Source of the DNA: Laetmonice hystrix
Lineage: Eukaryota
Reading direction: 5' to 3'
DNA: 64,000 bases
Assembly (NCBI GenBank): GCA_965235115.1
Contig: OZ249436.1
Location: forward strand, 58,342,001 to 58,406,000
Part shown: positions 1-64,000 of the stretch, piece after piece
Position numbering within the stretch: the stretch's first letter is position 1
Layout of the letters: each line of letters starts with the position of its first letter
Notes under the pieces: generated by a model
What the model saw: the letters and a program-made list of their open reading frames with translations, nothing else
What the model was told of the DNA's origin: nothing
Database searches by the model: none
Made by a program: the position numbers and the translations under genes

Positions 1-2883
1 GTACAATAATGTGGAGACCAGCGATCAGTATGTGATGATAAGACATGGCTCCTATAGACCCATGGTGTCATTCACTCTGACATGCGACCACTCACACGAC
101 AAAGATAACTCACCGGCAGGGATCATCCGCACGGGCGGGGAGGGGGGGGGGGCATCCAGTGAGCATCACAGAGATGCGGAGATGTTTGATGTGTACTGGC
201 AGCCTTGGTGATGAGGGTGTTTTTGCGAAGAGAAGACCCAGGAAGCCACCACTCTTGGCAGCGGCTCTGAGAGATGTCCTCTCCAGCATGTACAAGTGCC
301 GGCTATTCCAGCAGCTTTTCTTCAATGATCCTTCACTGTATATATAATGGCAGCTTGACGGACAGAATAGGGGGAGCCATGCGTGCGCAAGGATCGATCA
401 AGTCAACAAAGCCAACGTCAAAATCTATCAAAAAGTAGGACTCGAGTGTCAGAGATATACTTCCAAAGCAACAATATCTATGATGGAAGTTGAAGCCGTA
501 CGTCCATATGCCACATTACATTCATGATTATCACTGGTTACGGCACTATTTGAGTCGGTAATATAGATATTCCTTCATGCTGTATGTATGTAGCATTTAT
601 CTTGACAATTAACACAGCTCCAAGGTTATCTTTTCCTACAATCTCATTATTTTTGATTTACTTTTCCAGCATGTAGCCAGAGTGGCTACGTTCACGTTCC
701 GGTGTGGTGCCGCTGTGGAACTGCCGAAACCTACACTTAACTTTCGGAGTTGATGCATATCTTATACTGGGGAATTTCACTGTCAATTATCTTTGGCAGA
801 ATGTGACGCATGCGAAATTCTAGACTTATTTAATCTTAAACCTACTTTAAGATACGGTGGTGATGAGGAAGCGGATGATAACCATAATACATAATCCGAT
901 AGAGTACAGCCCACCCTCCCTAACATACAATTATTCTATCCTCGGGCCATACAAACGGTTTTAAGCCAGTAGCTGTCTGAAAGTTCTCCACTTCCTCAGC
1001 TATTCCTTGGCCTGTTCTTCTAAAGCTACCTCTGACCTATGATCCAAAGTCACATCAAATACCGTGGGACTACCCGTTCAATCTCAGTTCAGTCACCTCC
1101 CGAGTGTTTTGTTCACTTACACAGACACATCTACTCTCTTAAATACAGAATAAACCTCGACAGCCAACCCATCTCCGGCAAAACGGCCCACTGCAGAGCT
1201 TCACTTGGAATGTACGGTGGCCAAAATTGGCCGTAAGGACAAGAGGTTGTGTATAAATCCTTGACAAGCAGTGCTTTTAAGGCCTACTCTTAAGGAACGG
1301 TGCTTTGGCGAATAACGCTCTCTATAATGCCTTGAGTGCACCCATGAACAAAACAAGAGAAACAGGATTTCCACGAAGTTAAATATCCCAGTAAACAAAA
1401 TACAAAATACTCTGTGTGTGTGTGTTAATTTGCACCCCCACACCCACTCTTTGTTCAGTGTAGGCTGACTATATAACTGCCAATATTTACGATTAGGCCC
1501 CCAGTTGGGGGGGGATCTAACTGATCTTCCTATGTCCGATGTATGATTATTTTGAATACACGAAATCTTTGTGGTGTCCTGCGTTGCTCGTATGAATTTT
1601 GAGAGAAAGTTCCAGCGTCATCAAGGCCTAGACTTGTAACCCACGATACGTGGGGCCTTTCTCCTAGCCAGGCGTCCCGGTGCGGTCGACCGACCCACTC
1701 GATTCAGTCTGCCAGAACACAAGTGCCAAGCACGGTCCCCATGGGAGTTTCTGACCCTTGGGTCTCTGGCCTCCGCCTCGTCTGGACGACATGAAGACCC
1801 TTTTTCTGCCGGACCTACTGCCCTGTCCATTAGTCGTCTCTGCCCGACCAAAGCCTTAATTCAGTGCAGCTGATTTACAGTGAGTTACCGGTTGACCTAC
1901 CTTTAAACTCTCATCTTTCTAACCGCAACCTCCCCACCCCATCCCTTCCAATCCCCTTGGCGTGCCCCCACAAGGGGAGTCAGGACAGTAAGCACCCACT
2001 CCGATCCCCTTGGCAGATGGACCACAGCTGATGCACCAGCTAGTCTCCTCTGGAAAGGCAGCAGCTGCACCAGCTGCATCACCAACATCAGCACAGCAGT
2101 CTGGCCGAGTGCTCAGCTTGTCTCGGCTCATCTACACGAGCTCCTTGCATCACGCCTCATTGGCTGACAAGTTTTAGTGCCGTTGGCAAATGCGTACGGC
2201 CTGCCCGCCACATCATAATTCTTGCGGCAGGAGCGTGTAGTCGGCTTCTGTGATTGGGAACGCCACTGGTAAATAGACCTCTCCGCAACGCTTGCATTTC
2301 TCTTTTAATGACACCGCCTCAATTGGAAAATATCATACCCCCGCCAAACTGCCTCTTCTGCAATTCTCTCTCTGCTTTTGACAGCGTCTTAACTGCAATT
2401 ACGTTGTTAGTGGATTGCAAGCAGTGACCTTCACTGCAGGGGAGAGGGCGTGGAAGTCGTTGTCGCATTACCGCTGCACCCAATGTCCTTACAGCAGCCA
2501 CTGTCTCTCGAGGCCATGGCAGGCAGTCTCTGATAGATCTTAACTCCCTTCCAAAGGCAGCTATTCAGTCTCATGATCATAAAAGAACGTATTGCCCAGC
2601 AATATTCCTGCCCAGCCTCTTTAAGGGAAGATATCTCGAGAGATATGTTTGCTTTTTTACTCACTTTGTCGTCATTCAAAGGAAGCACTTAGTCGGAGTC
2701 TTGATAATGATGCTGGAATTTCTCTTTTATGAAGGAAACTCAAAGTAGAGTCTAAACCTGTAAAAGTGGCCTGAAATTCTTGATAATGATGCTCCATTTT
2801 CTCTTTCATGGGGGAAACTAAAATGAAATAAAATGAATGAGAGAGCAAAAACAACCACGATATTAAAATTATTCTTCATAATG

Positions 2884-3085
2884 CATAGCGTCTTGCTAGG
2901 GTGGTGGTCAAGCCGTACGTTGGTGAAAAGGTCACGAAATGCAAATACATAGCATTATGGATCCGGGACTGAGACGAAAATAGGTTTATTTTTCAGGAAT
3001 TCATACATTTGAATGACATTTGACCCCTGATTTGGCGACCTTTGGAACAGAGTACAGCTTGACCACCACCCCAGCCAGAATTATG
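2884..3085. mobile_element. Non-autonomous TIR element (MITE), probably Tc1/mariner-like
   Basis: GCTAGGGTGGTGGTCAAGCCGTAC (2895-2918) is the reverse complement of GTACAGCTTGACCACCACCCCAGC (3052-3075) at 22/24. The imperfect match extends to CATA...TATG termini, flanked by TG on the left and TA on the right (TA TSD with one change). Confidence 0.55.
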
Positions 3086-3375
3086 TAGAATGATTTCAAC
3101 ATGGTGGTTTGTTTTGTTCTCTTGGTTTGAACGAACCCCTTATTTTTTCCTCAAAGCTAGCCTCCCTATACTATTACGCCTACTCCTCAACGAAAAACAA
3201 GCAGGGTGATCCATGGGCTAGACACTATCCATAACCCGAGGGAACTATAAAGTACACGGTACACTAGATCTAACAAAGCCACCTAGTGAGGGGAAACAAG
3301 CCGAACGATTTCTACATAGAAAACAAATCTGCTAATCTGTACATGTATGAGGATACCAGCAACAGAGAAACAGCG

Positions 3376-3431
3376 CTCTCCGTACAAATCTTCATCCACA
3401 TCCTCTCCGTACAAATCTTCATCCACATCCT
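3376..3431. repeat. 27-bp tandem duplication
   Basis: CTCTCCGTACAAATCTTCATCCACATC x2, exact. Confidence 0.9.
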
Positions 3432-5432
3432 ACCCCCCCCTACCCCTCTCACACACACACACCAAGCCCCTGTTAATGAGAAGCAGTTCTATGTCTTCTC
3501 GCCCGACTCTGCCTCTCACCTATCAGTACTGATAAGTCGCCTGCCATCTTGACGGTAACAAAGCCAGGGTTCCTAGCGTCTCGCCTCCCTTAGTACATAA
3601 ACCCCTCCTGCTGCCTCCTCATTTGATCATCTTATATTGCGACAAACCATCTCCCCTTGTCACTGACGTCCAATGTCATCAGCCTCCCCTCATCTTCCAC
3701 CACAGATCGCCATCCTATCGGGTGTCACTGGGGTTTTCTAGGTGCTTCATTACCCGGTTTTCTTCCAGATCCGCTACGGGTCAAGGGTTGGACCGACTCG
3801 AATTCAAGAACCCTCAGTCAATAATACATAGTTTACAGATTTGCTCCTGTTTGCACAGAAAAGCGATGCATTTTTGCAAGGGTATGAAATTGACCTATCC
3901 GAAGATATCATGGTTTGTATGTATTGTATTTCATGTCATGGTTGTGCTGTAATCTATCACCTACATCAGACAGTGATAGAGAAAAAAACATGCAGTGTAT
4001 ACCAAAAAATCTGGTCTTACCTTAAGGTGGTAATGTATATCTTATCCAAATCCCCAATAAATCAATATCCAGATTACATACCTGAAAATATAAAAAGAAA
4101 GAACATTAGATGAAATCACTTCTTTTTAAGGATTCTATTAGGAAAACACGTGCGTATTATGGTTCGCTTGTCTCTCAGATGCTATGTTCCATTTCAGAAA
4201 AAAAAACCGGTAGCGCATACTGTTGGGAAAACATTGTGTGGCGTATTTGTGGCTTTAAATAGCCTTACATTACATCTAATCAGTGCGCCTTTGGTGTATA
4301 TCATCATCGTTTGATTCGTTACACTGGGGGTAAATTACATACACTGGTCCGTGCACGTCCCTGATAAGGCTATCTCTATTTTCATGGACTCAAACTTATT
4401 TATTAACACCTGCATCTCCACAGGGGGAGGAGCAGTGTTGTAGTTTGAGTGGTGGGCGATTTTCGTCCTAATTAATTATGTGGCATGACCCTTTTAGTAC
4501 AGATAGAGCTCGGTATACACTCGATCTGCCAAGGGGCAGAGTCCACTTAAAAATATACAAATAGTCCCTATCTTAGAACGAGTAATCTGTAATCTTAACC
4601 GTAAGCCACGACAATATGAATCTAACTACAATACATGTATATCATTACTAACAGAAATCTATGCCATAATACATTCCTTTCTATAGAGGAATGTAATTTG
4701 TAAAATTGACCCGATTCTTTCCTCCCTTCTTCCTTCACGATATAGCCTGATATAAATCAAGCTTTTCCTATACTACTTAGAATACCAATACATGTACCTG
4801 CAACTATCGTCACTTTTAGTATACTACTTGTAATAGTCATGATTCCTTCCTTACAATTAATTACACTGCCTATCTGATGTATGGTTTCTAGTGCTTCACT
4901 TGGACAAATGTGATATTTTCCACTGAATAAAGTATTATACAGTTGCTCGTATGAGCAATTAGAAGATAAATGGGCATCTCTATATTGTCGAGTATAAAAG
5001 ACAGACAGCATTTACTTCTTACGCAAGTTACACGGTATTAGTCTACAAAATAGACATCTTACAATTACGCCCACATTTGACAATTCATTTTTAATGTACA
5101 ATGTAAAATGCCGTCTCCAGTATTTCTATGATGCTTATAACAAAAAAAGTTAGTAATTTTATTATTTCGCGATAATGGTCCTCCACAGTACCTGCGGTCA
5201 CTATTACTATTTGATGCTGCCTTCGAGAGCAAACATTGGCAAGGCTGAAACGGTATTGCATCAGATTTCGAGTTCTGTTTTTACCTTTATGATGAATCAC
5301 ACAGCGAAGCTCCTTGACATCTTAGCTTCCGTAATCAACGCGAAGAAACATCAGCATGAAAACGATAGTACTACAAGGTAATCATGTTCTTCCAATCGTC
5401 AAATCGACCAATGAACACGCATGGCCAAATCC

Positions 5433-6266
5433 TCAGTGTGACACCTTCTGAGGGACCGTCCCATAATATCCCACAAAATGCAGTAGTGTCGTTTTTCGTA
5501 CGACAATTATTCGACAAGCAGTTTTGTTATAGTCATTTACAGATTGAATTCTCGGCGGTCCTCGAGCAGGATCACGATGGCACTTGTCTTGTGACAATAG
5601 GCGCACCTGGAGAGTTCCCACCGCCAGAGGCAGGCAAACCTCCTGACTTGTAATTGAGTTGTCACGAGTGGTAATGATCGGGCCCAGGTCCCAGAGGCTC
5701 TGCAGACACCAATCCCAACGAACAAGTCTGCGGCGAATATCTGTCCCATGCCCCAATTCTGTGCCATGACCATTAAAGCGAGATTCTTGCCATAAACTGT
5801 CATGTTTGGAATCTGGTTTCGGTAAGCAACAAAAAAAAAGACGTTCAAGACTTGATATTTTCACCGAAGTTGCACGATTCAAGGCTTGATTTGACTGAGC
5901 ATCAGTTAGAAGCCAGGGGGCAGACTTGTGCAGCTCAGCGTTGTCCAATTTGAGCACTTGTGATACGGCAATATCACACACTATTTAGGACATCGTTCGT
6001 CCACAATGGCCCCTTGCTACTAGCAAGCAGATTGTGTAAACACCATTCTGATTGAATTCCTTTCGGCAGGTCAACAGGGCATTGACGGCGAGAAGCAGGT
6101 CGGAGGATGGTTTGTAATCTGGCACGCAGAGTACGCTGCTCAACATCCCAAAGCACTGCTTAGAGCATCTGAAGAGGACAACGGTTTGGTGATGGGCCAT
6201 TTCGTATTCTACAATATCCATCCCAAAGGGAGGATGGATGTGCTGAGCACCTTCTCCGCAGCCTTT
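5433..6266 (-). pseudogene. Probable decayed coding fragment, product unknown
   Basis: ORF-track entries 5985..6221 and 5433..5981 are in the same frame, separated by one TAA, and the frame is open upstream to about 6266: 278 codons with one internal stop. No motif recognised. Confidence 0.35.
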
Positions 6267-6892
6267 CTATATTAGTGTGATCCCTCGTAAAGTATTTTTC
6301 ACCTCAAACTCACAACAAAAATAGACTTTGCCATTGCTTGCAAAAATTCTACGAGCATTCTTAATTCTCCAAGCCATATATTAAGAGCCATGAATAATTC
6401 CTTTCTCCAAAAGAATACAACATAACCTTTTTACGGACATGTTAAGACAGTGATCCAGTAGTCTCATGAGACCAAGTAGACAAGAATTGTAAACCGCATC
6501 GCATAACAGTAAATATGTTAAAATATTTTTGTCGTAAATCTCTTGTATTCTCCTGCGGATCTACGTTGCCAAAAAGAGAAATGCTTCGATACTCAAATGG
6601 AACGAGAACAATTGTACACAGGATCACAGCCAAGAGAGTAAAATAATTATGTATGAGCGAGTTGTACTGCATGGGAAACACTCATGATGGATTCCCTTAC
6701 CTGCGGTTGTGTCGAATAAACAGCTAAGAAGATGTAACATGCGGTTTTGGGTGACGAATACTTTAAAGATTTGATAACTGCGTTAATTACCGGTGGTAAT
6801 TATGCTAGCACTGTAACACTGGAGTTCTTACCCCCCCCCTAAAAACTCGATTTTCTCGTCTAATTTTCCATGAACTAGTTTTTCTCTTTCTC

Positions 6893-6934
6893 TAACATCA
6901 GCATAGTAGTGTTAACATCAGCATAGTAGTGTTC
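6893..6934. repeat. 20-bp tandem duplication
   Basis: TAACATCAGCATAGTAGTGT x2, exact. Confidence 0.9.
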
Positions 6935-9603
6935 TCTCAGTGTTACTGAAGCAGTAAGAGGACCTCAGATGGTTTCACATTCTCAAAGATGGTCGGTCAC
7001 TATCCGCTGTTCGGTCCTCCCTTTGTGAATACCCATCTGAGCAGCTGTTCGTCTACCCTTGCAAAGAACATGCAGGATGCATACAATCCTCCTTTCCTTC
7101 GAACGTAAAACATTTGCATCACACAATGCACCAGGCCGCTGCCCATGCCGATAATCGGCGGACGCTGCTACAGCTCATGTCTGTGTCTGATCACTGGTTC
7201 CCTCCAGCCACCACTTTAGCTGCGCCAGCTGTTCCTTTTCAAATCCACATTATCATCCGACCTATTTTTTTCCTGTGTCTGATTTCATTTGAATTCATCA
7301 TAATTATCTCGGCAAAGTGGGAGAGGATTCAACAATGACAGAAGGAAATTGTCTGTGGTGTAATTTCAAAGGGTGTGGTTTCTTCATTTGATCCATTCTC
7401 AGACAGCTCAGAAGCCGTTCATTTCAATAATCCAATTGCTACAGGCCACTTATTGGTGACTGGCGCTGAGCCATGTCGTCACTACATGGTTGATGGAATC
7501 CCGCCGGGCCACACCCCCGTCCCCCAACACCACCAGCCGCCGGCGACCATCCTCCACCTGGATCGTCAGGCTGGTTTCTCACATTCCCACCAGGTGGCCA
7601 GCACAACCACTAACCATTCTTTCCTCACATGCCAGCCTTCCGTTCTGTACCCCCCCCCCCCCCCCCAATCCCGCCGACTGCCTCTAAATGATTAGTCAAA
7701 GAGAGGCAAAGGTTAAGAAATCATGCATACAGCTGCGTGATTAGCGGCCCGTGAACCTTAAGCGAATCAGGTTAATTGAAACTCAAGTGAATGGAAGTTA
7801 TCGCTTTCCAAATGTAGCACCTGCTTGAAAAAGGCTGCAACTTCAATAAATCAAAATTGGATGTTAATAACAACAAAAAATTGAAATCCTCTTACCTTTA
7901 ATTAGGGACTGACAACAAGTGAGACACAATAAACTCCTATCTCCACGTCTATCCTTAGCTCTTGTAATAGAAAATGACAGCAATGTCAGCTTTAAAAGCT
8001 TCCTGTCGATTGCCTTCGCCAGTCTCCATATAGCTTGTATCAAGTACACTTTATGGATTTTGTTAACCCAATAACCGTACCGTGCAGCGCGACATTGCGA
8101 GAATGCTTGGGTACGGTTGGTTCATAAACCTGTTAGCGGACACCTATAAAACAAACCCAGTCCCTCCACTTTCTATACATCACCGGCCAGTGTTCGGCAC
8201 GGTTACAGTGAACCATTTGCATTAAGTATTGTAACACGGCCCCGTTTCTGGAAGATGTTGAGTTAATGATTATTTCAAGGAATTATCATAATTGTGTCCT
8301 ATCAGCATAGAGTGTGCCCCAGTGATATGGTAATGTTTTGTTTGGAGGTGTCTGCTGAGGAACCTAAGTGTAGCCTGCAGTAATGAGACTGAGAGTGCTT
8401 CATTAACTTACTCTGCCATAAGACTTTTTTCTAGATGACTGGCCCAGCTAGCAGCTTTAACTGACAGAACTTTGGATATCGACAGTAGATTCTTTAGAAT
8501 ATTTTTTTTTAATAATAAAGGTAACAAACATTATCTTCATAAGCTAACTTATGGCTTTTCCATGCCGCAGCATATAGATAATTCATTTATTGATATCATC
8601 AACCTACCTTAAATAGTATTACTTTTACATTTGGTAGCAGCACAGCAAAGAAGCCGCATACATGATTTCCTTAATCTGACGTGAGCCAGGGATTCAATAA
8701 ACACCCAGGCTCAGGGCATGCCCACCACACGCAAGCCCTGCCTGGACTCGTAACCCTATGATTCCCACACCTTCAGTTCCTCGGTGTCTCGTTACCAATT
8801 GCTCCCAGCCAGCACCTCCCTTCCGCAGCTGCCGTCGGATCAGTGATTAAATTGATATCAACTTTACCAAAGCTGAGACGTATCGAATGGAGACACATAC
8901 CAATTTTTTTCCTGGTGAGAACCAGAGAAACTGCGCGGCTGAAGGAAGAGCGTTCAAGTAGTCTTCATTATCTCAATCCGAGCGCCTTCCTCGAGCGGCT
9001 GAAGATTATTTTTACTCGAGATTTATGCCAACTGCTGATTGGATATATTCAAGTAGTTCACAGCAAGTGCTTCAAGTGCTTGCCAGTCACATGAGGTAAT
9101 TACGGAAGTTGTCATTCAATGAGAGCCAAACTGTAAAACTCTCTCCCCCTAGTCGGTTTTAGTCTTCCACGCTCTCTAAACCCAGCCGGAGAGAGATGTA
9201 TGTATTATAATTTCCTATCAATTTGTACGGGGAGGGGGGGGGGGGTACAGTGGCACAGACCCTCGCTAAACACTGCTGAGTGCGAAGGTATAGAATCTCT
9301 GCCACTAAACCTCCCACCTCTTACTTTAGCGACCACCACGGACCTAACACTATCTGGCTGCTAATGCTATAGAATATCTGGATACTACTGCCTGATGAGG
9401 ATTTCATCATTGACGCTCGGCTGATTCAGAGTGGAGAGACAGTCTAGCTACCTGAACACTAGATAAGTCTCCATACTATAGCAATATTGAAGAATTTCCT
9501 CCCCATCCAACGTTTATGGATCTCGCTAACTGCACAGCTGTAGCACCCTCAAATGTAAAAATTCCTCTAAATGTAAAGACGCCGTCATTATTATGTAACA
9601 AAT

Positions 9604-9717
9604 ATTTACGACAAATATGAAAACGTACGTCAAATGTGACAAAAATCTACCGCATATGTAACATATGCGGCAGAGTTTTTTCACATTGGACGGACGGTTT
9701 TTACATTTGTCGTAAAT
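9604..9717. repeat. ~114-bp imperfect palindrome, likely the core of a foldback MITE
   Basis: Centre CCGCATATGT-A-ACATATGCGG. Arms ATTTACGACAAATATGAAAACGTACGTC / GACGGACGGTTTTTACATTTGTCGTAAAT and AATGTGACAAAAATCTACCGC / GCGGCAGAGTTTTTTCACATT pair with few mismatches. Confidence 0.8.
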
Positions 9718-9929
9718 GATTACGTTATTCGTGGCAATATGTGAGCCTGACGCTGTCCAGTAATTGGGACGGCCTAGTTCAAGAAACGATGCAGTAATCG
9801 TGCGGTAAGTGACAAGAAACGAGGAACACCGCATTTACATTGAGGTCTCCAACCTTATCTCCATGATTACCGCCAGACCCTTCTACACCATTTCAATTAC
9901 TGATATTTCTCTGGATCATACACCGTGGC

Positions 9930-10623
9930 ATTGTTTATCGACCCTCCGGATATTTTCATGGGTCCTTCACGCTGCTAAGTGTATTGTTTATCGACCCTCC
10001 GGATATTTTCATGGGTCCTTCACGCTGCTAAGTGTATTGTTTATCGACCCTCCGGATATTTTCCTGGGTCCTTCACGCTGCTAAGTGTATTGTTTATCGA
10101 CCCTCCGGATATTTTCCTGGGTCCTTCACGCTGCTAAGTGTATTGTTTATCGACCCTCCGGATATTTTCCTGGGTCCTTCACGCTGCTAAGTGTATTGTT
10201 TATCGACCCTCCGGATATTTTCATGGGTCCTTCACGCTGCTAAGTGTATTGTTTATCGACCCTCCGGATATTTTCATGGGTCCTTCACGCTGCTAAGTGT
10301 ATTGTTTATCGACCCTCCGGATATTTTCATGGGTCCTTCACGCTGCTAAGTGTATTGTTTATCGACTCTCCGGATATTTTCCTGGGTCCTTCACGCTGCT
10401 AAGTGTATTGTTTATCGACCCTCCGGATATTTTCATGGGTCCTTCACGCTGCTAAGTGTATTGTTTATCGACTCTCCGGATATTTTCATGGGTCCTTCAC
10501 GCTGCTAAGTGTATTGTTTATCGACTCTCCGGATATTTTCATGGGTCCTTCACGCTGCTAAGTGTATTGTTTATCGACCCTCCGGATATTTTTATGGGTC
10601 CTTCACGCTGCTAAGTGTATTGT
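9930..10623. repeat. 53-bp minisatellite, 13 copies
   Basis: Unit TGTTTATCGACCCTCCGGATATTTTCATGGGTCCTTCACGCTGCTAAGTGTAT starts at 9932 and recurs every 53 bp to 10568. Variation is limited to CAT/CCT, ACC/ACT and one C>T in the last copy. No spacers. Confidence 0.97.
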
Positions 10624-13600
10624 CTACAACAGACGCCAGTCGAGCTCCTGTAGCCTTCCGAGCTGTAACAGTCACACATGTAGACCCAAGTGATGACTTT
10701 CCTTGTGATACACGTAGGAGGGGTTGGTAAATTAAACAAATATCCATCATGGTGATTGGCAGCGAGACTGTAGGTAAACATAACAGTAAGCTGGATGTAG
10801 GGTTTGTGTGATCGATTGGATCGTTCTCACTCTTACTTCCGATCCTCTATCCCTCTCCTCATACGGATCCATTCATAAAAATAGGAAGTTTGACCAGCTC
10901 CTTTCAGACTACGAAGATACATTTGTATAGTGGACAACATCCTAGTTGGTAATATCCCCGTCGAGACTGGTTACGGAGTTAGGAGGGGGAGTTCAGATCA
11001 GAATATTCAGCCTTTGACTGCTAGTTACTGAGATGTAGGGCTATTGACAAGGTATAATTATTGGCCTGGATATTTCTGGATCCATCAGGGGGGTATTGTG
11101 AATCTGTCAGGAGCCAGGCAGTACAGCTGGACCCACCTGCCTCTGAAACCATTTACTGCCACATCACCAGCACACAATTATAGCCTGGTCCTACCTGCCA
11201 TGCCCAGTTGGGGTGTTTAGGAGAGGGCGGCTGGCACGTTGGGGAAGAGGGACATAACCGTCCACGTTAACTGTTATACTGCTTATGTCCCGGTAAAACG
11301 GGCTAATCAAAACACTTCTTGTTCTAAAATCTAGAACATTTTCAAACAATTCCCTCCGCATAGGAAGGTGCTAAATATACAATGTATGTAACACAGAGCC
11401 AAACTAGAAATCGGTTGGGTACAATTCTTAGATGATGGAAAACTGAAAATGTATGGGCTAAGAAACTATTTCATCGTAGATATTTTTCATTTTGTAAAAA
11501 ACTCACCTGGATTGTACAATATTTATCAAAATTCGGCCACCTCGGATTCTCCCCAAGGTTTAATTTTTATCTGCCTTCAGAATATGCGACTTACATTCAA
11601 ATAGCGGCGTGTCCACAGAACGGGTAAGGGGGGTATCAGGTTAACAGATGCCAGTGGTTAGGCTAATGAGAAAGTTCCTCTGCTCTGTAATTATGCTAGC
11701 ACTGTAACACTGGAGTTCAACGGTTGAGCCCTAGCCAGTTCTGTTCCATTAGTGAGAGTGCAGTAACCCAACAGCTCTGGCCAAGTTTTCTAGGAAAGAC
11801 TAAGTGCATGGCATGACACTTTATGCCTGTAATTTACAAACGTTGCCAATATCCATTAGGTATGTTTTAATTTGTTAATTATGGCACATACACACGAAGT
11901 CTTTTTTTTTGTACCACAGAATTGATTGATACGCTCAGCCTAGATCCCGCGGGGGCTGTACCACCGCCAATTTGGCAACACTGGGAAACAGCCTTTAATT
12001 TGGCGACTAAACCATGACCAAGTTGAGAGCCGGCCAATTGCTGGCATTTCAGACACGATACTTGCAACGGTTTTATGGCAATTATATCGCGTTGACTTTC
12101 CAGCTCATCACTCACATTCCCCCATTTTAACAGCAGTCATTTTTTTCATGTCTGGATGAGCCACTCTTCCAGGAAGACAACGAAGAACAATCGGAATTCA
12201 TCCATTACTGGCACAGATCGCCTAAAACTTGCTCTATTTCTTCCCACTCTGTTGATACCAATGAGGCCAGGTAAGCATGGCTGATATGGCGAGGCTGACA
12301 AACGTTGGTGATGGTGGAAGTAACCCAAGCTCTTGAATAGCTCTTGAATCCAAACGGTCCCCCTAACTCACCCATCCCCACGTGTTCTTCTGCACGTCGG
12401 GATCTCTGTCACTTCGCGCTTGTTGTGGAGGTTCCTGCACATATGGTCCGATTCGCCAGGGTTCAACCAGTTCGCAGTGGATTGCCGGGGAGACCAGAGT
12501 ACTCAGGCTGGTCACCAGTGATGAATTAAGCCAGGCAGGGCCGGTTGCCAACCAGGAATTGCTCAGGCATAATTGCGGCACCTGTGGACACAGGCCGGGT
12601 ATCCCACATAAACCAGCCAGCTGGGGGTTGTCCGTCCGCCGCCAGCCGCCAGGTCATGCATCCGTCCGGGATTCGAACACGTCATACATATTTTCATAGC
12701 ACAACCTTTGTTTCGAAATCGTATTTAGATACATGTCGTATTCCAGATTATGTACAATATAAAAACTTCCTGTTTGTCCTACTTTCAGGTGACGATGATC
12801 TACCAAGCTTAGAACCCCCCCCCCCTTTTCTTGAGTTATGGGCCTAATGGTGCATGCATGTGTTCAATTGTACCTGAAATATGGTACTCATTTAGCACGT
12901 TAACAATCCTAATAAATTTTAACTTGTCTGATTCACAGTATAACTCCGGCAGATACTAAAGAGGATGCATATGTTCATTAGTAATTATTCCACTAATATC
13001 ACTGTCTGCCTGTCCAGGGGAGACCAGCAGAGTAACGCCCGCCCGGTTGCTCCGGATCAAAACCTTCATGTAATCTGCCGCCAACCGTAAAATCAATTCA
13101 GTCATTGTGTTTTAACATGGTGCCTCGTTTGGCTATAAACGTTTCAACTTCATCATTGCTGCCATACCAAATCTGAGTACATGGCCTTCATAATAAGCTC
13201 AATGAACCAAAAGTCTATTGGCTTTGACCCCATTGTGATAACAAGCCCTATCAATCAAGTGCCTGTGCGTAACGTCTGACCGGACACTCTTCATAGCACG
13301 GGGACCATTTCGCCCAGCGCAGATACCATAAATCTTCTGGTCACCAGTGCCAATTACCCATTGTCTCCACCCTTATCTATTGCCTTGCAAATATCAGTCA
13401 TCTCCATAGCGAAGAGATCCTCTTGTGGCCATCTTTAAGAAAAGGAGCCACTGGATGCATGCAGAGAGCAGGCGTTATTATACTGGTGGATTCGCCATCT
13501 TCCACCTCCCCATACTTCTGATCATCATAAATATAGGTCTGATGGCCAGGCTGTGTATAATGAACGTTAGCGATATGACTGTCTTGGTTGCGAGGGTTCT

Positions 13601-14856
13601 GCTGCTAATACCGGGGCGATGGGGCGGGGGGGGGGGGGGGGGGTCCTGCGCCCGTGTGTCTATGGTCAGATCAAGCCAGACGCCGTCGTGTAGACTGTCG
13701 TAATGAATCCTCCCTCAGGAATGTAACGCTGGTTCGGGGGGTTCTGAAGTAGCATGTCGACAAGAACTAACGGATATCTTCTCATTAGTCCGCGCGTCAT
13801 ATCAGACAGGTCAGCACATCTCTAGCCCTCTTTTTCCCTCTTTCTCCTCAAGATGTCTAGTCTCTCCAAGGTGCCAGTGTCCATCCTCAGGCAGATCTCG
13901 GACATGTGTCTGGAGGGTATTAGTCCAATATGTTTGCTCTAATAAAAGATCCAACATTACCGATAGCCTAGAGGCATCTTGGCGTTACTTTCGGCCAGTC
14001 GGCGTTGAGAGGAAGAAGCTAATACATAACCACTTAGCAAGTCGTCCTCTCCTAAACCGGTCGAATAGTGAAATACATCTTAGAAAGCTAAATTAACATT
14101 TTGCTTCTCTCCCAAGACCCAGCATCAACGTAGGGAACCAGCAGAGAATCAATGTATCAGCGGAGACCATTGTTAGGCCTATAGCTTAGACCTGCCAAAT
14201 GTATTCTGGTCTTGGCAACAGGTTTCATGACGCTCCATCAGCTCCGCCTCCCTAGTCTTCCAATGTATTTTTAATCGCAATCTAACCACTCCCCAGGGGA
14301 ATTTTAAAGGAACGGAGCTAAGAGAAAGTTAGTTATGCAGGTTGTCCAAAGTTTGCAGCAAATGATGAAAAATGACTGAGATTATACCACTGCCTCTCTC
14401 AATAATTCAGGATAGTTACATTGTAAAGCTCTGTACAGAGCAGAAGGCAGACAGGAGGAGAAGACGAATGGTAGCCCTGACTCGAAGACTTAGGCACAAA
14501 GAAAGAAACCACATATCATAAGAACAGTTATTATAATAGAGAGGAGACTCAATTAAAAAAGTCTGTGTTCCCCTCTGACGTTTGATCTGTTCTAGCGTTC
14601 ATACCAAACGTCTCTCCCGGAACGATTACGTCGTCAACGCCCCGGAAATCACTTCAATACAAATCGATATGAACAATGATGGGCGACACCTCACGCCCTG
14701 ATTGCTTGCATACGTTCTGCAATTATTGCTATTGACTGTGGCCCTGTAGGTTAGAAGACGCTGACCAGCTGACCTGACGTTCCACATATATTCCAAATAT
14801 TCAGTTAATTGTCCTCCGGGTTTTTCTTATGTCAAGAAACTTATTCAAATCAAGTT

Positions 14857-15320
14857 CAGTGCTGCCACTCTTGATTTTGAACAAAAGTATCCAAATTGTC
14901 AAAAAAAAGTATGAAAAAAGTATCAACAGGCATCAACTTACCCTGTTTGGTAAACATTTGTTACCTTACTAAGCTAATATTTCCTGCTTGTGAACAATGT
15001 TCTGGAGTGATGTATGCTGTGTTGTGAGGAGTTGCAACTCCTGGGCTCTCAGTCACCTGTCACGTGGTAAATGGCAGCAGAGAGCTCAGCAAAAACTCCA
15101 CTCAACAGAACACCCATCACTCCAGCAAACAGACTAGCAAAACACATCTGTAAGTCTACTAGAGTAGAGAGTCTTCAACTATCAGATTGACCATTTTTAT
15201 TGACCATAAAAAAAAGTATTGACACCTACATGTAAAAAAAAGTATGGAAAAGGTAAAAAAAAGTAGCTTTTCTTAAAAAAAAGTATAATACTTTTAAAAA
15301 AGTATAAAGTGGCAGCCCTG
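14857..15320. mobile_element. MITE with CAG(G/T)GCTGCCACT TIRs and 6-bp TSD
   Basis: Left CAGTGCTGCCACT (14857) versus right AGTGGCAGCCCTG (ends 15320), 12/13. CAAGTT lies immediately on both sides. Multiple subterminal AAAAAAGTA motifs and an internal imperfect inverted repeat (about 15002-15050 / 15079-15126). Confidence 0.8.
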
Positions 15321-16443
15321 CAAGTTTTCAGATTGAGTTTCGTTCCCAACCTTCGGGATAACATAACACGGCACGTTCCAAGGTATCTGTTTACCTCTGA
15401 CAGGGCCCCAAGGGTCAGGCAGACAAACGGTTAAGGACAACTGCAAGATCGGAAAACAGAACAGCAAGAATCTTGATGCAGGACTAACGCTTCCTTTCTT
15501 TCTAAGAAAATTAGGACGAACTGCAAAGTGGGTATGAATGTTTATTTAAAGATTCACGGCCGTGACATCAGAACACATCTGATTGAGTCTGGGATAACAG
15601 AGTAGGCCGGGTACAAACACTGACATCGACATGGATGCCTTTTATCTCTAGACCTCGTCCTGATGAGCAGGGTAGGGAAGGATCATAGCATATGAACCGT
15701 TGACATGGCGAAAAAGGGAACATGGCGACTAAAATCATCATAGCACTTGCTTTATTGACAAGTACATCCATTAGCTAAATGGAAAGCGATAGAACTTGAT
15801 GCAATATGTTGGTTTCAGATGCGTTTGTATGATATCCATTACCCTCTATGAGAAACAATTGATTCTCTCGGGAGTTATTAACCAAAAAGGGGTTGGAGAG
15901 ATCCTCTGGTTAGATTACTCTCTCTGCTTCCGGTCTTCTTCTTCAAAGTCTCTTATTTGCGACTCTTCTGTGGCTTGCGATTCTTAGAGCATCAATTCCA
16001 AGTGTTGTCATGGGTGGGCCAGACGGATATACATTATGCTTTCTTGTTCAAGGTGACCACCAGTGGCCATGCTCCCAGTGAATGCATCATGTTCTGTATG
16101 CAGGTCGGCCCTGCCAGTGCCCGGCTCTTGGTCATGCTGTAGGCAGTGTCCATCTTGACCCTGCCTTTATCCCGGTAATGACCTCGCCTCCACTGAAGAT
16201 GAGGCCTGACCTCCAAGGGAGCACAGGGTCACCGGTGCACCAATCCAGCCACGACGACAATTTGTCCCGGGCCTGCTCCGGCACGTGGTGGCAATCGCAA
16301 CAAAAAAAAACAATAGAGGCCGTTATAATATCATTGAGACTCGTGGTGGTACGCTGACCTGTTGTCACGAGATTTATGGCACGCTGCCCTCCACTGTGGT
16401 AAGCATGGACTCCTCAGCAAATGAAGCTGCCTCGTGACTACCA

Positions 16444-16977
16444 ATGCTTGTCCAGGAAATTCATAACTCGGTGGCTACATTTATTCCTCACATAACAATT
16501 TGCAAACTCATTACAACGCCCCATGTCAATCAATACACACGTAAATTCGACCTTATGCAGAAAAAGCCTCGCACACGTAACATAAAATTTAGAAACATCC
16601 ACTTTTTCAGCAAGAGGACTTTCTTTTGTACCGAATGAACGGCCATCAAATAATTTATAAATAATTTAGAAAAGCAATCCGGTATATTGTTGTCAGTTAC
16701 AAGTATGCCTATACAAGGTTCATGAGGTTGATCCACTGGGTCTTTTGATAGCACGACAACTGCCGAAAAGTCAGACAAGCTCCGACAAAGTGGTGAATGT
16801 CGCGATACATGTAGCAGTTTGTTACTATACTGTCGTGAATGTCGCCGCATCTGTTTTTGGTGGATCAACTTTTACCAACACGTAATGTTTACAGTCTTCC
16901 GGTAACAACGGCGGCTGGTATTTGACCTTAGTAGCAGTCACATACATACCATATGAAATAGAATAAATAAATAAATA
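16444..16977 (+). mobile_element. Decayed 3' end of a CR1/L2-group LINE
   Basis: Translation ...YTRKFDL...RTR...HFFSKRT..TE(W)NG (needs one restored base) resembles the FFxxRT..WNxLP C-terminus of CR1/L2 ORF2. It is followed by a 3' segment and an (AAAT)n tail at about 16962-16977. Confidence 0.4.
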
Positions 16978-17428
16978 TTTAATGTGTGAAAATGGAATCA
17001 TATCAATAAATCAATCAATACACAAATTGTCTAATAATAGAGCGATAGGTATCCATGTCTCAACATGTTTCGTATGCCACCATGTATTCTTAAAAAGCGA
17101 GCATTGCAATTACTTGTCGATTTGTGAAGGATTCATCGAGTAATTATTCCTTCTGTGTATCCCCACCCCACCAAAAGTGAAAAATGTACTTTTTAAACCA
17201 AAACAAACGTCCGCATGCTTCAAGGGCTTGTCGCCGAATACCGTAAAAAACAGTTTAAAAACATTCTGCGACAAGCGGCCTTGACGCCGAATGCCGTGCT
17301 ACTTTTGTCGCAGGAAACCACTAGTGGCCCAAAAATGTCCAAAGAGACGATTAATTGGAATATCGTGAATTGTAGCAGGAAGCCGCCAGTTGTCGCGCAA
17401 CCAGAAAATCTTTACTTTCGGCTTCTAC

Positions 17429-17816
17429 TAGGGGCGCCGGAAGCAAATTATTATTGGGGGGGGGGGGCAAGAGAGCTGAAGCGAAAACATGTTTAGTAAA
17501 GCAGGGTCGGAGGCCCTCCTCGAGAAAATTTTGAAAACTACACGCCCTAAAACGTTTTTCTCTACCATTCTGAGGCAGGATTTTTTTTATGTTGAGAAGG
17601 CGTGAATGAATACATTACAATGTGTCATTAGGACAATCAACCCAGTCTTTGACACACCCAAGTCATGGTTTCAACAGGCCTACTGTATGTGGAAAAACCT
17701 GCCTTTTTTCATTCATGATCACGGATTATTGGGAGGGGGGTGATGCCCCCCCCCCGACCAGATTATTGAGGGGGCGGTCGCCTCCTCCCCCCCCCCCCCC
17801 GCTATTGGCGCCTATG
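17429..17816. mobile_element. hAT-type MITE with perfect 8-bp TSD
   Basis: GCTTCTAC|TAGGGGCGCCGG...poly-G ... poly-C...GGCGCCTATG|GCTTCTAC. The 8-bp TSD is exact (17421-17428 and 17817-17824); the short TIR matches 7/10. Confidence 0.85.
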
Positions 17817-20800
17817 GCTTCTACAGAGCTTTTAGCATACTTAAAAACCCATCTTATAATTTTGTATTCTTAACACTTCTGTTCATCTGAAATGGCATCT
17901 GATGTCCCCCAAAAAGTATACTGAAGCACGGAAGTCCATGCTGTTCGTTTAATTACTTTATGACCTCGTTGAAGGCCGTGCCTTTTTGACTTGTGGACGA
18001 GCTTGACAGGACTGTGTAATTGTTTGCAGAATCCGCGTCGAGAGGATGACGAGTGGTTAGATGGACGGGCTGCTGATGGCCAACCACTCCTCAAAACGTA
18101 GCCACCACCACTTAATCCGCAACTGACATCGGAGCTGGCCAAGCTTTTTACTTCTTAAAATGTGGGAACGGTCCTTTAAAAATAGAGACCCTAGGATTAC
18201 GACAGTTAAAACCACGACTTCGTCAGGCACGGCTACACTCTGTAAGAGGCGGCACTCAGTCACTGTTAGCAAACAAGACAACCACCTCAGTCGCTTGTGG
18301 TCGACAACGTCAGAAATGCTATCGAAAATATTGATTACAGGCCATTAGCACCAAGTCTCCATGTAGGATGAACACTTTCCATTACTGGTAACAGTCACAA
18401 TACATCAACCACATCGTAACACTGAAATAAACGTACACAAAATGGTTTGTCGCGCCCGGATATCCTTGTCATATTTCTCTCATATTCCCCGTCTTACTCT
18501 CGAGGAGTCCTCTCCAAGAAGAATTTTGAGAATGTCTCACATGTTTCATCATGAAGGTCACTGCTGCCATGTCAATTGGCAGCACCCCGTCATCCCTTTT
18601 AGCACCATCTCGCACCTAGCTTCAACCGTTTCACTCAAGGCCTCCTGGAAGCTGGACTCTGCTCCAAGCTGTTTACCTGCCATCAATTCTTAATCCAGCA
18701 TCTATAATTCAGCATTTTATTTCCAGGCGAAATGGATTCCACACCTTTCGGATCGAGGAGGGAATTTGAATCTGAACACCTAAACAGGCCGAGATCCATC
18801 AACAGCAACAGGATCCATCAGCAGGGATCTAGCAAATATATATAAAAGATTATTCCCGATGCAGGGAACAATCTGAGGCGACTAACACAATATTCTACTC
18901 AAGATGTACTTGGACTGAAATCGTTATGGGTATAAAACAATACTGTTCAAGTTATTCATTAAATCATTTACTTATTATTGGTTTGAGTACACAAAATTCC
19001 TGATTTAAAGTGTACGACGTCCCTGAGTTTGGTTCCTGCATGGCGCCGGTTCTATAATGATCTCCGTTTTTAAACACACTTGTAGCCGTACTAATGGCAC
19101 TAGAAACCATCATATGGAAATTCAGAGCATCAAACCATTGTTTTTTCTTTCCATAACTGAGGCAGTTTAATGTCAGCATGCTGTCTGAAAGATATTTAAG
19201 TATCTGTGCTCCAAACAATGACTTACTCGGGTGCAATAATTACGGTTACTCGCTTTGGTACCTGGGGAATGAAAATCTCGTGCAATTAATTGATCTTTGT
19301 GTGAATTTGCACCAAAATTTATTGCCAATATTGTTTGTTAATTCTGTCTCGATGCTTTGTAAGAACCACACCCATTAAACCCCTAGCATTCACCACGGGG
19401 ACGCCTAACCATAATCATGCCATCTAAATTAATCATAAGCCGTTTGTAACTAATGCAAGATACGTCTCTTCCACTTCTGAATCACCAATGCTCGGGCGGT
19501 CTCTTTGGGAGCTCTCCTGAGAACCCCTCAGGATTAACCATTCATAAAGACTTCAAAATTCCTACGCTTACATAAAGTTTGCCAATTATAGGGTTTTCGA
19601 CATTCACCTACGGAGGGAAGCGACCCTTGGGCCTGTACAAGCAAGGTCAATCTTCTCTGGCATCGAACCAATTTGTGACCAGTGCTCTATGGAGATGTCC
19701 TGTGGCCTACACCAGGCGCTGTCCAGTAGGCATGTAGTTAATGGTCTCCTTCTGTCCCCTTGGCTTATACAGACATTCGGAGAAAGGTGAGGCTTAGTGT
19801 TGGAACCTGATTACTGTCTATAGCTGTAGGGTTTCGTGACCTCCCTGGCGACCGTAGGCCAGACGAACCAAGGTGACCGGGTGGTATGTAAAGTGCCACA
19901 CCAAGTCGGACAACAGATCAGGGCACTGACGGCAAACGATCACTTCTCCAATCTCAGCTCAGGTCCTCAGCAGCCATCTAGGCTGCTGTCCTCGCGAGGC
20001 TGCTGTCCTCACGAGGCAGTTGACAGCTTCACCTGACCCTTTCCTGATACAACTTGCCAATATGCATACTGCTGCTGTTAAGCGATTTCTGCCTTGCTCA
20101 CTTGTCAAATCACCTTTTTTATAACAGGACCGTAACGCAGGAAATGAACACCTTCACTGATTGCAAGCCTGTTTGTCCCACCGTCTAGACAATATATTTC
20201 ACAAGGGAGAAAACAACGTCGTCATTACATAATAGCAGCCCACACGTCATCGAGTGTGGAGAGGATATATATCAGAGCTTCATTTACTTCAAGTATAAGA
20301 CTTTAATTGCACGATTTTTTCCCTGGAAGATAAGGCATTGATGCAGCATAATGTAGTACTAATCCCATACAACAATGTGCATCTAATCCCCTGTCTTGTG
20401 AATTTATAAAACAGTGGCTGCGCTATTTCAACACCTTTTAAAACGGCTCGTCGAGATAAATGGGACAGCTGTTAACGGCGCATTGGAACAGTCTATACGG
20501 TTTATATGGGTACAGGCAACGTTTCGCGCCTCTGGTCATGTCAGCAGTAGGGCGAGTTCACCTTCTAACAGTTCAACTTCAACATTGTTACACACCCCAC
20601 AGCTATACGTCTTTCCACAGTCAAACGTGGGTTGCCCTCCATCTCATAGCTTGCTTTCAAGCTATTAAAGGCAAAACCACGGTTTGTCCCGAGGGGATTT
20701 TTTATCTAAACTTTATATTTGTAAACGCTCCATTAAGCCGCTTGAAGTGAGGATGTACATATACGTATGGTTGTTTAGATGTCACATGGATTAATCATGA

Positions 20801-23018
20801 AGATTCGGAATATTGCGTTTGAAGGAATCATTTTACAGATGAACCAAGGTTGTTGACACGGCATAACTTACAACCCGATACAATAATACGCCGGAGGAAA
20901 TGGTGCAAAGAGCTACCAAAAAAACTCTTAACCGACTTAATCTGTATGATGTCAGCCATCACAATACACGATTAAATGAAACACAATTATGAATAAAGAC
21001 GAGGTACGTTCAAAGTACCAACTGTTTCTCCTACCGACGAACGAGGATATTTACATGTATATTCAATGCCGCTCAACAATCTTTCTCGACAGCAGCAATT
21101 TTTATGAATGTATATTGGAGATAAAATCCAATATCTTTGCTCCTGGCACAATTCATGGTGCTATGGTAATCTGCAGAGACAATGCATTGCAATCTAGGCG
21201 GTCCCATTTGGCTGTCGCTTCCTCTCGTTTGTCGTTCCCCCGTGTCCTCTCGTGTCATCAAACTTTCATGTGATCGCTGACACTACATTGGCCGGTAGAT
21301 TGGAGTGGATCACCCGGCCGCTACTCATTCATGCTGGTTCTTGATGATGGTGCAGACGCCGCTCTAACATGCCGCAAATCTGCATCATGTGCTGACAGGG
21401 CTACCGCCGGTGCCAAGCATGGCAATAGCTTGTCACCCTGCCCACCATTGTCGTAGGTATGAAATTTTAATACCACACATTAGACTGATGGATCGGCACA
21501 GACGCCCCGTACCACTTCTATCAGGGAGACACCTATTGGTAAGCTGCTACGGGCTTCATTACATCACCCTTGGCTTTCCAACGAGCCTCACATCACCGGA
21601 AAGCTTCCAGGTCAGTATTTTCTAAGCCAGATTTTGCGATGTGACCCACCTTCAGGGCTTCAACTTGGCAACAAGGAGGTAATGATAATCCTGCCTTACC
21701 AACGTCGTATCCCTCACTGACAACTCGACACCGACCAATTTCCTATTAGCGGAACTGCCACACTTTTAAATAAACGGACAACAATGTCATTTCATGTTTC
21801 AATATTTCATGTCACGACAACTAACATACAGCTTTTCATAGCCTTCCCTGTACTTCATAAATATTCTGCTATAAATATAATTGGACGTGTATACCCCACT
21901 TTTTCCTTGGAAACCATCACTGAATAGAATTCAAAGCTCTGTTAAAGATGCATTAAATTGTAGCCATACAGAAACCATATCAATAGAACGAAGTAAATTG
22001 ATTAAAACACGAACTAATGCGGTTTTCAAGACGTAAAGGAAAGAAAAGAATACTACATATGACAAACTGAATTAAACAGTTTAACTGGTTTATAGTTGAG
22101 TCCCGACGATATAAGTGGACGCAACAGTTCGTTTCTTGCAGTCAAAACAATACATTCATTGACAAAAAGTACCCACAGTTGATATATTTACAGCTGCAGA
22201 CACTTTCATCTGTACAGATACACTTGGCCAGAAAATAGACATATCCTGCTGACCTGATAACATAAAGATCTTCAGTCCTAGTGTCAAGTAAAATCCAATA
22301 CTACCCGCAATTACAATGCTAATTACAATGCAATTAAACATACTTAATTAGCTATTTGCCCATGGATTTCCCTCTCTAAAAACGGCAAACATGTACACTG
22401 GTCATTTGAGAAACGTTTATTGAAATGCCTGAAAAAGCAGCATCCAACAAATATCAACAACAAAAAGCATAATTAGCCCTCAGTACTTGCGTGGTTTCGT
22501 TTTCAAATCTGAGGTACTTGTCTCCCTGTGGAATTTCTTCCATGAAATGACTGATGCCTTCACACGTGAATATTGATAGCTCTCCCCATCGTTCACTCAG
22601 GATGGCGGCAGGAAGATGCATGTGATGGACAACCCAAACTGATGAAGAAGAGCATGCCTGATGGGCACACCAGTTAAACACCCCTATTTTACGGTCAGCA
22701 CAATCCTGGCTTTAAAACGAAGTGCAACCTGTTTAATAAATAGAGCGACACGGGTGGAATCTTTTCCTGAATATTCGAGTGCTGATGAACGCATGGCGAA
22801 TGTAAATGTAATTTGAGCAGACAATGTGTGACTGGAGATGCCAGGCCCGGGCAACATCCCGTAAGGCTTCGGTTGATTGAAAAAAGTCTGCCAAAACGCA
22901 TTTCAAGGAAACAAGGAACCACACTCTTTGATTAATCCAGTGCTGGGAACTGCTGGGAACAGTCACCTGGTCCATTGCTTTACATCTGTGAGCTGAAACG
23001 TTCCAGGGTTTTCCTGGA

Positions 23019-23502
23019 GATTGCTAACTGTCCATGTCCCCCTGTGGACAAACTAATTGCTAACGTATGACACCCTGTCCCTCCGTGGACTAACTGATTG
23101 CTAACGTATTACACCCTGTCCCTCTGTGGACTAAATGATTGCTAACGTATTACACCCTGTCCCTCTGTGGACTAACTGATTGCTAACGTATTACACCCTG
23201 TCCCTCTGTGGACTAACTGACTGCTAACGTATTACACCCTGTCCCTCTGTGGACTAACTGATTGCTAATGTATTACACCCTGTCCCTCTGTGGACTAACT
23301 GATTGCTAACGTATTACACCCTGTCCCTCTGTGGACTAACTGATTGCTAACGTATTACACCCTGTCCCTCTGTGGACTAACTGATTGCTAACGTATTAGA
23401 CCCTGTCCCTCTGTGGACTGATTGCTAACGTATTACATCCTGTCCCTCTGTGGACTAACTGATTGCTAACGTATTACACCCTGTCCCTCTGTGGACTAAC
23501 TG
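23019..23502. repeat. 41-bp minisatellite, about 12 copies
   Basis: Unit CCCTGTCCCTCTGTGGACTAACTGATTGCTAACGTATTACA recurs every 41 bp from 23032 to 23401. One copy lacks 4 bp (next start 23438) and the last copy (23479) is partial. Confidence 0.97.
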
Positions 23503-26500
23503 TAACCACAAGGGATAAGCTCGTGAACCGCTGGAATTAAAAGTTTAGCCATGATCCAAGTAGGCCTTACATTACAGTCCTAAGTAGTACATAAAAAGAG
23601 GACTCCGGTGCAGGCTGTTTCCCTATCGCCCTCATGTGAATGTTACATTACAGCTAAAGTACTGCTGTTTTGAAATTACCCAGACCTCTACATCAAACCA
23701 GAGGCTATAATCGCCCCGACACGCACTTGGTTTGTAACCGAGTGGCAGCATAGCCCGTGGGATTCAAACTGTCTCCATCTCTTGTTTCATGTGGCATTAG
23801 CCCCATCCAGGTTGTGTTGAGTGACGTGCCGCGCGGTCGAGGGTACCTCCATCTAGACCAACGTCCCTGACAGCGGGCCTCTAGCCCGGATACCCGATCC
23901 AACCATCCAACTCGTAAAGCTGTGATAGGACTCTTAAGTTGTACACGCTAACATGAATTGCAACAGAACTCGAGAGTTCACAGCACAGGGGAGCACTGTA
24001 GCACAACATTCATCGAAGATGAAGGCTACTGCGATTTTCTTGAATTTTACCTTGGTACTTTGCAAATAGTCAAACGTGTCAACTGCCCACCCGATCGTAC
24101 ATGAAAACCAGATCAGACCAGATCGTACATGTATAACCAGAGCTACTGTACGATCAACACAGCAGAACACATCTACATACCGACACAGTTATGTGCTGAT
24201 GAATGGCCGTGAGATAGTAATGTCACCAAACCCGCCAGAGATCTTGCCCGCATCTGTGATAATTCGCGAATTCCAATAACCCTTGCTAATAACCATTATT
24301 ACGGGGGACACCGTTTTATGCTACTTCTTCCACCTTAAGATCTATGGAGATTTTAGGCTGTAAAAATATTGTAGCATCCTGCATTCATCGAAAAGCTATC
24401 TTTTCAGCATGGGATCCTGCGCCATTACTAAAACGGCGTCGGTATCATCTCTACAGCAGGGGAATGACGGAAGCCCTGCTGTGGTGGACTAGAATGTTGG
24501 GTCTCACCTCTGATTGGGAGATTAATATAGTCAGCGGGACCCACGTGGTACGTGTGACCTGCAAGCATGGACTCACTAATTGCCTGTCGCTAATGGCTTG
24601 CTGGAGGGGGGTGTTATCGACGGTTTGCTCACTCCAACATGCACCCTGGCACCGACAGACAACATCATAAACCACCCTCTCTATTCTACGACCCCACTAC
24701 CTGCAACTTGATAGATTGAGCATCAACGCCCGGCCCCCGTAAACCCATCCTTTAGGATTATAATTACAAATCACTGACTCAGCACTATCGTATTATCAAC
24801 ACTAAGTTACACATCTGCTGTCAGTTTGAATTACTTTCAGCAGCGAACGTAAATAAAGTCTAAAAAATTGATGACTATGGTTTGAAGGGTGTTGAGTACT
24901 AAAGATCAAACATAAAGAAATGTTCACACCGGCAATTTATCCCTCATTTATATCAGGATTGATTTATATTCAACTTCTATTAAAATCTGTTGGCATGGCA
25001 ATGAAGAAAATGTGTGAATACTGTTTACCTTCTAGGGATGAAAAACCTGTTCATTATTTATAAATCATGTTGTCATTCGAAAACCAATGCCAGGGCATGG
25101 GAATTGCATTCTGCTGTCAGTATTTCATCGTAGAACGAAACGTTTTTGATAGTCATCCATTTCCACCATTTGCTATCAATTAATACTAATATCAGAAGCT
25201 TAATGAAGATCAAGCAGCTAGATTTCTCATTTACAAGTCGATGCTTCAAGAGCAGAAAGCTGCTTGAATATTTAATGCCTGCACGCTTACGTTCCAACAC
25301 AGGTTAGGGGCACAGTGCCCTTGCCTAGTTTCAGATTACACAGGACCCACGACTTGAAAGCTGGTGTTGAGCTAGTAATCAATCCAATTAATGTCCTTTT
25401 GTCACGCATGGGGAACAAAAGCCGACAACTTCTTCAGGCAACTTTCTTGTGAATTAAGTGAATAATTCAATTCATCGACCATCTGCAGAAATTGCATGCA
25501 TCAATAACGCACCTGAAAAGAAGTGCATTATGTTTCTGTAATTTTACATCTAAGAAATACAGAACAAGGCGAAGGATTTAAAACTGCACCTTAAGAGTGC
25601 CACCTTTACAAACGGCAATATAAATTGAAAAATTGAAACAGAGTGCATCAACGAATAACCGGAGTTTGCCTCGAGGTCATAATCCGAGTGTTCTATCATA
25701 TTTCATCTTCATTATTATATTTTTGAAGAGTAGTAAAAAACTGCAATGACATACGGCGATACCCCATAGCATACATCCACGCCAAGAGTCTTTTTCCCGA
25801 AACCGCCTTCCTGTCATTTTCTCTGTACAGACTATCATTTGTTCATCTGTGTGTGCAATTAAAAACAAAAAAGCATTCTCCTACTGTCATATATCATGAT
25901 ACACAAACAAGTATTGATCACTTTCTGTAAAGCTCATGGCTTCCAATAGCTAAAGCTCAATCCGCACCATTTTAAGTGGCATCTTATTTCCAGATCTGTT
26001 TAGCGTTTCCCGAACAAAATCTGTTTTTAGGACACACGATTAACGATTACGTATTGCAGCTGAAGCTCCCTTTTTATAAGCTCACAGGGCGATGAGGAAT
26101 ACAACTGTGAGGCAATTCTTTGGTGTACCCGGGGTACATCTGTCTACCATCACCTCGTATCCTTCCAATCTCCTCCTACTAAACCTACCTATAAACACTA
26201 ATGTTACAATATTGACTTGACAAAATTATAAATCTAATTGTGATGGCTTTCTAGAATTTGATGTGAATTCTGTATTGTTATTACTCCTGATACTGTCTTT
26301 ATAATCCAAGACCACTTCTGTTTTAATGGAAATCGTGAATCATTTAAAAAGGATGTCTTTGAGAATTTTTTTCAACTGACACATTATAAGCGGATACTAT
26401 ACTATATAAATCATGAACAATGTGACACATAGCCCTCTTTCTTCACTCAAATAGGATTTGCAAATGATTTCTCTATAATCTTGAATACGATTAAGTACTT

Positions 26501-26629
26501 ATATCAACCTCCCTTACAAAAACATGTCAGCAAACTAGAAGTGTTGCCCGGTGATCATGCAATCTTCCCATCTCGATCTGTATGGAATCTCCTGACAATT
26601 ACTAAACACATCATGTCCTTTAGTAAACA

Positions 26630-26698
26630 ACTACTAGCATGCACGCCCGGGGTTCCGGAGAGCACTACTAGCATGCACGCCCGGGGTTCCGGAGAGCA
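26630..26698. repeat. 34-bp tandem duplication
   Basis: ACTACTAGCATGCACGCCCGGGGTTCCGGAGAGC x2, exact. Confidence 0.9.
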
Positions 26699-27164
26699 TT
26701 TCTTTTCCTCTAAATCTAGGTCATCTCGATAGGTATTTTTCTGTCTCCTGCAGGGAAGTAATCTGGATGAACATAAATCTCCAAGCAGTATGCTCTCTCG
26801 CTCTCACCTTTGCCGTACTGTGACTGTAGAATGCGGACATTGGAGATACACTGGAGACCTTAATGTCGTCTCTGCTGTGCCATTCATCCCGAGTGTCACC
26901 ACAGCACGCCAGTGTTCAATCCTCGGTTAGTATGAATCTGTTCGGGATAGTAAATGGGCCCAACAGATGCATACTTTAGGTTCTATAGCGATCGGTTCCT
27001 TGGGGAATTGTAACGTACAACTTTCCGTTGTAGGAACAGGTGCTGAGCCGACTCCATTGTACAGACAGGCAATGGAGAGTTCTGTATTATATTGACGAAT
27101 AATACAGTTGGTATTTCAAATTGAATGCAAAAGAAGAATATTCTGAGGCATTTTACCATCATAT

Positions 27165-27329
27165 CAGGGGCAGATCCAGGTTTGCGTCAACGAGAGGGGT
27201 GGGGTACCACGAGGGGGGTTGTGGGTGCGGGGTGGGGGTGTATGTTTGGTTTCAAGCAGAAAAAAGAACAAATATTTCGTAACAGGGGGGGGCTGCACCC
27301 CCTAACCCACCACTCGGGATCCGCCACGG
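27165..27329. mobile_element. hAT-type MITE (CAGGGGCGGATCC family)
   Basis: Left CAGGGGCAGATCCAGG, right GGGATCCGCCACGG, with G-rich/C-rich subterminal tracts. Flanks CATCATAT / CATATTAT share CATAT and match 6/8 as an 8-bp TSD. Confidence 0.6.
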
Positions 27330-30300
27330 CATATTATTTCCCTTTCTTTAAAACTTTAGTATGGAGGTCTCTAAGCCTGTAACACACGTTTTTGTTGGAC
27401 ATGACTCCAAAATACCAAAATGACTTGAAAAACACATGTGGCATCCAGCAAAACACACACAGTGCAATACGGACCGACACGACATTCAACCCACACACGG
27501 GGGACTAGCGCTACTTGATGCACAAGATAAGTGGAAGCATCCTTTTCTTGTTTTCTGTTTAATTCCGATTTCCTCCATTTCTCCCATGCTGATTACCTTT
27601 ATTTGAGGTGGTCTTTGAGAACTAACCCGGGATGTGATTGTTATTTGGGTAGCGCTGTCAAAGTCTTCACCTTACAGCCCCCAAAGGGATGCTAATAAAT
27701 TCTCTTTCGTCCACTTCCTGAGAAGCAGTCGCTGGCAATTTCCCGGCAACACAACACGCATTTGTGGTATTGCTGGCACCTATCCTACCGCTTATCCCAA
27801 GCTCCATTCCACCGAATCAACTGGCTTACCAAATTCAATTCGCTTGGTTTAATACAGCAGCTATCCTACATCTCTGAAATCTACTTGCTTTGGTTGCTGA
27901 CAAATCCAATCTGCTCCCACAGGGAATGCCAACAGTGGTAAGGAGAGCCACTCTATGAACTCTGATGAAGTCATCACTGCAGTGTCTAAAAACGGAGGAA
28001 CGCGCTGGGGCGAGATTAATAAATACAGCCAGAATAACATTCAGACAGGGATTAAGGGATTTCAAACGGCCGTACTAAATTACTGTCGCTAAGCCAGTAG
28101 TTACTGAGGCGCTCCCCATTGAATGGAAATCATTCCAGACAGCCATTTTACAAATCTATATACATGTATATGGCGTTCACATGACCTATCACAATACATT
28201 TACGTAAGGTCAGGACAAAGGTATTCAATCCATATCCCTTACCTCTCCGCATCAATGAAGTCTGAGTAAAATGGGAATTTAAGACCGAACATATTATAAC
28301 TTAATGGAGCGGAGACCAAGGGGTGCAATATTTATGTCCATCAATAACGTATTCATTGGAAAGTGTTCTGCCCACCTATAGGTGAATCGTTGTAAATGTC
28401 CCACTATTCCTGAACCGTATCATTATCTCGTATTGTGTGGGCAGACAAAGGGGACGGATTCGTCACTGCCGTCTACTCCGGCAACCTCAACAGATACAAG
28501 TCCTCCGGGGATACATCTCGAGACCCTGATCCCTGCCGTTTGTTCAACAATGGATGCGTTGCTAGGCGACACCTCATATTCTGTTCCGCCGAGATCTTCC
28601 ACTGCTCGCCCATTCAGAGCGTCGTAAAAGAATCACCATGTGATTCTTCAGGGTTCAGTTCCCACAGGTCCCGGCCAGTTGGACTGGGCCGTGTTCACAC
28701 GGAGCGCTGCTATACCCCACCGGTCCCAGTCCCCACAGTGCGCGCTCCATCAGTCACCTTGGTCATGTGGGTTTACAATATCATCAAACTGCCAGCCCAT
28801 GCAATCACCACAGACCATCAAAAATACGTTTCATTTCGTCTGCCTCTAAATCCACCAGTCGCGTTTTTCTTAATTAAGCTTCTCTGACATACGGGTGAAT
28901 AATGTGGCACAATGTCCCAACACTATCAACACTTCTATTGCAAACTTCTGGTCAAATCCATTATAGGAAATTTTTATATGGAGTTCATCTCATTATCGGG
29001 ATCATTAACGTGACGAGCAATATATTCCGGGATAACAAAACCTCGCCTTTTGGGAACAGTCTTTATCCTTAACTACACTAAAGAGAAAACATTTTTCATC
29101 GTTTAATTCAATTTCAGAATTAATCGGAAAGAAAAATACACCTTTAAAAAGCTACCGACTTTCATTGCGACATTAATCTCATCTACATTGGAAAGAAGGA
29201 TTTGTGAAAAATCGATTTTTTTTTCGAAATGTATCTTACGTTCCTTATTTTAGGTCGTCTGGTTTTTCATAGCACAACCAATCTACCAGCTCTGCGTTTA
29301 GAAATGTGATTATCGCTCAAATTCTAACCAAATAAGCAGTAGCTCCTTGTTCGTGTCCCATGGAAGAAAATAACCCCGACTGCCAACCACCTTGCTCGCC
29401 AACATGAGCGGACAAGAAGTGAACCTAGCACGTGCCATTTATTTCATGAATACTCGCAGCGATCCAGAATGATTAATCCAGGCAGGTTTCATGGCGATGT
29501 TGCCAATGATGAGTGCCCTCATTGCCTCAGGAAGGTAATTAAAGGTTGAGTAATGAAAGCAATTTAAACACCAGCCGCTCGTCCCAATACCTGGCAATCG
29601 TAGAGGTTCCCTTATCTCTCCACCGTTCCCCTCCCCCTATCCACTTGCTTATATTGTTAGCCGTCTTCAACTCCCCTCAGGCCACCAACGGGTCACCAAA
29701 TACTGCGCCAAGACCCAGCCGATTCCTTCAACGTTCTCATAATGACGGAATGTACCACATAAGTGTGCAACTTACACTGAATATTCGATACACCTCCACT
29801 TGCTGACGTACGTACGTACGTACATGCAAGCATGGCATCCCAGCTGGTCTCCTACGCACGCCAACATCCCTGATGACCGTGCCTGGTGGAACCCCTCCCA
29901 AAGTCCCAGAGTAATTAACTTAGAGACAAAGCGGCCAGCAGTCCGGCCCCATAGCTTCATCAGGCGCTCCACACCGGGATGTAGGCCCTATTCCATCATT
30001 CCAGGTCGGGGTCACGATCTACTCCCAGCCCGGGGTCAATGCAATGTTTACCCATTGGCAATGTATCAAAGATCATCAAAAAGGAAAATCTAACTTGGTA
30101 CAGCCAACGTGTTCTCCTTGTTCACTGCTAAAGACAACTCCGTTCTTTCCACGCTCATTTGTTCAGGGGAACATTCTTTGAATTATGTGGGTCTCCTAAT
30201 ATTCCTCGAGACCATCTTGAAAAATTACATAAGGAAGGCACGTACGGCAGTCTAGGGATGTCGAACAAAGACCGGCTCTTCATTTGGTTGACCTTACTTG

Positions 30301-30820
30301 GTGACGGGACCTTTGCCTATTGGACATAAGGACCGGTGACTACAGCCCCGCCCCGGGACTGATATTGGCGACCAAGGACACGTAGTCACGAGGGCATCTG
30401 ACCTGAGGACATAACCCCTGCTCGAACTTAATTCACCTCAAGTAAGAAAAATTATTATTTCGAGAAGAAAATGTCATGAGCATCCTTCAGGACCGCTTCA
30501 GACAAGATATGACAACGACTATCAGATTTCTGAAACAACGACAGCAAGATTCACCGCTTGGCCAACTTGAAATGCTACAATATACCTTACAACTTAAAAC
30601 CGACTGTATAGGATGCGTATAATAATGATACTTTCTAGGCCAACACCAATTGAAGAGTTAAAGCAGTAAATTTACATTAATCGATCGAGTCATTAACACT
30701 TATAGATTTAGTCGTCGGGACTGGTCTTCACATTACCACACCGCGACCATGTTTTCAGACCAAGACAAATGGACCTGTTCAACACATACTCAAAGATTTA
30801 CCTTCAATAAAATACTATTA

Positions 30821-30937
30821 CAGTGGGGTGTTCCTCATCATGTCGTTAGCTTGTCGTACCGTTAATTCCAATGTATTTTCAATGGGAATTTTAACGCACG
30901 ACAAGATAACGACAGATGAGGAACGCACCCTACACCG
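30821..30937. mobile_element. 117-bp palindromic MITE, Tc1/mariner-like, TA TSD
   Basis: TA|CAGTGGGGTGTTCCTCATCATGTCGTTAGCTTGTCGT... folds onto ...ACGACAAGATAACGACAGATGAGGAACGCACCCTACACCG|TA along nearly its whole length. Confidence 0.7.
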
Positions 30938-33900
30938 TACATTATCCCAAAGGACTGTCAAGAATTATATGGCTACTACTCCTAGCCCCACCGTTGCTCT
31001 TTATGTCCGTGAGAATCTCATCTTCTTAGGCAGAGATGCAATGTCACATCCCACTTAACGGCCTTTTCCTCTATAGATCCAATCAATATTGCACATGGTA
31101 AGTGTGGTAAGATGAACATAACGTCTCTGAAGCCACCTGACGATAACGATATTATCTTTCTCTTGTCTCCTTCCTGGTGTCATTTGCATTAGCTCGAGTG
31201 TTATCTTACCACTGGATATGGAATCTCTTAACATACGCATGCCGCTAATTCAAACAAACGATTTGGAGTCAATCCGGTAACCAAGCCTGATGTTCAATTC
31301 GGTTTTGGTAACCGTATCTGGTTTTCATTTAACTTTTTGAGAAAGAAAACGCTGTTGCAATAGAAATTGGAAATTTGTCCTCCTTCATGTACAGAAAGCC
31401 TTTGACAAAGAATATCAAGCCGTACACACCGGACATTCTTCACTTGATATTCACTTCCAACCCTTAGCATCCCTCTACCCTCCGCCTTCAGTACAGCTAG
31501 GTACGTTTAACTTTGGACAAAATAAACGAAAGAAGGCGGAGAATAAAAATTACAAAGTCTGACAAGACATCTCACAATGTCTTTAAATTGATGCTGACTC
31601 TACTGCAGGATGTCTCACAAAGAGACATATCCAGGAATCAGTGAAATACTGATGACTTGCATCCGTTCCTGGTTATCCTGCTGACAGCAGCTGACAGGTG
31701 ATGGTGAATGGTACAATTATGAATTAGGATGTAGGCATTATGTAGGCATGTAGATGATTATTTTTCTGCAAATGTTTCTATGCAATATTAATTATTAAAG
31801 TACATGAAAAATCACTAAAAAGACTTGTATTTATAGTGAAAACAGGACCTTCCGTTCATGTTGTAGACAAAGCGGGAGTCTTTATAAAGGTATAGGTGTT
31901 AAATATCAATTCCATTCACTTAAGAAAACGCCCGTGTGCGTCTTGACACTCTAGTTGATATTTTGGCATTTTCGTCTTGACGTTTTAGCACATATCAAGG
32001 GCTGAGGATTGACTGGTTCTATGTCCAAAAATATGAAATGGAAAAAATCGCATTTGAAGTTTAATCAACTTGTATCTTTTAACTTCTTAGATATTTGCTA
32101 ACTTTGTACAGGTGGGGAATATGTGGCGTCAAGGGCATACCTACCCATGCCCCCGATTATTCCATGTAATACATGATCATTTGTCCATGCTGTACGCCAA
32201 TAAGCCCTCAAGGCAGGGAAGGCCCTGTATTTGAAGCGCTCATATCCGGCAAGGATATTAAATACCATTATTTCCCCAGGTGAGGGCAGGGATCGCTTTC
32301 ACCTTAGTATAGCTCAAGGGCAGCATCAAGCGACACCCATGATTCAATGAGAGAACTACAGTATCGACAGGCTATCCTATGAGCAATAACACCATGCTTT
32401 ACGAGTTGACAAAGATTTAGTGTAAATAACAGTTGTATATTGGTAGAAAATGTGAGCAGATACGGAAAGCTTTTTCCGAGAGCTTTACTGTGTTTAGTAT
32501 TAGAGACCGATATCTCACTAGCTCTTACATGCATCCGCCCCAGCCAACCACGACTCCCCCTTTTTTTAAGAAGGCAGTAGTTTTGGAATACGTTAAAGGG
32601 GACTCAACTGTGCAGCTTATTGCGACCGTTGTGATTGATGGCACGATGAGATATGAAATGATTCTTTATGTAAAATATAAATACCATTATCATGTCAGAA
32701 ACACATAATGCAGATTGGCACATACTAGTAGTAGTAGTAATAGTAACAGTACACAGTTACAAATTAACCACTGCTGGTCAACTTCAAACATGTTCACGCA
32801 TGTGTGTTGTATTTTGTTATAGAAAGTGATCATGTCGAAATGATCTTGACAGAAAGAACGCAAAAGCACATATGTTAAGACATACTGAGACCATCCACTT
32901 CGTTAGTGTAGGAAAGGCGGCTAAGAAAAGCTGTCAACAGTATGGCATACATGCTGCCTGTAACTCTGTCAAAGAAATACCTCTGTACGGTCTGCCTTAT
33001 CATAAGGGTTAGACTGGGCTGCTGAGCTTAGTTAAAACATACAACTTGGGGGATGCATCAACTTGAGAACAAACAAAGTCAATAACTTCACATGCCATCC
33101 AAAGTATAAAAGTCTGCAGTCACGTTACATGCACATCTCCGAAAAACTTTCGTAACTAAAATAAAGCAGGCATGCTTTGTACTTACTCGGCCACCTTACA
33201 CAATTTATATTAGCCTGGTGTATGTACATAGCATAACTGAAAATAAAGAATAGCATTCGTATAATTAGGTGTCATTCCAACAATGCATATGATACAGCAA
33301 AAGATATATACAGCCATACGAATTGATATGCAATCTACGAATTGACAATTTGAAAATAAAAGCTATAAACCATGGCATGACAAATCAGGGGAGGATGACT
33401 AAACTCTCGCATCGCGTATCTTGCATGCAAGTTTCATTGTAGGCATTTAACATTCCGTAAAAAAACAAATATAAATTATATACATTATACTCAAAAACAA
33501 ACATTTCAGCATTTCACAAAATATGTCCTTCTGTAACTCTACATCATACTATATGGAAGATCAGCAGCATGCAAAGTGAAGTAAAAATAATGTTTTCACT
33601 GTGAATTAAAACCGTTTATAGAATGAAAGTTCTTCGAGAAAGAAATCATCGTTCTCGGAGATTTACTAAAAATGTTACGAAAAGCTTGAGAACCATGTAA
33701 ACCGTCAGTAAAACTTGTAGCAAAAACGGAATTTAAAGATTCAGATTTCATATAAATAAAAGTCTTAACCAATTATTTATTTCATTAATAAAACTGCGAT
33801 TTAATGGTCGCAATATAAATGTCTGGAAAAACTTAAATTGGTTCACTGGAAACTAGAACATTTCGAAACATTTCTATGATGGACTATTCTAAGATCTCTT

Positions 33901-36900
33901 TTAAACATGGTTGGTATTGTTTTCATGGATGGAAAAGGGATCCCCTTCTTATAATTTCACACCCGAAGTCATCTGTTGGAAGATGGCGATTAAACAAATT
34001 GGTGGACCAAAACAGGTAAACATAGAACTTCATCTTTTTAAACTGTAGAACTATATAAACTGCGACTAAAAGCCCGATTATAAATGAGGGTCAAGGAAAT
34101 GTCATGGGAAGAAGGAGCGAGTAACACAATAATAAATGGAGACTTTGTAAAAGCGGACTGAATACGGTAAAGGAGTAATGTCAGTTTGGATTAAATCAGC
34201 GCTGGACGTGGTGATGGATCCGGCAGCACAAAATCAAGGATGCAATCAATGGTTGAATGATGACACGGTCGACTGGTGGGAGGAAACGCATGACAAACGA
34301 ACTGATGACAAATTGGAGACATTGATAGAGTTACTCACCAAAAAAGGACAATGTCTTAACAAACAGCACACATGAGACCCATGAATCACGCTGCTATAAC
34401 AGATATCAGGGAGACCGGCCCTGGACAGCACACGCTACCAGCTTACAAAACATAGTCATCCACAACAGGCGATCGCTACATCAAAAGGATGCCACAATGG
34501 CTGCCACAAACTCTAGTAGGTCTGGATGGCACCAACACAATCTGTAATACTGGGTCACACCGCTATAGCGGCTACATCTAAGTGCTCTGGTATCCAATCA
34601 GCTTTTACTGTTGGCCAACAAAAAAAGTCGGGCTGCATGCCAGCTTGCTGTTCAGAGTTTTCGACGGGGAACAGCAATAGGCCAACAATAGCTCTGTTCT
34701 CTAATCAATACTGCCTTTCACACATCCCCAATTCTGCCTTGGCCTTTCTCTCCTCGATCTGAGAGGAGAAATTGGGCTGCTCGTTGGCTTCAAGGGCACT
34801 AGCGGGGCAAAACAGAGGCCAATTGGTAGTGTCAAGGCATGCAGTCATAGAGAAAGACCAGCCAGGTTGGACTTGAACTGTCCAGCCGTGTTGTCCACGC
34901 CTAGGTTCACCTCAGATGCGTCGATTGATGTCCATCATGAATATTCCTCTCCTTCTCCCTTGCCACATCGCAAACATTTCGTAGAAATGCCCGGAAATTA
35001 CCCAGAATTCATCCTCCGTGTTGTTACATGCCTGACTACCTTCAGGGAAAGATGATGATATTATTTTGCATCTGTGACAGCCTGACACCGTTCACCGGTC
35101 AGGTGTTGTAATTGAAGTGGGACCTGGATGGGCCGCTGTTCTCAAGTGGCAGGCACAAGTGACCACTTTGTTCCCAGTCCTTGCTGTCCACAGCCAGTGC
35201 TAAGACCAGATCCAGATGGCTCTAGCCAGCCCCGCGCCATAAGTTGAATCGTCAGTGGTGTCCAACATGCCCAGCCAGCATTGCCTACAAGCATTTGCTC
35301 TAAAAGCTGGCCACTCAAGCCTGTACTCCTGATAAGGCTGCGCTTCTTGGGTATTATACTGCCTTGTGAAATACATTTACCACATGGTCACCCCACCAAA
35401 GGGTACACACGTTCTGGTCATGCCCCACAGAGGCCTGGGCGGCAGTGAAGGTCTGCAGAGCCTCAGGAGACTCCCGACATACATTTCTACTCAGCCTAGC
35501 GCTCTAAATTGTCCACAACGGCTGGCCAGCATGAATATTGCACACTTGCGGATCCGTTCTTATAAATAAGTTGACGCTGGCTGGCTCTGAGGGCAATCAG
35601 CAAAGGGTAGGGAAGGTGAGAAGAGGAAGAGGGTGAGGGTCTCGGCAAGGGCACTTCACGGTCCAACTGACCTTTAATACAATTACTGCCACCGGGATGT
35701 GCACCATTTGCCTGATGTGACTGCCACCTGAGCTGACCATTCAAGCACCGAGTCGCCATCAAGTGTTGCCGAGCCCGGGTGGCCGGTGCCCACGGCTGGT
35801 TGGGGGCGGCGGATGGCCGACTGCCTGCCCGCGAGCCCAACAATCGTTACCACCCTTCAACCCTTATGGCATGCACTGTCGTGAATTTAGAGTGACGTTA
35901 GCAATTTCGCTTGTTCATTTATTGTGGTTATTGGTATTGGTATTCAAGTTTCAATTGCTTCTTGAAACAATTCACAAAGGCAACTTTATTCAAATGTTTC
36001 TACAGTAGCTATTTAAGTTTTCATCGCTTCGTTAGGCGTCACTCATGTTTATTCTCCCTGCTTCCTCGTATTAATATGGCAAGCAAATGGAGTGTCAAGT
36101 TTATAACTAATTTGATATCTACAGATTTTAGGACAGATTGAAAAACATGTAAGTCGCTGCATAATTTAAAAACGTCTATTACACTTGTTACGAGATATGA
36201 AACAATATAGAAATATCAGATCCATGTGACACATGTCACAAGATAGATATCATATAAAGGTATTATATACTTGATTCTTTTAAAGATTATTTGATATTTT
36301 TCACAGAAAAAAGGACACGGTCTCTTATCAAGCTGCTCATTCAAAACTTGCTGCGCTTCTGTCATTTGATAACGCATTATTCATCAAAGGATAATTACCA
36401 TTCTTTCCCCACTTTGGTCTGCACCGATATCATGTTATCTACGAGAGTCTAGACATACTAATTAATTATCACTAATCTATGTCACTCACATTGCAAATAC
36501 ATCCTCTCTATCTCCCTCTCTATTTCTCTCTACCATCTCGTCTCTTTATCAGCCACTGTGTACGAGCAGTTCTTGACCTTTTCTTTTATAACAATTTCTA
36601 TATTTTCATTACAATTTGTATTATCCACCCATCTATTTACTCACTCCACAGTTTTCTATCAACTGAGAGAAGCAATCTTCAAGATAACACCTGTTTTAGT
36701 TCACTCCCATTTCTGACACGGGTCTCGGTGGGGTCAGGGCCCGATATGAATTGGTGCCCCATGGCTATGACAACAGTACCCCTTATTACCCAGGGCAATT
36801 GCTTCCACAACCCGTGATCAAAAAGAATCCGTGCACTGGACACGTCAGCGCTGGTAGGCGACTCAGCAGCTCCACACCCAGCCTTCAGGAGGTGTCCAGC

Positions 36901-37673
36901 ACAAGTATCAGAACAGCAGCAGCATGCAGAAGGCTAACAAAAGAAGGGCGGCGTCTCCGGAAAACGACCAGCAATACGTCAAAACGCCTTGCATTAGCTC
37001 ATCAGGAAGCGGCAGTGTCGACCAGACCGGCGATGACTGGCCCGTTTACATAGCTTTATCTCAGTTTGCAGCGGTCTCTCCCTATCCTCAGCAGTCGCCA
37101 CGGTCAACACCTTGTGCGCACATCCGCTGTAACCTTGAAAGTGGCGGTTAGCTTTCACCGACAAGGCCAGGGGATCCCCACACATTTGTCTTACTTTGGA
37201 GGAGGCTGGGTGTAAAGCATTCACTAGACATGCCTGGGTGGTAATGGCTTCACAGATGCTGAGGCTGACCAGGGGCCTGACATGATTTATTCCCAGGTGG
37301 TCCGACAAACCACGCACATTGTCACAGTAATATTGCATTGGAATCAGGCCAGGGATAATCCAGTCAGGCCACTCCTTGTCAATGAAATATTTAAAGCAGA
37401 CAAATGGGAGGATGGGGGGGGGGGGGGGTCACCGAGAAACGCTCTCATGATGCGAGTCATTTAGATGCACCGTTGTCATGCGATCTCCATCAGAATGGTG
37501 CGAGCTGGACGGTTGGCGGGAAGAGCCAGTCAGTCCACACATGACAACTAACTCTTGGCTTGCCTTTTTTATGGATAAGTCAAGGCATAAATTTGGTCCT
37601 GCTCATTGGTTCTCTAGGAATGACTGCCTGGGCCCACTTCTTGAAACAACATGCAAATTTGGATCGACCTTTA

Positions 37674-37824
37674 GGGGACCCTCCATAAATTACGTAACGC
37701 TCAGAGGGGTGGGGTGGGTGTATGTCCAAGCGTTACAGTCCATTATAAAGCTCCATTGAAAGCGTTACGGGGTGGAGTTTCAGATTTTGGTCAGAATAGC
37801 GTTACGTAATTTATGGACGGCCCC
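37674..37824. mobile_element. PIF/Harbinger-like MITE
   Basis: About 28-bp TIRs GGGGACCCTCCATAAATTACGTAACGCT / AGCGTTACGTAATTTATGGACGGCCCC, flanked by TTA and TAA (TWA-type site). Confidence 0.8.
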
Positions 37825-40800
37825 TAAAGGCTCTGTCAGAGGCCTTTCAAAATTATACTTTAAGAGTTGACAACCAATGTTGGCTTTGTAATTCAGATCC
37901 CTCTTTAAATCTTCTTATCAATAGATAATGGTGATGTTGTTTGATCCATAAACCCAAACCAAGGCTATAAACAATTTAAGCTTGGCTTGATGCACCTTCC
38001 CAATTCTAGCATCATTTCTAACCGACTTGAAAATGCTTACTTCCTAAAACAACGTGGAATGTTGTTATTTCGCCTAAGGGAATAAACTTCTATTTTTTGG
38101 ACTGTCATACTCTTCCAGTCTAGTTGTTATGGAGATATTGCTGGGGACAAGACTGAATGTCATGAGACAAGGCGTTAACATCACCTTGACGGATGACCTC
38201 AATCTATCGGAGCATGAATCATGGCGACTGTCAGATGTCAACACGCCATGATGCTTACTTCCTCGACCACCTTCATCCACCCATCACAGGGTTACACAGT
38301 CGCATCAATCATGTCCATATAACGTTACCGTAGTGTACGTCATTTGTTCTGTGATATACGTCATCCAATCAGGGGCTGCCAACAGACAGCGTCACGCGAC
38401 GCACTGTAGCTTTGGCGGGAAATCTTCCTTTAACACCTCATGACAACATGAATGTATATTTATCTATTCTCCCGAATATCATTTGTACTAGTTAGATAAT
38501 TTGTCATTCAGGTTTTTGGCTCTTACTAGATGGCAGATTAAATATTTTCTGGCTCTCTTTCACGCCCATTGTGCCAAGTTTTGCAAATTAGTTGTGTCGA
38601 ATGATCGGTTGGTCGATGGGGTATTGGTGACCCTGCCGAAAGGTCACCACTTGCTACTTGAGGCAATGAGACAGGCGTATCCAGCGCCTTCCAATAGTGC
38701 CTGCTAATGGTCAGCCTAGATGGGCAGTTACTGGACTGGTCACTCACAATAGTACGAGACATGTCACAAAGCCACCGCCCTCTGTCAATACGTATTGACC
38801 ACTCGGTCTGACCCTTGCAGCATTTCTGCCCCTACCATCCAGCCTACTTCCTTCATAAATCATGCTCTGTCAAAAAGTCGCCAAACGGTTCGCCCCATAA
38901 AGCAACTCCAACATCAATTGTTGTGATTTGGTATGCATTTGTCAGCCCTGGCGTTGAGTTACTTTCCACGTAGAAGAACCAGCCAAGAACGCACACTTTA
39001 GACACCTCCTATTTATCTCCCGGATGATGGTGTATCTTTACTGAAAGGATTCTGGGAGCACACAACTAGGCCCATCAGCCACGACAGGGTATGCATCAAA
39101 CCCCTCACCATGTGTAATAATAGTCTGAATGCAAGTAACTGCCGGTTCCTTCAGCTAATCAGAGAGTATGACAATGAGCTCAATGGTTATGCCATACCCA
39201 ATAGGCAGCGACAGACGTCAATCCTGACATGACCGTCGCAACCTCCTCTACAGATACCGAACTTCATCAAGGGTGACTTAGTCTCCTCATGTGGCTGGCA
39301 CTGATGGAGGAAGAGACGCATGCCTCCGTAGAGGGTCAGGTTCCATCTATACCCTGCGGCACAAGAGTTGGACATTCCAATGCAGGCCAGGCACAGATAG
39401 TCAAGGCTGGCTAACCGGCAGGATCAGATACCAAAGAAGGCAAGAGACTGATAAGGCTGTAAAGAATGCATGATGCCATTACCTACTGGCTATTATAGGA
39501 GCCAACAGGGCATTGCAGTCTCATAACTTCATATTAAGCCAAAATGAGAAAAGCCTGGGCAAAGGCAGGCCAGAAAATAGCAAGATGTCAAGAGTATATC
39601 TGGCCAACTAAGCAGTGCGGACATGATACACTGACTAGCTCATTAGACGAGTCCGTTCATATGCAGGAAGCCGGCCCTCCTCCCAACACTACACCTCCTG
39701 CATGGCACCTCCTGCAAATACGGTTCCAAATTCGCCCTCCTAGTCACATTATCAGGAGGGGTTTCGTTAAAATTTTCAGTAAAAAGGATTCCCTTTGATT
39801 GCATATTGAAAACCTCAAAGAAACAATTAATTGTAATGACGGAGTCGTTCTCTACACAAATGTAATTTCCAGAAATGTCCTTCATTTAGAATAAATAAAG
39901 TACGAACCAATTACGCTAACATTTTGATTTCTTTCAAATTAACAAATTAAATTTTAATGAGCCTGGACTTGAAGACTTTTTTTTCAAATATCTAAGTTAT
40001 ATCTATAGTGAATGAAATTAATTTTCAAGATAAATGCACGACACTGCTTTTACAACGAACTATTCCGTATCTCTCTTACTTCACACCTCTATCAAAAAAC
40101 GCTTCACTACAGAAGCAACAGCTCATGCATATTAAACGAAATAATATTCGGCTATAATTCTCTATGTCACTACGTGACCAGCCAACTCGTCGAGCTGTCC
40201 GCCACCTGCCCAACCCTTGTATCAATTTATCGGTGTTGGGGATGAAAACCTACACCTCTCTCATTCTTGGAAACCCTAAGTGAGGACAATACAGCGTGGG
40301 TAGGACGACGAGGTGTGGGCACGTTTTGTACTCCTGTGGAGACCACCATTTGGGTCATGTGGTTGGCTCATTCATCACGAGGCCCGCCTTGTGGTCCGAC
40401 CAGCGGGTGGGCGAGCTGCCATCCGAAAGGATTAGGCCTATATCTAGTCAGCTTCTGCAGCTGCTCTCTGCAACTTGCCTGGAGTTCCAATATGGTGAGC
40501 GACTCGCCGCATTGTCACACTTTAGGGGCTTAAATGATCATAAGTATTATTTCCCTGATTCGAGGACACCTAGGAAAACGAAACGACACCTAGGAAAACG
40601 AGAACAAGCCTGGGAAACAGAAATTATTTACAGGCGATCTTCATATCACCCCAATATTAAACATCTGTTTCTTTGTATTAGAATTTCTTTACTCATCGAT
40701 CGTATGGACCCAAATAACCGGGAGTTGGTGATTGTTTTCCTCAGGTGCTTTGCTTCCTTACCCTAGTCAAACCGATCGCTTGCTATGATCCTAGGTGCCT

Positions 40801-43800
40801 CTGGGGAGCACATTCAATTAAAGGGATATAAGCGAAAGCTATAGGCCTACACACTCAATAAACCAGTTCCTACCTATCACTACCATCGTGTGTTTGAGAT
40901 CATCTGTAGTGCAAAACGGGTTCCAAGGAAGCACATGTCTCCCTGGTTTTCATTTGAAAATGACGATCGATAAATAGCCACCATCCTTTCGACGCAATCT
41001 AACATTTGAATTTGAGAGGGGAATTCCGTCACGTGACTTTGCATGGGCCTCTCGCCTTGTCAAGTCGAGGCCTGTTAGTGTCACACAGAGTTCGCATAGG
41101 TTTTAGCAACTCGGATGTTGTCGACTGTCTTGAGTCCAAGAACTTGCCGTAAAATGCTGCCATTTCTCAATGTGGCCACCCATAAAAGACATGGACTCTG
41201 TTACGATCGGGAATCGTTTGTTGCGTTCTTTTCTAATATTTTACGCGACATGCTCGTTTTCTCCCATCCTGCACTCCGCAACCGGTTCTGTGCTCGGGGG
41301 ACAATGTAAACAGAGACTTATTAAGGTGAAATAGTGTCAAGGATGAAAAGGTCTATGTATAAAGGAACCCTCTAAGCTTCTGAGAGGAATTTCAGTAAAA
41401 AATAGCTTGCCCTTACGTCACTTTACCATTTTAATATTACCCCGTACATAAGCATGTTGGTAAAACTCACCCAATGGCACTAAAACATTACAATTTAAAA
41501 TAATTAAAACGTCTAATGAATAGGTGTCATTTCAGTGATCATCTGATATCAGACGCATTTATTTTTCATGAACCTGCCTCTGAAATCTTATCAATCTGAT
41601 ACACAGCATTAATCCTATACAATCTATAGGTTCACGATCTGACGATCTGAGAAGCAGCCTCAAATTTGTTCTTAAAACTTAACCCTCAAATACATGTATG
41701 ACAGCGGATGTGTCTGGACGTAGATCACCGTATGTATTTTTTACTTCTTGAAGAACTGTTAACAATGTTCATGCAATGAGAATTTGTACTGCATAACGAT
41801 GGAAAAAAGTTCATTTGAAACTTAAGCTTCCACCCCCCCCCCCCCCAGCGTGTAACATACTGTATGCAAAACGAGTTAGAATTACTGGGAGCAAGTCTGG
41901 CTCTGAGACCATCCTTACAAGAGTGCACAGTAGGCCCGGGAGAGAGAGAAGCTCTCCTAACGTACTGGAGGGTCCACGGAGAGACTCTGCCCAGGTTGTT
42001 CACACATCCAGGTTGTCTCGTCTGGGGCCACATGAGGGTCTCATACCGCCAAGAGCAAAGGGCCAGGAAGATGTGAGCAGGATTCCCTTGACCGCGGGGT
42101 CAAACGATGGAATTGGTGTGGAGAAAGATCTTTAGTGAGAATGTCCTCATGATTGAGGCCTTCCAACTCGGATCCTTGCCGCTGACTTTGATCCTCACTT
42201 GGGTGGTAAGCTGCACAAATGATATGTGGCGTTGCACTGACAGCAGCCCCCTTATCTGAGTGGGAATGAGGCTGCCCCCATCCTTCCCCCCCTTGGCTAC
42301 AGACACAAGTGATTCTACATTGTCTTCACCAGCCAAGCTATCTACTATCGGACTGAAGACAAAAGCACTTCAATCAATTTACGATGGCAAGGGATTTGGA
42401 CAAAGCTCTAAGTTGCCCTTATTCAATATCACCTGCCTAGTATTTTCCCTATTAAGCGGCTCTTCATCGTCAGGAAGGCTCACTGCCTAGACAGAAAGTC
42501 AGGTAATTATCTATAAAGTTATCCTGAACTGAAAACATACTGTCTTGTGACTTTTACAAGCTTCAAAAGGATGCTGACTTTTCAAGAGGATTACATCTTT
42601 AACATTATGGCAAAAAATTAAGATCCCTGGGGAAAGAACAATTAGAACAGTGGGAAAGACACAAGTAGGAAAGACTGCCATGCTTTCAGACCACTTATGG
42701 CAAACTCAAGAAACGGTTTTCAATCGGAACCCCAACCTATTTGACTTGTATTGCTCGATAATTATAATCGTCTGTGAGTCCACATTTGATCATGTTTTTA
42801 TCTATTCCAAACATAACTTTTGGCAACTCCATTATATCAATTACTGCCTGGTATGAACATCAGTTTGGATGTCACAATGTTGTCTACTCATCAATCAACA
42901 CTAATATCAAATATAGCGAGTTCGGACATAACATCGTGAAGATAAAAAAAGAGGCCACCGAGAGGCCTGACTTTAGGTGCTAATTAAAGCAGTCATACAT
43001 TCCATCTGAACACGATCTGATAAGGTGCCTTGGAGTCTGAAAATCTCTTTCCTCCCACATCCTTGCCAACATCAATCTTTCAGCCTATACTAACATTTCA
43101 GGGGGATCTCAATATCAAGAAGATATCGACCATAATATACAGCATAAAAGTTGTGAAAATGGGTTAGTCATTGCAATTATCTTAATGGGAAATGTCCACC
43201 AGTTGGCTTTTCATGACAAACCTGTTCCTATGATCTGACTCGGTCATGTCGACCACAACAACTAGTTCAGAGATTCGCTCATGTTGCTGCATAGAGACCC
43301 ATCAAACTACCATGGCACTTGGCCCTTGCCAGTTTTTACATGGCCACCAATCAAACAACCCCCTTCAGAAATATACAGCATGGCTGAGCAAGGGCGGCTG
43401 CCGTGCTGGCCTTCAGCAATCAGCCTTAGTACACAACGCATCTATCATAAACTAGAAAGCATTTTCTGATCCCTGAAATCCCAAGGGTGACGGGGATAGC
43501 TTGTGTGCTCCTTCACAGCTGACCAGTTGCCCCGATGTTTGCTGAACAGGGCACAGCGGCCTCACCCAGCCCTCCTCAGGCTGCCCCTTGAGACCACACC
43601 CATTTCCATGCAAAATGTTCTTAGCTTGGCATCTTCCAAGTCGTGCATGCAGATCTGATCAGCTACTTCACAAACTTTACACTAAGGCCTAAATGATGCT
43701 GTAAACTTCTGTAATCAATTGTTTTTCCCGGCCCCCTCCCTAGCCTGTCTATCTTTAGCTGATGCTCCCGTCTTCTCACGGCTAACTGGCTGGACTGTCT

Positions 43801-46800
43801 TCAGGCAGGCCCGGACCCTCTGGGATATTGATCTATCTGCTTTCATGTGGCATCGATTTTTACCAAACAGTAATCTGGAGAGAAGCCCAAACAATATGTT
43901 TAATTGGTCATGTTGACAGCCAGGAGTGTATAAATTAATTAGCATATGGGCACCGAGCTGATTGATGCTTCCAATTCTTGCATGTTTAAAGGGATTGGCG
44001 GAAATGGATTGTTACTTGCATAACATGCCAGAAAGATCCTCCTGTGTAGCACTTCTCTAACGACCCAAGACAACACAGGCACAAGCTTAATCCACTTGGC
44101 TCTTTCACAGGATTATTTTTTACTAGATTGATCCTGATTAGGTACGGTTTGCTTTAACATGACATCAAGAGCGCCAAGTCCCCGTCCCTTGTGGATTTAA
44201 TAGTTCCAAGTCTGTAAAGCTCTTTGATCGTGTTATCTATAGAGTTTTTACCAGAACCTTGTCCGTGAACCTGATCCTTTTCACCACTTTTACCCCACGC
44301 TATGGAAATGTGCCTGCGCTCTAACACCTGCAATTGAACCGGGAGGACAGTAAAATAACCGCCGAGATTGCCTCGACCACCATGGTACCATTGGAGTTGT
44401 GCACAGTCTCTGCAATAGATCTCCATTGCCTTTTTGTATCTATTTACCCGGACCGACCACTTTGCCGGAATATCATTCCTGTATTCGATGTCATTAGCAT
44501 CCTCGTCTGTATGCTACGGGGTCTGTCAAACATTTCCAGGCTTCTGAGTTTCACCGCCCACTTTGGAACCGGAGTAGCGATTGCCTTGCTTGGCTGCCGT
44601 GGGTATTACCATAGTGTACTCAGGCATACAGATGGGCAGGAAGGCACCAGGGCAGACCTGACAACAAAATCATCCAGCCAGCAAGGTCCCCCACTGCGGT
44701 AACTATCAGCCATTTAATTGTGCCTTTCCCCCACTACTGATAGCCAGACACTAGCTGAAACCGATATGACTCCCAATTTAACCTCTATTCATTGACCTCT
44801 GTCTGGTGATCTACATCCGAATGCCATCATCTACAAGCAATACCATCATCATCAAATACAAATATGTGTGCTTTTTCGTGGGAGAAAGTCATGATCATCT
44901 ATTTCTCTTTATGCCAAAAAGGAGAATGATGCAATGCTCTTAGGGGCAATGCTTTAGTAGTAATGGGATGAGCTCTACGTTCAACAATTTTGAATGACTT
45001 CACATAGATAATGAAGGTGATCTCTATATAATTACCTCTAATAAAACATACTGATTCTGTCACATCCTCAAAATGAATACATATCAATTTCATTCTTCCA
45101 TCTTCCTGTGAGAGTTGTCAACAACATCTCTGGAATTATCCCCCGGTATATTCAGCTTTCTTTCACTGTTGCTATTTTAGTAAATGTCGATCACAAGACC
45201 TCGAATGATGCCCTTACCAGTGAAAACACGCTCCTTATGGCTCCACAGCCGGGTCATGAATAATGCCTTCCTGACACGCCATAGTCTCACTCTACATTAG
45301 CGACCACCGGATCCGCCACCAATCCCATTTCAATACAAACTGACCCCAGTTCTGGGAGCTATTTCCACCCCAAACAATCACTTTGCATGTGAGTGCAAGA
45401 CAATTTATTACAGAAATGGAAATCGGAAGGCCCGTGATATCGGTTTCAGCACATAGCGAGCTACACAATATTGTCCCGATAACAAATAAGTTTCAAGGTT
45501 TCTGTTTTGTTGTTGTCTACAGAGACACATCTTTGTCTACAGAGTACGGAGCAGAATCATACACAGTGTATGCCGTATCCTGAGCGCTTAATGACACCTG
45601 CCTTGGTGGTGTCCAGTTCACGGATCCCGACACATGGCCATCCATCATTTTTATTGCGGCTGGTTGAATGGTCATATTCCACTACGTGCCACCTATACTC
45701 CTGTCGGTTTCCCCCTCACTGCATGCCTCCAGTTGTATCGAGTTTCGTGTTACGTGCCCTGAAACATCGCCGCCAGATATGTACATGAAACCCACAGTGG
45801 CCAACAATACACCGGTAGACTGCAGCTGTGTCGGGTGTTATTCCCTGCAAGCTTGTCCTCTGTTGTTTGTAGTTTGCACGCATGTTAAAACATAAAAAAA
45901 ACTAACTGTACGCACGATGTCATTTTATGGTTACGGTTTGCGTTGGTGAAAGGAATTTGTACAACACGAATTTGTACGTCACATGTTGGTCATACTTCCC
46001 AGCATTCCAGTGTGTTAGTTGACCAGTTAACTGACAAAAAACAGTTCCAACCGTATGACATACCGGATAAGCTCTTCTGTTTCTAGTGTTGAGTCGAGTA
46101 CAAGTTTCGAGCGCATTATTTAAATCAGCGTCATCAAAGAGCAATATTAGTAAAAGTTCATCAATTTCTATTAATCTGACACAAGTACGTCACTTTAAAA
46201 CCTATCACTCTTTCTATGCCTCGTTTCTGTTTCCAAGAGTCAACTGTGGATTCCAATAACAGCAATGGTGCGGACTAGTAGTTCGACATTAATAAGTGAC
46301 AAAAGCGATTAAAAAAATGCCCTACTTTTTCCTTCTGGTATCAAAAATGGAGGAGTGTGCTCGAAGAGATGAAGAGATGGGGACCTTTTCTCCTAATCTC
46401 AACTTTTGACTCCAATGAGTCGATCCTACCGAAATTCGCACTTCGCACTTCGCCTCTAAGAAAAGTATGACATTGCCGTCACATGACCACTATGGCCAGA
46501 CCACACCATGAATGGACACACCTTTTCTGACAGATTCTGACACCTGTCAGGACGCCTCATCAACACCTGACACCCTACACAACCATGTCGTAATTACTCT
46601 CACACCCTCCTGTCCACTCAGGATGTCGGTCAGTGAGGTCACATCGCAGTCCCCTAGTCTCCAATCCCCAGTACACACGTCCTCAGCAGGACGTCCCAGC
46701 GAGGACATCCATCGACCAGCCACCACACCCGCCCCGTATCCGCGCAGCATCCTTAACACTTGCCTTCTGCCATCAGCCATGCTGGTCAGCCGACGGTCAA

Positions 46801-47451
46801 TGCCCAACAGATGACCGCTGGTCAGGCTATCCACCCACGTACACACGCTGATTGCAGTTGGTTGGGAGGTAAGTGTAATAATTCCCTCTGAGAGGCAGAG
46901 GTGGGGGACACACATGCAGGGTTGTGGGTGGGTGACAGCTGCAACATGGAACTGCCATGTTCTTCGGCGAGGTCATCAGTTGAATGTGCTGTAGGACGTC
47001 TTGGAAGGGATCAGATATCATGATATCCACAAACTGGCATGTAGCGAAACTAGCGATAAAGCTAAAAAGTCTTGATCCATTGATGTTATACTGTTAACAA
47101 TGACAATGCCTATATTACAACCTAGACAAGGTTGGCTGCCGTTAAAATGACGCCTAAAGTTGCATGAACGGTCTATTCTAGGAATAGTTTCAAGAATGAG
47201 CAATGCCTGATCAGATTACTTCTAGTTCTGATGAACTTCTGGGTTCATATGCAAGCTATAGTTTAATAAAGTAGTGTCTTGAAGGCGACATTCTAGAAGG
47301 CTGCCATTACGTCTTGGCATTACGTCACGGCATGACGAGATGGAGGGACCGGGACCAGACGGTGAGGAACAGACCATCCCAGTAGACAACAGTATAAAAA
47401 TCTGCTGCGTCCATGAAAAAATTACACAGGCGTGTCTGAGCGGGTCTCACG

Positions 47452-47649
47452 GTTTCCCCATGGGCTTGCTCATGGGGGGTCATTACCGCCCCCTCGTGGT
47501 TCAACCTGTAACCACATTTTAGACTATACCCGACAGTCCCTAAATCTCCCAAAGTTCCATGTTCTATTTTTCTTTCCGCCCACTGACCTTCTCACTCCAC
47601 ATTCACCGGTCAAACATCGCACAGAGCACACCTAAAACTAATATCTCAA
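47452..47649 (+). repeat. Split direct repeat A1 (198 bp)
   Basis: GTTTCCCCATGGGCTTGC...AACTAATATCTCAA, identical to 53040-53237. Confidence 0.97.
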
Positions 47650-47659
47650 GAGCAAAGCA

Positions 47660-48847
47660 ATGGCGCCAAAGAAAAAGACGGGAAAAAGACGCCAAAACCA
47701 GTCTATCTCAGAAGACAGCCCTGAACGAGCGCCGACGCCACCACTAGAGGCAGGGCACAAAAATGCAGAGCTTGACGAGCGCGTGAAAAAATTGGAGGGG
47801 CTGTACACAGACGTGGCAGCCATGAAGGCCAGTATCATGGACTTGACCGCCACGCTTCAGCGACCACCGAGGCTCCTCGAGACGACTACCGGGGGCCACA
47901 GCTCGGCTGTATCTACACCAGGCCGCAGACACGAAACACGGGAGCTCTCCGACCAGGCTACATGCGACGCAACTATCACCCTCCGAGGCACCGACACGGG
48001 AACACCGGAGTTTCGGGGCCGTCAACGACAGGCCAGTCAGACCCGGACACGCCACGGGTCAGACGACATTCCACACCCCAGTGACATACGCCGAGACAGG
48101 CACGCGTCCGCATACGTGCGCCAACATCTGCAGGACGACCGGCCCCAATTTTCCGACACAGAGGGTCAAGGTAATCTGTTTGATTCTCGTCCACGTAGAA
48201 ACATTATTAAACCATTCGAATATGTCGAAAGAGATGGACTCCATACACTTAGGCAGAAAGCTGATGTGCGAGATAAGCTCACATATGAGGAATATGTTAA
48301 TGCATTGGTGGCAATGATTAGGGACACTACGGTCACGGAACAGCGCGAAATCCCTAACCTTATTGAACACCTATATCAGGTCACACAGGATGCTATGACC
48401 GCACACTGGCCGAACGTCCTAAGATGGTCTAACACGATCTTTGACAAGATTGATCGGGCTGAACTGACATGGGCTGATAAGGATGACATACACTATGAAC
48501 GCATACGTCTCACAGTGGCTGGACAAGCGCGTCATTTTAACACAAATAAAATTGAAAGTGTAGAAGTCCCATGTCCAGCATTTAACCAAGGCGCATGTCA
48601 GGCGAACGCCGAGTCACATGTTGAGGGTCGAACATTATTCATGCACGTCTGCAGCTTCTGCCACGCGCTATCAGGGCGTCGCTACAACCACATGACATTA
48701 TCGTGTAACAAGCGCGCGACAGCGAGGGGCATGCAACCGGATCAGCGCATGGTGGTCATGGGTCAGCGACAGCAAGGTAACCATCAGCCACCACGTTATT
48801 ATGGTCAACATGGCCAACACCAATGTGACTCAAAAAACTACAGGTGA
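47660..48847 (+). CDS. gag: ORF1, Gag-like nucleic-acid-binding protein (395 aa)
   Basis: ATG 10 bp after A1. N-terminal basic NLS-like PKKKTGKRR and a short coiled-coil-like segment. C-terminal Cys/His cluster CPAFNQGAC...H...HVCSFC...H...C, typical of YR-retrotransposon ORF1. Confidence 0.85.
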   Translation: MAPKKKTGKRRQNQSISEDSPERAPTPPLEAGHKNAELDERVKKLEGLYTDVAAMKASIMDLTATLQRPPRLLETTTGGHSSAVSTPGRRHETRELSDQATCDATITLRGTDTGTPEFRGRQRQASQTRTRHGSDDIPHPSDIRRDRHASAYVRQHLQDDRPQFSDTEGQGNLFDSRPRRNIIKPFEYVERDGLHTLRQKADVRDKLTYEEYVNALVAMIRDTTVTEQREIPNLIEHLYQVTQDAMTAHWPNVLRWSNTIFDKIDRAELTWADKDDIHYERIRLTVAGQARHFNTNKIESVEVPCPAFNQGACQANAESHVEGRTLFMHVCSFCHALSGRRYNHMTLSCNKRATARGMQPDQRMVVMGQRQQGNHQPPRYYGQHGQHQCDSKNYR

Positions 48848-48864
48848 GCGTCCTCTCTGGGCGC
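48832..48864 (+). promoter_or_regulatory. Candidate -1 ribosomal frameshift signal
   Basis: A_AAA_AAC (48832-48838) is correctly phased in gag. After a 9-nt spacer comes the stem GCGTCC/GGGCGC (48848-53 / 48859-64). The -1 frame is the open pol frame. Confidence 0.6.
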
Positions 48865-50690
48865 CGACATGAAGGGTGTAGAAGCACTCAGCAACCACTG
48901 CCTGCACCACCTAATGTTATGTCACTATGCCTTACTAGGCCTGCAACAACGTGTCGGCTGACTAAGGGCAACACTCAGCAACTACGGCATACACCCGCTA
49001 ATGCTATGTCACTCTGCGTCACCAGGCATGCACCATCGTGTAGGCTGACCGAGGGCAACACTCAGCAACCACTGCCTACACCCGTCAATGCTATGTCACT
49101 CTGCGTCACCAGGCCTGTACCATCGTGTAGGCTGACCGAGGCCAACACTCAGCAACCACTGCCTACACCCGTCAATGCTATGTCACTCTGCGTCACCAGG
49201 CCTGCACCAACGTGTAGGCTGACCGAGGGCAACACTCAGCAACCACTGCCTACACCCGTCAATGCTATGTCACTCTGCGTCACCAGGCCTGCACCAACGT
49301 GTAGGCTGACCGAGGGCAACACTCAGCAACCACTGCCTACACCCGTCAATGCTATGTCACTCTGCGTCACCAGGCCTGCACCAACGTGTAGGCTGACCGA
49401 GGGCAACACTCAGCAACCACTGCCTACACCCGTCAATGCTATGTCACTCTGCGTCACCAGGCCTGCACCAACGTGTAGGCTGACCGAGGGCAACACTCAG
49501 CAACCACTGCCTACACCCGTCAATGCTATGTCACTCTGCGTCACCAGGCCTGCACCAACGTGTAGGCTGACCGAGGGCAACACCCAGCAATCACCGCCCA
49601 CACCTACCAACATTATACCATTACGCGTCACCAGGCCAGACAATAAAAATGCATTGTGTGCTGCACGCCCCAATCGAGGCAATGAAGCACCACCCCTTAA
49701 ACACACACCAGACTTTCAGGAGATTAGGAGAAGATGTGAATTGAACCTCCCACTAAACATGGGAGACGTCTATGGAGACGCTATCCCCGAATATAGGCGA
49801 AAGTTTTGGCCGAACGCCGATCGTAAGGTTCTCGGCAGTGAATTATACAACATTTATCAGAAAGTTAAAGCGTCAGGGTTACATAATTGCATCGGACAAA
49901 AAATGGTGGTCCCCTCGCAGCTAAACATCCCAGCATGGGAAAAATACCTCTCTAAAGATGGGGAGGACACTGAACTACTTGGTTTTATTAAATACGGCTT
50001 CCCATTAGGATACATTGGCCCAGTATCAGACACAACTGAAACTCCCAACCATGATAGTGCAGAACAATTCCCCGAGCAGGTTCATAAGTTCATTGACTCA
50101 GAACTCAATAGGGGCGCCGTCCTGGGTCCATTCACAGCCCCACCGTTTGTTGAGTGGTGCCATGTGTCACCACTCATGACTCGCCCCAAGTCGGATTTCA
50201 TAAACAGGAGAGTGATAATGGATATGTCATACCCAACTGACAAATCAGTTAATGCGTTTATTGCTAAGAACACTGTCTTAGGCACGCTCAGGGAACACAC
50301 CCTTCCTACTGTCGATAGTGTATTACGAGAGATAAATAGGATAGGACCAGGCGCAGTACTTTTTACCGTAGATATAGCTCGCGCATATAAAAACTTTCGC
50401 AGCTGCCCATTAGATTGGCCGCTGCTCACATTCAAGTGGAAACGCAATACATATCTAGACATAGCAATGCCATTTGGAGCCCGTGTGTCATCTGCACACA
50501 TGGGCCGTGTGGCAGGTGTGATAACGTCGGTACTAAGGAGTAGGGGCGTCTCTTCGTATATGTACCTGGATGACCTGATAGGCATTGCACCGAACATGAA
50601 GGAGGCCAGCCGGGGATTTACGGTGACCCGGGATCTGTTCGTTGAACTTGGCCTGCCAGAGGCATTTGACAAGACTCAGCCCCCAGCAAC

Positions 50691-50693
<3 letters not shown>
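48844..50693 (+). CDS. pol: ORF2 5' part: repeat linker plus reverse transcriptase, interrupted at 50693
   Basis: DIRS-type RT motifs SPLMTRPK, RVIMDMS, VDIARAYK, AMPFGARVSS and catalytic YLDD. The frame runs into the poly-T of a nested insertion; removing 50694-51033 rejoins it in frame as ...KTQPPAT-M-VKWLGI... (882 aa counted from 48844). Confidence 0.92.
48886..49637 (+). repeat. 87-bp in-frame coding tandem repeat (29 aa, 8 full copies plus 1 partial)
   Basis: Unit starts every 87 bp from 48886 to 49582 and encodes TQQPLPTPVNAMSLCVTRPAPTCRLTEGN. Copies 4-8 are identical; the outer copies are diverged. Confidence 0.97.
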
Positions 50694-50725
<32 letters not shown>

Positions 50726-51033
50726 TATGCATATTTTGACAGGGGAACCCACTCGACTTGTCAGCCGCCATTAATGTAGGGCCCTGTGATACATTAACGT
50801 ATTATACACTTTCACACATACATTCTACATTACCTTGTATGTACAGTATATAGTTTTACACATCCTTCTTAGCACTTAACAATTACATATAATATTTCTG
50901 CACTTACACATTCACTTTCGTATACAATTTAACCCATGCTTCTTAGAGCTTCTTACGAGATAAATCTATCTTGTTCCCCCTAGTGTCTTTCATTCATGTA
51001 CATATTATTATAATATTTTTTAATCTCTACTAT
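50694..51033 (-). mobile_element. Nested 5'-truncated non-LTR retroposon (LINE/SINE 3' end, L2/CR1-group-like tail)
   Basis: About 31-nt poly-T (50693-50723) is an antisense poly(A) preceded by AATAAA. TSD ACTAT at 50689-93 and 51029-33. A stem-loop (50739-50787, CAGGGCCC...CGGCTGACAAGTCG...GGGTTCCCCTG on the minus strand) lies just upstream of the tail. Confidence 0.85.
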
Positions 51034-51832
51034 GGTTAAGTGGCTCGGCATAGATATTGATACTCAAAACATGCTGGTCAGTATTCCAAAAAAGAAAATC
51101 GAAGAAACTCTCACAGAGGTGGAAAAGGTACGAGAAAAACGTTCTATTACCAAAAAAGGGATGCAGAGGCTCCTGGGTCGTATACTGCACATCTCCAAAT
51201 GTGTCACACCAGCACGTCTGTTTGTGGGTAGGCTGCTTCAGGCCTTCCGGGACGCGAAAGGTGGATATATTTGCCTCACTCGAGAGGACAAACGTGACCT
51301 TGACTGGTTCGTTAACTTTCTGCCTAAGTGGAACGGGAAGTCAATAATAAACAATGACTGTATCAGTAAGGAGATTGTAGCAGACGCGTGTAAATCAGGT
51401 ATAGGGGCCTCGGATGGGAACAGGTTCTACTCGGTAACGATCCCCACCTTTATGAAAGACATGCATATTTCAGACATTGAGGCAGTGAATGTACTTATAG
51501 CCCTCAGGACGTTTCTATCACAAGAGCAGATGGGCACGACTGTGATGGTTCGTTCCGACAACGCTGCTGCCGTCACTGTGTACTCCACGGGTAGGGGACG
51601 AGACCCACTTCTCCTCACATGTGCCCGGGCAGTATTCCTTTTGCAAGCACAACTGCAGGTTAAGATTATATTTCGACACACACCGGGCACCCACATGAAG
51701 CTAGCTGATGCATTAAGTCGCGCCCCGAACGACCGTCGCTGCAAGGCCGTAGCGGACGAGCTTGTCAGAAGCTACAACCTCATTGAGTGTTTCCCCGATA
51801 TAACTGACACGTGCATTAATCCGGGGATTTGA
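51032..51832 (+). CDS. pol: ORF2 3' part: RT C-terminus and RNase H
   Basis: VKWLGIDID, LLGRILH, and RNase H catalytic motifs VADAC, DIEAV, RSDN and H...LADALSR. Continues the upstream RT once the insertion is removed. Confidence 0.92.
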   Translation: MVKWLGIDIDTQNMLVSIPKKKIEETLTEVEKVREKRSITKKGMQRLLGRILHISKCVTPARLFVGRLLQAFRDAKGGYICLTREDKRDLDWFVNFLPKWNGKSIINNDCISKEIVADACKSGIGASDGNRFYSVTIPTFMKDMHISDIEAVNVLIALRTFLSQEQMGTTVMVRSDNAAAVTVYSTGRGRDPLLLTCARAVFLLQAQLQVKIIFRHTPGTHMKLADALSRAPNDRRCKAVADELVRSYNLIECFPDITDTCINPGI

Positions 51833-51861
51833 TAAGTCTTGTCCCTTTTGTTGTTGTACAG
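51829..51861 (+). promoter_or_regulatory. Candidate 3' splice site for the YR exon
   Basis: TTGAT branch-point-like motif (A at 51832), pyrimidine tract TCTTGTCCCTTTTGTTGTTGT, then ACAG| at 51858-51861. Confidence 0.6.
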
Positions 51862-52829
51862 ATCCAGCGAGGGACAGGCTCATTAGGCAAGCTGTACAAA
51901 CTCAAGGGGCCGCCAGGGCACCGGGAACAGCTGCAAACTACAGGACTGCAGTCAGTGCGTATTTGGCGTTCTGTCACAGGTTCCAGGTTCATCACAAAGC
52001 CCCAGCAGTCCAGGACGCATGCATGTGTATTGAATATTTCTCGACCTTCCTTAAGTCACCAGCATCGATAGAAAATTATGTCTCCGCTATCCGACAGTAT
52101 CTTAGGAGGATGGTAGTCCAAAATAGTGCATTCGAATCCTATCGCGTCCAGTTGGCAATAGATGCACATAAACGACGGAAGGACCATACGCCACTACAAA
52201 AGCCACCGCTAGATACAGCATTGCTTAGGGCAGTCATGTTGGCAACAGTGTCACGCTACTTAGGGAACTCCGTCCGATTCGCATTCCTACTCTTATACTA
52301 CGCAGGCGCACGTCAATCGGAGGTGGTGCCCCCATCACAGTCCAGATTTGATCCAGACAGACACCTCACAAGGAAGGATGTGTATATTAAGGATGAAATG
52401 TTAATTATATCGCAGAAATGGGCAAAGAACCAGCAGCTCTATAATCAAAGTAGGGTAATCGCACTCCCACCCGGGCCAGACCCCATGTTGTGCCCAGTGA
52501 CTATGTATCGCCAGGTCATCAGAGATACCCCCACTAAGTCGCCGGTACAGCCTCTGTTGGCTCACACTGCGGATTATTCACCAGTCACAGCTAGGTGGCT
52601 GACGGCGGAATTGCGAACCATCATCCAGAGGTTGGGGGGACCCCATCAGACGGTCTCACTCCATAGCATCCGGAGATCCGCAGCCACTGACGCGTTCGCG
52701 GGCGGCTTCTCCCAGCTCCAGGTCCAGAACTTCGGTGCCTGGTCCTCTAATGCGTATAAGAAATATATAAGGCTAATGGATGCAAATGCGGTTTCAAAAT
52801 ACCTGGTTCAAAGATTGACGAGCTCTTGA
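51862..52829 (+). CDS. Tyrosine recombinase (YR)
   Basis: Catalytic set R (YYAGARQSEV), K (QKWAKN), H-x-x-R (LHSIRR), W (GAWSS) and Y (AYKKY). The frame is open from 51804. The ORF-track start at 51963 is TTG, not ATG, and the upstream APGTAANYRTAVSAYLAFC resembles the YR N-terminal helix. Confidence 0.92.
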
Positions 52830-52887
52830 GTAAATGTAATCGTACTTATTATTCAATAACCCTCACTTCATTTTAGTTTGGGGCTTG

Positions 52888-53039
52888 GCCATTTTATCAT
52901 AAGTCATATTTTAACCCATTATTTACCTCATCTCCTAAGTCGATTTTATTATTGTATCATGTTTTTAATATCCGGTGAAATAAATGTGCTATTCCCCAAC
53001 ACTTGTCTTATGTTGAGCCCGAGGGGATGTAGGGTAATG
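52888..53039 (+). repeat. Split direct repeat B1 (152 bp)
   Basis: GCCATTTTATCATAAG...GTAGGGTAATG, identical to 53311-53462. Contains AATAAA (52979-52984). Confidence 0.97.
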
Positions 53040-53237
53040 GTTTCCCCATGGGCTTGCTCATGGGGGGTCATTACCGCCCCCTCGTGGTTCAACCTGTAAC
53101 CACATTTTAGACTATACCCGACAGTCCCTAAATCTCCCAAAGTTCCATGTTCTATTTTTCTTTCCGCCCACTGACCTTCTCACTCCACATTCACCGGTCA
53201 AACATCGCACAGAGCACACCTAAAACTAATATCTCAA
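53040..53237 (+). repeat. Split direct repeat A2 (198 bp)
   Basis: Identical to A1 and directly abuts B1. Confidence 0.97.
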
Positions 53238-53310
53238 CCCACCCACCCGCTCCAATCTATAAAACTAGCTGTAAAGATACAATGTACCATTATTTCACCA
53301 CAGTAAAATT

Positions 53311-53462
53311 GCCATTTTATCATAAGTCATATTTTAACCCATTATTTACCTCATCTCCTAAGTCGATTTTATTATTGTATCATGTTTTTAATATCCGGTG
53401 AAATAAATGTGCTATTCCCCAACACTTGTCTTATGTTGAGCCCGAGGGGATGTAGGGTAATG
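53311..53462 (+). repeat. Split direct repeat B2 (152 bp), right end of the element
   Basis: Identical to B1. AATAAA at 53402-53407 is a candidate polyadenylation signal. Confidence 0.97.
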
Positions 53463-53630
53463 AGCTCCTCATGTCTACTCTTGGGTCTTTCCTGGGCCTG
53501 TCCTGAAGTGCTGGGCTGGCTCCTGCCACGCCCACCAGGTGCAGCCTGAGCTCCTCGCCTCTACTCCTGGGTCTTTCCTGGGCCTATCCTGGACTGAGCT
53601 CGCTCCTGCCACGCCCACCAGGTGCAGCCT
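53462..53630. repeat. Imperfect ~85-bp tandem duplication in the right flank
   Basis: GAGCTCCTC...TCTACTC.TGGGTCTTTCCTGGGCCT.TCCTG...GCTCCTGCCACGCCCACCAGGTGCAGCCT at 53462 and 53548. Confidence 0.85.
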
Positions 53631-56338
53631 GGTCGCCAATACACCGCCGTGTAATAGGTCCCACGTGCCATTTAACTTGTGCTATTGAAGGACATCCACT
53701 TAAAGCTCTATCTATATTGCCGATACTAGGACTCCATAGCCGCCAGAAACAACTCACTTACAATGTACCAATTGGCGATTTCCCTCGGGGTTGAAGATGA
53801 TGACTGAAGGGACAGTAATAATTGTCATAGCGACGAACACTGCTAGCTGCCGTTAGAATGACGCCTATTGTCTTTTTTATTGTTTTCTTGCAAAGTCCAC
53901 TGAAATCTGACTCACAACTAAACCAGTTATGGGGACAAAGACATCAGCGTACCGTAGAGGACCTCGCGTGAGGGTGTTCAATCTGCATTAGTCTCCACAC
54001 CACCACCTCATGCCTGCCGCAGACTAATTAGTAGCTTCGGAGTTGGCATAAATCATATCGTGGTACTACTGCGGCCCACCGCCCGCACGCCGGTCCCAAT
54101 ACAAGAGACCGTCGACATCCCACAGCAGGGACCACAGTGCTGAAACAGGAAGCCCAGACCTCCGTCATGGTGGGCTGTCAATATCAACCAGGCCTACCCT
54201 GCGGACCTTGAGGGTCCTCCTTGAGGGCCAAGACGACCTCAGGCGGGGTCCTCGTGCAAGAGGCTATATTGAACAGACCAGACATGCAAATGGCTCCTGT
54301 CTGCTCCAGTTTTGATACCCCTTCCAACCATACTGAGAGAAAGGCGGGGGGGGGGGGGGTGAAATTAATACCGGTACATTGAAATTATAACAAATGAGAA
54401 CACTTCACGCGTCGCTAAATTAGATTTTTCCTGCAAAGCAATCTAGGGTATATAGTAGATAACATAGCAGGTCCCCCACCGTGCTTGAGTAAATGTGAGT
54501 TCACTTCGTATTCGATCTCTACCGAATTGTGTGATTGATTCTGCGTGAGTTTATGTGGAGTTGTTGGCAATACATCCCACACGGGAGCTGTTCAATCATT
54601 GCCTGATAATAATACCAATTCAATTCACAAATCTCCTTGCGGTCTTTGATATCAGTCGGTGTTTATTTCATATCATGGATACCGACTGTGTACACTTTCA
54701 CTTAAAACATGAAAAATGCGCGAGATTAATTCTTCCGGAAATGTTGTCTCACAAGGGAAATGAAAAGCAAGACAACAGAAATCTGAATGAAATTCGATAA
54801 CATTCAACAGCTAATAAATGTGAAGGTAGAATTCTACGGTACCTTCAGATTTAAAACACCAGAGTCATTATACAATGATGTAAAGGCCCTGCCGAGCTGG
54901 CCTGCTCCAAGGAAAGCTACACATTATGCCGAGTCATGATAAATCACATCAATTTTAATTATTCATCACAGATTTTTCCCCCTCTTCATCAGATTGATGT
55001 GATCTTATAACTAGAGAGAGCAAGGCAGTGTCAAAGCTTCCTTCCTTCTGCCATCAGCTCTTCCTACAATAATATTCAAAACTGTCTCCGGATTGACTAG
55101 TTCATTAGACGTCTATTCCTGCACTACAGGAATTGTGCCTTCTGAAGACAAAATTACGAGGAGCTCTTCTCAAGTCTATCCATACCTCGTCAAGCTTTAC
55201 AGATCTTCCGTTGCTAGGGCGGTTTCTCTGCACTGCGATTAGAAGCTAGCAGACACATCGTCACTGCGAGCGAGTACATTTTTTAATCAAAAACGTCTTG
55301 AACTGGCATGATCCTCTTTGTCTGCTATCAGGGGACAGTGTCACTGTCTGAGCGCGCTACATAAGCTGCCTCAACAAAGCCGGTGATCACCACATTCTTT
55401 CACCCGACCGGTACTTTTTCTTACTTTCCTTTTTTTCTTTTTCTTGGACTTTTTTTTACGTGAACTCTGTGAAATATATTCCTTAGGACAGAAAGCCTCG
55501 TAACATAGCGGTGACAGTGATATAATCGAGCGTCATTTGACCAGAGGCTGACCACTGTCCCCCGTTAATGGTACCACCAACCTGTCTTACCGCCGCCCGA
55601 CTTAACTGGGGACATGACTAGAAGTAACTAGCGACTGTAACTTAAAGGGTATTAATATCATGACAATGCTGTCATACACAGGTACTTTGTCTATTTTTAA
55701 GGACAAATTCATGACATCCCCTTAACAAAGCATGGTCGGCAAGGACATTAAGGTCCCTGCTGTAGAAACACTCATAGCAACGCCTTGGGCACCGAGAGAC
55801 GACGAAATGTCACCAAGGCTTGGTTTCAATACCAGATGGTTCAAGTGCAGGCATTTAGTGTCAGCAATACAGCTCACCAGCACTGTTAGTCATGGCAAAG
55901 ATCCTTGTGATGACTTCTGGCAATGAATAATGACGGCTGGTTGCACTGTCTGGCTCACACCAAGAAGGTGGTCGTTGACAGTAAACCGCGCCATCCACCA
56001 CCATATAAAAGCTACTAGACTAACTTCCCACTCTGCACTTAAAGACTGGGACCAATTTTGGCGACATTTTCTTGCTTCTGACTCTCACTTGAAATACAGT
56101 CGCAGGCTACTAACATGATCTCGGAATATTCTGGTGGATCACGGAGCTGGAAGCTCGGAAGTTTAACCGACTTTCAGTGTGTCATTTCGTTCTCACAATA
56201 CAATGTACTTAGTCTTGACGGTTGCTTCCACTGAACTTTGACACCAAAATGAACACCATCCTGGCGTTACCACCTATATCACAATTTCTTTTGACAATCG
56301 TTGTACATCGATCAATACACAACGTGATAACGTCTTAA

Positions 56339-56674
56339 AGCGGCACCATTGGAAGAATCGCACTTTCGAACGGATTTTGAATCGTTTGTGAGGAATTCTA
56401 TAGTTAAATGCAGAACATAAAAAATATTTGGGTGAAAACGGTTGTCTTGGCCGAGAAATGGCATGACTTCCAACCAGGTCACTTGGGGCCACGCCCCTTC
56501 TACAATGCTTAACTACTGATTTTCTGTGTACACTTAAATTCACTTTGGGGGCTGCCTGCGCCTTGATTACAGGCCAACCAATGTTATTTTCAGGGTAGGA
56601 ATATTTATTTCGGACCTCTTTACGCTATCATATATATGAGAAAAACGTAAAGTCAGTCGAAAAATTGTGCCCCT
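56339..56674. mobile_element. TTAA-flanked MITE (Kolobok-like termini)
   Basis: TTAA|AGCGGCACCATT ... AATTGTGCCCCT|TTAA; TIR 10/12. Confidence 0.45.
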
Positions 56675-57670
56675 TTAAAAAAAGATGCCCCTTCCATTCA
56701 GTTTTACATAAATGTACATTGCGAACTTGTTCAAACTTTGCCGGTTGATTTTGTATATCACAGTCTGTAGGACATCACAGAAACTGGACCCAGGGGGTGC
56801 TGGAAATAACCAACGTCGTAGGCGCTGCAAATTGGGAGGGGGCTATGGGCAACCAGCGCCAAAGCACCCCCCCCCCCCCGGGTACGCCACTACATCATGC
56901 TCTTGTTCTTACCTGAACGTTCCCTCTGCTGTAGCTCTTTTAATCCCACGCCACAGTAGCGTATAGAGTGTTTTTTCTCGTTGTACGGGTGATAAAAATG
57001 TGACATGGGGCGGTCGATCAGAGTCAGACACACAAGAATGCAGTATGCTTCTTACACCATTCACTACGGGCCTACATATCTGAATTCTTCACATCTGCAT
57101 CCCGGGAGTAAAGGCTGAAGTGTACAAGGCTATACTCTCAGTGATGTTGCGCTCCTTTTCACTTGGAATGATGAAAACTCGGCCGCGTTTTACTGTTAAA
57201 TTATTCCAATAGATGGGAACATAATAGAAATAGCCACAGTTAGAAATAAGAATATTAGTGGATCCCTTAAGTCTTGTCCAACATTAAACATTCCGTGTGA
57301 AACATGGATACAGGCTGTATAATCACCCGAATTACAATAGACAAAATATTTGGGATGCGGAAGACCTCCAAAAACATAAATATGAGAAATTGGAACCATT
57401 TTTAAATAAAAACTACCAACTAAAAGCATTATACTAACATAGATTCACCTGACCCCTAAGTGCCACTCTAAAAAGCGTACTTCTAGTCTTGGATTCTGAT
57501 CGCTATAATTGTTTCGAGCATAACTTCAATGGCCTTTCTGCATCCGTATTCGCTGACACTACTGATGAATATTTCCCTTCTCCTCCCCCATTCCCCCCAG
57601 TATTCCTGTCAGCACTCGGCCCTGGAACCCATTCGTGGTTCTCCGGCACAGCTCGGACGGCAGCTTTGTG

Positions 57671-57754
57671 CAGCAGCAGCCACAACAGCAGAAGCAGCAG
57701 CAACAGCAGCCACAGCAGCAGCAGCAGCCACAGCAGCAGCAGCAACAACAGCCA
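57671..57754. repeat. Interrupted CAG/GCA trinucleotide microsatellite (28 triplets)
   Basis: CAG repeats interrupted by CCA, CAA and AAG. It explains the cluster of overlapping ORFs here. Confidence 0.9.
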
Positions 57755-60700
57755 ACCAGTCAGTACCGATTGGTGGTTTCCGTGGTCGAGTCAATTGGAC
57801 CCAATACGCCAGCGTCGGATCAGCGATACAGCAGAGATCACTGAAGCAGTGGACCCGCCTGGAGATGAGGTTATTCTGGATACTGCCTGGATTATAGATA
57901 ATCCCCAGATTGAGGGGCCCCCTGCCTTAAAACACACCACTAGGGCTGCAGTGCAAGGCAACTGTGAAAGGATATCTGCATCCTCCTCCTCTCACACACC
58001 CCTACAAAAATGCATTATAAGTATTGGATTTTTCCGCATGATTTGGTTAAGTGCGAGATCGTATTTGACAATCTACAATGATAGCAGACCAGCAGGCTGT
58101 CACTGACGAACGCTCCTAGTCTATTTGGTCCTGATAAACGGGCATCAATAAAGGAAAATTGCAATAATATTTAGACTATAAATACTGGGTGGTTTCAGAC
58201 AGCTAGATAACAGTAGTGACTAACAAATGAGATTAGGGACGTCATTTCAATGCGCCACCTGTTTTGATTGTGCGAAGCATAAAGCCACTACTCTCCAAAT
58301 GTACGGCTCTACCCGTTCTCTCACAAATGTCATCTGACTCCCTGTCCGGAATCATGATCTTGGATCAACATCCCAACCATAAACACATTCGCGGTCCTTG
58401 CAAATAACTTGAGCACTTTAACCTGCTTTTCCTAAATAATTAAACCCTATGAAGTCCACATAAGCTTTTTAACGCGAAGTGGGACTTCCTGTCTTGATCG
58501 TGCATAAAGACAAGCCTGTTGGTTTTGTGGAAATGTGAAAACCTGACAAATGTTTCCGGTAACGAGCTGAAATCACCAGGAAGGCTCGGTTTAGATGTTT
58601 TTAAGCGTCAATATAAATTTGTAAAGTTTTTCACGACTCCAGTCCAAATATTCGCTCAAAAAAAGAACAAAATGTTGCAAGATAAAAGAAGGCCAACGAT
58701 GCGATTCAACGTCTATTTTGTTCGGTCACTGTAGCTAGTCTTCCCAAACAAATCTTTGACCACATGGATAAATTTTTGGACGGGATAAAACACTGGTCAG
58801 CTGCGGAATTGTATATATGATGGCCACCAAAATTTACCACGTGGTATTCAGTCGGAAAGCGTAGCTGGGAAGATTTTCATCTTCACCTTAGTTCATCTAA
58901 TCCATTCTGATTCTTAAACTACCAATCCATGCTCCCCTGCCTCAGCCAAGACAGTCAAAATGAAGAGGAAATTTTGTTTGTGATTATATTGGACAGTCTT
59001 TGGTTGTCTTTATTGCCATGAATATCCATATCATTTACCAGCATGATAATCTATAAGCGACACTGATAGATATCTAAGATATGATAGCTCGATTATAGAA
59101 GAGAGACTTACACAGTGAGAGTGAAATTCCTGAATCTTATTATCAATCCAGCGAAACTGTAAACGCAGAGGTGATTTTTCTTGGTTGGTTGTATGTCAAA
59201 CTCTTCATGGAGAATTATTATACATACCTTTGTGCTTTGAAATGTATCCCTTCTCTCCCAAAAGGTAATTGGTACGTATGATTTTGCACTTATGTTTCCA
59301 CTATGTAGTATATAGCGTTGATTCAGCCACAAGCAGTCGGTGCAGGAATTCTTGAACACCGCTTCCACCTGTATGTCAACACAACGGTATTCTACCATGA
59401 CAGCGACAAAAAAATCCTTTCACCATATTTCTTTGGCACATATTATAGGGAAAAGGTTCCGCCAGCTATTTATGGCTCAACTGATTGGGGCTGTTTTATA
59501 CAGCTGGCATTACTTGCGGGCTTGTCAAAAAGGTTTTCCCGTACAAAAACACAATAGGTCACGTTATGGTTTCCCATAAAGCCGATATAAAGATATGATT
59601 TACTTTAGAGGTGGCAACGGCCAGCCTGGGCCTTGTGTAGGGGGGTAGTATGTATTATCTGGGCAGCGACCAGATTGGAGCGATCAAACTACCCTAAATG
59701 AGCCCTTCTATGTCGAACACTTTCACCTACGACATGAAAGCTTCTACTTGCCTTGTCCAAACTGCCAATTACCTCATTTCCCCAACGAATTCACACCCCG
59801 TTTTTACCTCTTCCACAACAAAAGAAATTTCCCGAGAAATTTCTGTCTATTTATATATATGTAAACAACCCCCACCGTTTTAGATGTACTGGATGACAGT
59901 ACTTAAATGCTGAAACGTTAATTCCTAATAAAATTAGTTACTAAAAAAAATCGTTAAGCGCCTGCGTTTCTCAAGAAAACAGCACATATCTTCCAGATAA
60001 TATTATTTGTTTAAAGATGTAAACTATCAGCATCATACTGCATAAAAACGAAATGCATAACTTTAACAGAAACCATTAAATACCACACTGAAGATGCTGG
60101 TTGGCTGTCGTACTAAATTTGTCGTGAAAGCCACTGCACCATTTACAATTTGAGACAGCAATAGTACGGCGGCCTGGCACCCCGCTCGCCCTTTACAGTG
60201 TGCATATTACCCGTCCTCTCAACTGGAAAATGAAAACAGTCTACCTGATCCAATCATATTTGTGTTCAATACGGCTATGGCACAGTCGGTAATTGTATTT
60301 ACATTCATCATTAGCTAACTGTTTTGTCCAAATACGGTTCCTGTCATAAACTACAATACGACTTCCTTCAGGTTGAATTGGTAGCACCAAAAGAATCCCA
60401 TATTTGCATACATTGTCCCGGATAACAGACACCCGTTTCGATACTCGCCGCGGGATTCCCATGATATTCCTAGTTGGTTTTGGTTGTGATAATAATCTCA
60501 ACATGGAATCTCCCATTCTAACACCGTGGATGGTAACCGCATGGTAACTGAGCTGACTTTGTGACCACACTGACCGAGGAATAACCAATGTAAATCACTG
60601 AGACGAGCCAGTATAACAATAGGGTAATCTTTCTACAGCTGGTAACATCTTGTCGTCCTCAAGAGACAGGCCACCGGGGAATGCACGCTATATGTATGCA

Positions 60701-62248
60701 GATGATAGACAGCGCCAATGTAACAGTGCAAGTACTTCCAACAAGGGAAGAGTGTTATGTCTTCATAGCGTGTGATATCGTCAGAATTCTAAATTATCGC
60801 ATACAAATAACCCACCCTCCACTTGTTGGCATGGACAGTCACCCCAGGAGCACAAACGCCGACACTAAAAAGGAAAATGTATTCCAATCAATGTGATCTG
60901 CTGTATATTTCAGCCTGCTAACCGGTAATGGATTTGACTTGGAATGAAAAACTGAGTCAAGTGTGATGTTTTATTCACAGTTCTATTCACGGTCGCGGCT
61001 GCGTGCTTGACACGGAAGTCCAGGGAAAGTTGTTGGCAATCTTAACACTGAATCTTCTGACTCTTGTCCGGTTGAAGACAACCAGTTTTTTCCAGAAACA
61101 TTGGTGAACAAAAAAAAATACTAGAGCTCCAGTAACTCAGTCATCCAGATAAACAGAGCTCGTTAGTCAATTTTGGACTTTCAAATTTTAACCCATGCCA
61201 CTCGGCTCAAGACGCCGGGGACAGTAGTGCAGGACACAAGGCCAAAACTATCAAATGGGCCCTGTATGTATGAAATAATAGGTAAATTTACAGTTGAACT
61301 GTGCAAGAAAAACTTCTTTGAAATCATGTTATTCTTAATTATGACGTTCAATATGGGATGTCGTAATATTACCTAGTTTGAATACCCTGCACAGCTTAAA
61401 CATCTAGAGCCTTCATGCAAGCTCAGTCACGTTCATTCCAACAGTGAATAAGATTTTTGCTGACACGTCAGCCCTTTATAATAGAGAGTCTCTGTAATCC
61501 CATAGAAAACAAACACGCACACTCCTGCGACTTATCCCCTCCGTGAAGTATGACACTGACATATTCACCTCTCTACCTGTCAACCAGTCGCACCACTAAC
61601 GGAATTCTCAATACTTGCCTTGTCTCCACGACAACAAACAGGCTCCGGGCGGGTGGGGGATGGATAATCCAGTCAATCCACGTGGGATGTAATCCAGTCA
61701 GTCTACACCTGAGCTCATCCTAAACCACACAGTTGGTAGGGCTGCCGGCCGACTGCCCCGATTAGCCGGGTACACACAGACCTCCAGCCCACCCTGGCCC
61801 CACCTCAATACGTTCCATGTAACGAGCGCTCACAATGACCCCTGGAGTCACGTGTCCAGGTGGGAGAACGGCTGCTCCGGGCCGCTTGCTTACATCTCCT
61901 TAAACAACAGCCCTGGAGCAGTTACGACAAGGACAGACTCATCGGGTATAGGCAGAGACTAGTCTGTTCGCATTGCGGCGTGGACACCTAACGCTGTTCT
62001 TCCTTTGCCTATAGCAATATGAAAGGCAGCAAACATCCTTTACTACTTATACTCATAATAGCACCATTCATATGATCTTTTTATGATTTCCGTCTTCTTC
62101 TTGCTTTTCTAAGATGTTGTTAAAGCATCAAAGTCGAGGAGATGACGCGAGCACTTGTGTCTGAAGTAATGCTCTCAGTCAGAACTAGCTGAATGTTCAT
62201 TCCGTTTCCCACTAAAACAAACACTTGGCACACGCTCATTATCTTCAA

Positions 62249-63947
62249 AAAGGCACGTTGGAGCCGCAGGCTCGACGAGTTTTATGCAGGAGAACTCGGT
62301 AATTCTCATCTAAGCCGCAAGTGGGCGCTACATTTCCGGATAACTCAAATTTCCCCTGCCTCCGCCAGGGGAACACGTGACGTCATGTACAGTTGAGGTC
62401 AAGGTCATCTTCCACATGCGTCTCATCGTCGCCATTACGTCTTCAGTCGGACATCATATTTCCTCACATTTACTTATTCAAGGTCGCACGTTATTCTGTG
62501 TGCGTGCCTTGCACCGTGTGCTGGGGACGTTGCACCTTTGGGTGCTGTTTCTCATTTACTTAGCAATTGGTGCACTGTTAGGTGTTCGTGCTTTGCCCAT
62601 GTGGTGATTATTCCATTACTTATATTTCCTCGGATTCATTTATTCAAGGTTGCACGTTATTCTGTGTGCGTGCCTTGCACCGTGTGGTGGGGACGTTGCA
62701 CCTTTGGGTGCGGTTTCTCATTCACTTAGCAAGTGTTGCACTGTTAGGTGTGCGTGCTTTGCCCCTGTGGTGGGATGTTCGCTTTTGGGTGCGATTTCTC
62801 ATTCACTTAGCAAAGTTGCACTGTACCGTCTCGCCCCATGTGATTGAATTTGTGCCAATGTTTGGTCCATTTTCTTTTACTTAGCGAGTGGTACTTTATT
62901 TATCTGCCGTGCCTTGCTCCGTGTGGTTGGGACGTTGCACCTTTGGGTGCGATTTATCATTCACTTAGCAAGTGTTGGCAGTGACGACCCGTCTCGCCGA
63001 TGGTTCTCGCCATCGTTTCGTTATTCTCCTTTATATAGCGAGTGGGTTTTAGCTTGTGTGCGTGCCTTGACTGTAGTTGGAAAGTTCATCTGAATGTATC
63101 TTCCGTCGAATTCCTACATCGGAGTTTCAACCTCACCTTGAGAATGACTTACAGTTCATACTTTACTGACCAGATCTTCTTATGTTTCATGTCATCGGGA
63201 CACGATGGTTTGGAGTTAGTGCCTCATTTTAACAACAAGTCAAATCAACTCTCAACTGGTTTCGACGCTTGCTTCAATTTGGCAGCCATTGTACAGGGGC
63301 TTTTAACACACAGACTCTCCGTAGAGCCCGCTCCTCACAGTTAAACCCATTTAACCAAACCTGGATACGGCACCTTCAATCGTCAACCTTTGGATTTGGT
63401 GTGACATTCCATGTGGATCAGCTCGGGTTCTCTTAACCCCAGATAACATGTCAGTTTGACTCATTTTGTTGTTGAGTCGTCAGTTCTTTTTTTTTTTCTT
63501 TTGGTGGCTCCACCTGCCAACTGGCAGGTTGGTGGCACTGTCGCCACCTACTACCCCTTTTTGACAGACACATAATTCAGAATCTATACCACTTACAACA
63601 ACTTTGTTCATTATTACACCCAGTCTCCTCAAACTTATAACAACCCTTCCAGGCAGTGCAGTGTGGGCTCACTGTCCAGGACAAACTATCGTCACAATAT
63701 TATCCTTAGATAACTTATATCTTCTTCTGTTTGAATCATATTTAATTTTTACATTCTTCTTAACCCGGACGGTGCAGTGAGGGCTCACCCTGGGTGGTGA
63801 CACATTTCAATGTTATCTTCTATATCACTGTCAGTCAGTGCAGCGTGGGCTCACTTTCTGAATATTTACATCCTTTTGTTTTAATATTGAATAAATATGT
63901 GTCACCCATTCAACAACAATAAGGTGTCCGAGTTCTGCCTGCATAAA
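62249..63947 (-). mobile_element. Helentron/HINE-like non-autonomous rolling-circle element (~1.7 kb)
   Basis: On the minus strand it starts with TTTATGCAGGCAGAACTCGG (63947 downward). The inverted partner (plus 62281-62299) lies about 30 bp inside the other end, followed by the hairpin GAGCC-TGC-GGCTC (62261-62273) and a T-run. No TSD. Internal tandem repeats. Confidence 0.65.
62456..62977. repeat. Degenerate ~82-84-bp satellite with a 166-bp dimeric period
   Basis: GTGCGTGC(C/T)TTGC motifs at 62500, 62584, 62666, 62750 and about 62906. ATATTTCCTC blocks at 62456 and 62622 give the 166-bp period. Confidence 0.85.
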
Positions 63948-64000
63948 GGCACGTTGGAGCCGCAGGCTCGACGAGTTTTATGCAGGAGAACTCGGTAATT
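63945..64000 (-). mobile_element. 3' end of a second tandem copy of the Helentron-like element (runs off the window)
   Basis: 63945-64000 is identical to 62249-62304 (56/56) and shares the AAA junction with the 5' end of the first copy. Confidence 0.65.

Follow-up and report, generated by a model that had tools for sequence, protein, structure and literature searches.

Conserved splice sites suggest that the ATG-less recombinase of a Ngaro-type retrotransposon in Laetmonice hystrix is made by splicing from gag

Introduction

Ngaro elements are reported to be tyrosine-recombinase retrotransposons within the DIRS order (Goodwin & Poulter 2004). The expression of DIRS and Ngaro recombinases is poorly understood, and the recombinase (YR) open reading frame, which often has no start codon, is termed overlapping or frameshifted. 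Accordingly worded is a survey of fungal Ngaro elements, in which the YR ORF lies either in frame with the RT-RH region or is frameshifted (PMC3783388). In the literature that we searched, the YR ORF is given only as in frame or frameshifted, and neither a native conserved Ngaro intron nor a spliced Gag-YR product is described. Outside this group, retroviral and gypsy-type env genes are expressed from a singly spliced subgenomic mRNA.

Here, we analyse an element in a 64,000-nt stretch of the Laetmonice hystrix genome (contig OZ249436.1, positions 58,342,001 to 58,406,000; hereafter the window, numbered from its first letter). It resembles described Ngaro elements in the order of gag, RT/RNase H and YR, in its split repeats A1...B1-A2-B2, in the absence of a methyltransferase and in a YR ORF that overlaps pol out of frame. 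An initial annotation, made from the sequence alone, had proposed that one promoter yields Gag, Gag-Pol by frameshifting and Gag-YR by splicing. Our comparative evidence supports this core idea. We consider it likely that the ATG-less YR is made by splicing N-terminal Gag onto YR, alongside Gag and frameshifted Gag-Pol; the Gag-YR junction itself is inferred, as no RNA data were at hand for this organism.

Results

The window carries a young Ngaro-type element with an interrupted pol

The element spans positions 47451-53473 and is read on the forward strand, as are all features below apart from a SINE-like insert, to which no strand was assigned. As criteria for a Ngaro element we took split direct repeats in the order A1...B1-A2-B2, a pol encoding RT and RNase H, a YR with the catalytic Arg, His-x-x-Arg and Tyr, and the lack of a methyltransferase, the trait that separates Ngaro from DIRS1 and PAT. 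All of these were met. Repeat A1 (47451-47649, 199 nt) is 100% identical to A2 (53039-53237), and B1 (52888-53050), which abuts A2, shares 98% identity over 163 nt with B2 (53311-53473), so that the downstream repeats together occupy 52888-53473.

The gag ORF (47660-48847, 395 aa) starts with a basic, NLS-like stretch (PKKKTGKRR), followed by a core with a Cys/His motif, and is homologous to the gag of three foreign elements (L069, L070 and L072). Near its end lies a slippery heptamer, A_AAA_AAC (48832-48838), for a -1 frameshift from gag into pol, which is identical at the gag end of L069 and L070. The pol frame (-1) opens just 16 nt upstream of the gag stop, and the combination of heptamer and overlap fulfils the sequence criterion for -1 frameshifting. 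A candidate stimulatory fold of 48829-48930 was not distinctive (-28 kcal/mol, z = -1.1).

Pol (48829-51832) matches Pfam RVT_1 with an E-value of 1.9e-6, slightly below the gathering score, and is homologous to the pol of relatives at 30-48% identity. The RNase H motifs SDN and ADALSR can be read in the translation of 51032-51829. Pfam finds RVT_1 only, without any methyltransferase domain in pol, and the frame stops directly after RNase H. A tandem array of 87-bp (29-aa) units (48798-49706) lies in the N-terminal part of pol; its copy number varies among sister copies, and pol measures 829-916 aa in the intact ones.

The YR exon (51862-52829) comprises 322 codons, counting a split Asp codon, and a stop. 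It encodes an N-terminal SAM-like domain and a catalytic domain, in which the Arg of the ARQSE motif is nearly invariant and HxxR and Tyr are invariant (R170, and H287, R290 and Y321, respectively, in an alignment of 11 sequences). Pfam matches to Phage_integrase and to SAM-like domains were weak; at E<=1e-10 we retrieved 1011 relatives.

A separate observation, not mentioned in the initial annotation, concerns the integrity of this copy. Its pol is broken by a highly repeated, SINE-like insert of ~335 bp with poly-T at its left end (about 50694-51028), which no sister copy has and which is present at many other genomic sites. Unitigs from a DNA-like sequencing sample join 50679 to 51029 and confirm the SINE-less form.

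A phase-1 acceptor at the start of YR is conserved among families

The YR frame opens at 51804. Its earliest in-frame ATG, at 52023 (residue 73 of the open frame), lies 3' of the conserved N-terminal segment (alignment A2), and intron-carrying sister copies likewise have no YR ATG ahead of the conserved N-terminal domain. The claim that no ATG precedes the conserved N-terminal helix of YR therefore held. Directly upstream of the exon, positions 51829-51861 have the layout of a 3' splice region, with a branch-like TTGAT (51829-51833), a pyrimidine-rich tract and ACAG, followed by a cut after 51861. The branch-like A at 51832 is also the A of the pol stop TGA (51830-51832) and lies 29 nt upstream of the AG. 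Since the codon GAT spans 51861-51863, the acceptor is in phase 1, and the join is predicted to give G+AT = Asp. In a crude splice-site scoring scheme of our own, this acceptor shared the top score among the 326 AG sites of the element.

A phase-1 acceptor at the homologous codon, with a pyrimidine-rich tract and (C/T)AG, is present in 7 other Ngaro families of the same genome (YR identity 26-52%), and likewise in 7 foreign elements (L067, L068, L070, L072, L074, L076 and L077). Upstream of the acceptor the families are unrelated in sequence apart from pyrimidine richness and the terminal (C/T)AG, and most acceptor-bearing relatives contain YR-frame stop codons a short way upstream. Thus, the acceptor at 51861/51862 (a slash marks a cut or junction) is conserved in every family in which it could be read.

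An intron-less copy documents that the acceptor has been used in vivo

A sister copy located on a different chromosome (contig C21) lacks exactly positions 51591-51861, a 271-nt GT..AG intron (CGG/GTAGGG...TACAG/AT). Both the pol stop and the C-terminal third of RNase H fall within this intron. The loss creates a single pol-YR open frame of 1129 aa. This exact GT..AG loss, together with the cross-family conservation of position and phase, meets the criterion for a functional 3' splice site directly 5' of YR; the acceptor is real and has been used in vivo at least once.

The C21 copy was the sole locus in our genome search that matched continuously across the 51590/51862 junction. Two further candidates for spliced copies (C1:57810048 and C19:23845169) were rejected, as a query centred on the junction failed to recover their continuous match. 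This genome documents a single junction, and that junction employs neither gag donor but a third, family-specific donor within a Gly codon of RNase H (51590/51591), which joins YR to the pol frame and which the initial annotation had missed. Splicing from here deletes the C-terminal third of RNase H, including the ADALSR motif. The homologous Gly lacks a GT in the 7 other families of the genome and in L068, L074 and L076. In the foreign element L075, the RNase H sequence 'NSG' is joined to YR at the same Gly, which is consistent with such a splice; as no intron-bearing parent is known, we did not count L075 as a spliced copy.

One of two donor-like sites in gag is conserved

The initial annotation had named two phase-1 donors in gag, both in a Q-G-N context, and the sequence and phase of both were confirmed. 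Donor 1 (AAG/GTAATC, 48168-48176) cuts after 48170 within a Gly GGT codon, 511 nt into gag and thus in phase 1. An xAG/GTAA(T/G) occurs at the homologous gag site of L069, L070, L072, L074, L076 and L077, that is, in 6/6 foreign elements with a readable gag, 12-35 aa upstream of the conserved gag core. In 4/5 aligned foreign gags the site falls into the same MAFFT column as in the window. The donor Gly is encoded by GGT in 7/7 elements, compared with 23% GGT among the Gly codons of these gags. The nucleotide sequence of donor 1 is conserved in amphioxus, acorn worm and three further relatives, which fulfils the criterion of a conserved, phase-compatible 5' donor in the upstream gene; this rests on the six foreign elements, and the other families of this genome lay outside the test.

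Donor-like site 2 (AAG/GTAACC, 48774-48782), cutting after 48776 and 1117 nt into gag, has no homologous site in the gags of relatives. Together with the 694-aa product (372+322) attributed to it, it is without comparative support. By crude score, the two gag donors rank 4-5 among the 222 GT sites of the element. Donor 1 scores only in the middle range, without a G at +5, and donors of equal or greater strength occur between this site and the acceptor. Each gag contains only 1-2 phase-1 GGT-AAN sites of the donor 1 type, a number expected by chance. The decisive argument that the acceptor and donor 1 exceed chance is their conservation across families. The top-scoring donor of the element, CAG/GTGAGC at 48843/48844, was rejected: whether read in the gag or in the pol frame, it does not match the phase of YR, and it is not conserved in relatives.

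With donor 1, the coding part of the proposed exon 1 (47660-48170) would comprise the N-terminal module of Gag, 170 aa plus the first base of the Gly codon, and the predicted fusion would measure 170+322 = 492 aa. Among the genome matches that we scored, which do not amount to a whole-assembly junction scan, no copy carried the 48170/51862 junction, and the unitigs of the one DNA-like sample showed the unspliced form, with no joints reported.

Taken against the initial annotation, the positions, phases and motifs given for the gag donors, the TTGAT, the acceptor and the YR open frame held to the base. Its proposed checks by splice-site scoring and phase conservation were passed by the acceptor and, as regards conservation, by donor 1; donor 2 failed the latter, leaving its use unsupported.

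Gene models elsewhere join gag to YR

NCBI RefSeq models in Branchiostoma and Ptychodera splice donor 1 to the acceptor, so that an equivalent exon 1 is followed by an intron that contains RT/RNase H. These are XP_078682739.1 and three further loci, XP_078660129.1, XP_019639177.1, XP_070571117.1 and XP_070571119.1. The GagN-YR model proteins measure 482-600 aa, compared with the 492 aa predicted here; four more models of this type (549-600 aa) were listed without being mapped to sites. Moreover, protein P0078 equals residues 1-173 plus 1037-1366 of P0077. It is possible that the NCBI models are partly ab initio, as we did not see the underlying evidence.

Other relatives are organised differently. 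In P0003-P0005 a short in-frame ATG lies a few codons ahead of the position of the acceptor, and P0017, P0035, P0099 and P0154 possess a continuous Pol-YR ORF (RT-RH-YR). Splicing is thus not the sole route to YR in the group, and the view that an in-frame ATG in siblings would refute the proposal proves too strict. L069, which has gag and YR without pol, was considered as a Gag-YR retrocopy, but it breaks inside the pol start and ~50 aa into YR, which identifies it as a deletion derivative.

Discussion

We propose that a single full-length transcript would serve three uses. Unspliced, it would be translated into Gag and, through -1 frameshifting at A_AAA_AAC, into Gag-Pol with RT/RNase H. A fraction would be spliced from 48170/48171 (phase 1, Gly codon) to 51861/51862 (phase 1, first YR codon), and this subgenomic mRNA would encode the 492-aa protein, consisting of the Gag N-terminal module up to residue 170, including its NLS-like stretch, and the complete YR. 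In this family the same acceptor can also pair with the RNase H donor, which brings YR into frame with pol, and an RNA spliced in this way would have been reverse-transcribed and inserted on contig C21. Within this scheme, the sites and phases, the in-vivo use of the acceptor and the conservation of acceptor and donor 1 are shown. That the Gag-YR junction forms in this organism is inferred, as is a role of the shared module in nuclear import or in bringing YR into Gag assemblies.

Could the 271-nt intron be the only functional one? YR would then be the C-terminal part of a Gag-Pol made of RT, a truncated RNase H and YR, and the gag donors would be irrelevant. In favour of this reading, the only junction documented here, 51590/51862, joins phase 1 to phase 1 and keeps the frame; Pol-YR is a single ORF in many relatives, YR can share the RT-RH frame in fungal Ngaro elements (PMC3783388), and L075 shows its join at the same Gly. 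However, the GT of the RNase H donor is missing from the seven other families and three foreign elements, all of which keep the acceptor; the splice costs part of RNase H, and the conserved gag donor and the GagN-YR models would remain unexplained. We therefore regard it as unlikely. Also unlikely is a scenario without splicing, in which the 29-nt pol/YR overlap allows +1 frameshifting or reinitiation on unspliced RNA, or YR is translated from a non-AUG start or from the ATG at 52023. The YR frame does overlap the end of pol (51804-51832), YR ORFs have been described as frameshifted or overlapping (PMC3783388), and P0003-P0005 have their ATGs just 5' of the acceptor position. Yet the relation of the pol and YR frames differs among families, being the same in some and shifted in others, while acceptor and phase are constant. 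Moreover, no slippery motif was noted within the overlap, a start at 52023 would remove ~54 conserved residues, and the exact GT..AG loss of the C21 copy would go unexplained.

Finally, the splice motifs might be by-products of chance or coding, the gap in the C21 copy an ordinary genomic deletion and the gene models ab initio artefacts. One or two donor 1-type sites per gag are indeed expected by chance, and RNA evidence is lacking. Against this, the boundaries of the deletion coincide exactly with GT and AG, and the site is conserved in at least 14 diverged elements; the uniform GGT of the donor Gly stands against its background frequency, and the sequences preceding the acceptor share nothing among families except pyrimidine richness and (C/T)AG. 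We consider this explanation very unlikely.

Returning to splicing of Gag onto YR, a bolder reading, towards which we lean only slightly, is that alternative splicing into GagN-YR is an ancient, conserved strategy of deuterostome Ngaro elements that yields a retrovirus-like subgenomic mRNA in a class otherwise described in terms of overlapping ORFs. The shared module would carry YR to the nucleus or to Gag assemblies, and leaky use of additional donors, for instance the RNase H donor, would seed the RT-less or RH-YR-fusion derivative families seen in the same genome. A conserved donor/acceptor pair, combined with an intron-less retrocopy as in-vivo proof of acceptor use, would supply a concrete and testable mechanism for recombinase expression. 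If correct, it would account for many amphioxus and acorn-worm gene models labelled 'uncharacterized protein', and a non-LTR-type class of retroelements would have reached a retrovirus-like solution. For transposon annotation, ORF-based pipelines would miss the predicted 492-aa product.

Among known systems, the relatives with a single RT-RH-YR frame carry YR within a Pol polyprotein, a layout that the spliced C21 copy recreates. In contrast to these, the family in the window has a stop and a frame change between pol and YR, so that fusion needs splicing and costs the C-terminus of RNase H. The C21 copy resembles a natural case of the DIRS-1 intron-marker assay (PMC7192593), in which spliced RNA is reverse-transcribed and integrated as a new copy without the intron; the assay uses an artificial intron in antisense orientation to the element, whereas the intron here is native, sense and located within pol/YR. 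With the env strategy, the proposed scheme shares a single promoter, a 5' donor within or close to gag, an acceptor just 5' of the 3' gene, and an unspliced RNA that serves as genome and gag-pol mRNA. It differs in that the downstream gene encodes an integration enzyme instead of an envelope, and in that YR would gain 170 Gag codons as its N-terminus and not merely a leader.

Element structure and the start of the recombinase exon

The Ngaro-type retrotransposon occupies positions 47451-53473 of the window and carries two split direct repeats, A1 (47451-47649; 100% match to A2, 53039-53237) and B1 (52888-53050; 98% match to B2, 53311-53473). Its genes are gag (395 aa, 47660-48847), pol with RT and RNase H, and one for a tyrosine recombinase (YR); about eight copies at 98-100% identity are found in the genome (627 Mb, 35 contigs).

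The YR frame is open from 51804, while its earliest ATG (52023) lies 73 codons in and downstream of a segment conserved among relatives; the same holds for the intron-carrying sister copies. The initial annotation had proposed that YR is reached by splicing from gag into a phase-1 acceptor at 51861/51862 (slashes mark splice junctions). Its coordinates, phases and product lengths all held on re-check, and so did the acceptor, which is supported by an exact GT..AG loss in one sister copy and by conservation across families. By a crude score, this acceptor ties for first place among the 326 AG sites of the element. In all seven other Ngaro families of the genome (26-52% YR identity), a pyrimidine-rich run ending in (C/T)AG coincides precisely with the homologue of codon 51861-51863, and the phase is invariably 1. 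Their remaining sequence upstream of the acceptor shows no relationship, and stops in the YR frame usually occur a short way 5' of it. The acceptor also recurs at the homologous codon and in phase 1 outside this genome, in L067, L068, L070, L072, the amphioxus contigs L074 and L076, and L077 from Ptychodera.

A sister copy lacks a 271-nt GT..AG interval

The copy on C21 (L031, G000:C21:18661300-18668300, minus strand) lacks exactly window positions 51591-51861, its junction reading CACGG/ATCC versus CACGG/GTAGGG ... TTGTTGTACAG/ATCC in the window. The absent 271 nt have canonical GT..AG ends and contain a pyrimidine tract, and their 3' end is the proposed acceptor. Both ends of the interval are in phase 1, and C21 therefore has a single pol-YR open frame of 1129 aa. 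In a genome search, it was the sole locus matching continuously over the junction. The copy shares 99.7% identity and an equal number of 87-bp units with the window copy, and no B2 repeat follows its A2.

Both the pol stop and the C-terminal third of RNase H, where the ADALSR motif lies, fall inside the missing interval. Its donor, 51590/51591, is not conserved, the homologous Gly being GGA, GGG or GGC in other families. Thus far shown once and at the DNA level, this RNase H donor represents a second, family-specific partner of the YR acceptor. A pol-frame ATG (MGTTVMVRSDN..., 51533-51590), preceded by an acceptor-like CAG, lies 58 nt 5' of the donor and would provide an in-frame YR start with a 20-aa leader in the 271-nt-spliced RNA.

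Alternative explanations

The gap in C21 could in principle be a chance deletion. This is very unlikely, as such a deletion would have had to strike both splice landmarks. The simplest reading is that reverse transcription of a spliced RNA gave rise to the C21 copy, and we take the acceptor as real, on evidence from DNA only. Alternatively, YR might be made by a frameshift or readthrough mechanism common to the families. The frame relation between pol and YR differs between families, from same frame to shifted, which argues against such a shared mechanism. Splicing into the conserved acceptor, which we favor, need not be universal: some relatives have short ATGs before the acceptor or continuous Pol-YR ORFs, which shows that YR expression does not follow a single route across the group.

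Donor sites in gag and gene models of relatives

Queried with the YR exon, a full HMMER search returned relatives of two kinds, those with Pol-YR as a single ORF (P0017, P0035, P0099, P0154) and those with a non-pol N-terminal extension of 75-220 aa. NCBI models of the latter kind include XP_078682739.1 plus three further loci, and XP_078660129.1, in Branchiostoma, XP_019639177.1 and XP_019634597.1 in B. belcheri, and XP_070571117.1 and XP_070571119.1 in Ptychodera flava. In the models mapped on DNA, the conserved acceptor marks the start of exon 2, and the intron contains RT/RNase H; the evidence underlying these NCBI models was not seen. Four further models, of the type joining the N-terminal Gag module to YR (GagN-YR; 549-600 aa), come from B. 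floridae, B. lanceolatum and hybrid assemblies; these were not mapped. One element has two models, P0077 of 1366 aa and P0078 of 503 aa, the latter equal to residues 1-173 and 1037-1366 of the former. P0077 (KAI8490524.1; L074:3001-7609), an amphioxus Ngaro, bears the GenBank name 'cytoplasmic pattern recognition receptor signaling pathway in response to virus'; this is evidently an annotation transfer error, the model being a gag-RT-YR polyprotein.

Exon 1 of these models ends in phase 1 at a Gly GGT codon, with AAAG/GTAAGC at aa 173 in L074, AAAG/GTAAGG at aa 144 in L076, and GGAG/GTAAGC (aa 171) and GAAG/GTAATC (aa 72) in L077. The first gag donor of the initial annotation (CAAG/GTAATC after 48170, aa 170) shares its MAFFT column with the L074 donor and with sites in L069 (AAAG/GTAATA), L070 (CAAG/GTAATG) and L072 (GAGG/GTAAGA), at a distance of 12-25 aa upstream of the conserved core of gag. 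The L076 donor lies 19 columns off, in a poorly aligned stretch. In the gags compared, GGT accounts for 23% of the Gly codons, and phase-1 GGT-AAN sites number only 1-2 per gag. This donor is thus supported by the same-column sites and the NCBI models, its use in L. hystrix being inferred without RNA data. The second proposed donor (AAG/GTAACC after 48776) was correct in position and phase and lacks comparative support, since the alignment with relatives revealed no counterpart in their gag.

In relatives from other assemblies (L069:6340-8810 and L075:1-2594), gag and YR are kept and RT is missing. The L069 breakpoints lie within the start of pol and ~50 aa into YR; in L075, a 19-aa RNase H piece is fused to YR at the Gly used in the C21 splice.

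The gag/pol boundary and variation in pol

Gag and pol overlap by 16 nt, with an A_AAA_AAC heptamer in the gag frame at 48832-48838 that is also present at the gag end of L069 and L070; the fold downstream of it is unremarkable (z = -1.1). The top donor-like site of the entire element, CAG/GTGAGC (48840-48849), overlaps the gag stop; its phase does not match that of YR, and relatives have not kept it. If spliced to the YR acceptor, it would yield a message for Gag alone, ending in a short altered tail.

In intact sisters, pol measures 829-916 aa, the lengths differing by whole numbers of a 29-aa (87-bp) tandem unit. The array of this unit (48798-49706) lies in the N-terminal part of pol and varies in unit number between sisters, whose pol is 829, 858 or 916 aa long; a repetitive stretch occupies the equivalent place in the foreign relative P0126/L075. 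In the window copy, pol is cut by a highly repeated, poly-T-led insert of ~335 bp (about 50694-51028), which is missing from all sisters and skipped by sequencing-run contigs. The insert is SINE-like, its long poly-T is on the left, and its unit is found at many other genome sites. As these units are 98-100% identical, the insertion is very recent. Judged from sequence alone, the window copy would be unable to make its own RT. In the C19 copy (L035, G000:C19:18475800-18485799, minus strand), matches to window positions 52779 and 52774 lie ~5.3 kb apart, which possibly reflects a large insertion near the YR end.

Proposed expression and relation to known elements

We propose that a single transcript would yield Gag and, by -1 frameshifting, Gag-Pol, while an mRNA joining 48170 to 51862 would encode a 492-aa GagN-YR protein; no RNA data exist for this organism, and the lack of joints in the sequencing-run contigs, which are unitigs of a single sample, carries no weight. 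A basic, NLS-like stretch opens the N-terminal Gag module in the window element and in most relatives read. As inferred roles, this module may serve nuclear import or link YR to Gag.

The literature searched describes neither an intron native to Ngaro nor a Gag-YR product, and a prior mention is not excluded, the founding paper being outside the search. Ngaro elements themselves are already known, and intron loss via spliced RNA has been observed experimentally for marker introns in DIRS-1 (PMC7192593).

Follow-up and report, generated by a model that had tools for sequence, protein, structure and literature searches.

The element and its split direct repeats

The window, that is, the entire stretch of 64,000 nt of Laetmonice hystrix DNA analyzed here (contig OZ249436.1, positions 58,342,001 to 58,406,000 of the forward strand), is free of N runs and harbors a young tyrosine-recombinase retrotransposon of 6,011 bp at 47451/2-53461/2, which carries a hairpin at an internal repeat junction. 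The layout of the element is A1-[ORFs]-B1-A2-B2, with split direct repeats whose internal copies lie 3' of the recombinase gene. This layout is typical of Ngaro-type elements (PMC9210276, PMC8547959). The following features were assigned:

47452-47649, plus strand: A1, 5' terminal repeat, 100% identical to 53039/40-53237
47660-48847, plus strand: ORF1, 395 aa, gag by position alone (from the ORF list)
48844-50739, plus strand: ORF2, 631 aa, with reverse-transcriptase domain (RVT_1, E 1.9e-6)
51032-51832, plus strand: ORF3, 266 aa, between reverse transcriptase and recombinase (from the ORF list)
51963-52829, plus strand: tyrosine recombinase, 288 aa (Phage_integrase, E 3.3e-4)
52888-53039, plus strand: B1, internal copy of repeat B, 100% identical to B2 (53311-53462)
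53040-53237, plus strand: A2, internal copy of repeat A, 100% identical to A1 (repeat comparison)
53238-53310, plus strand: spacer between A2 and B2, 73 nt, with the motifs CCCACCCACCC and TACCATTATTTCACCA
53311-53462, plus strand: B2, 3' terminal repeat, 100% identical to B1

Single shared nucleotides leave some of the repeat boundaries ambiguous by 1 nt. The identity of A1 and A2 extends over 47451-47649 and 53039-53237 (100%), and G47451 is common to A1 and the target, so that the start of A1 can be placed at either of two positions; likewise, one G is common to B1 and A2. The two motifs of the spacer, CCCACCCACCC and TACCATTATTTCACCA, are shared between the window (53238-53301) and the related element L001 (11199-11258), and might act close to the RNA 3' end in priming or as cis signals of another kind.

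No Pfam match was found for ORF1. The RVT_1 match of ORF2 scores 28.2 bits, slightly below the gathering score of 29.6, and RVT_1 was also found in the genes adjoining the recombinases of relatives. Upstream of the reverse-transcriptase domain, an 87-nt unit (29 codons) is repeated in tandem and in frame about ten times within ORF2 (48798-49706); in the relative L005, 15-nt and 12-nt tandem arrays are located 5' of the recombinase gene (6058-6910). The recombinase ORF, which starts with TTG, encodes the R-K-H-R-[H/W]-Y residues of tyrosine recombinases, and the columns R117, K152/K155, H234, R237, W260, and Y268 are invariant in the alignment (12 relatives). ORF3 had no Pfam match, neither to a methyltransferase nor to RNase H; a methyltransferase was not matched in Pfam by any ORF of the element, even at E 10, and ORF3 is left without assignment. 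The absence of a methyltransferase domain sets Ngaro apart from DIRS1-like and PAT-like elements. Judged from its sequence, the element is a further member of the Ngaro kind, with the absence of the methyltransferase being short of settled.

The junction hairpin

The junction between B1 and A2 lies within a predicted hairpin, for which three features are of importance:

53012-53093, plus strand: junction hairpin with four helices (from folding; 100 bits with the covariance model R1)
53035-53039, plus strand: TAATG box, end of B, invariant in eight families, with the crossover directly 3' of it
53069-53073, plus strand: CATTA box in A, partner of TAATG (CATTA, CATTG, or CATTT in other families)

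From the base upward, the helices consist of 53012-19 paired with 53086-93, 53020-26 with 53078-84, 53033-39 with 53069-75 (the helix of TAATG and CATTA), and the inner stem 53042-52 with 53057-67. A weaker basal extension reaches 53004-53104. The arm pairings that had been listed in an earlier note on this DNA are all present in the sequence at these positions; the inner stem, described there as 7 bp with an 8-nt loop, is also present but is predicted to comprise 9-11 bp with a 4-nt loop. As RNA, the region 53012-53093 has a folding energy of -51.7 kcal/mol (z -6.38), and as DNA of -22.6 kcal/mol (z -5.25); in both cases, none of 200 shuffled sequences folded as well. Among 1,185 sliding 90-nt RNA windows of the element, the hairpin window ranks first in stability. 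A search of Rfam with 52700-53600 did not yield a match at E up to 1.

The fold is specific for the B1|A2 junction, as had been stated in the earlier note: at the two outer borders of the element, the equivalent 82-nt windows fold unremarkably, with z +0.36 for B2|flank and z -1.16 for flank|A1. The last 28 nt of B1 form the 5' arms, whereas A1 contains the inner stem-loop and the 3' arms but lacks the 5' arms, and the tail of B2 has no pairing partner in the flank. Since B1 alone is followed by A, B1|A2 is the only junction that is able to fold.

The same hairpin in related families

A search of the full library with the recombinase yielded 3,408 relatives. As each 50%-identity cluster is represented in the library by a single member, the seven further loci for which the split-repeat 3' ends could be recovered by contig look-ups are distinct families; seven of the eight families, including that of the window, come from three or four host assemblies. 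The identities of their recombinases to that of the window are:

L001, 54%; L003, 47%
L008, 41%; L009, 37%
L007, 35%; L010, 33%; L013, 31%

The layout A1-[ORFs]-B1-A2-B2 was also found in L003, L007, L009, and L010. B terminates with (G/C)TAATG in each of the eight families (CTAATG in three of them), and a CATT(A/G/T) box is present 24-38 nt into A. A reading of GTAATG as a 5' splice site (U1) was discarded in view of the three families with CTAATG. The nested architecture is likewise common to all eight families: an inner stem-loop that is wholly contained in A is enclosed by the TAATG/CATT helix, and the latter by one or two outer helices. The last 20-34 nt of B make up the 5' arms, and the first 49-62 nt of A the 3' arms and the inner stem-loop, resulting in a covarying structure of 70-100 nt.

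The z values of the junction RNAs were -8.4 (L001), -4.4 (L003), -9.9 (L007), -6.5 (L008), -5.0 (L009), and 0.0 (L010), and the junction RNA of L013 has an energy of -46.6 kcal/mol. None of 200 shuffled sequences folded as well as the native one in six families. In six of the eight families, no other 90-nt window of the element is as stable as the junction; in L003 the junction takes the ninth place among 638 windows, and in L010 it does not stand out. Further scans for relatives in metagenomes gave one short contig (L012, 24% recombinase identity), in which a weak junction-spanning hairpin has a different geometry, with the junction in the loop, and no further relatives were found in viral contigs. 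Four loci with related recombinases (L004, L005, L006, and L011) were left out; no split repeats were detected in them, and they look degenerate or truncated. On the minus strand of L004, a Crypton-like gene (12506-14059, Phage_integrase plus DUF3504) is located 3.5 kb from the Ngaro-like recombinase.

Covariation between the arms

With the boxes disregarded, the identity of the arms between families amounts to only about 53-58%, yet their complementarity is kept. When the B tail of each family was combined with the A head of every family, the summed energy of the native assignment was lower than that of any other among the 40,320 permutations of the eight families, the mean being -46.5 kcal/mol for the native combinations versus -33.0 kcal/mol for the chimeras. 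A covariance model (R1) built from the window and L001 found L007, L009, and L008 at E <=0.001 and L010 at E 0.27. L003 and L013 were missed with the default filters, and the pair counts thus rest on six families. In this six-junction alignment, which was fitted to the structure, 94.7% of the cells are canonical pairs, compared to 71% in shuffles, and 21 of the 33 pairs have changes on both sides; none of 2,000 partner shuffles reached any of the four measures. An alignment of seven hairpins with MAFFT and RNAalifold recovered the TAATG helix alone, because L003 and L008 were misaligned, and was replaced by the permutation test and the covariance-model alignment. The earlier note had named related families as the place to look for comparable junction-specific pairing; such pairing, together with covariation, is present in seven further families.

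Could the pairing arise by chance, or simply follow from A having G-rich promoter boxes and B a G/U-rich tail? The junction of L010, which lacks a significant fold, and the weak hairpin of L012 with its deviating geometry would be in accord with such a lack of function. However, the shuffling results and the first rank of the junction in most families speak against it, as do the permutation test and the covariation. The fold, rank, permutation, and covariation results effectively refute an origin without function, which we regard as hardly conceivable. Because the same hairpin with compensating changes is found in seven other families, the conserved hairpin can be regarded, on this comparative evidence, as a functional control element.

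The crossover point and the insertion targets

The DNA to the right of the insertion consists of a tandem repeat:

53463-53631, plus strand: target DNA right of the insertion, ~85-nt tandem repeat (repeat comparison, empty allele)

An empty allele was found in public reads, in which 47450 is joined straight to 53462, with a single shared G. The integration was thus precise and without target-site duplication. The contigs concerned (one sample, three runs) also show that the insertion is polymorphic and that the depth of the element is about 8 times that of the flanks. Between the empty and the occupied allele, 2 of 30 flank positions differ, the two substitutions being in the left flank. The left flank (47425-47450) resembles a diverged piece of the ~85-nt tandem repeat at 53461-53631. 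In two other copies of the element, the left flanks end in ...CTCACT and ...TTCATG directly before GTTTCC. The empty allele and these left flanks place the crossover immediately 3' of TAATG. The earlier note had located the element boundary inside the stem, and it indeed lies at the invariant TAATG within the hairpin, as the empty allele confirms.

The T of TAATG is invariant, whereas its pairing partner varies (A, G, or T). This invariance is not explained by pairing, and it points to a sequence-specific role of this part of the structure at the level of DNA. Together with the crossover exactly 3' of the box, it makes TAATG very probably a part of the recognition and cleavage site of the recombinase.

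In all six families for which a B2 flank is available, the host DNA next to the TAATG of B2 begins with A, followed by G or T (window 53463, L001 11418, L003 9474, L007 10671, L009 ~9879, L010 9623). In the window, this A is derived from the target, according to the empty allele, and a target preference at +1 is suggested. Two of the five reconstructed targets are inverted repeats. The target of L009 (5114-5173 plus 9879-9968) is a near-perfect palindrome of about 130 nt (-81.8 kcal/mol) with the configuration TAATG|ATG...CATCATTA, and is matched by the covariance model R1 at E 0.012; in L003, a 9-bp inverted repeat is located at the insertion point. These targets hint that the recombinase may recognize a hairpin-like or palindromic site. 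The L009 palindrome resembles the junction of the L009 element itself, and it may be the attachment site of another element or a foldback element. An isolated inverted repeat, GTAATGATCA...TGATCATTAC, with perfect 10-bp arms about 50 nt apart, was observed in L001 at 13611-13734. This repeat, located 2.2 kb downstream of the L001 element, has boxes identical to those of the junction helix.

The strand probably under selection

G:U pairs amount to 38 of 227 in the plus-strand folds versus 6 of 181 in the minus-strand folds. The plus strand is more stable by 4-23 kcal/mol in all eight families with RNA parameters, and also in all seven families examined with DNA parameters, although the minus strand still folds significantly in four of seven families. 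In L007, L009, and L010, a T:G wobble is found in the TAATG helix beside the crossover, and in four families a G:T pair is located just after the junction. The tolerance of wobbles and the avoidance of A:C argue against a two-fold symmetric duplex site as well as against a functional hairpin of the minus strand. In the simplest reading of these sequence data, selection acts on the sense strand.

Tyrosine-recombinase sites are typically inverted repeats, and the B tail and the A head might form such a palindromic, double-stranded attachment site, to which the recombinase or accessory proteins would bind on the circle junction, with the apparent pairing being a mere consequence of two-fold symmetric protein binding. 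The invariance of the TAATG and CATT boxes and the precise integration without duplication are in line with this view. Yet symmetric binding does not predict any preference of G:T over A:C, contrary to the counts of 38 and 6, and the arms are wholly different in sequence between families and nevertheless complementary. In addition, the crossover lies 13-19 nt from the dyad center, and the boxes are 24-38 bp apart, not 6-8 bp, so that an attachment site of this kind is very unlikely. A lox-like core centered on the junction was considered and rejected; ATG-N7-CAT is present in only three of the eight families, with the crossover at the end of the left box.

Another role at the level of DNA would be that of a folded single-stranded recombination site. 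Integron integrase on attC and XerCD on CTX phage DNA exchange one strand of a folded site, and the earlier note proposed that the folded junction is the donor site of the tyrosine recombinase. In this case, single-stranded cDNA or the extruded cruciform of a circle would fold at B|A, the TAATG/CATT helix would represent a duplex-like site, and one strand would be exchanged after TAATG. Several observations fit, namely the crossover exactly after the invariant TAATG, off-center in one arm of the conserved helix, the spacing of 24-38 nt between TAATG and CATT that is filled by a variable inner hairpin, the long palindrome at the L009 insertion with its match to R1, and the significant folding of the minus strand in four families. 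On the other hand, the 38 G:U pairs of the plus strand become A:C mismatches on the minus strand, including those beside the crossover in L007, L009, and L010, and we know of no plus-strand ssDNA intermediate of these elements. The known single-stranded cDNA of DIRS-1 is the antisense strand (PMC7192593). From the donor-site proposal, the location of the crossover point inside the hairpin is borne out by TAATG and the empty allele, whereas a single-stranded cDNA substrate fits poorly to the strand asymmetry, and we regard the folded ssDNA site as quite unlikely.

The asymmetry instead points to RNA, namely genomic RNA, as the structural form that would be selected, rather than minus-strand cDNA or a double-stranded palindrome, because genomic RNA is the sole single-stranded molecule of the sense strand that is certain to contain B1|A2. 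The control element is thus most likely an RNA structure.

The poly(A) signals and the hairpin

The internal copy of repeat B contains a poly(A) signal:

52979-52984, plus strand: AATAAA of B1, 27 nt upstream of the hairpin base (from the sequence)

The copy of this hexamer in B2 is located at 53402-53407. A GU-rich tract is present at 53003-53015, and TGTCTTATGTTG at 53004-53015 is paired in the extended fold. The distance from AATAAA to the hairpin base downstream of it is 22-48 nt in seven of the eight families (27 nt in the window, 27 in L001, 37 in L003, 22 in L007, 29 in L008, 48 in L009, and ~45 in L013), and the hexamer is found 50-74 nt before the end of B. The exception is L010, which has no canonical hexamer within 130 nt and the weakest hairpin of the families.

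In metazoa, cleavage usually occurs 10-30 nt after the hexamer, and a U/GU-rich element follows within about 30 nt beyond. By these rules, the expected cleavage position is immediately 5' of the hairpin, and the 5' arm would contain or adjoin the downstream element, with TGTCTTATGTTG as the candidate in the window. The structured region covers the zone that is expected for the cleavage site or the downstream element in seven of the eight families. It is the position of AATAAA 22-48 nt upstream of the hairpin base in these families that leads us to prefer the following interpretation: the downstream element may reside in the 5' arm, and by hiding it the hairpin would prevent polyadenylation at B1, so that the genomic RNA runs on to B2. 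We assign a probability of roughly 0.42 to this interpretation.

B1 and B2 are identical in sequence and can therefore be distinguished solely by what follows, that is, A in one case and arbitrary host DNA in the other. As A follows only B1, a partner strand from A is a logical way to silence B1 only. In the proposed mechanism, the hairpin would be a conserved cis-element of a Ngaro-type clade that is selected as a plus-strand structure in the genomic RNA. Once A2 has been transcribed, the hairpin would sequester the G/U-rich element that follows the poly(A) signal of B1, and cleavage and polyadenylation would be suppressed at B1 and occur at the sequence-identical B2, the terminal tail of which would stay single-stranded whatever host DNA comes next. 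The resulting RNA would carry the junction of B tail and A head internally, and this internal junction would be the sole template copy of sequences that are expected to be missing from both transcript ends. The transcription start would be located downstream of the A head; of the families, only L003 and L007 show a clear TATA box right behind the hairpin. At the level of DNA, TAATG in the third helix marks the joint that the recombinase makes between the element and its target.

Two families count against masking. In L003, the clearest GU-rich tract is located just upstream of the hairpin, outside of the stem, and in L009 the hexamer is farther from the hairpin base (48 nt) than in the other families. 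Masking of the element downstream of the B1 poly(A) signal, which the earlier note had offered as the alternative to the donor site, agrees better with the anatomy in seven of the eight families, but not with the tract of L003.

The hairpin might also serve a different role as RNA, either as a packaging or dimerization signal, which would mark only the read-through, junction-containing RNA as genome, or as a guide for the reverse transcriptase (pausing, template switch, strand transfer), which would act when the internal junction is used to restore the ends of the element. In retroviruses, hairpins of the R region are known to aid strand transfer. Such roles draw on the same conservation, covariation, and plus-strand bias as masking, and the restriction of the hairpin to junction-containing RNA would make it a selective tag. 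However, they leave unexplained why the 5' arm is always directly downstream of AATAAA. Moreover, neither a Gag-binding motif nor a conserved loop sequence was seen, the apical loops differing between families. A role of this kind is, in our opinion, possible but unlikely.

Comparison with known systems

The attC sites and the attP(+) of CTX are imperfect palindromes that fold on one strand, with boxes in the stem, a variable terminal structure, and the crossover in one arm near a conserved box. The junction hairpin appears analogous in its fold, its boxes, its variable terminal structure, and the location of the crossover in one arm; it is an imperfect palindrome, folds on a defined strand, has stem boxes that are conserved, and varies in its terminal structure. 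The delivered strand differs, however. The plus strand folds best in all eight families, that is, the sense strand is favored, whereas the first cDNA strand is the minus (antisense) strand. Furthermore, the host is a eukaryote, and the element is a retrotransposon. As at loxP and FRT, joining is precise and conservative and involves a tyrosine recombinase and a site with inverted-repeat symmetry; in contrast to these sites, the junction has boxes 24-38 bp apart, no central crossover spacer of 6-8 bp, and arms that are not conserved in sequence.

In retroelements such as HIV-1 and foamy virus, RNA structure is an established means to choose between duplicated poly(A) sites (PMC2645353, PMC3694450). 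The HIV-1 poly(A) hairpin and foamy virus resemble the present case in that two poly(A) signals are identical and the distal one is required, and also in the local RNA structure around the signal, which in foamy virus is formed by the LTR and acts with U1 snRNP. Unlike in retroviral poly(A) control, the hexamer lies outside of the hairpin here, and the partner strand is provided by the neighboring repeat A, so that context alone sets the fold. In contrast to foamy virus, no splice-donor or U1 component is evident in the present element.

In the internal complementary region (ICR) of DIRS-1, the joined ends of the element are present as an internal copy, and this region is essential for completing retrotransposition (PMC7192593). 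Like B1|A2, it is an internal circle-junction sequence, but the DIRS-1 ICR is complementary to inverted-repeat termini, whereas B1|A2 copies the joined ends directly and is, in addition, self-complementary. Integration of the DIRS-1 type occurs at a short junction motif and without target duplication (PMC3266345). The conserved motif is TAATG here and an NTT trinucleotide in DIRS-1.

By the features compared, the hairpin resembles retroviral poly(A) control, the DIRS-1 ICR, and attC/CTX, and is a member of none of them. The junction might still be a eukaryotic counterpart of attC/CTX, with a recombinase that cuts the folded strand or cruciform after TAATG and prefers genomic hairpins or palindromes with a TAATG-like box for integration, as suggested by the L009 target, and with a direct junction copy that is at the same time a complementary splint; we regard this as rather improbable. 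If true, the palindromy would enable the direct copy of the junction to serve also as a splint of the DIRS-1 style for the element ends. In the accessible literature on these elements, including an overview of 2026, split repeats are described, but a junction hairpin, a palindrome, or a TAATG terminus is not; the primary Ngaro reviews may mention pairing. Judged from the accessible literature, the junction hairpin has apparently not been described before.

Implications

The replication of tyrosine-recombinase retrotransposons is still largely a paper model. The findings described above bear on the read-through of the internal terminator copy, on the rebuilding of the element ends, and on the site and the substrate of the recombinase. 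They provide three handles on these steps, namely a covarying structure of 70-100 nt that is present at the internal junction only, an invariant TAATG that pinpoints the crossover with single-nucleotide precision, and a strand bias indicating RNA as the selected form. In addition, the signature of TAATG plus hairpin should aid the automatic annotation of the boundaries of Ngaro elements.
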